This document shows positions 1 through 64,000 of a stretch of 64,000 bases of DNA, piece after piece (positions within the stretch are counted from its first letter, which is position 1; every line of letters begins with the position of its first letter). The position numbers and the translations under genes were made by a program. Source of the stretch: Felis catus (Eukaryota). The notes below the pieces were generated by a model. The model was given only the letters and a program-made list of their open reading frames with translations, was not told the origin of the DNA and ran no database searches. The stretch lies in assembly GCF_018350175.1 (NCBI RefSeq), contig NC_058385.1, positions 82,708,001 to 82,772,000 on the forward strand, in the 5' to 3' direction.

Positions 1-669
1 CGAGACCAGCAGTGGAGACGCCTGACTCAGCACCAGTGGGGACACTGGAGGTGTGTGTGAAGTGAATTCCTAATGCGCCGTGAGGGATGCAGAGCAAACC
101 CCGCGTGAAGCCGGGAAGCCGGGAAGCCGGGAGCTTCCTGCCAGTCCTTCGGGAAGAGTCAGGGAGAAGGCGGGGAGGGCCGCCCACTCCCTCTCGCTCC
201 CGTCACGCCATCCAAGTTGCTGTGAGTAAAGCTTTGGCCGAAGCCCTCGCTCTTTGCAGACTTTTGCTACTTCGTCCCAAACTCAAGCCCGCTAGGTTTG
301 GGCACAGAAGGACAGTTGTACACAGGACAGAACAACGACAAGATAAGCGAACTGGAAGGAAGGGAGATAAGAGTGGAGGGACAGAGACCAGAGAGGGGCC
401 TGGGCTGTCCGCACGGGACGGGCCGCCGGCCGCGGCGCGGTGCCCGGAGACCCGGTGGGGGGGGCGGCGGTCTGCCCTGGCCCCAGGCTGCACGGTGGGA
501 AGGGGAAGGATAATAGAACAATTCCGGTGTTATTTTAGCTCCAGGGGTACAATATAGTGATTCACTAAACCCCCGATTTCTAACACAATGCCCGCCACAC
601 AGTAGGTGCTCGATATACCGTTTTCGGAGGGAAAAAGCAGTGTGTAAAGGGAAGTATCGGTCGGATTCC

Positions 670-990
670 TCAGATGTTAAGAGATTTAAGGAATGGGCTC
701 GTGCAGTTGTGGGGACTGGCAAGTCCCAAATCTGTAGAGGAGGCCAGCGGGCTGGAAACTCAGGCAGCCGTGTGGGAGAGCAGCGAGGCAGGATTCCTTC
801 CTCCCTGGAAAACCTGGGCTCCCGAGGTTTCCTGCTCCTGAGGCCTTCGGCTGCTTAGATGAGGCCCACCCACATCAAATCAACCGATTGTAGATGCCAG
901 TCACTTTGCAAGATATTTTCACAGCAATATCTACACCAGTGTTCGACCAAACACCTGGACACCGTAGCTCAGCCCACTGACCCGTCAACG
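670..990 (-). mobile_element. ERVL LTR, MLT2-like
   Basis: gagatttaaggaatgggctc...ggcaagtcccaaatctgtag...gatgaggcccacccacat...ccagtgttcgaccaaaca resemble MLT2 motifs. Confidence 0.6.
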
Positions 991-1392
991 GAACCACCCC
1001 AGCTGCATCAACCCAAGGAGAGGCCAACAGCCAGGCAAGACTGGATGGTAGAAGGCGAGTGGGAAAGCCATGAGAAGCTCACTTCCCCACACTGTGAACA
1101 GCAGAGTGGTGACGACACCCCTCCCCCCACCAGGTGAAAGGGGCCACAGTGACGCAGCCGCGATGACTGTCCAGGGTGTGGGAGGAGGGTGGGGGCAGGC
1201 CCCCATTGTGAGGCCCAGGTAGAATGCTCAACTCAGGCTGACTCCGAACCAGTCCTCACCCCCACCTCCGGCTTAGACCTGGGCCTCACTGCCCTCTCCG
1301 CCCGGGGGGACACCCCAGGACACCGCCTCACTTGACTCCCAAGGTCAGACCCCCCAAGATTTCTGAGCAGGCAGTTCTTAAAAAGGGAGCAC

Positions 1393-1600
1393 GGGGGCGC
1401 CTGGGTGGCTCAGTCGGTTGAGCGTCCGACTTCGGCTCAGGTCACGATCTCACAGTCCGTGGGTTCAAGCCCCGCGTCAGCCTCTGTGCTGACAGCCTGG
1501 AGCCTGCTTCGGATTCTGTGTCTCCCTCTCTCTCTGACCCTCCCCCATTCATGCTCTGTCTCTCTCTGTCTCAAAAATAAATAAACATTAAAAAAAAAAG
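1393..1600 (+). mobile_element. Can-SINE (SINEC_Fc-like)
   Basis: ggggcgcctgggtggctcagtcggtt head, (CT)n, A tail, degenerate TSD aaaggga(g/a)ca. Confidence 0.93.
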
Positions 1601-2287
1601 AAAGGGAACATGACAGGGACTCCCAGGTCTGAATTCATGAAACCTGACGACCTGCCGAAGAACACAGTCTTGGGTCTTGAACTCACGCGGGTGCCGTGGG
1701 GGGAAGGATGGGGCCCCGAGTCACCAGAAGCGGAGACTCCAAGCTATAGGGAGCCAGGAGCGTGGACAAGGGAGCCCCCGGGCCAGCAGTCAGAGACAGG
1801 CTTTGAGCACCTGGGTTGGAAGAAAGTATGGCCACTGTCCAGGGGCCCAAGGTAGAATGTCCTGGAGACAGGCCAACAGGCTAGCTCCAGGTGTGCCCAG
1901 CATCCCAAGGAAAGGGTGCCCTAGCCAGGAAGACGGGTGATGAGTTTCCATTCCACAGAAGATCACTGGTTACCCACCTGCAGTGCACCTAGGCCCTCTG
2001 CTGGGTGCTGGGGAGCTACAGCACGCCCACGTCACCGTAAAGTGAGCCCAACAGCACCAGCAGCCAAGTGCACAGAGCCAGGTAAGCGCTGTGATGGAGG
2101 TGCGGCTGCAGGGAAGCCTAGAGGGCAGAGATGAGCTCGCTGGGGTGACAGGACGCTTGAGGGAGCAGGCCCCTGCAGACGCAGGAGGGGTCGGTGCATC
2201 CCAGCCGAGGCAGGACCTGTGCACAGGCCTGGAGCACGGAGGGCTGAGCCTGGCAGAGCAGAGAGGGCCGGGAGCGGGGCACAGCCT

Positions 2288-2300
2288 CTGACCTCACAAT
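2288..2300 (+). promoter_or_regulatory. CRE-like element CTGACCTCACAAT upstream of SPATC1
   Basis: TGACCTCA is one mismatch from TGACGTCA; about 140 bp upstream of the ATG; identical copy upstream of the paralogous exon at 42120-42132. Confidence 0.6.
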
Positions 2301-2437
2301 ACCCAGGGCCCCCTGGGCCAGCCTTGCCTCTGGCAAACCCTGGTGCCCTCCTCCCGCCCGGGCGAGGCCCGGGGCCCTGGGCAGTCTCCAGGTGCAGAGC
2401 CCCGACTCGGGCTGCACCCATCCCGTTGCCCCGGGGC

Positions 2438-5400
2438 ATGTCTCTACTCGCCAATTATGAGGGGCTCCGGCATCAGATCGAGAGGCTGGTGAGGGAGAAC
2501 GAGGAGCTAAAGAAGCTGGTGCGGCTCATTCGGGAGAATCACGAGCTCAAGTCGGCGATCAAGACGCAGGCGGGCGGCCTGGGCATCAGCGGCTTCAGCA
2601 CCGGGTTCGGCCAGATGGCGGCCACTCCTCAACACCAGGGAAACTGTAAGAGACTGGGGCGGGGAGGGGGTCTCTGGGAGTCCTGGAGACAGGGCACGGA
2701 TAGTAACGAGCGGGTGGGACGGTGGCCCCACCAGGGGAGGACACGGGACCATCGGGACGGAGGGCAGAGCCGGGCACCAATTCCTGCACCCTGATGGGAG
2801 GAGGCCCCGCTCACCCCCCTCCTCTAGGCTGACCGTCCAAGCAGCCCCAAAAGGCTGTGAATTTCCCAGCTGTGGGATCCAAATGTGCCGCGCTCCTGGG
2901 TCTAGTGTGTCGCTTGCCCTCCTTCCCCCTCCCCCCCCCCCCAGCACCTCCCAGGGCCCTGCGCCTAGAGATGGCCACTGACAGCCCAGATCCAGGAGCC
3001 AGGGACAGAAACCAGGACCGAAGCTGAGGTCTGGGAGTCATTAGCGTGTGGCAGAGCCCTGGGGCTGGAGAAGATGTAGGGTGAGACGGAAGAGGCAAAG
3101 CACTAGCGGGCATTTGCAGAAAAAGTGGTGATCGGCAGGCTGGGGCCTCGGGAGCAGGGACTGAGCCAGGAGGGGGCCGGGAGGCCACGCGGCTGAGTGT
3201 GGTGATAGGGGCAGGGAGGGGCTGGGGACAGAAAGCTGTGGGCAGAAACTGGCTGGCACTGAAGATAACGGAGGGGGAATTTCTGGGGGTGGCAAGGCCC
3301 CAGGGTGAGGCGATAGGAGTCTGTGGCTGGCAGTGTGCTGTGAAGGTTACACAGGGCGAGCCGGCGATAAAACCCTGTGGTGGTCACACCGTAGCCATGC
3401 CCTCCCGACAGGGTCCTCCCTGTGCCAGAGAAGGCCCTGCGCCCCGCCCTCCCGCTGGCCCCTTCGTCCCCAGTCGGGCCCAGAATGGTCTTCCTCCCCG
3501 AGAGGAGGACTCTGCCCATCCTGGGGCCCCTGCAGCTCGGCCGTGGGCCACAACACTCAGCTGCTCCGGGAAGGTCACAGGTGGCTTCCTAAGTGCCACA
3601 TCCTTCTAAACCTCTGCGTGCAATTTGGGACCGATGACCCCCCTCTTTCTGGGTTTACCCTGGGCAGCGTCACCCACCCCCTGCTCCGGGCCAGCCCGGG
3701 CCCCGCGCTCCACCGCCAGCCAGCCCAGCACGGGCCCCCATTCTCCATGGGGCTGGAGGCCCCTGCAGACAGTCGTGCAGGCCCAGCAACTCCCTGGCAC
3801 TCGGCTCACTCCCAACCACACGTTTCTGATTGAGAACTTGGCCTTTCCACTGGGATGCTAAACCCTCCCAGGTCTGTGCTCCTGCCCTGAGGGTCCCACG
3901 CCAGGCCCTTACTCTTGGAAGCTGCCTCCCTCTGGTCCCCACACACCGGCTTCCCTGCTCTTGAACCACACTGTTCATCCGCGCGGCCTTCACCCCGTCA
4001 CTGGCCACAAGAGCACAGGCCTCTCCTCGGAAAGGCTTTATTGTAACGACTGAGACAATGCGTCGGCAAAAATAAAGACGCGGGGAGATACAAAATAAAA
4101 GAAATCTCAAAGCTTCACAAAAAAGTAAGTCTTCTCCTTTTGGGCTTGATTCTTAACAGAATCCTTGGGCCACGTTGGTTCTTCCCCTTCCTGAGGGGCC
4201 CAGCTTAGGGGGTTAGGAAAGGCTTTCTGGAGGGGGTGAGCCCACAGTGGTGGGAAGGCATTAGCGGGCGAGCAGCAGCTCCTGCAAACGCCAGGACCAG
4301 GGGGCAGCAGGGACGCGGGACCCGTCAGTGAGGCTGACGCCCAGGCTGTGTGTGGGTGAGCGTACTGGGTGCGTGGGCGGGGGGGGGGGGGGGGGGAGCG
4401 GCTAAGTGTGTTTGTACTGTGTGAGAATCGTGTGATTGTATCTGTGAGTGTCCTGTGAGTGTCCGTGTGGTTGTATCTGTGTGTGTGAAATCTGTGTGGT
4501 TGTATCCGTGACTGTGTGGGGTATTATCAGGGCCAGTGACACTGAGCAGTACAGCTAAAGAGGTCAGCAGAGGTCAGATCAGCGGGGACACAGGCCGGTT
4601 CCTAAGGGCAGAGAGCAGGGCCCGGTGGTTGTGGCGGAGTGAGTGAGCTCCTGCTGTGGAAGGAAGGGTCCCTCCAGCTGCTGTGGGGACGGGATTCGGA
4701 GGAGACGAGAGCGAGGCCAGGCCGCGCCGGCTGACACTGAGGCCCTTACAGCCCTGCGGGTGGCAGACCGCGGCCCGAACTAGGGGCGGAGAGAAACTGA
4801 CTCAAGCTAACTGCTTGGATGTGCAGGACGGACAAGGGAGTCCAGAAGGTGTCTCCGTTCGGGCAGAGGCGGTGGGGTGCCTGGCAGCGTGACCTCCTGA
4901 GACCGCGGAACTCTCGTCCCCGCGCCCAGCCAAGGAGGATCCCTGTGGTGGCCTCGGAGGAACTTTCTCTTTCTCAGGCCACTTCCTGCTTCTGCCTGCT
5001 CCTTGTGACTCACCTTCCTCGTGGAGTCAGGCTTTTACTCTTGATTTCCTCTTGTGAACTCAACCTCCAGTTCCTCTTTCCGGGCCCGCCCTTGCACTCT
5101 GGGTACGCTCAGGCCCGCGGTGCGGGGCTCAGGCCCATCCCCGCGGGAGAGGCAGCCCGGGCTGTGCCTGTGCTCCAGCGGCGCAGGGCTGCCCCCGGCT
5201 GGGAAGACGCCTGCGTGGAGCCACCAGTCCTGAAGCTCCGGCAGACGTCAGGGCTGGAGGGAGAAGGTTCAGGAGTATTGACCACTGAAGCCGCAGGAGG
5301 GGTGAGGCCACCTGAGAGGGGCGAGCGCAGCCGGTGCATGAGAGAAGCGGGGAGACGAGGGAAACCTCAGAGTGTGATGTCACAGAAGCCAAGGCACAGC

Positions 5401-8400
5401 TTCGAGGGGCCAGAGTGTCAACAGAATAAAGGCTGAAGAGTCCAGGGCCTCCGCTGACCTGGTGTGAACGAGCTCGGTTAGACTTGACCTCCACCACAGG
5501 TGCTAGCGGCCCAGGCTGTGAGGTGAAGAGTGAGGAGTGACGGAGAGAACGGCACGGTAGGCGGCCGACGCTCCGTTCCCGAAGCGCGGCTGCGGGCAGG
5601 CAGGAGCTGCTCGGACGAAGCCAGGCTCCTCAAGATGGCCGAGACCTGACCTTGTCCCTCTGCGGCGGGAAGGAGCCAGGAGAGGCGCTGGGAGGTGCCC
5701 CTACGGAGGGGAGGGAGGGCAGGAGGCTGAGGAAACCGGAACCATGGCTTCCATTCTCCCTGGAAAAATGACACCGTGGGAGCCGAAGATGAGGAAGGTG
5801 TGACACCGTGGATGCGGCGGGAGCTGAGAGTGGGACCTGGGGGGGTCCGTCTGGCTGTGCAGGGAGCTCGGATGGTGCCACCCGCCTTGGACCCTTTGGA
5901 CCCCTTGGACCGTAAAGGCGGCAAGCCACCAACTTGCTCAGCAGCGTTTGTTTGGGGCTCTGGAGGCGGGGGAGGCGGCAGGGACGCAGGCAGGCGGAGC
6001 AAGGACGGGTTTGGGCACCTCACAGAGGGAAACGGAGGCCAGCTGAGCTGTGGGAGCTGAGGCGACGAAGACGCCCGTGTGCTGGAGATCCAGAGAGGCT
6101 CCAAGCCGGGTGCCAAGAGTTCTGAGCGGGGCAGAAGGCGCTCCTGCACGCTCAGTGTGGGTAACCAGAGCAGGTGGAATGAACTTCACAGGGAAAAACA
6201 GGTGCCACGAGGTTCAGGCCTTGGCCCTGGAAGCATGGCAGGTGGGAGGTGGAGTCAGGATGGGATTTGGGCTCCAGGAGCCCTGCCCTGGGATGTCCCA
6301 GCAGATGGAAGACGGATGGGAAACCAGGCCTGTTGGAGTAGGGAGGAAACGAGGGCCAAACTGAGTGCACAAGGGACCACAACAGTGGCTGTCAGGACAG
6401 GTCAGCTGGGGGGGCAGGGCTCCGCTGCTCTTTGTGCCGGGACCTCCCCCACCCGGACTCCTTCTCTACCCAGGCCCACTCTGTTCCCAGCCCCTGCTGC
6501 CCTCTGTCTATCCTCTTGGGAGCTTCAGGCAGGTGGAAGTTTTCTGCCGCGGGGTGCGGCCTACTTCCTTTTTACCACCCCTGCTCCCCACCACCTCCCC
6601 ACCCCTTTGCTGCCCCCAAACCAGGGGCTTCCCTCCCCTCCAAGTCTGTCCATCCTCTCGGGGCCTTCTCCATACTCCCCACCTCCCCAGGACCCGTCCC
6701 TCCTGCATCAGAATCCCAGCCACCCTCCTCAAATCTTCTCACACCCCTCAGGATCAGGATCAACTCCCCCTCAGGACCATGGTCTCCGGGATACAAACTC
6801 CCACCTGGCTCCTAACCCTACCCTGACCCCCCCCTCTACCTCCCATCCCAGGATCTGACTCTAAGCACCCTAGGCCTATCCTCCCAGGACCCACCCCCCC
6901 GTGGGGACCGTCCTCCTCTTAGGATCCGTCCTCTTCCTGGACACCCCTCCCGGCCATCGAGACCCATCCCCCCACCAGGCCCCCAGGACTAGACCCCCGC
7001 TCAGGGCCAGCCCTCTCTCCCAGGCCCTGTCATCATCCCCTTTGGCTCTTTCCCCTCTTCCTGTCGCCCCAGCACTCTTGGAACCCTCAGCTAAAGCCAC
7101 TGGCCACTCTTCCCTCTGTGGCCCAGCTTCCCTCTCCATTTTCCCCGGGTCAAACACTGTAGCTGTGACGCTCTGGCCCCGCCTCCACGCAGATCCTCCT
7201 CCCAGTGATCTGGCCCCGCCCCGTGAGGGCCCCGCCAGTGCTCTGGACCCGCCTCGTGTCGGCCCCGCCCAGTGCCCTGGCCCCGCCTCGTGACGGCCCC
7301 GCCCCATGAGGGCTCCGCCCAGTGTTCTGGCTCCACCTCATGACGGCCCCGCCCTTTTCGGGTCCTGCCCGGTGAGGGCCTGCCCAGTGCTCTAGCCCCG
7401 CCTCATGACGGCCCCGCCCAGTGCTGTGGCCCCGCCTCGTGACGGCCCCGCCCCATGAGGGCCCTCGGGCCTCGCGTCGTTTTGGCCCCGTGAGGATCTC
7501 GCTCCTGTGAGGGCCTGCCCAGTGCTCTGAACCCCAGTGAGGGCCCCGTCCCCTGCCGTGGGAGAACCCGGTTTTTGTGGAGACCGGCGACTGCCTCCCT
7601 CAGGGGGGCGGGGTGGAGGCCAGAGAACCCTGGGCGGGATGCCCGGCCAGGGTCTACCCCTGGGCCTTGCTGACCTGGGGACCCCAATGGGGCCTCGGAG
7701 GGAAGCGAGGGACTGCCCTAGAGGAGCAGGTTGGGGGGATCAGAGTTCAGTCAAGCAATTTATTTATTTAAAAAAATTTTTGAGTTTATTTACTTTTGAG
7801 AAAGAAAGACAGTTTTTTTGGGGGGGGGGGGGCACAGAGAGAGAATCTCCAGCAGACTCCTCACTTTAAGGCAGAGCCCAACTCAGGGCTCAAGCCCGTG
7901 AACTGTGAGGTCATGACCTGAGCTGAAATCAAGAGCCCAAAGCTTAACGGACTGAGCCACCCAGGTGTCCCAGTTAAGCACTTTAAAACGTTGTAAGCTG
8001 CATTTGCAAATCTAAGACATTTGCTTATCGTTTTAACATTAATCTTCCGATGTAACGAGCAAACCTTCTTAGACCCTAGATGATTCTTACGTATAAAATA
8101 AACTATAAACAACAGTGAATCTAAAACTCTTTGAGGCTCTAATACTGTACCTAAGCCTAGGAAGATTTCAACTTGCAAATCTAAATCAATTAAATACAAA
8201 TTAGGAAAAGATTAAAACAATCACAAGTACATTTTGCATTAGGATGCAAAGCTATGGGACTGAAATCTCCTAAGTTTTTATGTAGATTCCAGGCAGCCCC
8301 TGCTGTGCGATCCGAGCGCCAGGTGTACGCCACGTGATCAACCCTCCCACGCACCACCTGGTGCTCACCCCCACCTGCGACCCTTCACCCCCCCCCCCCA

Positions 8401-11400
8401 CCCCTCCGCTCCCGCAGCGGTGAGTTCTCTGTACTGAAGAGTCTGTTTCTTGGTTTGCCTCTCGCTCCCTTGTTTTTTGAGGCTTTCATCTTTTTGTTTC
8501 TTAAATTCCATATGTGAGTGAAATCTTTCTCTGATTTATTTCGCTGACACTAACACCCTCCAGCTCCATCCGCGTCCTTGCAAACGGCAAGATTGCCTTC
8601 CTCTTCGTGGCTGAGTAATGTTCCCTTGTGTATTTACACTACATCTTTTTCCCTCAGATCCAGGATTAGGGTCTGGTTTAGGGCCACAATAAGGGGTAGG
8701 GTGTTTTGTTTGTTTGTTTGTTTGTTTGTTTGTTTGTTTGTTGTTTTAGGGCCAGGGTGAGGGTGTGGGCCTGTCTTCCTGCGGTTTAGAGACCTCTCCA
8801 GAGAATAAAACCGCAGACTTCTGTGGGGGTGAGAGTCATCCACCAAGCTGAGGCGAAGAGGGGATTTGTTGCTCTCTAAGTGGATTTTCTATTGGTCCTT
8901 CTCTTTTTATCTCTATCTTCACACCCATCTTCAGAAATACTATACATTCTTTTTTTTGTTGGTTTTGGTTTTGATCTGCACTCCCGTTAGTTAACACAGC
9001 GGGTCGGATCAGCTTCAGGTGTAGGATATAATGACTCAGCACCTCCATACGCCGCCCAGTGCACCCAGAGCACCCAGTGCTGATCCCAAGTGCACTGCTT
9101 CACCCATCCCCCACCCCCTCTGGAGGCCAGCAATATAACAACTTTATTGAGATACAATTCGCATACCATACAATTTGCCCACTTAAAAGTGTGTGATCCA
9201 GCAGATTTTTGTATACTCAAGGTGTGTACAAAGCACCACAATTTGAGAACGCTTCCGTCAGCCCAAGAAGAAACCTGTCAGCTAGCTGCTACCGCCTACC
9301 CCTTCACAACTCTCAGCAACCATTTATCTGCTTTCTGTTTTTATGAATTTGCCTAGTCTGGATTTTTTTTTTAATTTTTTTAATGTTTATTTATTTTTGA
9401 GACAGAGAGAGATAGAGCATGAGTGGGGGAGGGGCAGAGAGCGAGGGAGACACAGAATCGGAAGCAGGCTCCAGGCTCTGAGCGGTCGGCACAGAGCCCG
9501 ACGCGGGGCTCCAACCCACAGACCGCGAGATCATGACCTGAGCCAAAGTCGGACGCTTAACCGACTGAGCCACCCAGGTGCCCCACTGGATATTTCTTAT
9601 AAATGAATCACACACACGTGGCTTTTGGGTCAGGTTTCTCTCACTGAGCATAATGTTTTCAAGGTTTATCCATGTTGTGGCATAAATCAGTACTTTTAGT
9701 TGGGATTGTGGTTTTTTTGTTGTTTCAGGGATGAATAATATTTCATTAATGGCTACACAACATTTTGTTTATTCGTCAGTTGATGGACTTTTGCATTGTT
9801 TCCTCTTTTGGGGTACCATGGATCACACTGCTGTAAACATCCATATATGAGTTTCTGTGTGGATTTATGTTTCCATTTCTCTGGGGTATATATCTAAGAG
9901 TAGCATTGCTCGGTCATATGGTAACTCTATGTTTAACTGTTCGAGAAACTGCCAGATCGTCTCCCAAAGTGGCTGCACTATTTTTCATTCGCACCAGCAA
10001 TGTATGAGTGTTCCAATTTCTCTATATCCTTGCCAATACTTATTATCTGATTTTTTAATTATAGCCATCCTAGAGTGTGAAGTGGTTTTGATTTGCATTT
10101 CCCTGGTGCATANNNNNNNNNNNNNNNNNNNNNNNNNNNNNNNNNNNNNNNNNNNNNNNNNNNNNNNNNNNNNNNNNNNNNNNNNNNNNNNNNNNNNNNN
10201 NNNNNNNNNNNNNNNNNNNNNNNNNNNNNNNNNNNNNNNNNNNNNNNNNNNNNNNNNCTTACCAAATATGTGACCTGCAAGTGTTTTCTCCCATTCCGTG
10301 GTTGTCTTTGTTACCTTCTCGAAGGTGTCTTTTGAAGCAGAAGCTTTTAATTTGGATGATGTCCATCTCATCTATTGCTTCTTTCGTTGCTCACTCTTTG
10401 GGGATCACCTTTAAGACTCCATGGCCAAATCCAAGGTCATGGAAATTTACCCCTATGTCTTTTTTTTTTTAAGTGTATTTATTTTGTTTTGAGAGAGAGA
10501 GAGAGAGCACGAGTGGGGGAGGGTCAGAGAGGAGAGAGCGAGAATCCCAAGCAGGCTCTCCACTGAGAGTGCAGAACCCAATGTGGGGCTCCAACCCACA
10601 AACCATGAGGTCGTGACCTGAAGTTGGATGTTCAACCAACTGAGCCGCCCAAGCACTCCTGCCCCTGTGTTCCCTTCTAAGAATTTTACAGTTTTAGCTC
10701 TTACAGTGAAGCCTTGATCCATTTAACTTCTGTATATGATAGGAGGTAAGCGTCCAACTTCATTCTTTCACACGTGGGTTCCAGTTGTCCCAGCCCCATT
10801 TTTTGAAAAGATTATTCTTTCCCTGTTGAATTGTCTTGGCCTCTTCATCAAAAACGAGACCACAGATACATGGGTTTATTTCTGGACTCCCTATTCTATT
10901 CCATTTATCTATATGTCCCTCCTTATGCCAGAGTCACAGAATCTTGATTACTGTAGCAAGTTTTGAAATCTGAAACTGAGTCCTCAACTAACTTGCTTCC
11001 TTCCTTCCTTCGCTTCTTTCTTCTCTCTCTGTTTTTTTGTGGGTTTTTTTTGTTTGTTTTTTTAAGGTAGTGTAAGAGAGTGAAGTGCAGGCTAAGCAGT
11101 GATTGTAACAAGGAGTTCTCTTTTTTAAAATGTGGCTTTGGCCGTTCTGGGTCCCTTGCAATTCCTTGTGAATTTAAGGTTCAGCTCGGCCGTCTCTACA
11201 AAGAAGTCAGTTTGCATCCTGACGGAGATTGCACTGAATCTGCAGATAAACTTGGAGAGTACTGCTAGCAACAATATTAATATTGTTACTTCCAATATAA
11301 ATTAATATAAATTGGCTTCCAATGTGTGAACGTGGGACGTTTTTCTGTTTATTTAGATCTTCTTTAATTTCTTTCAAAAATGCTTGTAGTTTGGGGCGTC

Positions 11401-14400
11401 TGGGGGGCTCAGTCAGTTAAGCGTCCTACTTCACCTCAGGTCATGATCTCACAGTTCATGGGTTCAAACCCCACATCGGGCTCTGTGCCGACAGCTCAGA
11501 GCCTGGAGCCTGCTTCCGATTCTGTGTCTCCCTCTCTCTCTGCCCCTCCCCTACTTGTGCTCTCTCTCTCTCAAAAAAAAAAAACAATAAACTTTTTAAA
11601 AAATGTAGTTTTCAGACAATATGCTTTGCATTTCTTTTTTTTTTTTTCCTTTATTCATTTTTGAGAAACAGAGAGAGACAGAGTGCGAGTGGGGGGGGGG
11701 GCAGAGAGAGAGGGAGACACAGAATGCGAAGCAGGCATCAGGCTCCGAGCTGTCAGCACAGAGCCTGATGTTGGGCTCGAACCCACAGACCGTGAGATCA
11801 TGACCTGAGCCGAAGTCAGATGCTTAACCAACCGAGCCACCCAGGGGCCCTACATTTCTTTTGTTAAATTTATTTCTAAATATTTTATTCTTTTGATGCT
11901 GTTTTTTATTTTTGAAATATTCATTGCAAATGTTTGGAAATACAGTTGACTTTTGTAGACCCTGATGAATCTGGCACTCTCTGTATCCTGAGGACCACAC
12001 AACCCTTGTTCAGATAGTGACATGCTATCTGATTGAATTTTGGATCTTGTATGGCTCTCTCGGTGGCCACAGTTTCTCTGGTCATTCTGTGGACACTTCC
12101 TTCCGTGGTCCGATTAAGCTCTCGGTGGCTGAAGGCACAGATAGATCTCAGTTCCTATCCTGACCAATTTCTTTTTCATCACCAAGTTTCATCTCCACTC
12201 GCGTACACATCATTTTCTTCTTCTTTATGGAACACTTGCTGTGGCCCACGCACTGTTCTAGGAGGAGGGACACAGTGGCCCACAGACCCACCCCTGCTCT
12301 TACGAGGCGTCCGTTCTAATGGGGGGAGACGGGTCAAACTGTAAGTCAATGTAGAGCATCCACAGCCTCTCAGGAGGAAATTGCGCAGGAGAAAGGAACG
12401 GGACGGCTGGGGTGAGGGGACTGGCGATTTCGGGTGGAGGACCTCACCGAGGAGGTCACGAATGACGAATGGCGAATGACGGCATGGGTGGAGCGCGGGG
12501 CCGCCACGCAGCGGGTCCGCCACGCGGGTCGAGCGCTCCAGGCCGAGGGAGCAGTCAGCGCACAGACGGAGGCCTGCGTGTGCCCGGAGCGCTCCCGGAG
12601 CAGAAAGGAGTCCCGGGGGCAGAAGCAGAGTGTGCAAGGGGGAGACGGGGAGAACTGAGGTCAGAGAGGTGACAGGCCAGATCATGGAGGGCCCCGCATG
12701 ATCTAGCACTAAAAACAAGATGGTGAGCTGATGGGCCCTTTAACTGGTACACACTGGCAGCCGTTGGAGGGGGAAAGCTGGCATCAGGAGACCAGCCGGG
12801 AGGTTCCTGTGTCTGGCCGGGCACCATTGGTATGGACCAGGGCGAGGCCGTGCAGGGGTGCGCGTGCACGACTCAGGGCCCACGAGCAGGTGCGGCAAGC
12901 AGGCCGGAGGCGGGGTGTGCCTGATGAGTGTTGGGGCTGACTGCACCGTCTGGGGTCCAGCCTGAGGAGCCAGCGGGGCGTGGAGCCGGTCCCCGCTGCC
13001 CACGACCCATGGGCTCGCCGAGGACGAGCAGACTCGGGGAGCCCGAGGCGCCCCCGGGAAGGCAGATGAGGCGGGGCCGGCAGCGCCTGGAGGAAACCAG
13101 GTCACCGGGAGCCTGATGCCAAACCAAGACGGGGTTTCACGGAGGAGGAGCGCTCCGCTGTGTGAGCACCACCCACGAGGAAGGTGGGGCCTCAAAACCG
13201 GCGGCGGGTTCTGCAGTGTGGGGCCGCCGCTGCCCTCAGTGAGCGTCTGGGTGGAAGGAGGAAGAAAGCCTGGCCGGAGAGGGTGTGGGAGGAAGAGGAG
13301 AAAATGGAGGGAGATGACAAGTGGGGACGTCTTAGAGGGACACGGAGGAGAGACGTGGGGGGCCAGCCACGTGGGAACCTGATCCCCAGGTCTGGGGGGG
13401 CGGCCTGGGTGTGCTGGGGGGGCACCACTGGACGCTCCTGCGGTTCCCGACTGTGCGGCTCCTCTCCCACATCATCCGGACCCTCAGGGGAGACAGCCCA
13501 GCAGGACAGACGGCAGGTCCCACCTGCCTCCCTACTTCCTCCTGTCGTCCTCGTCCTCGGCTCCTTGAGGCCCTCCCCTAACCTGCGCCCCGCTGCCCTT
13601 CCCTTTCGGGCTCTTCCTCCCCACGGCTCCTTCTCTTTGGCCCACACCCTCATTGTCTCTTTGATCCTAAAGCAAAAATCTCCAAAAAGCCAAAATCTCC
13701 AAAAACCAGAAATCATAAAAGAGCCAACCGACTGGTTGACTTGATTGTGCAATTTTAATGTATTCGTTTGGAAAACACAAGTAACAAAACTTGAAACAAA
13801 AGTAAAGTGACCGGACCTTTTGCCACACGGTCCCTGGGCAGACGTCTGAGCCACAGCCCAGGGACTTCCGGGGGAATGCCACAATGTTTCTGAGGGGTCT
13901 TAAAGAAGGTAGATTTAGCAGTGTGCATTAAGGACCTCTAGGATGTCTACTTTAAGGGGGAAGAATCGATAAGAAGGACTTTTGTAGTATAACCTCAGCA
14001 TCACTCACCGTCAGGGAGATGCCCAAACCACAAGGAGCCAGCGCCTCACAGTCAGAACGACATCAACGACACCAGAAGCCACAGGCGTGGGCGAGGATGT
14101 GGAGGAAGCGGAATCCTCTCGCCCTGCTGGTGGGAATGCAAACTGGTGCAGCTGCTCTGGAGATCAGCATGGGGGGGGGGTCCTCAAAACGTTGAAAACA
14201 GAGCTACTCTTCAACCCAGCAATTGCACTACTAGGTATTTACCCAAAGGACACAAAAATACAGATTCGATGCCCCAGTGTTTGTGGCAGCACTTTCAACA
14301 ATAGCCAAGTTACGGAAAGAGCCCAAGTGTCCGTCGACTGATGAATGGATGAAGAAGACGTGTGTATACACACGACGGACTATTATTCAGCCAAGAACAG

Positions 14401-17400
14401 AATGAAATCTTGCCCATTTGCAATAACACGGATGAAGCTAGAGAGTATTGTTCTAAGCAAGATAAGTCTGTCAGAGAAAGACAATGTGATTTCACTCACG
14501 TGTGGAATTGAAGAAAAAAACCAAACGAGCAAATGGGGGGGAAGAAAGAAAGAAAGAGAGAAACAGAGAGGCAAAGCGAGAAACAGACTCTGAACTCCAG
14601 AGAAGACACTGCAGGTCACCAGAGGGGAGGGGAGTGGGGGCGGGTGAGCTAGGTGAGGGGGGGGATGAAGGGGTGCACTTGTGATGTATGGAAGGGACGG
14701 TTTTCTATGTTATTTTCCAAAATCTAATATTACACTGTTAAATGACTGGAATTGAAATTGAAAACTTAATAAAAAAAAAGATTTAGGTAGAATTAGTTGT
14801 CATTGGGAAAATTGGCCAATTTGATGCCCATCGATCAAGGAGGCTCCACATGGTGGCAGGTGGGGGAGCTGGGAACCGCAGCGGCCACGGAGCAGCGTCC
14901 TCAGGGAAGGGTGCAGCTGGAAGGCCGCGTGGGGGCCCAGCCGGACGACAAGTGGACGGAAGGACACGGGCGACAGAGAAGGCCCAGGAGCAAAGAACGG
15001 GGTTTACAGTTTTAAGTGATTGAAGGAGAATCAGGAATACTATTTCTGGACATGCGGAAAGTACCCAAAACTCAAACATCAGCGTCTCTGAATAAAGTTT
15101 TATTGGTACAGACCCACCGTATTTGTTTCCGTCACGTCTGGGGCCACGCTGGTACCACAGCCCCCAAGGTGATTGGTCACAAGAGAGACCGGACGCAAAA
15201 CTGGCCGTATTCACCACCAGCCCTTAATAGACGAGGTCCGTCTACCCCTGATCTATAAACTCACGGAGAGAGTCTTCAAGGCAACGCGGAGCTTTTCATC
15301 ACGCCTAATGGCAGGATGACAGGACTATGACGGTTCCTAATCTTTCTTTGGGCTTTTCCGTAGCTCCATCCTTTCTCTGTAGTGAGCGAGCGCGTGACGC
15401 CTAACGACAACCGCCTAACTGGCAGTTTTCACACTGCGCCCTCCCCCAGCTTCCGTGCCCCCAGGGGTCTTCTCCCCCCAAACAGTGGTCGTTCAAGGGC
15501 TCGCTCCTCAGGAACCCAAGGGAAATGGGCTGTCTGCCCCCCCACCCCCGCCCAGGGATCCAGGAGTATGAAGCAGCCGTGTCTGGGCCAGCCCACCCTC
15601 TTGAACCTGCATTCGCTATTCCCGGGGACGCTGCGGGCAGGCACGGACGAGCCACCATCGGTGCCGCTGAGGCTCTGTGCCTGTCCCAGCTCTGGCCTCC
15701 CTGAGCGTCCCACACCTGGTGCAGCTCTGCTGTCCCCACAAGGACAGTGGTCAGGAGTCCCGGGCCCACTGCTCCCCACCAGGGAATGGATGGGTCCACT
15801 TGGCCACCTGGGGGACCACCGCCGGGAGACCCTCCCCAGTGAGGGGTCAGTAGCTCAGTGCAGTGGGCACATGGAGGGCTGGGCAGCTGTGGAAGGTCCC
15901 TGTGACTTGGTGGGGGGGCAGGTGTGCAGAGAAGTGAGCCCAGGGGGACGAGGCTGCCTCAGAGGACGGAGAAGAAGCGGGCCAGACCCTCCGGTGGGAT
16001 CTGCCGAGTTGCCCCACAGACCCCGTCGGCGGGGGAGGGTCATCGTCCGGCCACCCAAGAGACAGGGGCAGAGCTGGTCAGCTCGTCAGAGGCAGGCAGG
16101 CACCCGGGCCCTCCCCCAGTGGGCCCGCCGGGGTCTCAGTGCTTTCTCTGTGTCCCCCAGGTGTCTTCCTGCCCCTGTCCCCGGCAGCAGCACATGAGCC
16201 CGTCCTGGAAGAAGTGGGCGTTGTGGCTCTGGCACCCCTGGCCGACATGCTAAGCAGCCCGCAGCCCGGCCCCACGGCAGACCCCATCGTGAGCCCCCTG
16301 ACGGGCCCCCTCAGCACCTTGCTGCCCGGTCCAGGGCCCATGTCACAGAGCGGCCTGTTCTCCAGCATCCTGACCGGCCCCCTGACTCCGAGCAGCCCCC
16401 TGGCCGGGCCCCTGGCAGTGGCCCCAGGAGGCACACTGGGCAGCTCCATGGGCACGGTCTCCACCGGCCCTCTGACTCCGAGCAGCACCCTGGCCGGCCT
16501 CATGGCAGTGTCCCCAAGAGGCACACTGGGAAGCTCCATGGGCCTGCCCTCCACCGGCCCCCCGACTCCGAGCAGCCCCCTGGCCGGGCCCCTGGCAGTG
16601 GCCCCAGGAGACACACTGGGCAGCTCCATGGGCACGGCCTCCACCGGCCCCCTGACCCCGAGCAGCCCCCTGATGGCACCTACGACAGGCACAGTGGCCA
16701 TCTCTCTGAGCAGCCCTCTGCTCACCTCCACAGCTGCCCCTCTAGGTGTTTCTCAGAACCTTGTGGCCAACCCCGTGAGCAATCTGGTGCTGCCGGCGGC
16801 CCAGAGGGTGCGGCTGACAGAGCCGTTCCGAGGATGCCCATCTGGACCCCCTCCCTCCGCTGGAGCAGGGCCTGCTGGCACCACCAAAGGTACCCGGTGC
16901 AGGGGGAGGGACAGGAGGGCACCCCCAGCCCCCGCCAGGCCGGTCCTGGGTCCTGACTTGCTCTGACCCTCCTTCTCTCCTCTCTGCCCCACAACGTCAC
17001 TAGTCCCAATGTCCACTGAGCACCCACAGCCGACCCAGAACCTGGAGCCTCTCGGCGTGACATTTGTGGGCGTGCCCTTGCACACCTCTACCCCCATGGA
17101 GACCAAGGGCGCAGCTGGCCCCGGGACGGCCTTCTCCTTCAGCACCTCGGACGCCCGGGCCCAGCCCGGTGCCCCCCAGGGACAAGCAGTTCCTGCCCCT
17201 GCCCCCGTCGCCCCTACTGCTGCCCCCCAAGCTACCACCGACTACGCCTCCCCCGGCACCACCCACGTTGCCCAGTGCCCACCCCCGTCCCCCACCCGGG
17301 CACACTGCCCCCCCACCCAGCCCTCATCCACCCCCCACTCCCCTCCTCGAAATCCCCATTCCCCACCTCGAACCTCGTCCTCCCCGGCTTCAGTCAACGA

Positions 17401-20400
17401 CCCCCGGGGTCCACGCGGCACAGAAACATCTCGGAAAAGCATGGTGGAGTTGGAACGGAAGCTAGCCCACAGGAAGATCAGCAAGTTTCCGGACAGCCCC
17501 CGAGGTCTGTGACACAAGTGCAGCACCACCAGTTGGGCGGGGTCTCCCCCGCTGCCCCTGTGGCCCTCCCTGGCCCCGGCCTGGGCCGAGGACCACTCCC
17601 TCCACCCCCTGTTGTCCTCAGAGTCGAGGCAGCTGGCCTGGGAGCGGCTGGTGGGGGAGATCGCCTTCCAGCTGGACCGCAGGATCCTGTCCAGTATCTT
17701 CCCCGAGCGCGTGCGCCTGTACGGCTTCACCGTCTCCAACATCCCAGAGAAGATCATCCAGGTGCCCGGTGCCCGGTTCCCCCTCACCACCAGAGGCCCT
17801 GTCCCTGTCACCCGTTAGGGTTGGGGGGGGGTGCGGGCCTTGGAGGAGCCGCTGGGGGGCCCTGCGCGCCAGCCTGGCCAAGCCCATCAGAGTCCGCGGG
17901 CACCCTGTGGTGGAGGAGGCATGGCGTTCAGCCCCAGTGGCCAAAAGGCGTCCAGGGCACTGGGAGCCTTGGAAGACACTGGGAGGGGAGCCGTCACGGG
18001 GTGTGGGCTGTGCCTGGCTGGATGCCCAGAGGAGGCTGTCCAGAACGATCGATCGCCTGTGCCTCCTCTCCCACCAGCGCGCCAACTCTGGCTGGGCCCC
18101 CACGCCGGGGGACGGGAGAGGCGAGCCTTTGGGGCTTTCCTTGGGAAATAGGCCTCTGTTCCTGGCCACCTTCTCTCCAGCGTTTTTATCTGTAGACTAT
18201 AGACCTGGTGTGTGATCGGCAGGAATAGCTCAGGGCTACTGTGGGCTCATCTGAGTCCCGGTTTGAGCTCACCTTTTCCTTTGGTGTGTGTCTCCTTTGG
18301 TTCGGTTTTTAATTTTAATGTGGTCAGAATGATCTACCTTTCCCTTTGTTTGTACTTTTCACGACTCCCTTAAAGCTAGAGCGGTAGAGGGCTGGGCCCA
18401 GCCCTGAATCCATCCCGCTTACCCCCCACCCCCCCCAGCCCCATGTGTGTGGGCTCTCCAACCGCCGCTCTGACTGTCCCCAGCCCATGCTGTCCTCCTT
18501 GGTGCAGTGACAGAGCCCGGCACCTCTCTTCTTCCAGATTGTTTCAGCTCCTCTGGGCCTCTCGCTCAGTGTGAATTTTAGGAGCACCCGTCAAGCTCCA
18601 GGAAAAACCTCATTCAAGTATTTGGTTTTGCATCACTTCCCAGATTGAACAGGGGGACGTTTCACGTCTTTACGGCGTCGGTTGTTCTGATACCCCTGCC
18701 ATTTCTGCTGCCCATGTCAGTGGGGTCCACCGTGGTCACGTTTGGTCTGAGGGTCCTTGATGCACAGCCAGGACCCCCGCCGCCAAGGCTGGGTCTCAAG
18801 TGCAGACTGGCCATGGCTAGTTAGCAACTGGCAAACCACACGGGCGTAAGCACAATATTTACGTCTCTACAGTGTTGCAGCTGGTATCCAGTTGGCGAAG
18901 AGGACATTGGATTACAATGTCTGGTTTAAAGTGTGGTAGAGCTTTCCCACTGTTTGAAACCCACCTTTAGACGGAAGGTGATAAAGACGTATCACCGTTG
19001 ACACGGGACTCTGCCCTGAGTCCGCTGTGCGAGCCCTCTGGTCCCCGGCCCCTCTCCACTTAGCGGGAGCCAGCAGTTCTGCCCAGGACTCCACAGTCAC
19101 AGCACCAGCCGGTAACTCCTAGAGGAGAGGCAGGAAGATGAGGGCGGGATGTACCGAAGGCACTTTTCTCCGGCGTCTGAGGAAGTCAAGGAGCTCGGTG
19201 CCCCCTGGGCCAGTGCTTGTGGGGGAGGGGCTGTGGCTGGCACCACTCATTCCGTCCCCAGTCCCGGAGCCATTGGCCCCATTCACCTTCCATCAGCAAT
19301 GACCAGTGCTGCCAGGGTCCTACACTTGTGCCCAAGCTCCTGAGAAGCGCCCTGCCGAACCCACCCGCACAGACGTTGTCTTCGGGCTCTGACACCCCCC
19401 AGCTGGCCCGCCGCAGGGTGACCCTGTCTGGTTCCACCCGAGGAGCACGAACGCTCTCAAGGCCATCCATCCTGCCTGCTGGCCCGGCCCATTTGTTGAT
19501 TCCTATCAGGATCCAATTCCACTTTGCCTAGACTTTTATTTCCTTTCCTGAAAACATCTTGTTTTTCTGCGCGTTGAACTCCAGTGTTGGTCGTTGTTAG
19601 AATCCCTAAATTCTATCCAGACCCACCACCCCTGGTCAAACCTGGTGTCCGAACCTGGCTCGTTTGCTTCACGGATGCTGGATAGTTTGACGACTGACAA
19701 GTTTCAATAGAGCCCCGTTGCCGAATGAGGACTTGTTGACTGTTTTCAGTGAATCTGGTCATCTGTTTTATAAGTTCACAGTCAGCTGTGCCATCTTTTA
19801 AACTCAACTAAAAGTTGTTCCGGTGCCCAGACCTGTCACCTCTTCTCCCCAGCTGCAAACATCTTCTGCTCCAGGTGGGGGTGGGGTGCTCTGAGTACCT
19901 TCCTTTCAGCTTGCAATCACAGCAGACCTGAGCCCAGCACCCGTGTGAGGGTCACGGAGGCACCTCATGGCTGTGTCCAGGTGGGTCCTGGGCCCCCTAG
20001 TGCTCTCTGGAGCCCCACGCACTGGCCTGCTGACAACAGTTGTGGTGTTTGCATAATGGTTTGTTTCCAGCTACCACGCCAAACTCTTGTTCTGGTTCTA
20101 ATAGCCTGTATATCATCTTGGCTTTTCTATGTAGACGGTCATATTGTACAGTGTTTACAAGAAGCAGATAATACAGCAACCTCATCCTGTTTCTGGCTTG
20201 ACTGCAAACACACACGTCAAGTCTGTCCATTAAGTACAATGTGTGTCCAGGCTTTTTGCCAAATCTTCTTCAGTCACAGTTCTTGGTTGCAGATAACAGA
20301 ATCAACACTAGCTGATGTAAACAGAAAGAGCTTTATTATACTTGTTTAGGTGAGGACACAAAACTGGGCACAGAAGTTGGTATGGCTGCCCCTGAAGAAC

Positions 20401-23400
20401 CAGGGTCATAGCCACTGCACTCTCGGGGACCCCTGCTCTCCCTGGGCACCACTGTCTCCCGGCATCCACATCCGCCTGTAAGTTCCACTCACGGGCCCTG
20501 CTGGGCAGAAGCCCAGGTCGCAGAGGTCGCTAAGCCACAGGCGAGTCTGGAAAAGGCTTTCAGCTTCAGAAAAGCACTAGAAGCACTAGAACGGAAGCCT
20601 GATGAGGCAGCTTCAGCCCCTGCCACATCAGGTTAAGTTTTTCCTCTTCCTCATTCATTGACACCTTTGGGGGGTTTTCTTAATCATGAATACTTTTATG
20701 AATGTATTTTCTGCCTTTCATTGAAAAGATCACACGAGTTTTCCCTCCCTCCCTCCCAACATTTCGGAAGGACACATGAGAAGGTATTCTGATCATAAAC
20801 CGCACTGTATCCTGGTGTTTTTGTTTTTGAGAGAGGGGGAGAAAGAGGGCGCGCGATCAGGTGTGGGAGGGGCAGTGGGGGGGGGGGGATGGGGAGACAC
20901 AGAATCCAAAACAGGATCCAGGCTCTGAGCTAACGTGGGGCTTGAACTCACGAGCCGTGAGATCATGACCTGAGCCGAAGTCCCACGCTTAACCAGCTGA
21001 GCCCCCCAGGCGCCCCACCCTCGTGTTTTTAACGCCTCCAGATGCCGTTTGCGGTTATTTACGACTTCTGCAGCTTCGCTACTTATCTCGCGAACACGCC
21101 GAGCTGCCGTGACAGAAAGAAGGGGCGTCAGGAAGCCGCGTGTCCCTCTCCCCGTGGGGCCGCGGCCGCTCCCCACCCCCTGGCGCGCGTCTGGGCCCCG
21201 GGTCCCGGACTCCGCCCAGGGGGCGGGGCTGACTGTCTCAGTCTCACCCCATTGGCCCGGTCTCGGTGACGTCAGGCCTTGCTGCCGTCGCGGACGCGGG
21301 GTCGCAGGTGGGAGTTTCCTTCCGCAGGGGAAGGCGGGGCTTCGGTGCGCTCGCGGGGTTTTCTTGCTGATCCTCTGTTGATCCTTAGGATTCCTTTTCC
21401 TCGGTTCAGGTCTTTCTTTCCTTCTGCTTCCTTTTGGTTTGCTTTATTCCTCCTTCTTGGGCTGAGCACTTAAGTCATTTTATTTTACACAGCCTGTGTT
21501 TGGAAATACGTGTGGGGCAAGGCAGTTCGCTCTATATTTAACCAGTGGTGCAGCAGGTGGACCCGCCCGGCCCGGTGGCCTCCCACCCACGGGCGGGGGC
21601 TTCTCAGGTGTAAGGATTTCACAAACTGCTTTGGATTTTCTCTCTAACCCAAGAGTCAGGATGCACGCTCCAGTCTCCGCCCTCTGAGGGACGCGCGGCC
21701 GCCTCTTGAGCGTTGCTTTCTAACGGGAACAAGGGCTGAACCTTTGCCGCCGTTTCCCTTAGCACTGAACACGTGGTCGGCGTCGTTTCCAGAATGGAAA
21801 GACTGGGTGGTGAACACATGTGCTCAGTTTCTTGCAGGTGCGTGCGTATTTGGTAGCACCCGTTCTCTCCTCCACATCTGGTCCAGCACCAGGTCCTCTG
21901 CTGAGTCTCCCTCTAAAGATGTTTCCCATGTATACGCCTGCGTCTACATTCACCTAGGCCCTGGACTAAACTGCTGGCACCTTACTATCCTTCCCCTCCA
22001 TCTCTTTACTCCTATTATGGAGCATTCAGTGCATACCAAGTTTATATCAGACGGTCTCTGCGCTCCAGGAGCTCGCCCACTCCTGGGGAGGCCTTCAATA
22101 AATAAGAAAAGCCATAAATATGTATGCTACAGGTCCAGGGGGTGACACATGCTACGGGGGGCAGGAGAGTTGAGGCTGGGAGCTAGGCACTGAGATGGCT
22201 TTGCTGCCTCCTCCCTGCCTGTATATACCCTGGCCTCATCCTGGCCAACTATGTCACCCCTCCTCCATTCCTTTGAAACACAATTCTGCTCAACGTGAGA
22301 GCCCACTGATGTGTCCGTCCCCTGGAGCCGGGACCGCCTCAAGGGGGTGCACACCGGTACAGATGCTGTGCTCAGCACCCCCTAGAGACATTTCCTTTAC
22401 TCTTCAAAGCAGCTGTCAGGTGGTTTGCTTTCCTCCGTGTCAGAGCAGGGGAGGCTCAGACCCAGTGTGGGGACAGAAGCGGTCCCTGAACCCAGCCCTC
22501 CCTGTGGGCCCCTCTCCTTGCTCTGTGCTCTGCCTCCTGGTACCTTCCAAGCCACGCATGCTGTTCCTTGTCCTGGAAGTTTCTTTCCTCCTGAATCCTC
22601 GTCCCTCAGACCTCAGCCCAGCACCCTCTCCCCTCCAGAGTCCCCTCCCCGCGGCAACACTCACAGTAGCGTCCCTCTCCTTGGCGCTGTCATCACCATA
22701 AACTCAGAGGGCTTTGCTCACACTTGAATCCCATCACCTGGTATGGTGCCCTGCACAGGGGAGGGCTGCGAATTATCTGCAGGACAGAGCCCTCCCCCTC
22801 TCTTGCTCCGGTGCCGGCTGCTCCCTCGCTTCTGTGGAGTGCTTGTCCTGCTTGTCCCCCCTCACTTGCCTCACCTGTGCTCCTCTCTCAAGAGGTCAGC
22901 TCCTCGGGGCAGCCGCAGCCTTGCGTCTCAGTGTAAGTGTGCCCACACTGCTCTTCCCCGTCCAGTACCCTGGCAGGGTGGGCGCAGGGTGCCCACCCCT
23001 GACTTCTGCTCCTGTCTGGAGCTCCATGCGCTGCGTCTAGCACACAGCAGGAGCTCAGCCACAGCCCCGGAGTGAGCATATAATGGGTTCTGATGTCCTC
23101 GGGGGCTGGGGCTTAAAGCTACCCACTCACTGTGCTCTGCGCCGTCCAGCGGCCCCACTCGTCACCCACAGATGGTGGCTGAACTCCTGCAGCCTGCCTG
23201 ATGGTACAGGAGCAGGTGAAAGGAGGGAGAAGGCTCAGGGGCCGGGAGGAGCCTAGAGGCAGGGAGATGAGCTTACTCCAGTGACCGTGCAGCAGGGGTG
23301 CTGAGCACAGGGCTCCAGGTACGTCTGCCAGCGGTCAGGCGTCACTTTGGCTGAGCCGAGCCAGGAGTCCCGTGCTCTATTCACAAGACCACCTGGGGAG

Positions 23401-24390
23401 GAAAGGACAGGGGACATTCTCGGAGAAAGTGACGCCTCAGCAGCTCATCCCAGCAGGTTAGGAACCAGCAGGCGGGCATCCAGGAATGGTTGGAAGGGGA
23501 TGAGCAGGGCCAGAGTGGGGACCTTGCAGGTCAGGCCTGGCCCCAAGAGGTGGGACGTGTAGGAGGGCCTCAGGCAAGAGACCCCATCTACTTCAGACCT
23601 GACATTCTGTGGGCCTGGGGGCAGCTGCACGTGTGACAGAGACGTAATGCGCAGGACTCGGTGAAAATGAAATACAGGGCTCTCTGTTCAAACCTATAAA
23701 GAACTTCAAGATGGCTACAGCAGGACATTGAGCTGAGTGTGGGCCCTTCTGAGCCGGGGCCCTGAGTGAATGTCCAGGTCACATGCCCGAGAGGCAACGG
23801 CAGGAGTGGGGAGGAGGGGCCGCTCTCCTGGCGAGATGCCGCGGGACGCAGTCACTGCCCGGTTGGAAGGCACAGGCGGTAAAGAAGCGGGTGGAGACCC
23901 GCCGGGCTGCTGCCAGTCCCCAGACCTCTCTCCCAGGGCCTCCAGGACACCTCCCTCCAGCACATCGCCACAGCCACGCCCCTCAGCCGCACCTGCCCCT
24001 CTCTTGCCTTTGTGGCGGTGGGAGCAGGAGGGGCCCTGACGGCCGCCGCTCTCCCCTCAGGCCTCCCTGAGCCCCAGCGACCACAAGCTGGATGAAGAGC
24101 TGTGCCAGACACTCACGCAGCGCTACGTAAGCATCATGAACCGGCTGCAGAGCCTGGGCTACGACGGGCGCGTGCACCCGGCGCTCACCGAGCAGCTGGT
24201 GAACGCCTACGGGATCCTGCGTGAGAGGCCAGAGCTGGCCGCGTCCGAGGGCGGCTCCTACACCGTGGACTTCCTGCAGCGCGTGCTGGTGGAGACCGTG
24301 CACCCCAGCATGCTCACCGACGCCCTGCTGCTGCTCTCCTGCCTCAACCAGCTGGCGCATGACGATGGCAAGCCTATGTTCATCTGGTGA
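2438..24390 (+). CDS. SPATC1: Speriolin (spermatogenesis and centriole associated 1), 5 coding exons, 635 aa
   Basis: Exons 2438-2645, 16161-16889, 17004-17504, 17622-17761, 24061-24390; all GT-AG, phases 1,1,1,0, total 1908 nt. N-terminus [34 protein letters not shown]; C-terminal domain [17 protein letters not shown]...[10 protein letters not shown]; ATTAAA at 24443-24448. Confidence 0.95.
5240..5760 (-). mobile_element. Ancient LINE-2 fragment
   Basis: Degenerate L2-like motifs (gtgatgtcacagaagccaagg, gtgtcaacag...gctgaagagtccagg). Confidence 0.45.
7211..7555. repeat. GC-box minisatellite of variant 16-18 bp units
   Basis: Recurring GGCCCCGCC core followed by CCATGAG, CAGTGCTCT or TCGTGAC. 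Confidence 0.85.
7757..7971 (-). mobile_element. Can-SINE
   Basis: Reverse-complement SINE ending actgagccacccaggtgtccc. Confidence 0.88.
8290..9110 (-). mobile_element. LINE-1 3' end fragments flanking a (TTTG)n microsatellite at about 8703-8742
   Basis: ttaaattccatatgtgagtgaaatc...tccatccgcgtccttgcaaacggcaagatt; cttcaggtgtaggatataatgactca. Confidence 0.7.
9363..9583 (-). mobile_element. Can-SINE (SINEC_Fc-like)
   Basis: Near-consensus reverse SINE, TSD ctggat. Confidence 0.93.
10113..10257. other. Assembly gap (others at 48228-48400, 48763-48920, 48927-49121)
   Basis: Runs of N, all inside L1 sequence. Confidence 0.99.
10459..10660 (-). mobile_element. Can-SINE
   Basis: Reverse SINE with (GA)n. 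Confidence 0.88.
11392..11600 (+). mobile_element. Can-SINE
   Basis: ggggcgtctggggggctcagtcagtt head, (CT)n, A tail. Confidence 0.9.
11633..11848 (-). mobile_element. Can-SINE, tail-to-tail with the previous SINE
   Basis: Reverse SINE ending gagccacccaggggcccc. Confidence 0.9.
12200..13150 (-). mobile_element. LINE-2 3' portion, CpG-enriched
   Basis: gaggacctcaccgaggaggtcac...ctccaggccgagggagcag...gaggtcagagaggtgacaggccagatcatggagggcc are typical L2 motifs. Confidence 0.6.
13990..14780 (+). mobile_element. Carnivore LINE-1 3' end
   Basis: gtgggaatgcaaactggtgcagc...gatgaatggatgaagaag...A tail. Confidence 0.85.
14960..15250. mobile_element. hAT-Charlie DNA transposon, MER58-like
   Basis: aataaagttttattggtacagacccac core; terminal ...ctacccctg. 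Confidence 0.6.
16373..16671 (+). repeat. Coding tandem repeat, 90-bp (30-aa) unit x3.3, in SPATC1 exon 2
   Basis: Units start at 16373, 16463, 16553 and 16643 (partial); first unit [30 protein letters not shown]. Confidence 0.95.
20820..21016 (-). mobile_element. Can-SINE
   Basis: Reverse SINE ending gagccccccaggcgcccc. Confidence 0.88.
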
Positions 24391-26249
24391 CGCCGGCTCC
24401 TGCCGGCCAGGCCCGCTCCGCCCCGCTCCTCGGTGCCAGGCCATTAAAGCTTCCCACGCACGCTAGCCGCTGGGCGCCGGGCCAGAACTCCTGGGGGTGC
24501 TGCCTCCGCCGGGGTGGCCCACCAGCACCTCCTCCCCCCCCGGCACCCCTTCGATCCTGCTTGCCCCGGGGCTCCAGGCCCACCCCGGGGTCCTTGGAGA
24601 GAGCCCCAAGACCAAAGCTTGGCAGCTGTCCGCTGAGGGGGGTGGTGTTCAAAGGTCCCCAGCTGCCGCCGGCTTGCGGGTGAGAGCAGCAGAGCCCCTG
24701 AGACTCGGAGGGGGAAGAGCAGGAAGCAAGGAGGAGCCGACCTGGCAGGGAAGGGCCGTGGCTGTGCCAGCAGCATCAGCGCTGTACAGAGAGCTAAAGC
24801 CTGGGTGCAGAGTGGAAGGCAGAAGACAAGGATGTGGACGTGGGAACCCTTCCCTCTGTCCTAGGCCAGGAAGAGGGCGGCGGGAGAGGGGGCAGGGAGG
24901 GCTCCTGGACCCTCACTAAGGGCAAGAGGACATTAGATGGACGGGACCCCGGAGAAAGTAGACTCACCCAAATCCTAGCGAGGGGCAGCCCGGGGAGATG
25001 TGGCCGATTCCTAAGGCTCCACAGGGTTCCGAGCCTCGGAGCTGGAGCCGGCAGAACCCACCTGCTGCAGGGGCAGGGGCACAGCGCAGGCAGAATGGGA
25101 AAGCCCAAGGGAGCAGCGGAGGGCGGGGCGTGTAAAATGGGACTCCACCAGGGGTAACCTGCAGACTAAGGGGAGCGGCCTGTGGATAGTGCAGGAAACT
25201 GAGGACTGGAGGCCAAGATGGGGGTCCTTGCCAGGGTGTGCGTGAGAGATGGGCAGTGGGGTAAAGCCCACAGAGTGGCCTCTGGCCCACGAGAGGTAAA
25301 GGAGGGGACCTGCCCGAGGAAGGGAAGGAGGCTGGAGCTGCCATAGGAGGCAAAGGGTGGGCGGAGGAGGTGGGAGTGAGGACCCCAGGCGAGGAGGCTC
25401 CTGGAACACCGGGGCTTGCCAGCCAGAGCGCTCTGAGGGAACAGAAGAGCCCCAAGGTTCAACCAGAGGCGTCATGTCAGCAACCAGCAAGGCAGGCAGG
25501 GAGGGAGAGGGTTGTGGGGTGTGCTAGGGCCTTCTGGCGCGGGAGCTCCCTGCCCTCTCCACTCCCAGGCCTGCTACTTCAGGGGATCCAGCCAGACCCC
25601 CGCGGAAAGGCAGGGAAGGACTCCACATAGAGAAGTGTGAGATGTAGAGACGGAAATCTCCTAGCTCTGTCTGCCGACAAGGCCTAGCAGCAAGACACAC
25701 CTGTCGCGGTGAACACGCCCAGCACCAGATCTTGGTTTCTAAAGAGGATCAGGGATTCCTGGAGAACTGGGGGTGGGAGTGGGGGGCAGAAGTCCCTCCT
25801 CCTCCCTGGCAGCAGTCGTGAATGGCTGCCCAGATCCAAACTCCTGGGCGATTTAAGACCCAACCAGGAGAGCGGTGGGCTGTGGTTCACGGCTCAAATG
25901 ATTCAGATGCGGGCCCAAGCAGGGCCCGGCAGCACCTGACAGCGGGGCAGCAGGGTCCTGGGAACCAAGGAAGCAGGTACAAGATGGGGAGCTGATTTCC
26001 ATGTGGCTCACGTGTCCTGAGGTTGCGGCGGCGCAAATCCGCACCATCGGCCCCTCACCTCCCGATTGGAAGCTCCTCGGGGTAGGGTCACGGAGCGGTC
26101 TGTCACCACGGGGGACAGGCCTCTTAGGGCAGCTCTGCGGAGCTCTCACTGGGTGGCAGATTAGGGCGTTCTGAGTCCGTCCCTCCTCTGGAGCTGTGTC
26201 TTTGAACTCACTTGCGGGACACCTGAACCCCGGGAGACGGGTGGGGCTG

Positions 26250-29200
26250 GGGTAGACCCCGAAGTCAGGGCCGCTGGAGGGCGCCGGCAATTCCGCGCGG
26301 ACTTGCGGGCCGGCGGAGGGAGCTGGACGCAGCACGCACCGCACTGCCTCCACCGGCGCTGCGCCCGCCTGCACTAAAGAGGGTCGCTCTCCATTTGCTG
26401 TAGGCTGCACCCCAATCCCCGCTCGCGTCGGGCAGGTCTGGGGGCTCTCCCGGTGGCGTACAGGGGAGGGCGGGGCAGAGTGGGGCGAGGAGGATCTGGG
26501 GGCGGGGCTGCGAAACCAGGGTCTCTTTCGCTTTCCCTTTTGTTCCCTCCAACGGCCGCCCAGACTCCGCGCGGGAGAGGAGAGCGCGGCTTCCCGGCGC
26601 GCCGGTTGCCGCCTGCGCCCGCGCCCCAGCGATCCCGGGGCACAGCACCTCCGCCGTTCCGCGCACAGGTGGCGCCACGTAACCTTGACCCCCGTGACAC
26701 CCCCGCAGCTCCCGCGGACGCACGCTGGCAGCGACTGGGTCGCAGGGGCGCCGCGAGGCGGAGGAGCCCCGCACATCATGCAGACCCTTCCGGACTGGCC
26801 CCCAGCGTCCGGGGCCCCACGGCCCTCTCCCTTCCCGCACCCGGGACTGCACGCCCTCCACCGCCTGGCTCGAGCCCTGCTCTTCCCGGCTTACTGGGCC
26901 CTGGACCGGCTGCTGGGCTGCTGCGCGCCGACCGCGCGCCCGAGCGGCCTGCGGCGGCTGCAAGCCGCTGCCGGCGCTGGGGCCGCGCTGCTGCTGCTGC
27001 TGCTGGTCGGCCTGCCCCTGGCCCTGCTCGGGCTGCCGCTCTGGCTGCTCCTGCAGACCTGGCGCCGCCCCTTCTGCTACCAGCCCCCGCCGCAGTGCTG
27101 GGAGCCCCCAGCGCCCTGGCGCCCCCCGGCCGAGCCCGCGCGCTGCTTCAGCTTCCTCAGCGCCAACCTGTGCCTGCTCCCCGACGGGCTGGCGCGCTTC
27201 AGCAACTTGAAGCACAGCCAGCGGCGGGCCGAGGCTGTGGGCGCCGCGCTGCTCGCCGGCCTGCGGCCCTCGCGCTATGGGGCCACTGGCAGCAGCCCGC
27301 CGGGGCCGGGGGCGCCCTGCGGAGTGCTGACAGCCGAGGTGCCGGCAGGTCTGGAATTCGTGTGCCTGCAGGAGGTGTTCGACCTGCGCTCGGCGCATCG
27401 CCTCGTGAGCCGCCTAGCGCCCAGTCTGGGTCCGGTGCTGCACGACGTGGGCTCGTGTGGCCTGCAGCCCGGGCCGCACCTCAAGCTGCTCGGCAGCGGG
27501 CTGCTGCTGGCCTCGCGCTACCCGCTGCTGCGCGCCGCCTTCCGGTCCTTTCCCCACGCACGTCGCGAGGACGCGCTGGCCTCCAAGGGACTGCTTTCCG
27601 CACAGGTATCTGCCCAACCGCCGCGGCGCCTCCTGGCGGGGAGAGGGCTGGCGTGGGCTCGAACTGGCGACGGTTGCTGGGGCCCTCCGTGGTGTTGCAG
27701 GCGCAGGTGGGCATCCTGGACGGGCGCCGCGTCGTGGGCTTCCTGCACTGCACGCACTTGCATGCGCCGAGTGGTGAGCCCGAGGACGGGATCGTCGGCG
27801 CGTGGGCAGGCCGTCTGGCCTCTCCGCGCCCCCGACCGTTGGTTCACTGCCCGCGGCACCGCGAGCCCCGGGGAGGGTGGGGGGGGGCGGGGAGCGCGGC
27901 CCCGCTGAGCCTTCCGTTCCCGCCCTCGCAGAGGACGGGCCCTTGCGCTGTAAACAGCTGACGCTCCTACTGGACTGGATCGAGCAGTTTGAAGCCGAGA
28001 GCCGCGAGAGTGGCGAGGCCGTGGCCTTCAGCGTGCTCCTGGGCGACCTAAACTTCGACAACTGCTCCTCAGGTGAGGGCAGGCTGCGGCGGGGCCGGGG
28101 GCGGGGCGGCCTGGCCCCGCCCACACGCGCTGGCCTCGCCCCGCCCACCACGCGCTGATCTCGCCCCGCAGACCACGCGCAGGAGCAGGAGCACCAGCTC
28201 TTCAGCCACTTCCGGGACCCCTGCCGGCTGGGCACGCGCCGGGATCAGCCCTGGGCTCTGGGTACGGGGGCAACCGGGTGGGGAGCCCACCTGGGTGCGG
28301 TTCGAGGGCCGCGGCTGCCGCTGACACCGCCCTCCGCCCGCCCTCCCCCAGGCACAATACTGAGCACCTCCACCCTCCGCCACTCGGTGGCCTGCTCCCC
28401 AGAGATGTTAAGGAGGTGAGTGGCGACCTGGGGGTCAGACGCCGCCCGGAACGCCGGGGAGTCCTGGCCTTGGTGACACCACCCCTCCTCAGGGCCCTGG
28501 AGCAGGAGGAAGGGCGCCGCCGCTACCTGGCGGGCCCTCTGGGCGGAGACCGCCGGGCTGAGCCCTGGCGGGGCCGGCGCCTGGACTACATCATGTACCG
28601 GGGAGCGGTCGGAGGCCCGCTGAGCCCAGTAAGTGCCAGAATTCAGGGCGCTGGGCCGGCTGCAGCTAGGGCGACTCCTCAGTCTGACTCCCGCCCCCAG
28701 GAGGTGGAACAGGTGACATTCAGCACCGCCCTGGCGGGGCTCACAGACCACCTGGCCGTGGGACTTCGCCTCCGAGTTTCCGTGCCCTCCTGACGCAGGC
28801 TCGCAGGCGACAGTTGGAAAGACGGACGCGGACGCAGAGCGTGAGCCTGGCCGGCTGCCGCGGGAACGCGGTGACTTCGCTGTTTATTGTGGGGGCCCTC
28901 CCCCTCACACCGCCTCCTGGGCTCTGCGGTACTCGTAGACGCTGCCCCGCTCAGAGAAGGCTGGGGGCTGCGGGGGCGACCCCGGCGGTGGGGCGGGGTC
29001 CTCCGGGTCCCCGTAGCCGCCCCCGCCTGGTGTGTGGAGGCAGAACACGTCCTGTGGAGCAGAGGGACAGGCTCACTGCGGGCGTGGACGCCCCCAACCC
29101 TGCCTCTCGCTGCAGTCCCATCCCCACCGGGGCAGCGCGTTCATGGCGGCCGGCCTGGCCCACGGAGGCCCACTGCGCGCCCTCTCCTTCGGAAGCCAAA

Positions 29201-30550
29201 TTAAATTCAGACGCTGGTTATTTTTGCAACTCTGCTCACCCTCTGCGGAAAGGGGGCCGCTGGAGGGCGGACGGGAATGAGGAAGGACAGATGTCAATCC
29301 TTACCCCGGGGAACACGGGCACCGACGTCTTTCCGCCCAGATTCACCGTCCGGCCGTCCTTGCGAATCAGCAGGTTTAGGCCCCGGGCTCCGGGCTCGCC
29401 CCCTGCGGGAAGAGGCAAAGTGAGGCTGGCCCGGAAGGCAAGGAAGGGAGGGGCAGAGGCGGCGGGCGGGCAGAGGGAACGACTCCGTGCAAGAGGCAAG
29501 GAAGGGAGAGAGGAGGGGGGGGCAGAGGGGAGGACACCGTGCAGGAGTGGGTGGGTGGGGCGGGAGTCGGGGATCCAGGGACGCTGCCGCTCACCGTGGA
29601 GGCCGTATGGCCGGAAGGCGCGACGCTCGGTCAGCACGGACAGCAGCGCCTCCTCGCGGAAGAGCAGCTCGCGGACGACGCCGTCGCCGCCTCGGAAGCG
29701 CCCGCGGCCCCCGGACCCCTGCCTCAGCTCGAAGCGGCGCAGGATGACTGGGTACCTGCGCGGGCCAGGGGGTTCAGAACGGTCCACCCGGGCTCGGGCT
29801 CCTGCTCCCCGCCCCGGCCGCGCCCGCACCACTCACCTGCTCTCCAGGATCTCGGGGTCGGTGATGCGCGTGTTGGTCATGTGGCTGTGCACGCCGCTGC
29901 GCCCGTGCCAGCCGGGGCCCGCGCCCGCGCCGCCCGCCACCGTCTCGTAGTAGCCCATGTGGGCGTTGCCCAGGGTCACGTTGTTCATGCAGCCCTGGCA
30001 GGGGCGAACGGCATTTGCGCTAGGCTGGAGGCATCCGAGACCCTCCCCGCCCGCGGCCCCAAGCGTGCCCACCCACCCGCCACACCTGGGAGGCGGCGCA
30101 GGCCCCAAAGGCCCCCAGGATGACGTCCACCACGCGCTGCGACGTGAGCACGTTGCCACCCACCACGGCCGCTTCGGGGGACGGATCCAGAATGCAGCCT
30201 CTGGGAATCACGACGCGCACTGGCGCCAGGCAGCCCTGAGGTGGAGGGCGGGGGAGGGCGGCTCTCAGGGCGATTGGGAAATAAACGTCGCCCTACCCCC
30301 GCACTCCTAGACCAGTCCGGTGTTGGGCCGACCCCGCCCCCAGGCTCGCTCAGGGACACAGCACGCGCCGCACACCTGGTTGAGCGGGATGTCGCGGCCC
30401 ACCAGGCACCGCAGGCAGTAGATGAGGGCGGACAGCGTGATGGCCCGCGGAGCGTTGAGGTTGCCGAACACCTCAGGCCCCGTGCCGCTGAAGTCAAACA
30501 CTGCGCTGCCCTGCCCACGGGGTAGGGGTGGGGGAGAGAGGTGGGTCAGC
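26250..30550. other. Large CpG island covering SMPD5 and the 3' exons of OPLAH
   Basis: Very high CpG and GC density by inspection. Confidence 0.75.
26778..28793 (+). CDS. SMPD5: Sphingomyelin phosphodiesterase 5 (mitochondria-associated neutral sphingomyelinase), 7 exons, 474 aa
   Basis: Exons 26778-27605, 27701-27773, 27932-28072, 28172-28261, 28352-28415, 28493-28628, 28701-28793; GT-AG, in frame, 1425 nt. nSMase motifs SANLCLL, CLQEVFD, HCTHLHA, GDLNFDNCS, RRLDY, LTDH, plus an N-terminal hydrophobic segment. Start codon is less certain than the rest. Confidence 0.9.
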
Positions 30551-33500
30551 AGCAGCCCCGCGGCCACGCGTCGGGTGCCCATGGCCCCGTTGCTGCGGCC
30601 TGACCTGACTCAGGTTGATCTGCACGCGGAGCCGGATGGGGGAACCATCATCCATGTGGTCCTCTGCTGACACCTCCAGGGGCAGGCCTCGGGCCTGCCG
30701 GGAGGTTCCGAAGGCCCGCAGCATATCTCGCACAGCCAGCTCCGCGTTCGCCTGGCAGACAGGACGTTCAGCGGCGGCCACGCTGCCTTCCAGGTGGGCG
30801 GGGGCTGCCCACCTCCCCGCCTGGCCGCCAGGGGGCAGGTACAGAGCTGCCCCCTGCTCCCGCGCCCTAGGCCCACCTGGATGTGGCCCATGTAGGCCTG
30901 CACCACATCCAGGCCGTACTGCCCGATGAGCTCTCCCACCAGCTGGATGCCCTTCTGGTTGGCGGCCACCTGGGCGCGGAGGTCCGACAGGTTGTCGTGC
31001 AAGTTCCTCGTGCCGCTGCAGCCGGGAATCTTGCCTGGGGCCTGCAGGGCCTCAGTTACCGCTGCACGGATGGGGTCACCGCTGAGCCACCCTCCACCTG
31101 GTTGGATGGGGGGCTGCGCTGCCCAGTGCCCTGATCCATACCTCCTGCTCCTCTGCTGGGCACTATGGGGAGTTCCCCACGTCGGCCCTTCCCTGGCCCC
31201 CCACAACCCTGCTGACACCCACCCCCGGCACCCCCAAACCCACAGCCTCCTGCCATCTGCTCAACCTTCTTCCCAAAGCCCAGCACCCCAGGGCACCCTA
31301 GGCTTTTCCTGTGACCTCACAGGAACTGGAGGTGCCTGAGGAGGAGCAGGGGGGTCCTCTTACCTTTAACTCCTTCTGCCCCACTCCCTCCTGCCTTTTC
31401 TGGGCTTCCCTCCCCACTCCCAGGAGAAGAAACACTTCCCCTGACCCGCCCCAACTCATACTGCCCTCAGTCCGATGGCCCTCACTGGCCCCCTCTCAAC
31501 CACTTTGCAAGAGCATCAGCTAGCTCTCTGGGCCTCCTGCCCCACCTCCAAACAAATTTGAACCAGGCCTCCACCCCCTGGCGAGCCCCAGAGACCCAGG
31601 CAAGGACTCTCTCCCTAACCTAGGTTACAGTATTCTCTGAGGCTCCCTGGCCACTGCGTCTTCTGTCACGTGCCTGCACATATCCCTCCCATGATCCCTG
31701 CCCCCTGCCCTCTGCCCCCACCACACACACTGACCAAGGGAATGACCAGGCCTGGGTCACTCTCTTTGTGTCCTCCACCCACGGCAGCCTGTGGCTCTGT
31801 CACCTCCCCCCCTCCCATGCTGCCTCCTCTCACTCCCAGATGCCTGCCTGGGCTCCTAGACACCTGCAGCCTCAGACCAGCTCTGTTTTCACTGCCCCTG
31901 TCCCTGGGCTTCTGTCCCAACTTCACTGCTCTGTGCCGACTCAGTGACACAGCCTCCCTCCACCTTCTGGCTGTCTGAACTTGACTTCTCATCTTCATCC
32001 CTAGATCCCATCAAATACCAACAATGATCTCCAAAACAGTTGTCCCTACCTACCCCCACTTCTGCCCTGCTTGAGGGTCAGTATCATTCAGCACAGCTGC
32101 AGCCGCCCCCTACCCCACTCCCCACTCCAAGCCTTCAACCCCCCATCTACTCTGCACATGCGCTGGGGGCTTTCATGGTGTAGGGCAGACCAGTGCAGGC
32201 CCAGGAAAGTTCTCCGCGAGTCTGCAGGCCCTGGCCCCCGTCCTCACTGCTCTGTAGCCCACAGACCCAGTGCAAACACAAGGCAGACACCACCGTGAAC
32301 AGCTGCTGACCTTGAAACAGCCCCTCTCCCTCCTGTGCCCAGTCCTGTGACTGTCCTGGCCAGCTCCCCACCCCCAAAACCATTGAGCCTTCCTGGGCCC
32401 AGAAGGAGCCTACCTCAGTGCCCCCGGTCATCTCTGAAAGATGATCTGCTACCACTCTGGGGTCGCCACCCGGCTCCGCCAGCCTCAAGGCAGGCCTCCG
32501 CCACTCACTCGCTGCCACAGCGCCCCAATCGGCCTGGTCCACTGAACCCCCTCCCCCGACCTCGAGGTCACTGCAAGCCCACTCCCACTCACCCTCCTCT
32601 TGGAAGACTCCTCCCTGGACGAGTTTGAAAGACAGAAAGACGGCGCCCTCCTGCTGCAGTGTGGTGGAGTGGGGAGGCATGGAGCCCGGCGTGATGCCCC
32701 CAATGTCCGCGTGGTGCCCACGGCTTGCCACGTAGAACACAGGCCGAGTCTGACCCGGCCAAAACACCTGGGGGTGGAGAGCGACCATGAGCTGTGCTAG
32801 CAGCCCTCGCCACCCCCACCCCCGGAGACACCCAGGCAGCGGCCTTCACCGGGGTGATGACGGTCAGGTCTGGCAGGTGGCTGCCCCCAGCGCTCGGGTG
32901 GTTGCTCAGCAGCACGTCACCAGGGTGGAGGTCGGCCCCCAGGTGCTGGATCTGAGACCAGAAGACACTTGTGGAGGCGGCAGGGGCGGAGGCGAGGGGT
33001 GGGGTCAGGGAGGCCGAGAGGTGGGCCGCCGAACCTGGAACTGTACGGTCTCCTGCATGGCGCCCAGGTGCACGGGGATGTGGGGGGCGTTGGACACCAG
33101 CCCCCCATCGGGCCCGAAGAGGGCACAGGAGAAGTCCAGACGCTCCTTGATGTTGGTGGAGATGGCTGTGCGCTGCAGGATGCGGCCCATCTGCTCTGGG
33201 GGCACAGAATGAGCGGGCACCCGCTGGCCCCGCCTCGCCCGCGGCACGGCCCCGCCCCGCCCCGCCCGCGGCACAGCCCCGCCCCGCCCGCCCACCCACC
33301 GGCGCGGCACACCCCTAGAGGACGAAGAGGCAGGACTGCTGCCTTCAAGGCCTCTGACACCCAGACCCAGGACCCGAAGGCGGTGGTGGCCCGGCAGACA
33401 CAGCGAGACTGCAGGCGGGCCCCGTGTCTTGCCTGTGTGAGAGGTGCCCCCACTTCCTCTCCATCCCTGCTCAGGGCCTCACCAAGAACCCGGTACCCCA

Positions 33501-36500
33501 CGTCAACTCTCCACCTTGCCTAGCACAGCAAGAAATCGGTGCTGAGGCACAGGACTCGGGGCGAGCAAGCCCCAGCCGACCCCGCGTAGAAGAGCTCACA
33601 GGGCCGAGCCTCTTTCCCTCCACAGACAGGATGGCGATCTCAGGCCCCATGACTGCTGGCGGGAGTTAGGTGCTCCCACTGCCCAAGGCCGCTGGTGCGG
33701 TGGGGCTGGCCGTCCCAGGGCGGCCCTGTCGCCAGCGGGGACTCCACTTCTGCCCCTTCCCTGGGTCACACTTTGTCTCTCTCTGCACGGCCTGCCAGCC
33801 ACGTGCCTGCACTAGCTCTGCCCAGGGAGCAGGGCCGTGGGGACCGGGCAGCCACTCACCAGCAATGCTCATGAAGCGGTGAGAGAAGATGGACAGGTGG
33901 ATGGGGTCAAGCTGGGCGCCCACCAGGCTCGGGACTTCAGCCCCCACAGAGATGCGGATGTCCCCGGTATCAGTCACCTCTGCCTGGCAGCCTGGCTCCA
34001 CCAGAATGGTGCTGAAGGCAGGGGCGCAAGAGGCTGGGGGCGCCGAGCCAGACCCCCCTCCCGTCCCAAATAGGGACCCTACATCCCCAGGCTGGGGGAC
34101 ACCCAACCATAATGGGACGCCAGAGTCCTTTCTGTTCCTGTAGCCTCGGGCCAGAGAGCCCCTGACAGAGCCCCTGAGCTCACCCAGGCCCCGGCAACTG
34201 TACCCACCATGGCCCCACCCTGGCCAGGCTTCAGCCCACCTGTTGCTGTCGATGATGAGGCAGGGCCCCTGAAGCTTGTGCCCATAGGCCAGCTCTCCTA
34301 GCAGGTACACAGGGGTCTCCTGGTAGCCCCCCTCAAAGTAGCACTGGGTCATCTGAGGAGGGCGTGGGATGAGTGAGGTTCCTAGGTGCAGCCCCTCCCT
34401 GCCTCTCCCCCTCCACACCCGTCCCCTTGTCCCTGCGGGTGCGGGTGGGCAGGCCGAGGCAGAGCCACCCACCTTGTCTATGCGGGGAGGCCCGGTCTGA
34501 GCTCTGGGAACATCCTCGAGGCGAAGGCCGCTGCGGCCAGTGCCCCTCACACGCACGTCGTCCACCACCACCGGCCGCTCGGGGATGACGAAGCCAAACT
34601 CTCTCATGTACCTGCACGTCCGCCGGCCCCGAGAAAACGATCAGGGCCGGGCCGGTAGGCCACCCGCCAGGGCTCCCGGGACGCAGAGCTCGCATACCTC
34701 TCCACGAAGGCGGCCCCAAAGTCGCCAGCACGGGGCGAGCGGGCAGCGGCCGGGTGCCGGTGGGCAGACACCATGAGGGCACAGTCTGTGCCCTGATAGC
34801 GGAGATGCAGGAAGCTCTCGGTGCTGATCTGGGACCTGCAGCAGCGGGGCGGGCGGGCCACTCACACACGGTGCCCCGGGGACTCCCGTCCCGCGTCCGC
34901 CAGCCCTCCCGGACCGCGCCACCCGGCACGTCGGGCGGGAAGGCCAACTAGGGGGTGGCTGGGATGCTGCCAGCCCCCTGCCTGGGCCAGCTCCCCCCTC
35001 CACTTCCCCCTGTGAGCCCCACCTGGGAAAGCCCTGGGCCCGCAGGGCATCCACACACTGCTCCTCCAGGCGGCTCAGCCTCTGGTCCAGCTGCACAAAG
35101 GTCTCAGGTGCGTAGGGCAAGGAACACGGCTCCTGCGCCTCGTGCACCACGTCCGCCAGGGCCAGCCCCAGCGCTGACAGCAGCCCGCTGTGCCTACGTA
35201 GACGGGGGGCCTCGGCTACGTGGGGGTGCCTCCCAAAGCCAGCCCCCCACCCCCGGCAGGCGCACCACTCCCAGACGTACCTGTGAACGTGCACAGTGTC
35301 CATGCCCAGGGCTCGGGCAATGGCGCACGCGTGCTGCCCGCCAGCTCCCCCAAAGCAAGCCAGCACGTGGGCCGAGGGGTCGTGGCCTCTTGCCTGGGAA
35401 GCCAGAGGGGGTCGGTGGCGCGCCCTGCCCCTGTCTGGCCCCCCACCCCTCACCCTGATGGGGTTGCCTGAGTGGGAGGTGAGGGGGTGGGGGACAGGGC
35501 AGGAGAAGGCGAGGGCAAAGGCGGGCATACCTGCGTGAGTGCGCGGATGGGCCGGCACATGGCCTCGTTGGCCACACGCACGAACCCCATGGCTACCTCC
35601 TCCAGGCTCAGCGGGGAGGCCGGGCAAGGCCCATTGGTCAGGAAGCTGTTGACCTCAGCGGCCACAGTCTCCAGGGCCTTTCGGGAGGCCTCAGAGGACA
35701 GTGGCTGGTCCTCTCCCGGCCCAAAAATGCAGGGGAAGGAGGCAGGCAGTAGGCGACCCAGAACCAGATTGGCATCCGTCACCGTCACGGGGCCCCCTGG
35801 GAGGTGTGCAGGGTGTGGGGGTTGGGGGCTGGGCAGCAGGGTCAGGGCTGAAGGGCGGCGGGGTGGGGGTGGGGGGGCGGAGGTAGGCCTGGGCAGCGTG
35901 GGAAGGGGCCTGGCGGGGCAGGTACCAGCTCTTACCCTTGCGGTAGCAGGCGGGGCCAGGATGGGCTCCTGCAGACTCAGGCCCCACCACAAAGAGGCCG
36001 GACCTTTGGGGCAGGGAGGACGGGACTTAGAGGTGGGTTGGGAGGCAGGGCTGGGGGCGGGGGGCAGGGGAGTGCCCAACCCAGGTGCAGGGACTGACCT
36101 GAAGAAGAGGCGGGAGCCCCCACCAGCTGCCACTGTGTTGATGTCCAGCTGAGGGGCCTGGAGGGTGACACCGGCCGTGCTGGCCTCAAAGACATGCTCA
36201 AACTCCCCAGCGTAGCGGCTCACGTCGGTGGATGTGCCTGGAGGAGAGAGAGGTGGGAGGAGTCACCGCACAGACCTGGACGCCCAGCGTTGCTCAGCCC
36301 CGGGCCCGCGGTGGAGACTCCTCCTGACCCCACCCGTCCGGCCTCCGTACCTCCCATGTCAAAGCCGATGACAGGCTGGCCGCCTTCCACCCGGTAGGTG
36401 GTGGCCGAGTAGCCAACCACACCACCAGCAGGGCCAGAGAGCACAGCCCGGGAGCCGCTGAAGGACTCCATGGGCGCCAGGCCACCATCGGAGCGCATGA

Positions 36501-38177
36501 ACAGCACCTGCACGTCCTGTGGGAGAGCGGCAGCCAGTAAGGGGCCGGGCAGGCAGGGGTGGGGCGGGCGGAGCAGGCCGGCAGGGGGCCTCACCTTGAG
36601 CTGGCCCCGGAAGCCACGGCGGAAACCCTGCACGTAACGCCGGATGGTGGGGGTAAGGTAGGCGTCGGCACAGGCCGTGTGCCCCCGAGGCACGATGCGC
36701 ACCATGGGCATGGTGTCCGAGGACAGTGCCACGTGGGTGAAGCCCAGCTCCCGGGCCAGTGCGCCCACCTGCTGCTCATGCTGGGCCCACCTGTAACGAC
36801 GACCCCACGGCGCTTCGCCTCTTGCCCACGGCCTCCGGCCCACCGCCCAGAGCCCCGGCCGAGCCCCGCTCACGTGTAGGAGTGCATGAGCACCACGGCC
36901 AGGCTGCGGACACCTCGGGACAGGAGTGCCTCCAGCTTCCCACGCAGAGCCCCAAGGTCCACAGGCTGTCGCACCTCCAGCAGGTCCCCCGTGCGGCCTG
37001 CCAGGAGGCCCGTTACCATCCGTCAAAGGCCCACCCTGCTGCCCCCGTGCCCCCAGCCCTGAGGCACCCGCACCTTTGACAGGTGTCCCTGCACCTGGCT
37101 CCCCGCGATACAGCACCACGCGCTCGTCCACCTCCAGCACCTCTTCGTACAGCACCTCAGGCATGGGCACGGCCTGGGGACAGGCAGAGGCTCAGAGGAC
37201 ACCCAGGCCCGAGGGTCCTTGCTGGGGTCCTGCGCGGGTGGGGCAGTGCGGGCGAGGGGATGTGTCCCGGCAGTCCAGTCCATAGGCCCAGGAGACACAG
37301 ACGGGGCCAGCCCCAGCAAGGCCCCCCCACCCCCAAGGAGTGGCTCTCTGCCCCCAGGCACCTGAGTGCAGCCAACTGCCACCCCCGCAAGGGCAGCTCC
37401 CTGGAGGAGCCCAGCAGTAGGGGTGGGGGTAGGGGAGTGGGAGAGTGGAGGTGGCTCCTACCCCTCACCCCGAACAGTATGTCTTGGGGGTGCTCCACAC
37501 CCAGGATCCAGGACAGGGCATGGTGACAGACAGGAGCAAGACGTTGTGACCACTCTGAGGGCTTGGGGGACAGAGTGCCTGCTAGGAGTGTCTGGAACCT
37601 TCTCTCCGCCTATAAGCTGCTAGCCTGGGGCCAACACTGACCCTTCCAAGGGCTGCCTTCCCGAGGGGCCAAGGCATCCCTGGGAAACCATGAGCAGCTG
37701 CACGACGCAGCCACCAGCTGGAGTGGGTGCGCTCACCAGGTCAAAGAGGTCCTCTCGGGCCTGGGTGCCCACGTGCAGCAGGTCTCGGAAGCCACGCGTC
37801 ACCAGCAGCGCCACCCGCTCCCCCCGCCGCTCCAGCAACGCGTTGGTGGCCACCGTGGTGCCCATGCGGATGCTGGCAATGCGGCTGGTGTCCAGCGGCT
37901 GGTCCCGCGGCAACACCACGCCTCCTTCCTGGGAACCACAGGGTCCAGTGTCAGGCCCCGGTCCCAGGTCCCTCCCCAGCCCGCCCCTCTGCCCTGCCCT
38001 GGCCACCTGCTCCAGGATGCGGCGGATGCCCTCAGTAGGGGCGTCTGCATAGTTGGCGGGGTCCTCTGAGAGCAGCTTCAAGACCCTCACTTGCCCCCCG
38101 GGGCACTGGGCAAAGACATCTGTGAAGGTGCCTCCACGGTCGATGGCGAAATGGAAACGCCCCTCGGGGCTGCCCAT
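28905..38177 (-). CDS. OPLAH: 5-oxoprolinase (ATP-hydrolysing), 26 coding exons, 1288 aa
   Basis: Exons (minus): 38177-38007, 37928-37737, 37173-37074, 36997-36874, 36790-36595, 36516-36351, 36237-36099, 36003-35936, 35796-35531, 35393-35281, 35193-35023, 34835-34698, 34611-34473, 34352-34240, 34011-33860, 33195-33035, 32951-32850, 32767-32593, 31061-30877, 30751-30605, 30510-30376, 30235-30086, 29994-29837, 29755-29595, 29402-29305, 29051-28905 = 3867 nt. [20 protein letters not shown]...[10 protein letters not shown]; AATAAA (minus) at 28888-28883. Confidence 0.97.
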
Positions 38178-38349
38178 GGTGACAGGGCTGGAGTCCAGCA
38201 CTGACTCTTCAGCCGGCAGTCCTGGGAGAACTGGACGGAGACAGCAGATCAGGCGACAGGCCCGGGGGTCACCCGCGGCTTGGTAGCCTTGGGCAGAGCC
38301 GGGCTGAGGAGAGCAAGGTGGGGCGGGGGGGGGGGGGGGGGGGGTCGGA

Positions 38350-39250
38350 GGAGGCGCCCGGGGCCGAGCCCGGGGCTGCAGGCCCAGCTCAGAGCGCCGC
38401 CTGAGGCGCGGCCGCAGCCGGGCAGGTGGGGGCGCCAGACCTAACGCCCCCCGTTACCCTGTTCTCAGGGCCCCGGCTTGCGGCGCAAATCCCCGGACCC
38501 GCCAGAGGCGGAGGCGCCCCGGGGAGCCCACGGGCTGGTGGGTCTGGGCTCCTATAGCACGAGGAGGCACGGGGGCTGGGGGCAGGTGACTTCCCCAGTC
38601 GCTCGACCTTGGGGCCCAGGCCGAGTGGGACAGGGGGCACGGGGCGGGGCCTGCGCCGGGGAGGGGGCGGGGCTCGCGGCCGGGTTGGGGGCGGGGGCGG
38701 GGAGGCGGGGAGAAGCGGGGCGCTGGAGGGTCCGGGTGCGGGGCCCACCTGGCGGGTCGGCTCCCAGGCGCTCGCGGTCCGCTCGGGCCGCGCTCCCTCC
38801 CGGCCCTGCCCGCCGCACCCCCCCCTCCCCCCGCCCGGAAGCGGGGCCCGCCCCCCGCCCGACCGGTCCCGCCGCCCACGGCCCTCCGGGTTGCGTCAGG
38901 TTCGGCTCGCCGGGAGCCGCCTCCCTCCTCCGCCGGGAGCCACGCCGGGGGACCGCGGGGCGCGGGGCCGAGCTGGGCCAGGGGCGGCTCCGTGCTGGCG
39001 CGTCCCCGGCCGCCGGCCACCTCGGTTCAGCCGGCCACTCGAGGTGCCCCGGGGAAGGCGGAGCAGGCCACCCTCCGAAGAAGTAAGAGCCCAGACGAGC
39101 TCGGACTGCACCCTGGCGCGGGGCAGTCACGCCGTGAGGGACGGGGCTGGGGAGGGGGGTCGTGGAGGGGCCCCGGGCAAGGGCCCCTCCGTAGCCGTCA
39201 ACCCCGCTGCTGCCCGCCCAGGGCCGGCCTTGCCACAGCCCAGGCTGGGC
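38350..39250 (-). promoter_or_regulatory. OPLAH: OPLAH CpG-island promoter with probable non-coding exon 1 (donor after 38749)
   Basis: Very CpG-dense with GC boxes; donor ccgccag|gtgggc at 38749/38748; second candidate donor cagg|gtaacg at 38458/38457; exon 2 acceptor ttctcccag| at 38222. Confidence 0.7.
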
Positions 39251-40769
39251 GCCCCGGGACCCTCACAACATCAGGCCGATGTCCCCAGAAGCCATGGCCG
39301 GTGCCCTGACGATGAGGCGAAGCGTGCCCCACCCTGGCCTGTCTCCCCACAGGCAGAAGGTGTCCAGGCTCGGAGTGGACACCAACCGTGCAGGGCCTGG
39401 AGCAGACCGTTTAGAGCTCCCAGGGGGCAATAGTGGGGATGGGGCGAGGGGGGAGACCCAAGCAGAGGGAACAGCGGGTGAAGGGGGCTTCACCCAAGGT
39501 GCCAGGCCAGATGGCCAAACAGGCAGGGGCACCCACCCACGCGCCCCAGACTTCCCCCTCCCCTGGGAGCCTTGCTGGCGCTGGAGGCCTGCTTGGTCCC
39601 TGGAGGTGAGAGCGAGGTGGGGCCGCACCCCGGGGAAGCAGCGGGGGCTCCCTTCTGACCAGTGCCTCTGCAGCCTCTGTGCACGTGGTGGGGGGTGAGG
39701 GGTTTGGAAAGAACTGCACCAAGAAAGACACAAGAGACTCAGCGACTCAGGGCAGTGTCTGTAGCCTCCGACCCCAACTCACGCCTTCTGACGGTGGCCC
39801 GTGGCCTCTCCCACCAGCGCAGGCTCCGTCGGTCTCTCCCCACCTCCAGCCCTGCTTGGACCTAGGACTTAAGCTGCCCTGCGCGTGTGCCGCGGAGGAT
39901 GGGCTGTGACCGTGCCCAGATGACTGTGCCCCCGGCGGCAGGTGCCAGCCAAGGTACTGACCCCAGACCCCCACCCCCTTGACCTCCCTGTCACCTTCCC
40001 CATCCCTCACGTCCAGCCGGATGCCTAGACCATCACTGTGGCCACCGCACAGGAACTTCTACCCTCCCCGGCTCTGAGCTAACCACGAGATGGCGGTCGG
40101 CGGCCCCACTCCAGACAGGACCCCCGCCTGCAGCCCCCACCGTGTCTCCATTCACGCCTCCACAGCAGGTGCATCCAGCCCACTCTCCCCCATCACTGGG
40201 TGACTGTCCCACCTGCCCGTCTCCGCCAACTCCCCCACGTGGCGTTTTCGTCCTGATGCTCAGCTGAGAGTCCATCCGGAGAGGCTTCCAACAACCCAGC
40301 CACACCACCACCCCTGGGGTGCGTACTCAGCCAGGCTGCCTGTGGTCTCAGCCAGGCCTCCTCACTGCATCAGCCTGGCCGCCCCCACGCCCGTGTTCAG
40401 CCCACGGCTGGTGACCCTCAGCGCCCAACCGTGTCTTCTAGAGGCCCCGCCCCCACGCCCCTCCAGCGGCACCGCAAGCGCTCTGCTCCTCAGGGTGCAC
40501 GTCCGTGGAAAGGCCCCCTGCCACCTCCACTAGCCTCCAGGCTCACAAATCACATCAGGCAAGACCAGAGAAGCCCCCTGAGCCGCCCCAGTGCCCAGGC
40601 CTCTGGCCTCCCTGTGCGTCCACCCGTTCCCCACTTCTGTCTCTGGGAAGCCCCTTCTGCATGGGGTCCTGACCCGCCTCACCGACTCCCTCCTGCCAGC
40701 CTCCTTTACCGCATCTTCTTGACGCGTGTGTCCTGAGACGTTCCCCTCTGCTCTGCCCTGAACTGTGTC

Positions 40770-41050
40770 CTGCCTAACTTCCTGTACTGAAGCCTACCGG
40801 ACCTTAGGGGGGTGACAAAGTCATGAGGATGGGTCCCCATGATGGCATTAGTGCCCTTATAACAAGAGACGGAAGGGGTTGTCTCCAGAATGTGAGGACA
40901 CAGCCGGACAGTGGCCAACTCTCAGCCAGCAAGAGAGCCTCGCCAAGAACCGTGCCGGCGCCCTGATCTCCGACTTCCAGCCTCCAGAACTGTGGGAAGT
41001 GGATTGTTGAAGTCGTCAGCCTGTGGTGTTTTCATGGAGCAGCCCACACT
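40770..41050 (+). mobile_element. MaLR LTR, MLT1A-like
   Basis: gtcatgaggatgggtccccatgatggcattagtgcccttataa...gacttccagcctccagaactgtg. Confidence 0.75.
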
Positions 41051-41817
41051 CCCTGAACCGCCTCTCCAGAGACCATTGTCTGCCTGTTAACATCTCCGGG
41101 CCCTCAGAAGCAGGGATGGGACACTGTGCCAGGACTGACATGGCCCACACGCTCCCTGGCCACTTGTATCTCCCGGTGGATCTGCACAGCCAGAGGCTTC
41201 CGGGAAGCGTGGTGCCTGTCCCCATGAGAGCTGGGGTCCCCTCAGCCTGCCCGTGCCAGGGGGAGCGCCCCAGTTGCACTGCTCAAACCCTAGGAACTGC
41301 CTTCAAGTGCCACTTTCCCACCAGCACGCCCAACCCGCCCAAGTATATCCAGAGCCCCCGGCACTGTTCACTCCCCCTTCCAGCCAAGCCTGTGATTTCT
41401 CACCAGGAGAACGACCCCGACCTAGAAGACCCTCCTGGTCCTCATCTGCTCTCCACTCCACCAACGCTGGCCTCAGCACTGTGCCTCAACACGCTCGACC
41501 CGCTGCCACCTCAGGGCCTTTGCACGGACCATTCCCTCAGCTCTACCCCAGCCTTGTGGCCCCTTCACTTTGGTCCAGTCCTGCACCAATGTCACTTTCT
41601 CGGAGATGTTACTTTCTCCCCGCTGCCTTCCTAAAGAGGCCCCGGCCCCCGTATCACTCCTCAGCACCTTCCGCACCTGACGAGCCATCGCCCCACGGGA
41701 GCAGGGACCCCCCGCCCCCCCTGCCCCTGCCGCTTTCCCCTGTCTTGGCACAAGCTTGAACGAGTGAAGCCTCGTGGGCATCTGAGAAGAGCCCCCGCGG
41801 GCCCTGGCGCTCCTCAC

Positions 41818-42052
41818 CTCTTTCGGCATCCTTGAACTTGATGGTTCTGCGCCGGGGCAGCCGGGGGCTGGTGGCCACCTCGGCCAGGAGCCCGGAGCCA
41901 CAGAAGCCCAGGCCTCTGCCCCGGGTCTGGAGCACCAGCTTCAGCTCCTGGTTCTCCTGGATGAGCTGCACAAGCCGTCGCAACTCTTCGTTCTCCTGGG
42001 CCAGCCGCTGGATCTCCCGCCGCAGACCCTCGTAGCTGCTGAGGGGGGACAT
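41818..42052 (-). CDS. Speriolin N-terminal-domain paralogous exon; putative alternative coding first exon of OPLAH
   Basis: MSPLSSYEGLRREIQRLAQENEELRRLVQLIQENQELKLVLQTRGRGLG...RRRTIKFKDAER; ungapped 29/49 identity to SPATC1 exon 1; strong donor GAG|GTGAGG in phase 1, the same phase as SPATC1 exon 1. Confidence 0.8.
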
Positions 42053-42119
42053 GCCCGGCAGCAGGGGGGGGGGGCAGCTGCCAGCAGCTGTCGCCTGGCC
42101 AGGAGTAGCGGACCCCGTC

Positions 42120-42217
42120 ATTGTGAGGTCAGCGGCCGCCCCTGCCCCCGGGCCTCAGCCGCATTCCGGGGGTCAGAGCCAAGGCCCCTTGAGCAGGGCA
42201 CACCTGACCTCTGACCT
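42120..42217 (-). promoter_or_regulatory. Putative germ-cell promoter of the speriolin-like exon
   Basis: CTGACCTCACAAT at 42132-42120 (minus), identical to 2288-2300; perfect DR1 AGGTCAgAGGTCA at 42217-42205. Confidence 0.55.
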
Positions 42218-42844
42218 CTGGTCCCTGAGGGCCAAATGACTAGAGGAGCCCAGACCTGCCGAGAGCCTGGAGTCCTTCTGGGATGCCCCTCTTGGAGGAC
42301 AGAAGCTTCTTTATGCCAGCCTGACCTGACACGGAGGTGCTGCAGGGAGTGGGAGTAAAAGACCCAGGCCTCCCCATCCCCCGTCTGGCTACCCACTGGC
42401 CCCCAGCTGCAGCATCCCCCCCTGCCCGTGCCAGCTCACGGGGCTGGGCGACGGCTCGGTCCCCGAGGTGGTCACACAGCCAGCAGGACATCTCAAGGGG
42501 CCAGGACAGTGGCTGTTTGAGCTGCCCCGTGGGAGGGGCGCCTCTGGCCTAGAAATAGCAGGAGCTGCACAGCGAGGTGGGGGGGGGGTGGTGGGTCAGG
42601 GTCCGGGGGATGCGGCTAAGTCGGCAAGTGCATCAGGACGGGGCTGGAGGCACAGAGATGGGGCAGGGATGGCAGGGGGCAGCTGTGTCAGGTGGAGGGC
42701 AGGACGCCCGGAAAGTATGCTATACCCCACAGGCCCCACGGCACGCTCCCCCACCTGCAGACCCCAAGGCACGCCCCCGCCGCAGGGGAACCACCCCAAA
42801 GAGTAACCACCCAGGTTACATTTTAGAGCATATGAAGGACTTCC

Positions 42845-43076
42845 TTTTTTTTTTTTTTTTTAATTTTTTTTTTCAACGTTTATTTATTTTTGGGACAGAG
42901 AGAGACAGAGCATGAACGGGGGAGGGGCAGAGAGAGAGGGAGACACAGAATCGGAAACAGGCTGCAGGCTCTGAGCCATCAGCCCAGAGCCTGACGCGGG
43001 GCTCGAACTCACGGACCGCGAGATCGCGACCTGGCTGAAGTCGGACGCTTAACCGACTGCGCCACCCAGGCGCCCC
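42845..43076 (-). mobile_element. Young Can-SINE (SINEC_Fc-like) with TSD
   Basis: CpG-intact consensus; TSD aggacttcctt on both sides. Confidence 0.95.
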
Positions 43077-43519
43077 AGGACTTCCTTCTTTCATGCCATG
43101 TGCCCTCTACCGGCACAGCTCTCTGCCTCCGCTGTCGTTGTCTGTCCTTTCCTTGTATTATGATTGGCGTTTACTTCGCCATCATCTCCTGCCTGCTGAC
43201 CCCCTCAGCACAGTTGCCACTTGTAGACCCGAAGTCCTCCTGGGATTTGCACGCCCTTCCCCGGCTGCTTCAGTGTGGCCTGGCCAGCTCCGGGGGTCTT
43301 CACAGAGCAGACTGCGGGGGAGGCTGACAGCAGTGCCCCAGGGGACGGGGTGGGACCCGTGCTCAATCTCAAAGGAAATGGTGACAATTTTAATAGTTCC
43401 TATAACTAGGAAGTGTCCTGATTCTGACCATGATGGAGTAGAGTATTTCCGAAAGGACTAGACATCTTACCTCAAGGGCGTGACAGGCTCAGGGCAGTCG
43501 CGGCCGGGACTGGTCTGTG

Positions 43520-43785
43520 AGCAGAATACTAAGGCCCCCGAGGTCACGGGCCCTGCATAATCCCGGAATAAAATGGATTTTACCCCATGATTCGGTTATT
43601 TATGTGGCACAGCTGAGGAATAAAGGGAGATTACCTTGGATGAGACTCACTGAATCAGGTGGGTCCTTAAAAGAATAGGTCTCTTCCTGGTGAAGGAGAT
43701 TCCATGCCCGGGAGAGTCCCCACTGCTGAGGGGGCCCCATGGCAAGGAGTGCGGGTGGCCTCTAGGAGCTGGCATATCACAGTCA
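43520..43785 (+). mobile_element. MaLR LTR fragment, MLT1D-like
   Basis: gggagattaccttggat...gggtccttaaaag...gcaaggagtgcgggtggcctctaggagctgg. Confidence 0.55.
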
Positions 43786-44234
43786 CAACACTAAAAGACC
43801 AAGAGAAAACTTCCAAAGTCACAGGATTAAAATGACTCCTCACAGATGAAAACAACAATAAGATGAACACCCAACTCCCCATCAGAAACAACAGAGGCAG
43901 GAAACCAGCTGACATACTCCAAGTTCCGGAAAGAATGACTCAAGCAAGAATCCTAGATTCTGGAAAATGATCTTTTGGAAATTAAGGTAAAATAGAGACA
44001 GTCCAAGATAAACAAAGACAGAGAATTTGCTGCTAGAAGACCTATCTTACGAGGAATACTAAAGAAAGTTCTTCACAACATGGACACGTGGAAGATCCTG
44101 AAGTCATCTCCTTCCAAGGACACAACAAATTGACAACTACACGTGGAGAAATGTCTTCTGAAAAAGCCCTGGAAGCTGGATGAACAAAGCCTCCACAGCA
44201 AAGGATTAAATGGCAGCATTGAAACAGGTAGAGG

Positions 44235-47208
44235 AGGGGCACCTGGGTGGCTCAGTCGGTTAAGCATCTGACTCTTGATATTGGCTCAGGTCATGATCTC
44301 GCGGTTCTTGGGTTTGAGTCCCCTGTTGGGCTCTGTGCTGACAGCTCAGAGCCTAGAGCCTGCTTCAGATTCTGTGTCTCCCTCTCTCTCTCTGCCCCTT
44401 CCCTACTCACACTTTGTCTCTCTGTGTCTCTCAAAAATAAACATTGAAAAAAATGAAAAAAAGAAAAAAAACCTCACACACAGACTGACTCACCCCAGGA
44501 CCCAGTGCAAAAACACCAGCTTGAAAAGCACGTAGACCATATATGAATGAGACCCATTTACTAATCCTAATTTTTTTTTCAGAGAGGAAGGAACTTGTTT
44601 GTTGAGACTCTGTCCAGAGACAGAGCTACCACAGGCACCATTTTTGTGATCTGATTCTAACTCATTAGCACCAGAGAGCACAGATTGCTGAGGGTCCTGC
44701 CCACCCACCACCACCATGACCACTCCACAGCTGGGCCAGGTGAGAGCCCCACCCACCTCTAAGCCACAGTGTGACCCCACCATAGCAGGTGGGCTCCTGT
44801 CACTCACAGAGAGGTCGCTGCTTGAGCACCTGGCTCTGGTGGCCAGAGGGGATAGTGTTTCTGAATCCCACAGGACATCTTCTACACAAAACCATTCCTT
44901 CAAGACCGGGGAAGGCAGCTGATTTGCCTAATACATGGAAACAAATACAGAGAGTCAAGTCAAATGAGGAGACAGAGGAATATGTTCCCAGTGAGTGAAC
45001 AAAGCAAAACCTTATCTGTTAAATGAAACAGATAAGCAATCTGATTTCAAAGTAATGGTCACAAAGATGCTCAGCAAACTCAGGAGAAGAATGGGTGAGA
45101 CAGCGCAAACTTCAACACAAAGATAAAAAATACACTAAAGTACAAAAGAGAAGTCACAGAAAGAAGAATACAACAACTAAACTGAAAAATATCCTAGAGG
45201 GGCTCACAGAAGACTGTATGAAGCAGAAGAATGGAACAGTGAGCCGGAAGATAAAACAATGGAACCCAGACACAGCAGCAAAAAGAAAAAAAGATTTTTA
45301 AAAAGTGAAGATAACTTGAGGGAACTTTGGGACAACACCAAGCAAAATAACATTTGTGTTATGAGGATCCCAGAAGAAGAGAAAGACAGATCCAGGAAAC
45401 TTATCTGAAGAAATAAGAAATAATAATCTCAAACCTTCCCCAACCTGGGGAAGGAAACAGACATCCAGGCCTAGGAATCCCAGAAAGTTCCAAATAAGGG
45501 GAACCTGAAGAGATCCACACCAAGGCACACTATAATCAAAGTGGTAGAGGTTAAAGAGGGAATCTTAAAAGCAGCAAGAAAAAGCAACGTGTTACTTATA
45601 AGGGAAACCCCATAAGGCTCTCAGCAGATTTTTCAGCAGAAACATTGGAGGTCAGAAGGGAGTGACATGACATATTCAAAGTGCTGAAAGGAGAGAACGT
45701 CCAGCCAAGCATTCTCTCTCCAGCAAGGTTATCGTTCAGAATTGAAGGGACGAGTAAGAGTTTTTCAGATAAGGGGCACCTGGGTGGCTCAGTCGGTTAA
45801 GCATCAGACTCTTGATTTGGGCTCCGGTCGTGATCTCACAGTTTGTGAAATGGACACAAAGAGGCCAAAGCACATTGGCCTCTGAGCTGACAGCGTGGAG
45901 CCTGCTTGGGGTTCTCTCTGTTCCTCTCTCTCTCTGCCTCTCCCCACTTGTGCTCTCTCTCTCTCAAAATAAATAAACTTTAAGAAAAGAGTTTCCCAGA
46001 TAAGGAAAAACTAAGGGAGTTCATCACCACTAAACTGGACTTATGATAATCTTTTTCAGTTTATTTATTTATTTTGAGAGAAAGAGAGGGGGAGGGGGTG
46101 GAGAGAGAGAATCCCCAGCAGGCTCTGCACTGTCAGCACAGAGCCCGATATGGGGCTTGAACCCAGAACCATGAAATCATGACCTGAGTTGAAAACATGA
46201 GTCGGATGCTCAACTGACTGAGCCACCGTGAGCCCCTAGACGTATGATAAATGTTAAAGGGAGTGCTTAAAACTGAAAAGAAATAGCACTAATTAATAAT
46301 AAGAAAACATATGAAAGTAAAAATCTCACTGGAGATGTACATGTAGAGTAAAGATACTGGATCAATCACTTATAAAGCAAGTATGAAGGTTAAAAGACGA
46401 AAGTAATACGGAATAAAACTACAATAATTAGTTAAGGGATACAAAAAATAGAAAAGATGTAAAATGTGACATCAAAAATACAAAACATGGGGGCACCTGG
46501 CTGGTTCAGTCCATGGAGCATGTGACTCTTGATTTTGGGGTTGTAAATTCAAGCCCCATGTTGGGTATAGAGATTACTTAAAAATAAAACTTGGGGGCAC
46601 CTGGGTGGCTCAGCTGGTTGAGCATCCAAGTTCGGCTCAGGCCATGATCTCATGGTTTGTGGGTTTGAGCCCCACATCTGGCTTTTTCCTGACAGCACAG
46701 AGTCTGCTTTAGATTCTCTGTCTTCCTCTCTCTCTGCCCCTTCGCCGCTCACATGTTCTCTCTCTCTGTCTCTCAAAAATAAAAATAAACATTAAAAATG
46801 TTTAAAAATAGGGACACCTGGGTGGCAACTCTCAATCTTGGGGTTATAAGTTTGAGCCCCACATTGGGTATAGAGATTACTGAAAATCTTTTTTAAAAAT
46901 CAAACAACATGCAACTGAACAAACAATGGGTCATCAAATAAGTCAATGAAGATATAAAAAAAAAAAACACCTAGAGACAAATGAAAACAGAGATGTAACA
47001 TGTCAGGGGCACATGGGTGGCTCAGTCAGTTAAGCATCTGACTTCGGCTCAGGTCATCATCTCACATTTCGTGGGTTCAAGCCCCGCATTGGGCTCCATG
47101 CTGACAGTGTGCAGTCTGCTTGGGATTCTCTCTCCCTCTCTCTCTCTCTCTGCCCCTCCCTAACTCGCACTTTCTCTCTCTCTCAAAATAAATAAACTTG
47201 AAAAAAAA
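44235..47208. mobile_element. Cluster of Can-SINEs nested in the L1
   Basis: SINEs at about 44235-44470 (+), 45773-45985 (+), 46052-46236 (-), 46489-46590 (+), 46593-46808 (+), 46811-46890 (+), 47006-47208 (+). Confidence 0.88.
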
Positions 47209-50028
47209 TGTAACATGCCAAAAATCTATGAATACAGCAAAATCAGTTCTAAGAGGGAAGTTCATAGCAGTACAGGCCTACCTCAAGAAGAAAAATCTCA
47301 AACAAACAATCTAACTTTACACCTAAAAGAACTAGAAAAAGAACAAGCAAAGCCTAAAGTTAGTTGAAGGAAGGAAATAATAAAGATAAGAGCAGAAATA
47401 AATAAAGACTAAAAAGAGAATAGAAAAGATTAATGGTTCTTTGAAAAGATAAAAACCTACAAACCTTTAGCTAGACTAACCAAGAAAAAAAAAAAAGATA
47501 GAGGGATCAAATAAAGACAGGCAGAAAGAGAAGTTACAATTGATACCACAGAAATACAAAGAATCGTAAGAAACTACTATGAACAATTAAATGTCAACAA
47601 ATTGGACAACCTAGAAGAAATAGGTAAACTCTTAGAAACATACAATTTTCTAAGACTGAATCAGGAAGAAATAGAAAATCTGGATATACTTATTTCTAGT
47701 AAGGAGATTGAATCAGTAATCAGAAACCTCCCAACAAACAAAAGTCCAAGACTAGATGTTTTTGCTGGTGAATTCTTCCACACCACGCCCCCAACTGGTG
47801 AATTCTATCAAACATAAAAAAAAAAAAAAATTTAATACCTATCCTTCTCAAACTCTTCCAAAGAATTGAAGAAGAGAGAACACTTTGAAACTCCTTTTAC
47901 AAGGCTAGCATTACCCTGATACCAAAAACAGACAAGGACACAACAACAACAACAAAAAAGAAAATTACAGGCCAATATTTTTTTATAATCATAGATACAA
48001 TAATCCTCAATAAAATATCAACAAACTGAATTAAACACTACATTACAAGGATCATACACCATGATTAAGTAGGATTTATTTATTTGTTCAACATCCACAA
48101 ATCAATCAACATGATACACTACATTGACAAAAGGAAGAAGAAAATTCATATGATCATCTCAATACATGTGAAAAATGCATTTGGCAAAATTCAACATCCA
48201 CTTATGATCAAAATTCTCAACAAATTGNNNNNNNNNNNNNNNNNNNNNNNNNNNNNNNNNNNNNNNNNNNNNNNNNNNNNNNNNNNNNNNNNNNNNNNNN
48301 NNNNNNNNNNNNNNNNNNNNNNNNNNNNNNNNNNNNNNNNNNNNNNNNNNNNNNNNNNNNNNNNNNNNNNNNNNNNNNNNNNNNNNNNNNNNNNNNNNNN
48401 AGGCAGGATAAGTAAATAAAAAGCATCTAAATTGGAAATAAAGAGGTAAAAATGTCATTATTTGAAGATGATGTAATACTATATAGAAAACTCTAAATTC
48501 TCCACCAAAAACCTATTAGAACTAGTCAACACATTCAATAAGGTTGTAGGATACAAACTCAATTTACAGAAATCTGTGACATTTCTTTTTTGTGTGTGGT
48601 ATTTCTATATACCAATAATTACCTATAAAAATGTAAATTAAGAAAGCAATCCTACTTACAATTGCATCAAAAAGAATAAAATACCTAGAAATAAGTTTAA
48701 CCAAGGAAGTGAAATCTGAACACTGAAGACTATGAGACACTGATGACAGAAAATTGAAAACANNNNNNNNNNNNNNNNNNNNNNNNNNNNNNNNNNNNNN
48801 NNNNNNNNNNNNNNNNNNNNNNNNNNNNNNNNNNNNNNNNNNNNNNNNNNNNNNNNNNNNNNNNNNNNNNNNNNNNNNNNNNNNNNNNNNNNNNNNNNNN
48901 NNNNNNNNNNNNNNNNNNNNGTAGGANNNNNNNNNNNNNNNNNNNNNNNNNNNNNNNNNNNNNNNNNNNNNNNNNNNNNNNNNNNNNNNNNNNNNNNNNN
49001 NNNNNNNNNNNNNNNNNNNNNNNNNNNNNNNNNNNNNNNNNNNNNNNNNNNNNNNNNNNNNNNNNNNNNNNNNNNNNNNNNNNNNNNNNNNNNNNNNNNN
49101 NNNNNNNNNNNNNNNNNNNNNTATGAAGAAGCCAAGAACATACAATGGAGAAAGGACGATCTCTTCAATAAATGGTGCTGGGAAAACTGGACAGCCGCAT
49201 GCAAAGGAATGAAACTTGACCACTATCTTACACTATACACAAAATTAACTCAAAATGAACTAAAGGCTTGAGTATAAGACCTGAAACCATAAAATTCCTA
49301 GGCGAAAACAAAGGCAGTCAGCTCCTTGACACTGGTCTTAGCAATATATTTGTGGATCTGACTCCAAAGAAAGGGAAACAAAAAGCAAACATAAACAAAT
49401 GGGAAACTAAAAAGCTTCTGCACCGCAAAGGAAACCAGAACCAGAAAGAAAAGGTATCGACTGAACAGAAGATACTTGCAGGTCCTACATCTAATAAGGG
49501 CTTAATATTCAAATATATAAAGAACTCATAAAAAGTAAGGAACTCATACAACTCAACAATTTAAAAAACAACCTGATTTAAAAATGGGCAGAGGATCTGA
49601 ATAGATATTTTTCCAAAGACAAACAGGTGGCCGACGGACACGTGAAAAGACGTCCAACATCGCTAATTATTGGGGAAGTGCAAACCAAAAGCACGATGAG
49701 ACCGACACCGCCTCTCACCTGTTAGAATGGCTAGAAATCACAAGTGTTGGCCAAGATGTGGGAAAAAAGACGACCCTCGCGCACTGTTGGTGGGAGTGGA
49801 AATTGGTGTAGACACTGTGGAAAACAGTATGGAAGTTCCTCAAAAAATTAAGAGTAGAATTGCCGCATGACCCAGCCATTCCACTTCTGGACGCTTTTCT
49901 GAAGAGAACAAAAACAATAATTCAAAAAAGATATCTGCACCCTTATGTGCATAGCAGCATTACTTACAGTCATCAAGATATAGAAACAACCCAAGTGTCC
50001 ATCAGTGGATGAATGGATAAAGAGGATG

Positions 50029-50030
<2 letters not shown>

Positions 50031-50066
<36 letters not shown>
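50031..50066. repeat. (CA)n microsatellite
   Basis: Uninterrupted AC dinucleotide run. Confidence 0.95.
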
Positions 50067-50068
<2 letters not shown>

Positions 50069-51309
50069 CATAGAATATTACTCAGCCAGAAAAAAAGAAT
50101 AAAATCTTGCTATTTTTTGATAACATGGATGGACTTGAGGGTATTATGCCACAGGGCATAAGTTGGGCAGAGAAAGACAAATATATGATTTTACTCCTGT
50201 GGAATCTGAACGAACAAAGCAAAACATAAATTCATAGATACAGAGAACAGACTGATGGTTGGGGGGGGGCGCAAAATGTGTGAATGGATCGATTGTATGG
50301 TGATATTGGTCGTCTTCTGGTGGTGGTCACTTTGTAGTGTATACAGATGTCGAATATAAGATCGTATGCCTGAAATTTCTGTATAATGTTATCTATCCAT
50401 TTTACCTCAAACTTAACAAAAAGACAATTCTTCAAGCTGAAAGGAAGTCACATGAGATGGTCATTGAAGTCCAGTGTCTCGATGCGACCGCGGTGCCAAG
50501 ACTCCCGGCTTGGAGGGCTATGAATTAACACACTGATGTTGTGCCCAGCCGTTGCACTTGAGGCAACGGCAAAGGCGCACGGCCTCCCGGTGGAGGGAAT
50601 CCAGGACCTGTGGCCCAGGCGGGGCTGCCGCACACTCTCCTCCGACAGACGCGGGGCCCCGAGGCTGAATCTTGCGCGGCCCCTCTGGCACAGAAGTAGC
50701 CCCTCCCACCTACCGAGGAGCCCGGTGGTGTCCGCACCTGGGGGTAGATGGGGACACACCGCCCTCCCTGGAAGAAACGAGATCCGGTTATCAGCCCCTG
50801 GAGTCTGGACTGGGCCTTGGGCCTTATTTTGTCCAGAAGAATGCGGTAGAAGTGTCAGCACGCCTGCATCAACCCTTGACCTTGAGAGGCCTGGCAGGGG
50901 CAGGACTTCCAGGAGGGCTGTGGGACCCGCTTACTCTGGATTTTGACCAAAGGGCCAACGGCATTTATCGTAGGAGGTCTCGTAAGTGTTGGTGAGAAGA
51001 GCAGAATGCGTGGCATTTGAGCCAGAACCTCCTCCCTCCCAAGCCCTGTTCCCAATCATGAAAGTTCCATCCTGACAGGGTTTAGCCAAGAACGTGGGGA
51101 CTCCCCTCCCCCGGCGCCCAGCCCTACGTGAGAGGGTCCACACTGGGCAGGACGAGCTGAGGCTACCATCCCCCTAACACACGCTTGTAGACCAGGGGCA
51201 TTTCCTCTGTCCTGCCCCCAGTTCCCCCAGACCCCGCCCAGGACTGACTTTCTTTGGATGTTGAGTGTGGTGCCGTAGGAGTCAATGTTGAGATCTTCGT
51301 GCTGAAAAG

Positions 51310-51730
51310 TTATGAAAAGGCTCCAGCAAATGACCACAAACTCGAAGGCTTAAAACGACACACATTTATTCTCTTACAGTTCTGGAGGCCAGAAGCTCCA
51401 GACGAGTGCTATGGGTTAAAATCGAGGTGCTCGCGGGAATGGTTCCTTCTGGAGGGCCCCGGTGGGGGGGGGGGAGAATTCGTTCCATGCTGTGCGCTTG
51501 GGGCTACATCGCTCCAGTCTCTGTCTCCACACTTTGCCTTCTCTTCTTTGGTGACCAGACTAAAGGGGATACTCGCGATGACACTGAGGGCCCGCCTGGA
51601 TAATCCCCGACAATCTTCCCATCTCAAGATCCTCAACTTAATCTTACCTGCAAGATTCCTTTTGCCACGTGAGGTAACACTCATAGCTTTGGGGGACTGG
51701 GGCCTCGGAGGGTATCCCTCAGCCTAATAC
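51310..51730 (-). mobile_element. MaLR LTR, MLT1-like
   Basis: aaatgaccacaaact...ggcttaaaac...atttattctcttacagttctggaggccagaag...catctcaagatcctcaacttaatc. Confidence 0.8.
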
Positions 51731-52110
51731 ACCGGCTGGACACGAGGCGTCCTCCAGCCGCACGCTGGTCCATCGGCCGTGGATGGCACCTCACCGGCGG
51801 GGGGTCACTTAAGCACAATCTTTGCCCGGTTGGTGGCTGAACCCCAAGCTGTCCTGACCCACATGTGACTTCTAGGAAGCCAGGCTTCAGTATAAGTCCC
51901 GGGTGGTGGGGATCTGAGTAGTGGCATCATAGGCTACGCACTGTGGAGGAATAGACTTCACGGAACTGTCCAGACTAGACATGAAAACTAACAAAATAAT
52001 AATAAACGAAGCCACTGGACAAATAAACTAACAAAACAGCAAGATCAACAATGATTAACCAGTCATAATCCAGAGTCACTATAATGGCTCGTCTAAAATG
52101 TCCAGTTTTC

Positions 52111-52342
52111 AGGGCGCCTGGGTGGCTCGGTTGGTTAAGTATCTGATTCTTGATCCGGGCTCAGGTCATGATCTCACAATTCGTGAGTTCGAGCCCCGCG
52201 TCAGGCTCCGTGCGGACAGTGCGGAAAGTGCTTAGAATTCTGTCTCTCTTTCCCTCTCTCTCTCTCTCTCTGCCCCTACCCCACATGTGCTCTCTGTCCC
52301 TCTCTCTCTCTCAAAATAAATAAGTAAGCTTAAAAAAAAAAA
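52111..52342 (+). mobile_element. Can-SINE with TSD
   Basis: TSD tgtccagttttca on both sides. Confidence 0.92.
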
Positions 52343-52881
52343 TTTAAGTGTCCAGTTTTCAACAGAAAATCATGAACTGTGCAAAGGACCAGGGTGGTTT
52401 GGTAGTTGCCCGGGAGAGATAGGTAACACTAATTGCTTTTTGAAGCCCAGATTTTGCACTTAGCAGAAAAAGACATCACAGCTTTGCTTAGGCAAATGCC
52501 CGTGAGTGGAGTGGCCGGGGGTCAGCGGGTGGTTCTGCACAGCTTTCACTGCTGCTGCTAAACACCCCACCCGTGCAGCAGTGACCCGTGACCCTGGACC
52601 CTCCCACCCAGAGTCCCTCTGCTAGCACCGCCCTCCTGGCTTACCCAGGCTTGCCCTACCTCCCACTGGCTAGTGCTGCACGCTAGGGACCCAAGTTAGA
52701 GCTGATGGCCTGGGGCAACAAGCTCACGACCCTGGACTCACCTATCTTCCCGAGTTCCCCTTCAGTCTAATGGGAAAGTGACAGCCCGTTGAGGGTCCTG
52801 CACACTCCCAGCTGACTATTAGCCCCTCTGAGGGTGGGACACTGTCGGGACGCGTCTGTGCTGTCCTCGGTGTCAGGGTTT

Positions 52882-52998
52882 CTGGCTGTGCCTTTCCCCG
52901 CGGAGGCTGCTGTGCAATGGCGGCCAACAGCAGCCTCCCCGGTAGTGTGTGCAGCCTACTGACTGCACGGGTGGCCCTAAGGGACCGCGGAGACAGCG
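52882..52998 (+). pseudogene. SNORA70: Retroposed, 5'-truncated copy of H/ACA snoRNA SNORA70 (U70)
   Basis: cctttcc...tgtgcaatggc...ACAGCA (H box, 52927-52932)...ggtagtgtgtgcagcct...ctaagggacc...gagACAgcg (ACA box, 52993-52995). Matches SNORA70 as I recall it and lies directly upstream of RPL10 sequence, its host gene. Confidence 0.8.
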
Positions 52999-53044
52999 CT
53001 TCCAGTGGAGATTGATGTCTGATCACATGCTTTCTCCAATCTAG

Positions 53045-53457
53045 GCTGCAGACAGGTATGCGGGGTGTCTTTGGAAAGCCCCAGGGCACAGTGGCCGGGG
53101 GTGCGCACTGGCCAAGTCGTCGTGTCCATCCGTACCAAGCTGCGGAACAAGGGGCCTGTGACGGAGGCCCCGCGCAGGGCCAAGTTCAAGTTCCCTGGCC
53201 GCCAGGAGATCCACATCTCCAAGAAGTGGGGCTTTACTGAGTTTAATGCGGACGAATCTGAAGACATGATGGCTGAAAAGCCGTTCATCCCAGATGGCTA
53301 TGGGGTCAAATACATCCCTCATCACGGCCCCTTGGACAAATGGCGGACTCTGCACTCACGAGAACTTCAGACTGCCCGTCCCCATTCATGCCCACCAATA
53401 AATCCTGCTTCCTGCCTGAATAAACAAAAAGCAAACCGAAAAAAAAACCCCAAAAAG
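53045..53457 (+). pseudogene. RPL10: RPL10 partial processed pseudogene (last two exons, 3' UTR, decayed poly-A)
   Basis: [17 protein letters not shown] / [11 protein letters not shown]...[19 protein letters not shown]...[11 protein letters not shown]; frameshift in the G run near 53100; stop codon mutated; AATAAA at 53397; A-rich tail. Confidence 0.93.
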
Positions 53458-53648
53458 CATAAGGGAAACGTGTTAGAGAAATATTTCGGGAAGACAATTC
53501 ACGACATTATGTTGATCTTCTTTGTTTTGTGATGTTTGTGCTTTTGGTGAACTCTAAAAATTTACGTTACGTGTTAGGGTTTCTCTTGTCACTCTGTTCA
53601 CTTAATTTCGCGTATATGATTTTGTCTTCTATTTGTTGAAAACAGCAC

Positions 53649-54180
53649 TATGCAGGAAAGAGTTAACACGGCGGGGCTGAGACGGCTCTCCTTCGGAAGA
53701 TGTGCTCACAGGGTTAGCTGGTGTCTGGGAGCTTCAGTTTCTGGAAGGTTCCTGCCGTTCCCTAAGAGTGGCCCATTGAGCCTAAACTCAACAAATAAAT
53801 ATGGCTTATGCGGAACTCCTGACTTCCTCCTAGGCATGAGAAATCGGGGTTTGTGCCAGGCAGAGGGCGCCAACATGACCAGCCCTCTGTGAACACCCTG
53901 GGTGCTGAGTCTCCGGTGAGCATCCCAGTGGACAGCATTCCACACATGCTGTCACCGCCTGCTGCTGTGGGAATTGGGAGTGTGCCCTGCGGGGTCTCTG
54001 GGAGAGGGTTCTGGAAGCTGTGCTTGTTTCCCTGATTTTGCCACATGTTCCTTTGCTGATGCTGATTACCACCCGTTCTCTGGAATAAAGCTCAGCCACA
54101 AGTTCAACAGTCTGTGCCAAATTCTACAAGTCCTCCAAGCAAATCACTGAATCCAGGAGTGGTCCGGAATGCCCGACACA
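53649..54180 (+). mobile_element. Solo ERVL LTR, MER68-like
   Basis: Begins tatgcaggaaagagttaaca...ctgagac, has an internal aataaa, ends cccgacaca. Confidence 0.7.
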
Positions 54181-54779
54181 GCTCCCAAATTTGTACAAGT
54201 GTGAGGCCCTCCAAACCTGGATCTACCTGTGTTTACAACACACGGTCAGAGAATCCAGGGGGGCAGGAATGGCCCCCTAAACTGGAGACGCTGCCAGGCT
54301 GGAAGCAGGGGTGGAGGGGACGCTTCCACTGAAGGACAATAAGGGTTCCACTGACCTGGAGGGAAGAGCCATCACCCAGCCACTTTGAGCTCGGGGCTCT
54401 GCAGGCCAGGACCAACATTATTCTGCTTGTCCTGGGTGTGCAACTGGGGCAGGACACATGCGGGGACCCCTGTAGGGTTTCCACCTGTGTCAATGGACAA
54501 CTACTGCAATCTTGACCCAGCAAGGACGGGGACAATCCGAGCTCAAACCGCTGAGAGAAAAAGGCTGGATCAAACCACCAGTAACCAGCTGGATCCGGCC
54601 GAAGAACTGACGGCAGGGAGACTGTGGGTGGGGGGTTGCGGAGGACGATGGCCATCATAGCCTTAGACCAGGGACAGTGGCAGGGCCGTGGCCGACTCAC
54701 AGCTTTTGTGCTGTACTCAGCTCAGAGACCACCACCTCGGAGGGGACGCTGTGCTTGCAGGACTTGGGCTCCTGCTATT

Positions 54780-55280
54780 ACACTGTGTCCATTCTGCCCG
54801 CTTTTCTCGGGACATGACGTTAATCCTGCTTCTATTGAGGGGCAGGGTCCGTGTCCCTCCCCTTGTGCCTGGGCAAGACCTTTGTGACCACCTTGACCCA
54901 TGCAGTCTGGTGGGAATAACACTACGTGACTTCTGGGGCTAGGTCTTAAAACACCACGTGTCCACCTTGTCTTTTGAGGTCACCGTAGAACCCAGGCGCC
55001 ATGCTTCCAGGAAGCATGGGGTGCATGGAGAGGCTGTGGGTAGGTATGCTGTCTCACAGGCCCAGATGAGGCCCTGGCCAACAGCCAGCAACAACCACGA
55101 AAGATGCGAGAGAGGAAGCCCTCAAGACCACACCTGTCAGTGTCCACGGGGACCACAGGCAGGAAAGATCCCCAGTGCAAACCACCTAGATGAGCCCAGG
55201 CAATCCTCTGGATTGCACGGTCTGATAATATAATTTTTTGTTATTTGAAGTCACTAAGGTTATGCAGCAAGAGATAAACA
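54780..55280 (+). mobile_element. MaLR LTR, MLT1F/H-like
   Basis: gaggccctggccaacagccagca...ttgttatttgaagtcactaag...ttatgcagcaagagataa. Confidence 0.55.
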
Positions 55281-56329
55281 GACATGCAAACTCCACGCAA
55301 CCCCTTTTGGAAAGGGTGAGGGTATCTTCATCCTCAGAGGAAAAAGGTGGCCCGTTTTCCGGCTTTGCGGGAGCTGGATGTAAACGGAGGGCATTCTGGG
55401 AGCGGGGCCTGTGCACCTTCCTCCTAGCACCTCCTCTCAGTGTGTGGCAACCCTTTCAGCTCATCTTCCCACTTTCCAAGTTGGAGCACGGGCTCTGGCT
55501 TCCTAAGCACTGTAGAGGAGCTGAGTCATGCCGCTGGAAGGGGGGGACACAAGCCTCCTGCTGGGGACCTTGACCACTGGGAAACAGAGACACCTGGAGT
55601 AGGAGGTACCTGGGGAGGAAAACCCCTCATATCTCCCCCCTATAGACACACTGGCAGTTCCCTCCTGTGGGATTGCCACCAGGTGCTGGAATACACCAAG
55701 TCAGGATAGGGGAAAGAGAGGTGAAGTCAGTAACACTCAGGACTGGCAAGGATTATGTAAAAATGTAACAGTTACTCTTGGTGGGAAGAGAGGGGAAAAA
55801 GGAACTCTCGCGTTTACTCTTCATTCAGAGAATCCGCATTGTGGGATTCTATCCGCATTGCCTAAGCCCCTCGACAGGCACCCACTGCCCACGTGGGGCA
55901 GTAGCGGGGATACATCCTGGCAATCAAAAATTAATTAATGAGAGTTCCACAAGATTGCGTGGATTTCATAAGGTGTTGAGTGAAAAACAGAAAAGTGCGT
56001 ATGAAAGAATCCCATTAAATAGTAATAACCACCACAGATCCAAATGCTACATGACTGTACAACGGCGTGTATCTGTGCTTGATTCACATGTGATCACATT
56101 TGAGTGTGGAGAAAAACCTGGAAAGAACTATTTATTACGGTAAGGAAGAGGGTGTGGGGGCAGAGGGGATGCGGACAGAAAGAACTCGGCCAACATGGAA
56201 AAGAAAATCTTAAACGCTCAATCAAAGGAGTATGAGCCTGTGTGTGTACCGTACAGATTATGTGTCAATTTTTTTTTAATGTACAAATGTAAAACCTAAA
56301 CGGTAAGAAAACGCAAAGCGTGTCTCGGC

Positions 56330-56918
56330 TTGGGTGAACGCATGCCTTTACGGCTGCGGAAGAGCAAGAAAACCAGCGCTGACGGGACGCCGCATCCTGC
56401 AGCAGGCGCTGCGCTCTCCCGCCCAACCTCCGAGGAGCCTCCGCGGCCAGGGACTAGCAGGCAGGGCGCAGGCGCGGTCCCCGAAGGTGGGGTGGAGGAG
56501 TGGCCGGGCGCGGCAGGTCCCGGCTCCCGGGGACCTGGTGTAGGCGCGTGCGGGAAAGTCCGGGGAGGTCTCGGGCGGGGGGGGGGGGGCGGTGAGCGTT
56601 AAAACCGCCCCCGCGACAAACCCGAAGGGGCGCGGCCGGGGGATCCTGCTCCCTGCCGGTCTCCACCTCTGGCAGCCGTGGGACAGCGCCCCAAAACGCC
56701 CGCGGGCGCAGCGCTCTTGCCCGCGGTCAGCACCGCCCAAGACTCCCGCGGGCGGAAGCAGGGCAAGCGGGGCCGCACGGCACCCTAGTGCTCCGAGGCC
56801 GGAAGTGGGGCGTTCGGCCGCCGGAAACCGCAGGCCGCCGGGAGGTCGGAAGTGAGGGTCAGAGCCGCCGGGAACTGTAGTTTTGCCGGGGGCGGAAGCG
56901 TGGTAGCGGCCGGGCGAC
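56330..56918 (+). promoter_or_regulatory. EXOSC4 CpG-island promoter
   Basis: ETS-type CGGAAGTG near 56800 and 56847; GGGAACTGTAGTTT (ACTACA/ZNF143-associated motif) at 56870-56883. Confidence 0.75.
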
Positions 56919-58966
56919 ATGGCGGGCCTGGAGCTGCTGTCGGATCAGGGCTACCGGGTAGACGGACGGCGCGCCGGGGAGCTGCGCAAGATCCAGGCGC
57001 GGATGGGCGTGTTCGCGCAGGCCGACGGCTCGGCCTACATCGAGCAAGGCAACACCAAGGCGCTGGCGGTGGTCTACGGGCCGCACGAGGCGAGTGGGCG
57101 TGCGCGAGCTGGGCGGGGTGCGCGGGGCCTCCAGGCTGAGCTGAAGATGCCGAGGCGACAGCCGTCGCGCGCCGCGTCCACCCAGCCCATCTTCAGGGCC
57201 GCCGCCGCTCGCTCGGCTCCAGAGCCAAAGTCCTGGCAGCGTGGTGCACCGTGGTCCCCGCCTTTCTCACCGGCCTCTCTCCCCTCCGCCCTGCCCTCCT
57301 CTTTGCTCTTCCTCAAAGCGCCCCCGGCTCTCCCGCGTTCGCGTCCTCTCTCTGCTCTCTACTCTGACGTCATCCCCCGGGTGACGCCTCCCCAGACCGC
57401 CTTCCTCACGTGGCAAGCCCCCTCCCCTACAACCACACACTTCCCTGCCTTTCGGTCACTTCAGACGGCAGTCTAACTCCGTGAGGACAGGGACTTTATT
57501 TTTATTTTTTAAAACATTTTTTTTTAACGTTTATTTATTTTTGAGACAGAGAGACAGAGCATGGACGGGGGAGGGGCAGAGAGAGAGGGAGACAGAATCG
57601 GAAGCAGGCTCCAGGCTCTGAGCCATGAGCCCAGAGCCCGACGCAGGGCTCGAACTCAACGGACCGCGAGATCGTGACCTGAGCTGAAGTCGGACGCTTA
57701 ACCGACTGAGCCACCCAGGCGCCCCGAAGGGACTTTAAATAAAATCCTGATTTTTTATTGCCTTGTCTCCGTTGCTGGAGAAGGGAAGACCACTGGGGTG
57801 GAAGCAAACACAGCACGTCCGCAGAGTGGAAAGGCTGCTGGTGGGAGGTGGGGGATTGCTCAAAGTGAGATTGAGGGCTTTCTAGGAAGGTGAGAACTCA
57901 CCGCTTCGCAGACCAGGGAAAGTATTTATGATTTTGTGTCACACGTGATGGGGAAGCTTTGGGAAGGCAGTACCATATGTGAGCGTGTAGAGGAGACAAA
58001 GTCAGACTTGATACTTGTGAATATACCGGCCCTGGCTACAAATGGAGAATGGGCTGGGAGGGGATGAGGCGAGGATGGAAACGGGGAGACCTGAGGGGGG
58101 ATGATGGCTTAGAGATGGGCCAAGTGGCCCTCCTGTGGGGCGTTTGAAGGTAAAGTGGCTGTGTTGTTGAGATGTTGGAAGAAGGAGGAGGGGTGGGAAG
58201 GAGCCTGAGGTCCGGGGCCTGAGCTAGAGGAAGGTGTAGTGCGAGCTGGCAGGAGTGAGGCTGGCTCATGTGTCCTTCCTCCCCTAGATCCGGGGCTCCC
58301 GGGCACGAGCCCTGCCTGACAGGGCCCTGGTGAACTGTCAGTATAGTTCTGCGACCTTCAGTACAGGCGAACGCAAGCGGCGACCACATGGGGACCGTAA
58401 GTCTTGTGAGATGGGCCTGCAGCTGCGTCAGACCTTCGAGGCGGCCATCCTTACACAGCTGCACCCACGCTCCCAGATCGATATCTATGTGCAGGTGAGC
58501 AGGCAGCAGCTATCCGCCTGGGGAGGGAGAGGGATGGGGTGGGGGTTGGGAGTCCGAGGTCAAGAGCCTGATACACTGATGCCGCTGGTGGGCGCGGTTC
58601 CTGCAGGTGCTGCAGGCCGACGGTGGGACCTACGCAGCTTGCGTGAACGCAGCCACGCTGGCAGTGCTGGACGCCGGGATACCCATGCGGGACTTCGTGT
58701 GCGCCTGCTCGGCTGGCTTTGTGGACAGCACGGCCCTGGCGGACCTCAGCCACGTGGAGGAGGCAGCTGGTGGCCCCCAGCTTGCCCTGGCCCTGCTGCC
58801 TGCCTCAGGCCAGCTTGCACTGCTTGAAATGGACGCCAGGCTGCACGAAGACCACCTGGAGCAGGTGCTGGAGGCTGCTGCCCGGGCTGCCCGTGACGTG
58901 CACACCCTGCTGGACCGTGTGGTTCGGCAGCATGTACGGGAGGCCTCCATTTTGCTAGGGGACTGA
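56919..58966 (+). CDS. EXOSC4: Exosome complex component RRP41, 3 exons, 245 aa
   Basis: Exons 56919-57089, 58288-58494, 58607-58966; MAGLELLSDQGYRVDGRR...ASILLGD; intron 1 donor GCGAGT; AATAAA at 58989-58994. Confidence 0.97.
57495..57725 (-). mobile_element. Young Can-SINE in EXOSC4 intron 1
   Basis: Consensus-like; TSD agggacttta. Confidence 0.94.
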
Positions 58967-60019
58967 GCGTCTGGCCGCCCGGGCCCGGAATAAAACTCAC
59001 ACACAGTGCGCTGTACTTTGATCGCCCCATAGCACTTCCACACCCTCCCAGCCTGGCTTGGTACTTGCTCCGGGGGTGGGGGGGTGGGGGGGAAAAGGGA
59101 CCATCTCCCACACATGAAATACATACTTCCTGCAACCTCAAGATTCAAACCCTGAAGAAGAAGGTGGGGGGAGTGTGTCCGTGGATGAAGAGCAATTGTG
59201 CCAGGCAGGGTTCAAGGCAGCTGAGCATGGCCTGTAATGGCCAAGCCAATAGACTCTGGAGTCTGTTTTCACACCTGCACATCCGAGGCCCTGAGTTCAA
59301 CAAGGGCTGAGGGAGAATTCAAGCTGGCTCTGGGAACCCACCACGGAGATGTGGGGGCCGTGTCTCACATCGTCTTGACTATGGCTTGGACTGAATGGCC
59401 CCTTTCAACCTAGGAGCCCTTTGGGCCTACTTAGTCTCAGGCTCCAAGAGCACAATAGATACATGTTGTCTAACGGGGTCTTCTCTACACACACACACAT
59501 GCATGTGCGCACCTGCCTGAGCACTGAACACCAGCCCCTGCAGCTCTCCCCCAGGGGCTGCTTCTCCCCTAATGTCTCTGGCATCTCTTGATCTGAATAG
59601 GAGTGCCCCCCACTTTCTCCTCCACGTGTCCCAGCTCCTTTGAAACCCATTTTGGCCAACGGTACTATCTGCACCTTCCTCCCTGTGGTCATCTGGTCCT
59701 GATGACCTCGGTGCTGGACTCACACTGATTTCACTTCTGCGTTCACCGCCATTTTTGACCGACATCCACAGAAACGAATCAGCCAATGCCTTGGCTTCGC
59801 GGTCCACGGAAGCCCTCTTCCTGTCTACCCACCCCAGACATTCGGACCTGTCACTGCCAGCAGCCTCCGTGCTCTGCGGTTTTCCTCCCTACCGCCCTAT
59901 TCATCCCCTCTCTGGTTCTCCAAATCGGAGCTTTCTCGCTACCCCCGGCCAGCAGCCAGCGGTCTCCACTGCTTTGCTCTCGCGTGGTATACACCTCCTG
60001 CCACTTCCCCTGGAGACCG

Positions 60020-60193
60020 CTCTCCGGCCCGCCCGAGTACCAATTCCGTTCCGCGCATGCGCGGCGGCGCGTTGGCCTTCGGGAGCGGAAGTGCGTGCGG
60101 GCGCGCCGGTTCCCGTCGGGCAGGCGCGAGGCGCCGGTCCCCGGGGCTGCAGCCGGCCGGGGGAGCGCGGTCCCGGAGCCGCCCCTCCCGGCC
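60020..60193 (+). promoter_or_regulatory. GPAA1 CpG-island promoter
   Basis: NRF1-type palindrome CCGCGCATGCGCGG at 60051-60064; ETS GCGGAAGTG at 60085-60093. Confidence 0.75.
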
Positions 60194-63428
<3,235 letters not shown>

Positions 63429-64000
63429 CGTGTGGCTGTCCTGTGGTACAGACCGGGGTGGGGACTCCCCAAGCACCCGGTGTTCTCTTTTTGGGAAATA
63501 AACAGGTGTTTTGTTTTCAGCTGCTGTTAGGGCTCGTGGCCCACTGTCCGCTGTCCTTTTGGAGCTCCTAGGCACGTGGACAAAAAGCTCTGTCTGAGGG
63601 CCTGGCTTTCCCACATACCTCCTTCCTGGAGGGCACTGCCCTGGTCCCCTTGCTGCTGGCAGGAATGAGGGCCCCAGCCGGCACATCAGCCTCCAAGGAG
63701 AGCCTCGGGTGCACACTGGGCTTGGCCTCTGGAAATGGCACGTGTAGACCCTGCCCTGGCCCCAGCCCCACGGGCATTATGGGAGCTCCCTGCGTATCAC
63801 AGTGGGAGGCAGGGTGCCGGGTAGGAGGAAACGCTGTGGTGGGTATGGCTTGGGGCCTGATGGGATCTGAAGTGCCCGGAGACCACACTGCTCTGTCTTC
63901 AGCGCTGGAGTTGAAAGCGCAAAAGGGCTTGAGCTGGAGCCCTGCAGAAAAGCCCTGGGGCATGGGGAGTGGCCCCGCCCAGCTTCCCTGGAGCCGACTG

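Follow-up and report, generated by a model that had tools for sequence, protein, structure and literature searches.

A conserved speriolin-type coding exon upstream of OPLAH in the cat and its candidate role as an alternative first exon

An exon of speriolin type lies alone upstream of OPLAH, the gene for 5-oxoprolinase, on the same strand, and the question raised by this locus is to which gene that exon belongs. Existing annotation is inconsistent on this point: ape records make the exon part of OPLAH, and those of one bat and one dolphin assign it to a distinct "speriolin-like" gene. A first-pass annotation of the Felis catus sequence, made from the letters alone, had proposed that the exon was captured as an alternative first exon and that its splicing to OPLAH exon 2 produces a chimeric enzyme. 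We analyzed the exon, its flanking sequences, and its relatives in a window of 64,000 nucleotides of cat DNA (contig NC_058385.1, positions 82,708,001 to 82,772,000), the upstream exon and OPLAH exon 2 each being used in searches on its own. All coordinates given below are positions in this window.

Results

The upstream exon (41818-42052, minus strand) begins with an ATG at 42052-42050 and is open as far as 41818; its 235 nt comprise 78 codons plus one base, making it a coding exon of phase 1. It ends in the splice donor GAG/GTGAGG (41812-41820, minus strand), with the GT at 41817-41816. Its earlier description as a 235-nt open, speriolin-like exon with a strong donor agreed with the sequence, the translation, and the Pfam result. 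The exon matched Speriolin_N (PF15058) over profile positions 1-60 with 58.6 bits (E = 1.2e-15), the curated Pfam cut-off for this domain being 27.9 bits. AlphaFold2 predicted a helix for residues 3-47 of the exon peptide, with a pLDDT of 96-98 across residues 11-40. The heptad residues L10, L17, and L24 were invariant, as was N21, and I31 was largely conserved. The exon codes for a leucine zipper of the Speriolin_N type and a basic tail. A protein atlas search gave no usable match. An additional in-frame ATG is located 5′ of the exon ATG, at 42121 (minus strand); it was rejected as a conserved start, the bovid sequence having a 1-nt indel between this ATG and that of the exon.

The true SPATC1 gene is present in the same window, and its exon 1 (2438-2641, plus strand; Speriolin_N, 113.7 bits) served as the paralogue for comparison. 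The two exons were 51-58% identical, with a dS of about 0.8-1.1. In a Speriolin_N tree, which was built on 67 columns only and left out the human sequence, 44 sequences of the exon type formed a separate clade (SH-aLRT 91) with short branches; the SPATC1 clade was supported at 98, and SPATC1L-like sequences were placed beside them. On those 67 columns, exon 41818-42052 grouped outside both the SPATC1 and the SPATC1L clades. Given the low identity, the dS, and the separate clade, a recent capture of SPATC1 exon 1 was rejected, which leaves the term "captured" in the first-pass annotation doubtful. The exon is best explained, from its divergence and its place in the tree, as a third and old Speriolin_N lineage beside SPATC1 and SPATC1L. 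A complex prediction for the SPATC1 exon 1 peptide with the peptide of the OPLAH-upstream exon gave a score of 0.10 (mark 0.34) and is evidence neither for nor against their pairing.

The join to OPLAH had been proposed to use an exon 2 beginning at 38221 and to add 93 residues to the enzyme. OPLAH exon 2 is coding from the canonical ATG (38177-38175) onward, over 38007-38177 (minus strand); this stretch matched Hydant_A_N with an E value of 1.2e-11, and the orangutan and macaque models described below (P0005 and P0093) aligned to it. Exon 2 has tandem acceptors (38221-38232, minus strand). At the first, cag/G, the AG is at 38223-38222 and exon 2 starts at 38221 with a 44-nt leader. At the second, cag/TTCTCCCAG, the AG is at 38232-38231 and exon 2 starts at 38230, 9 nt further upstream, with a leader of 53 nt (38178-38230, minus strand). 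Both acceptors, 9 nt apart, are in frame, and the added residues would number 96 with the start at 38230 or 93 with the start at 38221. The ape and macaque models take the upstream site. Because the alignment of P0005 to the window begins at 38231/38230, an N-terminal extension of 96 residues is more likely than one of 93; the acceptor for 38221 is present and in frame as described, but the ape model starts at 38230.

The 53-nt leader is open in the frame of the OPLAH ATG; in the canonical mRNA it belongs to the 5′ UTR, and in the proposed isoform it would supply an 18-residue linker. When the phase 1 donor is joined to either the 53-nt or the 44-nt leader, a single open frame reaches the OPLAH ATG with no stops, as had been claimed. 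Neither in-frame ATG meets a stop before OPLAH, and the extended protein would therefore be the default product of any mRNA spliced in this way. The chance of 17 open codons at the local base composition is 0.83, which, multiplied by 1/3 for phase, gives about 0.28. The open in-frame join is real, yet alone it is not significant and constitutes weak evidence.

The intron of the proposed isoform (38231-41817, minus strand) is 3.6 kb long. Within it, the segment 38600-39100 has a GC content of 0.82 and a CpG observed/expected ratio of 0.82, and the canonical OPLAH CpG-island promoter and non-coding exon 1 are probably located at about these positions. A Pfam scan of nine minus-strand ORFs between the exon and OPLAH, with the ORF at 40706-40918 outside the scan, gave no domain match. 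Searches by tblastn with SPATC1 and SPATC1L proteins, in a database split around 40831-40872 and omitting those positions, and by Pfam found no Speriolin_C-type exon on the OPLAH side or on the minus strand near 38-64 kb, and tblastn detected nothing resembling speriolin inside the intron. The tblastn searches located further SPATC1 exons only at 16160-17908 and 24058-24387 (plus strand), and the only Speriolin_C domain (PF15059) in the window was that at 24058-24387, within the true SPATC1 gene. Over the positions searched, both methods upheld the earlier observation that no speriolin C-terminal exon lies between the upstream exon and OPLAH.

OPLAH annotations of great apes already carry a speriolin N-terminus, a possibility that the first-pass annotation had raised for mammals. 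GenBank contains the fusion as "OPLAH isoform 5, partial" from Pongo abelii (PNJ07998.1; P0005) and Pan troglodytes (PNI46278.1), and the cluster that contains the orangutan model also lists a human GenBank record of this architecture. The Pfam architecture of P0005, PF15058 plus PF05378, corresponds to the exon, the exon 2 leader, and the Hydant_A_N domain of OPLAH; its residues 1-78 were 86% identical to the felid exon (42052-41819), and its residues 79-222 aligned from 38231. The ape and human records probably all go back to a single human transcript model that was projected onto the assemblies of apes, and they may therefore amount to one line of evidence. Within the ape cluster, P0050-P0055 were ordinary OPLAH N-terminal fragments. 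The macaque model P0093 has the same leader in frame, but from a different upstream exon, and fusions in Tupaia and Bison, from which many exons are missing, resemble ab initio artifacts. Among public ORFs of 41-130, 43-136, or 140-444 residues, none beyond the ape model spanned the junction. Words of the exon occurred in 20 sequencing runs from 8 studies, none of them recorded as RNA. Literature searches for speriolin together with OPLAH returned no papers, and those on OPLAH in testis or on its alternative promoters and first exons returned nothing on the isoform. The fusion is not new as a gene model, and the felid sequence, as read, permits the same in-frame join.

Records that contain the exon and name their source came from Pongo, Pan, Tupaia, Bos, Bison, Delphinus, Artibeus, and Myotis, in addition to this carnivore. 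Across five mammalian orders, protein identity was 95% for residues 1-40, 69% for residues 41-78, and 71% for the last 18 residues of the exon; over the 18 read-through residues past the donor it was 20%. All 78 codons were free of indels in every intact sequence of the clade, gaps being found only in a degenerate-looking ORF (P0014). Felid and bovid (L001) DNA were 89.4% identical over the exon with no gaps, and 35% identical over the first 100 nt of the intron. The exon differences were distributed 6:5:14 by codon position, dN/dS was 0.08-0.27, and when the 25 substitutions were placed at random, only 17 of 20,000 placements were equally conservative. These comparisons demonstrated, at the level of sequence, that the exon is genuinely coding and of speriolin type, and that the purifying selection acting on it stops exactly at the donor. 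Conservation of the exon across mammals, which the first-pass annotation had put forward for checking along with that of phase and leader, was therefore borne out. The donor GT was present in 14 of 15 lineages, and the leader had the same length, no stop, and no indel in 10 lineages, a sample biased to open frames because protein collections take in open frames only; the bovid donor, GAG/GTGCAC, is weak.

That weak bovid donor would fit a different arrangement, in which the exon is the sole coding exon of an independent small gene. Its mRNA would be unspliced or differently spliced and its product a zipper-only protein, about 95-135 residues long, which might partner the zippers of SPATC1 and SPATC1L as a free molecule or compete with them; the join to OPLAH would be a rare by-product. 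Short annotated proteins containing the exon also favor this arrangement; they are called "speriolin-like" in Artibeus (96 aa) and Delphinus (119 aa) and "Speriolin" in Myotis brandtii (119 aa), with another of 97 aa in Bos mutus. Moreover, all public ORFs with the exon except the ape model carry a read-through tail. However, any ORF caller yields read-through ORFs from genomic DNA, and their number is therefore uninformative on RNA. The tails are unconserved, and their length and frame vary even in close relatives (felid P0220 compared with the window, and bovid P0060 compared with P0003). Conservation ends exactly at the GT, which fits a used splice donor; the first read-through codon was GGT (Gly) in 14 of the 15 lineages, and Gly-Glu (GGTGAG) was found in 9 of the 15. 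We consider an independent small gene rather unlikely. If the join to OPLAH should prove rare, the exon would remain a conserved zipper-only coding unit in want of an explanation.

The region 5′ of the exon (42053-42560, minus strand) was 60-66% identical between felid and bovid, gaps included, compared with 17-44% in the intron. Its CpG observed/expected ratio was 0.35, that of the SPATC1 promoter 0.40, and that of the OPLAH CpG island 0.82; this CpG-poor region is a putative tissue-restricted promoter. It contains the 13-mer CTGACCTCACAAT (42120-42132, minus strand), a CRE-like sequence or nuclear-receptor half-site that is common to the SPATC1 promoter. The 13-mer occurs twice in the window, the other copy being at 2288-2300 (plus strand), against 0.07 occurrences expected, and it is identical in the bovid contig. 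In ORFs of other mammals it reads DLTM or LTSQW, that is, in two different frames, and it is therefore a DNA element and non-coding. The alignment showed that this candidate promoter is conserved. A scan for bacterial promoters and terminators found nothing, this type of scan being irrelevant to a mammal.

A further possibility is that the exon is spliced to OPLAH exon 2 mainly as a regulatory 5′ end, controlling, for example, the dosage of OPLAH in germ cells; the extended protein would then be unstable, scarce, or equal to the canonical enzyme, and the zipper would not localize it. Alternative testis promoters are common, as this possibility would have it. It is also favored by the testis variant of PRDX4, which has an alternative exon 1 and without which mice are reported not to be invariably infertile (PMC7577974). 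The 78 indel-free codons, the dN/dS values, and the near-invariant heptad residues over five orders argue against a purely regulatory exon, which we regard as unlikely. That the exon is instead a functionless relic, decaying since SPATC1 exon 1 was duplicated in inverted orientation, its open frame and join being due to chance, is extremely improbable: the chance calculated for the join and the lack of a Speriolin_C partner exon would suit a relic, but the 89% carnivore-bovid nucleotide identity, with its excess of third-position changes and against 35% in the adjacent intron, the 95% zipper identity across orders, and the separate clade with short branches would not.

Discussion

The explanation that we favor, and that on balance is the probable one, is that the exon is an alternative first exon of OPLAH and gives rise to a zipper-extended, full enzyme. 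According to this proposal, the single zipper exon, which lies on the same strand as OPLAH and 3.3 kb upstream of the CpG-island promoter, would have its own CpG-poor promoter. Transcription would begin just 3′ of the conserved 13-mer, and splicing would connect the phase 1 donor at 41818 with OPLAH exon 2, whose likeliest start is 38230, the canonical non-coding exon 1 being skipped. Translation would proceed from the ATG at 42052 across what had been 5′ UTR and continue into the complete OPLAH enzyme. In the approximately 96 residues added to the N-terminus, a leucine zipper of four heptads (roughly residues 10-41) would be accompanied by a Gly/Ser linker and a basic patch that is conserved. 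We infer that this junction is used in this animal and that it yields a full-length product of 1380 residues. Expression in male germ cells would be expected from the SPATC1-like promoter and from reports of OPLAH protein in human and bull sperm (PMC9161277; PMC10629479).

SPATC1 localizes to the centrosome and the sperm neck, where it surrounds the sperm centriole, and binds Cdc20, and loss of SPATC1L results in sperm decapitation (PMC8471410). One may speculate that the zipper of the extended enzyme dimerizes, or that SPATC1 or SPATC1L becomes its partner at the sperm neck. A more specific proposal is that placental mammals have a third speriolin zipper that exists only as the N-terminus of 5-oxoprolinase, and that its pairing with SPATC1 or SPATC1L in spermatids anchors the enzyme at the sperm neck or centriole for local recycling of glutamate and glutathione; taken as a whole, this proposal is quite unlikely.

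Should the extended enzyme exist, a housekeeping member of the gamma-glutamyl cycle would come in two forms, the second of them deeply conserved and equipped with a domain that is otherwise confined to two proteins of the sperm neck; one of these two, SPATC1L, is needed for head-tail integrity. The extended enzyme would tie glutathione metabolism to the region of the sperm centriole in a concrete and testable way, and it would account for a lone 78-codon exon that is nearly unchanged in at least five mammalian orders.

The closest known counterpart is great-ape OPLAH isoform 5, which shares the orthologous same-strand upstream exon, the phase of its donor, and the open leader into OPLAH. Its acceptor is 9 nt upstream of 38221; the ape records, at 254 aa, are incomplete and exist purely as annotation, and the felid join is predicted from the sequence.

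With SPATC1 and SPATC1L the exon shares the N-terminal zipper domain (PF15058) and the phase 1 first exon, and with the SPATC1 promoter its upstream region shares the 13-mer. It differs from both in having neither the central region nor Speriolin_C and in having a metabolic enzyme as its downstream partner, and from SPATC1 exon 1 in its conserved basic tail, which is absent there.

The testis form of PRDX4 (PMC7577974) offers a parallel of another kind: the somatic first exon gives way to an alternative exon 1 located upstream, and an enzyme related to redox or glutathione metabolism gains a different N-terminus. Unlike that case, the somatic exon 1 of OPLAH is non-coding, and the alternative exon would replace no signal peptide; it would add a folded zipper from a neighboring gene family.

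Anatomy of the speriolin-type exon

The speriolin-type exon upstream of OPLAH (5-oxoprolinase) is an open frame on the minus strand that runs from an ATG at 42052 to 41818. Its 235 nt (78 codons plus one base) end in a strong phase 1 donor, GAG/GTGAGG, as the first-pass annotation had read from the sequence. The exon peptide matched the Pfam domain Speriolin_N with 58.6 bits (cut-off 27.9), and AlphaFold2 predicted a single long helix for residues 3−47, with pLDDT 96−98 over residues 11−40 and a low-confidence tail. An additional in-frame ATG is present at 42121; it was ruled out as a conserved start by an indel of 1 nt that separates the two ATGs in the bovid. Also between them lies a long poly-C tract (42063−42075, minus strand), where changes in length are likely; this agrees with the between-species frame difference upstream of the exon ATG.

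Conservation of the exon

Among 15 lineages, mean pairwise protein identity was 95% for residues 1−40 and 69% for residues 41−78. The last 18 exon residues were 71% identical, vs. 20% for the 18 residues past the donor. No indels occurred within the 78 codons of the intact clade sequences, gaps being confined to a degenerate-looking ORF (P0014). The first codon past the donor was Gly (GGT) in 14 of the 15 lineages; thus, the donor GT has been kept.

At the DNA level, the window was compared with L001, a bovid contig from one metagenome scan, whose product equals a Bos mutus record over all 96 translated codons. The felid and bovid exons were 89.4% identical without gaps, whereas identity was 35% over the 100 nt of intron next to the donor and 60−66% in the 500 nt upstream of the exon. 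The 25 exon substitutions were distributed 6:5:14 by codon position, and dN/dS was 0.08−0.27, varying with the method. When 25 substitutions were placed at random, 17 of 20000 placements changed as few residues without creating a stop. The identity, indel, substitution, and dN/dS data show that the exon has been maintained as protein-coding sequence, with an end that coincides with the splice donor; the upstream region is conserved as well. In a second, closely related felid (P0220, from a public run), all 78 exon residues were identical to those of the window and the 54-residue read-through tail (41654−41817, minus strand) differed at several places, so that exon and intron contrast in the same way even between species that diverged recently. 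At the bovid donor (L001, 761−770) the sequence is GAG/GTGCAC, a far weaker site than the felid GTGAGG, and among close bovid relatives the read-through tails are not all in one frame (P0060 vs. P0003).

Placement in the speriolin family

The first-pass annotation had described the exon as captured. A recent copy of the neighboring SPATC1 exon 1 is ruled out: the two are only 51−58% identical, with dS around 0.8−1.1, and they belong to different groups. In an exhaustive profile search the exon fell among short ORFs 69−87% identical to it, apart from SPATC1 (about 450−614 aa) and SPATC1L (about 290−350 aa). In a tree of the zipper region, built on 67 columns only, the 44 sequences of the exon's set formed one group (support 91) beside the SPATC1 group (98) and SPATC1L-like sequences. 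The separate set of short ORFs and the separate tree group mark the exon as a third, old lineage of the speriolin family. Source-named records of the exon came from Pongo, Pan, Tupaia, Bos, Bison, Delphinus, Artibeus, and Myotis, which with the carnivore window make at least five orders. One JGI metagenome record (P0234), named "cell shape-determining protein MreC", is a copy of the mammalian exon; it is host DNA mis-annotated as bacterial.

Upstream region and gene order

The region upstream of the exon is CpG-poor (observed/expected 0.35), much like the SPATC1 promoter (0.40) and in clear contrast to the OPLAH CpG island (0.82; 38600−39100). The 13-mer CTGACCTCACAAT occurs in the window only at 42120−42132 (minus strand) and 2288−2300 (plus strand), with 0.07 occurrences expected. 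It thus precedes both speriolin-type first exons, and it is identical in the bovid contig (about 440−455). Because ORFs of other mammals read it in two translation frames, as DLTM or LTSQW, it behaves as a conserved DNA element. The TGACCT within it is CRE-like and also a nuclear-receptor half-site. The upstream region fits a promoter of restricted tissue activity that is related to the SPATC1 promoter, and it may be a spermatid promoter.

The plus strand carries SPATC1 (exon 1, 2438−2641; a large exon, 16160−17908; and the Speriolin_C exon, 24058−24387); OPLAH (ATG at 38177, minus strand) is convergent with it. Near 57 kb, an ORF with an RNase_PH domain (56919−57476, plus strand) is most likely an exon of EXOSC4. 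Nine other long ORFs at 50−64 kb had no recognizable coding domain, so no neighbor was seen between the exon and EXOSC4, where SMPD5 lies in human. SINEs at 42830−43080, 44260−44440, and 45800−45950 are, by our own reading, of the carnivore, feliform type. Runs of N (10113−10257, 48228−48400, 48763−48920, and 48927−49121) fall within AT-rich, repeat-like DNA.

The proposed join to OPLAH

In the interval separating the exon from OPLAH, searched except for positions 40831−40872, no Speriolin_C-like exon (an absence noted before) and no other Pfam domain was found. Two acceptors spaced by 9 nt start OPLAH exon 2 at 38230 or 38221, and from the phase 1 donor either one reaches the OPLAH ATG without a stop. 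The open frame of the first-pass annotation therefore stands. Its start at 38221, with 93 extra residues, is less favored: the upstream acceptor is the one in the ape and macaque models (residues 79−222 of P0005 align from 38231), so an extension of 96 residues is more likely. A long poly-C tract (38318−38345, minus strand) lies in OPLAH intron 1 just 5' of exon 2. By itself, finding the join open and in frame is not significant, its chance being approximately 0.28 (p = 0.83 for 17 open codons at local composition, times 1/3 for phase).

The N-terminus is already present in ape OPLAH annotations. P0005, "OPLAH isoform 5, partial [Pongo abelii]", is made up of the exon, an 18-residue leader, and OPLAH residues 1−158, and its cluster includes one chimpanzee and one human record. 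These ape records are presumably projections of a single human transcript model and were therefore counted as a single piece of evidence. The fusion is thus not new as an annotation. Tupaia and Bison fusions leave out the majority of the OPLAH exons and have the appearance of ab initio products. Ten lineages shared a stop-free leader of one length, a sample biased towards open frames because only these become database proteins. A Macaca mulatta model (P0093, "5-oxoprolinase-like isoform X3") connects another, non-conserved upstream exon to this leader, also in frame; the first 87 residues of P0093 had no match in the window. This second, independent model thus likewise treats the leader as coding.

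In some annotations the exon stands as a "speriolin-like" protein of its own that ends in a read-through tail. Among public ORFs of 41−130, 43−136, and 140−444 residues, no junction-spanning product was found beyond the ape model, a result that counts against the join. The exon and OPLAH exon 2 were each used as separate queries. Words of the exon were present in twenty runs from eight studies, none recorded as RNA, and no paper mentioning an exon-OPLAH fusion was found in the literature.

Discussion

We conclude that the exon is genuine, of old origin, and under selection. The observation behind the proposed germ-cell chimera is confirmed, and its interpretation is supported in part, by selection on the exon and by the ape model of the join. 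Sperm proteomes of human and bull include OPLAH, with the isoform not specified (PMC9161277, PMC10629479). Speriolin encircles the sperm centriole, and sperm are decapitated when SPATC1L is lost (PMC8471410). Hypothetically, the zipper of the exon might tether OPLAH to the centriole.

Follow-up and report, generated by a model that had tools for sequence, protein, structure and literature searches.

A conserved inverted copy of SPATC1 exon 1 as a candidate alternative germ-cell first exon of OPLAH

The window examined here, a stretch of 64,000 nucleotides of Felis catus DNA, holds a second, inverted copy of the first coding exon of SPATC1 in the interval between OPLAH and EXOSC4, on the OPLAH strand and 3.6 kb upstream of OPLAH exon 2. 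On the comparisons set out below, we class this copy as a so far undescribed candidate for a germ-cell alternative promoter and first exon that OPLAH would have gained by partial duplication of its neighbour, and we consider this fusion to OPLAH rather probable. The features concerned, in window coordinates, are the following.

41818..42052, minus strand: Speriolin_N-type coding first exon (the copy); ATG 42052-42050; 235 nt = 78 codons + 1 base, phase 1
41816..41817, minus strand: splice donor GT of the copy exon, context GAG/GTGAGG, graded strong
42120..42132, minus strand: 13-mer CTGACCTCACAAT, 67 nt upstream of the copy ATG, in a CpG-poor region
2288..2300, plus strand: 13-mer CTGACCTCACAAT, 137 nt before the SPATC1 ATG
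2438..2645, plus strand: SPATC1 exon 1, the parent paralogue; ATG 2438; 208 nt = 69 codons + 1 base, phase 1
16160-17761, plus strand: SPATC1 large exon
24058-24387, plus strand: SPATC1 Speriolin_C exon
~27.9-28.1 kb, plus strand: SMPD3-like exon (PDB 5uvg, E 1.5e-8)
~28.9 kb to ATG 38177-38175, minus strand: OPLAH
38007..38230, minus strand: OPLAH exon 2; acceptor AG 38232-38231; donor after 38007; canonical ATG 38177-38175
start near 56.9 kb, plus strand: EXOSC4 (RNase_PH)

The two speriolin-type exons converge over a distance of 39.6 kb, in agreement with the earlier note on this DNA, which had them facing each other about 39 kb apart and enclosing SMPD5 and OPLAH; between them lie the SMPD3-like exon, recognised in a PDB sequence search, and OPLAH, as well as the rest of SPATC1. 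A Pfam search of the SMPD5 region returned no match. Copies of a tRNA-derived SINE were seen at ~42870-43080 (minus strand), with similar pieces near 9400-9770 and 57540-57900, all of which resemble carnivore Can-SINEs, in keeping with a carnivore source, and three runs of N fall in a very AT-rich stretch at 48228-49121 (GC 0.26).

ORF calling and translation gave a minus-strand reading frame from the ATG at 42052 to a stop at 41654-41656, 132 aa in all. The length and stop previously given for an unspliced product were thus reproduced, but a stand-alone protein of that kind was not borne out: great-ape models splice in frame, conservation stops at the donor and the tails beyond it differ, so that the 132-aa unspliced protein is not what selection sees. 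An in-frame ATG further upstream, at 42121 (155-aa ORF), was considered as the start and rejected; it lies inside the 13-mer, whose frame differs between species and whose spacing to the copy ATG is different by 1 nt in a ruminant contig (L001), and is therefore not a conserved start. The Speriolin_N profile search that had been proposed for this exon was run, and the Pfam profile (PF15058) matched over its positions 1-60 with 58.6 bits (E 1.2e-15), against a gathering cut-off of 27.9 bits. Codons 7-31 make up a leucine zipper of four heptads whose a/d core, in the register that sets L10 at d, consists of Y7, L10, I14, L17, N21, L24, V28 and I31, with Asn at an a position, and a Gly/Ser-rich linker and a basic RRRTIKFK stretch follow it. 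This core is nearly invariant across 35 orthologues of the copy exon. A predicted complex of the two paralogue zippers scored 0.10 against a mark of 0.34, which favours neither binding nor its absence.

Within the window, tblastn aligned the copy exon with SPATC1 exon 1 at 50.8% identity over 65 aa (E 1.6e-15), and SPATC1 exon 1 was the only other match to it. The ungapped identities reported earlier, 25/38 and 29/49, were both reproduced, a recount again found different synonymous codons at 11 of the 25 identical residues, and the start context was kept as described, gggcATGtc being common to the two exons. The retained donor phase stood in part: both exons (235 nt and 208 nt) end in phase 1, but the donor positions are non-homologous, that of the copy lying 27 nt, or 9 codons, further 3'. 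Read-through ORFs of SPATC1 exon 1 from several species (P0015, P0017, P0024 and P0027) share a similar ...KRP.FK..G.G tail, which in the window falls at 2646-2700 (plus strand), the start of intron 1, and this KRP.FK-type tail resembles the 3' end of the copy exon (RRRTIKFKDAERG, RRRTIKFKD). One history that this suggests, unproven though it is, is a duplication that took in the first part of SPATC1 intron 1, together with a shift of the donor by 9 codons in the 3' direction in the copy. BLASTP did not extend the paralogue homology into the 3' tail (RRRTIKFKD against the SPATC1 KRP.FK read-through). At the other end of the protein, marsupial SPATC1 models (P0026, P0030 and P0034-P0036) begin 27-28 residues ahead of the conserved MSLL start; the resulting N-terminal extension is rich in Pro and Arg and has no counterpart in placental models.

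When the window was searched by tblastn with cattle and Tasmanian devil SPATC1, with 40831-40872 masked, no second copy of any SPATC1 exon other than exon 1 was found. Because exon 1 alone is doubled and shares an upstream motif with its duplicate, the event was a partial DNA duplication, and a retrocopy or processed pseudogene of SPATC1 was ruled out. That the duplication is old, local and inverted and has been kept as coding sequence, as the earlier note had proposed, is supported by a dN/dS of 0.215, by intact frames in ~36 of 42 clusters and by a paralogue synonymous divergence of ~0.6-1.1; dS between copy and SPATC1 was 0.64-1.06, versus 0.29 for carnivore-ruminant orthologues of the copy. 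A tree with SPATC1, another of the checks put forward earlier, was built on 46 ungapped columns from placental and marsupial SPATC1, the copy and reptile speriolin-like proteins. The therian SPATC1 clade (support 99/97) excluded the copy, which fell near the centre of the tree, close to the reptile proteins. Forcing the copy to group with placental SPATC1 cost 12.5 log-likelihood units at a borderline AU p of 0.049, which disfavours a placental-only origin; a grouping with therian SPATC1 as a whole, or one with the reptile proteins, was not rejected by the AU test. Judged on these 46 columns and a borderline p, the duplication is probably older than the marsupial-placental split.

The shared 13-mer occurs in the window at the two speriolin-type exons only, where 0.07 matches are expected by chance, and its complement contains TGTGAGGTCA, a CRE/NR site with a 5' extension. 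In translated read-through ORFs it was recovered 23-26 codons before M1 in at least 10 orthologues of the copy, and because it is kept there in two different reading frames it is non-coding; in four other species it lies 45-50 codons before M1 of SPATC1, and in L001 it stands 66 nt before the ATG of the copy, as against 67 nt in the window. Upstream of the two exons, MAFFT aligned nothing more than the 13-mer and the ~12 nt that precede the ATG. The observed/expected CpG ratio was 0.31 upstream of the copy, 0.40 upstream of SPATC1 and 0.72 at the canonical OPLAH 5' CpG island. The CRE/NR site TGAGGTCA, which is bound by CREMtau and GCNF and directs haploid male germ cell expression, is enriched in testis-specific promoters (PMC2853129). 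The region before the copy has the sequence characters of such a promoter, namely a CpG-free TGAGGTCA or TGTGAGGT near the start in a CpG-poor setting, and we infer that the copy brought a spermatid-type promoter along. Long C runs were noted at 38330-38360 (minus strand), in the OPLAH 5' CpG island, and at 42062-42072 (minus strand), just upstream of the copy ATG; the length of such runs may vary, which could affect the spacing to the motif.

Conservation of the copy was followed with a profile-free scan of 1.84 billion representatives, which yielded 48 relatives, 10 of them clear orthologues of the copy (67-87% identical), with the SPATC1 set apart at ~50-57%. The copy-type exon was present in 39 protein clusters at 90% identity, and its named carriers are Artibeus, Myotis, Delphinus, Bos mutus, Bison, Tupaia, Pongo and Pan. 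With the orthologues in register, the majority-residue frequency fell from 0.98 over residues 1-42 to 0.79 over residues 43-78 and to 0.42 beyond the donor. Read-through ORFs of the orthologues have G at residue 79 in 33/35 cases and E at residue 80 in 28/35, which reveals a conserved G/GTGAG donor; the ruminant donor is weak (GTGCAC). The frame was intact in ~36 of 42 mammalian clusters, across Boreoeutheria, and disrupted or shortened in Bison P0110, P0108, P0013, P0031, P0006 and possibly P0008, where the breaks may be real lineage-specific losses or contig errors. The broken orthologues show a frameshift or a scrambled N-terminus, and in two bovid sequences the break lies at about the same position, after RRR.

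The dN/dS estimate proposed earlier was made on a single pair of orthologous DNAs, the window and L001, the latter being the sole locus from a metagenome scan. Over the exon the two were 89% identical with no indel in 234 nt, their differences were distributed 6/5/14 by codon position, and dN was 0.063 and dS 0.293, giving an omega of 0.215 (Fisher p 0.001), well off 1; over zipper codons 1-42 omega was 0.11. The intron of the same pair aligned over 760 nt at ~51% with 252 gap columns. In P0082, from a very close relative of the window's species, 0 of 78 exon positions were changed, compared with 6 of 54 in the read-through tail (p 0.004). Six replacements (L3P, Q12R, R42Q, N43T, S46R and S47G) are private to the window's lineage and are all shared with P0082; they may reflect a locally relaxed or altered constraint.

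The phase-1 donor of the copy and the acceptor of OPLAH exon 2 are on the same strand and in phase. An 18-codon open OPLAH leader (38230-38178) continues the frame and is followed by the canonical ATG, and a second in-phase acceptor (AG 38223-38222) lies 9 nt downstream of the first. The leader is of equal length and stop-free in seven mammalian lineages. Strand, position upstream of exon 2, phase and open leader are thus all those of an alternative first exon of OPLAH. A complete member of the Speriolin/SPATC1 family would carry Speriolin_C downstream in the same gene, and this the copy does not have, Speriolin_C occurring once only in the window (24058-24387).

The copy exon and OPLAH exon 2 were searched as separate queries, and a Pongo entry (P0004, PNJ07998.1, 254 aa, 'OPLAH isoform 5, partial') contains exactly the junction of the copy exon with OPLAH exon 2. 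The 90% cluster of this entry also holds Pan PNI46278.1 ('OPLAH isoform 5, partial') and a human entry (P0049), and it lists Logan and JGI contig members of 150-175 aa (P0051-P0056), which by the clustering rule should span the junction. Gene models of Tupaia and Bison tie the copy exon to OPLAH exons as well, messily; the clean model was met in great apes only, and no model of the isoform 5 type was seen for the window's species, in which use of the junction is predicted. In Macaca mulatta, a 5-oxoprolinase-like isoform X3 (P0117) has a different upstream coding exon that enters the same exon 2 acceptor in frame, so that at least two predicted isoforms translate the leader.

The same exon could instead belong to a small stand-alone 'speriolin-like' gene, unspliced or spliced elsewhere, whose product of 95-155 aa would join the 78 conserved residues to a variable tail and work as a zipper microprotein in its own right, with speriolin as one conceivable partner. 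RefSeq and GenBank models of this form exist in Artibeus, Delphinus, Myotis brandtii and Bos mutus, the ORF in the window stays open for 54 more codons past the exon, and all 20 of the sequencing runs that hold the stretch also hold intron words, 0/20 being on record as RNA. The tail, however, varies in sequence and length (majority frequency 0.42, with stops at differing places), whereas the GT donor is conserved and is used in the great-ape models, and we regard a separate gene as unlikely, if still worth keeping in mind. A mainly regulatory role, with an upstream promoter and upstream ORF that tune germ-cell expression of OPLAH and a functionless peptide, would fit the conserved promoter motif and the position of the exon within the OPLAH 5' region. 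Omega, however, is 0.11-0.22, changes fall mostly at third codon positions (6/5/14) and the heptad core is invariant, which together mean constraint on a protein, beyond that on DNA alone; regulation by itself seems to us improbable.

Least of all do the data favour a decaying pseudo-exon, a remnant of the old duplication without present function, for which the frameshifts in a few lineages and the six private replacements might be cited. Frames are intact in ~36/42 clusters across Boreoeutheria, omega is 0.215 beside an adjacent intron that can hardly be aligned, and P0082 has accumulated changes in the tail and none in the exon; for these reasons we reject decay, to which we attach very little probability. 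The view that the exon is not a decayed pseudo-exon, which the earlier note had reached from the letters, is upheld by the dN/dS of one pair, the intact clusters and the end of conservation at the donor. Of the two signs of decay that it had named together, a dN/dS near 1 was not observed, and broken frames were observed in 5-6/42 clusters only.

The explanation that we prefer, capture of the copy by OPLAH, would run as follows. A segment of SPATC1 comprising the promoter-proximal CRE/NR element, the start codon and the first coding exon would have been duplicated in inverted orientation, to a place 3.6 kb ahead of OPLAH exon 2; the event probably antedates the separation of marsupials and placentals. 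What survives would be a first coding exon with an alternative promoter, poor in CpG and of the haploid-spermatid type, the phase-1 donor after 41818 joining the exon 2 acceptor before 38230. Translation from the ATG at 42052 would then give 78 speriolin-type residues (the four-heptad zipper and basic linker), 18 leader-encoded residues and full-length 5-oxoprolinase. Expression in testis, and in spermatids in particular, is what the promoter predicts, and the zipper may serve in dimerisation or in targeting. Speriolin belongs to the centrosomal proteins and is known from spermatocytes, spermatids and the neck of the sperm (review PMC8471410), and OPLAH has been found in a human sperm proteome (PMC9161277). 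It is conceivable, as a long shot, that the zipper is a targeting module which pairs with speriolin or with itself in spermatids and brings 5-oxoprolinase to the centriole or connecting piece of the sperm neck, so that the gamma-glutamyl/glutathione cycle would have been local at the head-tail junction since before the therian split.

The copy exon is already public in three guises, as part of a partial OPLAH isoform, as 'speriolin-like' genes and as a UniProt 'Speriolin N-terminal domain-containing protein', and what is new here is the interpretation, not the sequence. No paper on the copy exon came out of a literature search that combined OPLAH with the topics SPATC1, speriolin, spermatid and alternative first exon, and OPLAH and SPATC1 were met together only as neighbouring genes in association studies. 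If capture by OPLAH is correct, the locus would clearly exemplify, in mammals, the gain of a domain via partial duplication of a neighbouring gene: OPLAH, a metabolic housekeeping gene of the glutathione cycle, would have taken over an inverted copy of the promoter and first exon of SPATC1, a testis gene of the sperm centriole, and purifying selection would have preserved it in several orders of placentals. An unstudied isoform of 5-oxoprolinase in germ cells, bearing the zipper of a centrosomal protein, is then predicted, and the short 'speriolin-like' genes annotated in several genomes may be incomplete renderings of this OPLAH isoform.

Set beside its parent, the copy has the same eight zipper a/d core residues, the same start context and the same Speriolin_N match as SPATC1 exon 1, and the same CRE/NR 13-mer upstream. 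The two differ in that they are 51% identical, with the changes at b, c, e, f and g positions and mostly from R/K/H to Q, in that the copy exon is 9 codons longer, in the distance from 13-mer to ATG (67 nt as against 137 nt), and in that Speriolin_C and other exons follow exon 1 in the SPATC1 gene, whereas none follow the copy. The 'speriolin-like' and 'Speriolin' models (Artibeus jamaicensis, Delphinus delphis, Myotis brandtii; Bos mutus A0A6B0S2N7) contain the same exon with Speriolin_N recognised, but are short read-through ORFs unjoined to OPLAH. The Pongo and Pan 'OPLAH isoform 5, partial' models have the orthologous exon (86% identical) with the same donor, acceptor and 18-codon leader, as partial models of 254 aa without a described function, and two partial human 5-oxoprolinase entries (KAI2551752.1 and KAI4012395.1) are tied to the great-ape isoform through cluster membership.

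Testis ACE is one example of an alternative promoter and first exon that a CRE/NR site drives in germ cells. Another parallel is the testis promoter of mGPDH (PMC2853129), which has a CpG-free TGAGGTCA or TGTGAGGT element close to the start, as in the copy, and is an additional promoter of restricted tissue use that lies upstream of a housekeeping promoter with a CpG island, as the copy would be for OPLAH. The copy, known here by sequence, differs from the mGPDH testis promoter in that both its promoter and its coding exon would have been imported by duplication from a neighbouring testis gene, thereby adding a foreign protein domain.

Follow-up and report, generated by a model that had tools for sequence, protein, structure and literature searches.

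The closest described relatives of the element analysed here are CRE/NR sites, whose 8-base core binds both CREM-tau and GCNF in electrophoretic mobility shift assays (EMSA), as shown with a probe from the mGPDH gene (PMC2853129). A 26-mer from mGPDH that binds CREM and GCNF gives, by itself, spermatid-only expression in mice; known CRE/NR sites lie at -51/-44 (mGPDH), -55/-48 and -73/-66 relative to the start; and a 5'-extended form of the 8-mer is described as enriched in testis promoters (Yamashita 2008, as cited in PMC2853129). A second set of spermatid genes has been linked to SOX30: Tnp1, Tnp2, Prm1-3 and Spem1 are lost in Sox30-null testis, whereas Ace is not (PMC5732304). Spatc1 and Oplah are not among the genes named in the sections of that paper on the Sox30-null testis, its main text gives no binding motif, and the link between CREM and SOX30 is stated there to be undetermined.

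Within the window, by which we mean the whole 64,000-nucleotide stretch of Felis catus DNA analysed, a 13-mer upstream of two speriolin-type exons contains the CpG-free core TGAGGTCA, which is identical to the CRE/NR 8-mer of human mGPDH (GPD2), proacrosin and testis ACE (t-ACE), in agreement with an earlier proposal that it is a variant CRE of the testis-ACE type. Both mGPDH and ACE are widely expressed enzymes with a separate spermatid promoter, and OPLAH would be another. Unlike the mGPDH-type sites, the conserved unit in the cat ends in a SOX-like ACAAT, and the OPLAH promoter would derive by duplication from a neighbouring sperm gene and bring with it a coding coiled-coil exon. Relative to the consensus CRE TGACGTCA, which CREM-tau binds, the motif matches 7 of 8 bases with its one mismatch at the central CpG, and is thus not a consensus CRE; it also has the following C of the extended CRE palindrome.

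A 13-mer upstream of two speriolin-type exons

SPATC1 (speriolin), a sperm-centriole gene and one of the genes of the window, is read from the plus strand with its ATG at 2438. Its first coding exon (2438..2645) has a phase-1 donor after 2645, and the first 130 residues of a Felis catus speriolin model map exactly onto the window. A second speriolin-type exon lies on the minus strand (41818..42052, coding part 235 nt, phase 1) and is, from Pfam and homologs, a predicted alternative first exon of OPLAH; the Speriolin_N domain (Pfam PF15058) scores above cut-off in both exons. The first coding exon of OPLAH, which encodes a housekeeping enzyme, has its ATG at 38177 and spans 38007..38230 on the minus strand, and the CpG island at 38300..39200 (GC 0.80, CpG o/e 0.74) is its presumed somatic promoter; no match to the 13-mer was found in 39050-38800 of this island. 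Three further open reading frames of the window are what we take to be SMPD5, EXOSC4 and GPAA1. A coding exon of SPATC1 also contains 90-base tandem repeats at 16373-16672 (+), and felid speriolin models vary in length. Open reading frame fragments at about 52900-53400 (+), which we take to resemble the end of the ribosomal protein RPL10, are probably a processed pseudogene.

The 13-mer occurs at 2288..2300 on the plus strand (copy A) and at 42132..42120 on the minus strand (copy B). As the preliminary description had stated, the two copies are identical and each is oriented toward the ATG of a Speriolin_N exon; even when 1 mismatch is allowed, the window has no other match (shuffle mean 0.07). 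The distance from motif to ATG is unequal, 137 nt for copy A and 67 nt for copy B, and the final two bases of copy B start an ATG (42121) that is in frame in the cat and would add 23 codons. The flanks had been described as diverged, which is correct, but their homology is still detectable: 46 of 82 columns are identical, with an alignment score of 44 compared to 21.8 ± 7.1, and the observed 44 is attained by 6 of 2000 shuffles and by 10 of 3000 real GC-rich windows. As the flanks are diverged yet homologous, the promoter and the exon were duplicated together, as had been suggested. The description of the two as first exons is less secure, as four felid SPATC1 database models have upstream exons joined at 2307, directly behind motif copy A. 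These models contain two such exons, at 1070-1132 and 1961-2081 (+), of which the mapped 1961..2081 exon is spliced to the acceptor at 2307, and together they add about 105 residues.

Identity of the two copies is in itself a limited argument for constraint. Between 65 and 146 of 5000 shuffled window pairs share a 13-mer, and at 55-65% background identity an uninterrupted match of 13 bases would arise with a probability of 2-15%, so that constraint is unproven from the cat genome alone. Only 5 of the 11 fourfold sites common to the two paralogous exons are the same.

The perfect AGGTCA-N-AGGTCA repeat (DR1) previously reported at 42217-42205, 72 nt upstream of copy B on the minus strand, was also confirmed. 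It is the sole perfect DR1 in the window, with a shuffle mean of 0.01 and an expectation of 0.02 from the 53 half-sites present. A role for it was not supported: in 4 of 4 long homolog read-throughs, from 3 lineages, at least 1-2 mismatches are needed for the DR1 where the 13-mer needs 0-1. We therefore dropped the DR1 as a part of the promoter element on account of the loss of the perfect match in other species, and consider it probably incidental. A perfect AGGTCA DR4 is present at 4561-4576 (+), in SPATC1 intron 1.

The age of the duplication was approached with a tree built on 55 columns, which places marsupial and placental SPATC1 together and separate from the OPLAH exon (support 89/74). 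A placental-stage duplication was not rejected (AU p 0.31), in a comparison whose second tree omitted 14 of 44 rows, and no OPLAH-type exon was recognised among five named marsupial rows. The lineages that bear the fusion place the duplication no later than their common ancestor, and it may be older. The wombat and koala 'speriolin-like' models have a SPATC1-type N-terminus and no C-terminal domain pattern, and are possibly separate marsupial duplicates.

A predicted long OPLAH and conservation of the motif

The duplicated exon had been assigned to OPLAH, and both its splice geometry and database proteins bear this out. Its phase-1 donor after 41818 is in frame with two tandem OPLAH acceptors, 38230 and 38221, which lie nine bases apart and are both used in database isoforms (1384 and 1381 aa); the predicted N-terminal extension is 96 aa with the former and 93 aa with the latter. 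A speriolin-OPLAH fusion is predicted for 17 database proteins (one of them human and partial) from primates, rodents, pika, dog, goat, deer and a bat, and the exon has 69-90% identity in 11 homologs. The fused isoform is thus already present in databases as automatic predictions. These long 5-oxoprolinase isoforms and stand-alone 'speriolin-like' models use the same exon and the same two acceptors as the cat locus and come without promoter analysis; in whales, a bat and bison the exon is annotated as a separate 'speriolin-like' gene. We found no description of a speriolin-tagged OPLAH or of a spermatid OPLAH isoform in a literature search outside which most subscription papers fell; the papers it gave for the two genes together are, judged by title, GWAS, CNV or expression lists. 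A complex prediction for the two N-terminal segments, made without alignments, scored 0.10.

We judged conservation of the motif from the translations of homolog open reading frames that read through the region upstream of the ATG; such peptides only bound the underlying DNA, and many of the rows come from close kin. For copy B we collected 27 distinct upstream strings of at least 10 residues, of which 7 ended before the motif. Among the remaining 20 strings, 17 fit the motif exactly (12 in an LTSQW frame and 5 in an xDLTM frame), 2 fit the core only and 1 does not fit, while the spacing from motif to ATG varies from 53 to 65 nt; named carriers include porcupine, deer and a whale cluster. For copy A, 19 of 120 SPATC1 homologs had an upstream read-through, of which 2 were too short and 4 were the felid models that splice past the motif. 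The motif fits in 12 of the 13 unspliced read-throughs, again in two frames (LTSQY or SDLTI), and the 13th is a one-codon variant; here the named carriers include polar bear, harbour seal, armadillo and manatee. The CRE half is retained in 19 of 20 read-throughs for copy B and in 13 of 13 for copy A. In three of the four sets the residues that cover the motif show 80-100% constancy, and in the remaining set, which has 3 rows, 67-100%, compared to mostly 20-80% in the flanks.

As the motif is read in two frames at both loci and its spacing shifts, the constraint appears to act on DNA, and a protein-level cause of its conservation was rejected. Cross-species conservation had been proposed as a check on the motif, and from these translations (17/20 and 12/13) the 13-mer is apparently kept at both loci across placental mammals.

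Spermatid promoters and mouse knockout data

We scanned 250 nt above the ATG of 12 spermatid genes, chosen from recall and located in the cat genome by Pfam family or by the protamine cluster. The scan used a 12-mer, the 13-mer minus its first base, which was dropped after six panel genes had been seen. At up to 2 mismatches, and on either strand, this 12-mer was found in 6 of 12 promoters (PRM1, PRM3, TNP2, CABS1, SPATA3 and TEX35) against a background of 2.4%; none of 300 shuffled motifs equalled this count, and dinucleotide shuffles averaged 0.27 with 0 of 3000 reaching 6. The full 13-mer was found in 3 of 12 (0/3000 shuffles), the six held-out genes gave 3 of 6 for the 12-mer (0/3000), and the somatic promoters of the window gave 0 of 4. 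SPATC1L had a best 12-mer match of 3 mismatches at -128, and every site in its 8 kb of upstream sequence differed from the 13-mer at 3 positions or more. A metagenome scan returned 2 loci, and the one inspected was bacterial and unrelated.

The last five bases of both motif copies are ACAAT, which is the SOX core and the form preferred by SOX30. The hexamer TCACAA, picked after six panel genes had been seen, was present in 9 of 12 panel promoters and in 5 of 6 held-out ones (1/3000), compared to 5 of 12 for the CRE-like 8-mer. The best matches in PRM1, TNP2 and CABS1 keep TCACAAT whole with the CRE half broken, and the PRM1 and TNP2 variants, with TGCC, are two changes from a CRE. The steadiest part of the word in other spermatid promoters is therefore the SOX-like TCACAA half, which the preliminary description had missed. 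Two other shared words were noted in these cat promoters: GTGCC(C/A)TCACAAT, common to PRM1 and TNP2, and GTCACAATG, found upstream of the ATG in TNP1, SPEM1 (twice) and TEX35. The window also contains words 1-2 mismatches from the 12-mer at 7913, 11444, 45831 and 52169, in repeat-rich parts that we take to be feline SINEs. A genome-wide count of the 12-mer (505, compared to 297 for a reversed control) was set aside because such repeat-borne near-matches would inflate it.

Comparison with the sites in the supplement of PMC2853129 extends the likeness beyond the core in some genes. The reverse complement of the motif has 11 straight bases in common with the mGPDH and proacrosin sites, the CRE of SP-10 differs from the 12-mer at 1 position, and that of Prm1 continues into a similar tail; mouse t-ACE has the core only, without TCACAA. 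Of the six Sox30-dependent genes (PMC5732304), five carry TCACAA upstream in the cat, as both motif copies do, and PRM2 lacks the word yet is Sox30-dependent; this comparison pairs cat promoters with mouse knockouts.

RNA from Crem-null mouse testis had been proposed as a further check. In the published change list, Oplah falls by -1.58 and Spatc1 by -1.52 on a log2 scale, about 3-fold, together with Gpd2 (-2.03), Ace (-2.42), Acr (-0.51) and, far more strongly, Prm1 (-5.53); the list does not include the neighbours Exosc4, Smpd5, Grina, Gpaa1 and Cyc1, and it has Sharpin slightly up (PMC3285179). These are gene-level changes in adult whole testis without later spermatids, and are hence confounded by spermatid loss (PMC3285179). 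By the Oplah value, roughly two thirds of the Oplah signal in testis requires Crem itself or the cells that Crem permits, which fits a spermatid promoter and not necessarily direct control by CREM. Speriolin protein is already present in spermatocytes, and the mouse Spatc1 promoter is also bound by BNC1/TAF7L.

Direct binding by CREM, which the earlier proposal implied, found no support in a published ChIP-seq list. For the coordinates expected on mouse chr15 we used what we take to be the position of Spatc1. In the CREM ChIP-seq list of PMC3091680 there is no row for Spatc1, and chr15 shows no peak where either promoter would be expected; the sole peak labelled Oplah lies 12.9 kb away from the start, toward the 3' side, which would correspond about to the SMPD5 island of the cat window. 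The same list has Ace (44 reads, against a cut-off of 40), Acr and Tnp2, and has no rows for Gpd2, Acrv1, Prm3 or Spem1 (PMC3091680). Since Ace is barely included and these four genes are absent, the negative result at SPATC1 and OPLAH is only a moderate one.

Alternative readings and a candidate spermatid switch

We put it at slightly better than an even chance that a core for CREM and GCNF, together with an overlapping half that SOX30 likely reads, acts as a spermatid switch for SPATC1 and the predicted long OPLAH. This reading builds on the motif, the homology of its flanks, the splice geometry, which keeps the frame, the match to proven CRE/NR sites and the enrichment in spermatid promoters. 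With greater assurance, we regard the 13-mer as very probably a promoter element of one kind or another for germ cells. Closest to the preliminary description is a plain CRE/NR site to which CREM-tau and GCNF alone would bind, with the extra bases as a preferred flank. The shared t-ACE, mGPDH and proacrosin core, the testis-promoter enrichment reported for the 5'-extended 8-mer (Yamashita 2008, via PMC2853129) and the decrease of both Oplah and Spatc1 in Crem-null testis all agree with it, but we consider it rather unlikely given that PRM1, TNP2 and CABS1 keep TCACAAT with a broken CRE half, that TCACAA outnumbers the CRE-like 8-mer in the panel, that the ChIP-seq list has no CREM peak at either promoter, and that Ace, which has the core only, is Sox30-independent (PMC5732304). 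A different emphasis would have one germ-cell factor other than CREM, either SOX30 alone or an unidentified protein, read the whole of TG(A/C)C(A/C)TCACAA, in which case the CRE likeness would be incidental and the Crem dependence indirect. We judge this improbable: the TGCC variants of PRM1 and TNP2, the missing CREM peaks and the modest Crem-null drop are in its favour, yet in the published data an identical core is bound by both CREM and GCNF in EMSA and shows occupancy at Ace and Acr, and the CRE half is itself kept in nearly all read-throughs of copy B and in all of those of copy A.

Two further readings place the motif outside transcriptional control. CTGAC, which the motif contains, fits the branch-point consensus, and a branch A usually lies about 18-40 nt before the AG with a pyrimidine tract. 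The motif might accordingly act at the RNA level in transcripts begun further upstream, as a branch point with a 3' splice site or as a signal in the 5'UTR, and both the felid splice from 2081 to 2307, whose acceptor is 6 nt past motif A, and the models of several other mammals in which exon 1 contains the motif would accommodate this. However, the branch A would lie only 15 nt before the AG at copy A, against 34 nt at copy B, the 13-mer is intact at copy B without a near AG, and the panel matches fall on both strands. In the copy B homologs, moreover, the ATG at the motif's end is out of frame and in strong context in 12 of 17 read-throughs and in frame in 5; since such an ATG would hamper translation, a motif within the mRNA fits poorly, and we hold the RNA-level reading to be very unlikely. 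That the 13-mer is a neutral leftover of the duplication is hardly credible. The 2-15% chance of a 13-base run in homologous flanks, noted above, speaks for it, but across placental lineages both loci have apparently retained the motif despite changes in its spacing and flanks, and fewer than half of the fourfold sites agree between the paralogous exons.

Under the composite CREM/SOX30 reading, an old duplication would have carried a copy of the core promoter of SPATC1 and of its first coding exon, in inverted orientation, to a site that precedes the CpG island of OPLAH by 3.3 kb. Transcription would begin between motif and ATG, with CREM-tau reading the CpG-free core, GCNF opposing it as a repressor and SOX30 reading the overlapping TCACAAT half. 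Both factors could contact the two overlapping bases at once, since a bZIP protein occupies the major groove and the HMG box of a SOX protein the minor groove. Starts upstream of the motif may exist as well, as the models of bear, seal, armadillo, manatee, deer and porcupine run through the motif as exon. The speriolin-type exon would then be spliced to OPLAH to give a 93-96 aa N-terminus that starts with the speriolin coiled-coil segment, and this coiled coil may place OPLAH at the spermatid centriole or neck.

The element apparently belongs, as a conserved member, to a class of spermatid elements that is already known, but its extension and its locus appear undescribed. We did not find the extended motif or the SPATC1/OPLAH setting in the literature searched, although two SOX30 ChIP-seq papers outside that search may report the motif; a composite CREM/SOX motif was likewise absent from the passages of PMC12012180, PMC9223233, PMC10454534 and bioRxiv 10.1101/2021.06.17.448807 that were consulted. 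In its full form the proposal would be that the motif is an unrecognised composite CREM/SOX30 element that defines a spermatid programme, in which CREM targets with TCACAA need SOX30 and t-ACE-like ones without it do not, and that placentals copied it with a coiled-coil exon onto OPLAH, yielding a sperm-specific enzyme of the glutathione cycle tethered at the centriole or neck. We offer this full form tentatively, as a possibility that we ourselves rather doubt.

How SOX30 and CREM-tau share their targets is stated to be an open question in the discussion of these factors in PMC5732304, and a word with two halves makes it testable. As an overlapping 12-13 base word with separable halves, the motif predicts which CREM targets need SOX30. 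If the reading is true, a conserved long OPLAH would have arisen from a captured neighbour promoter and coiled-coil exon, and would provide 5-oxoprolinase in developing sperm.
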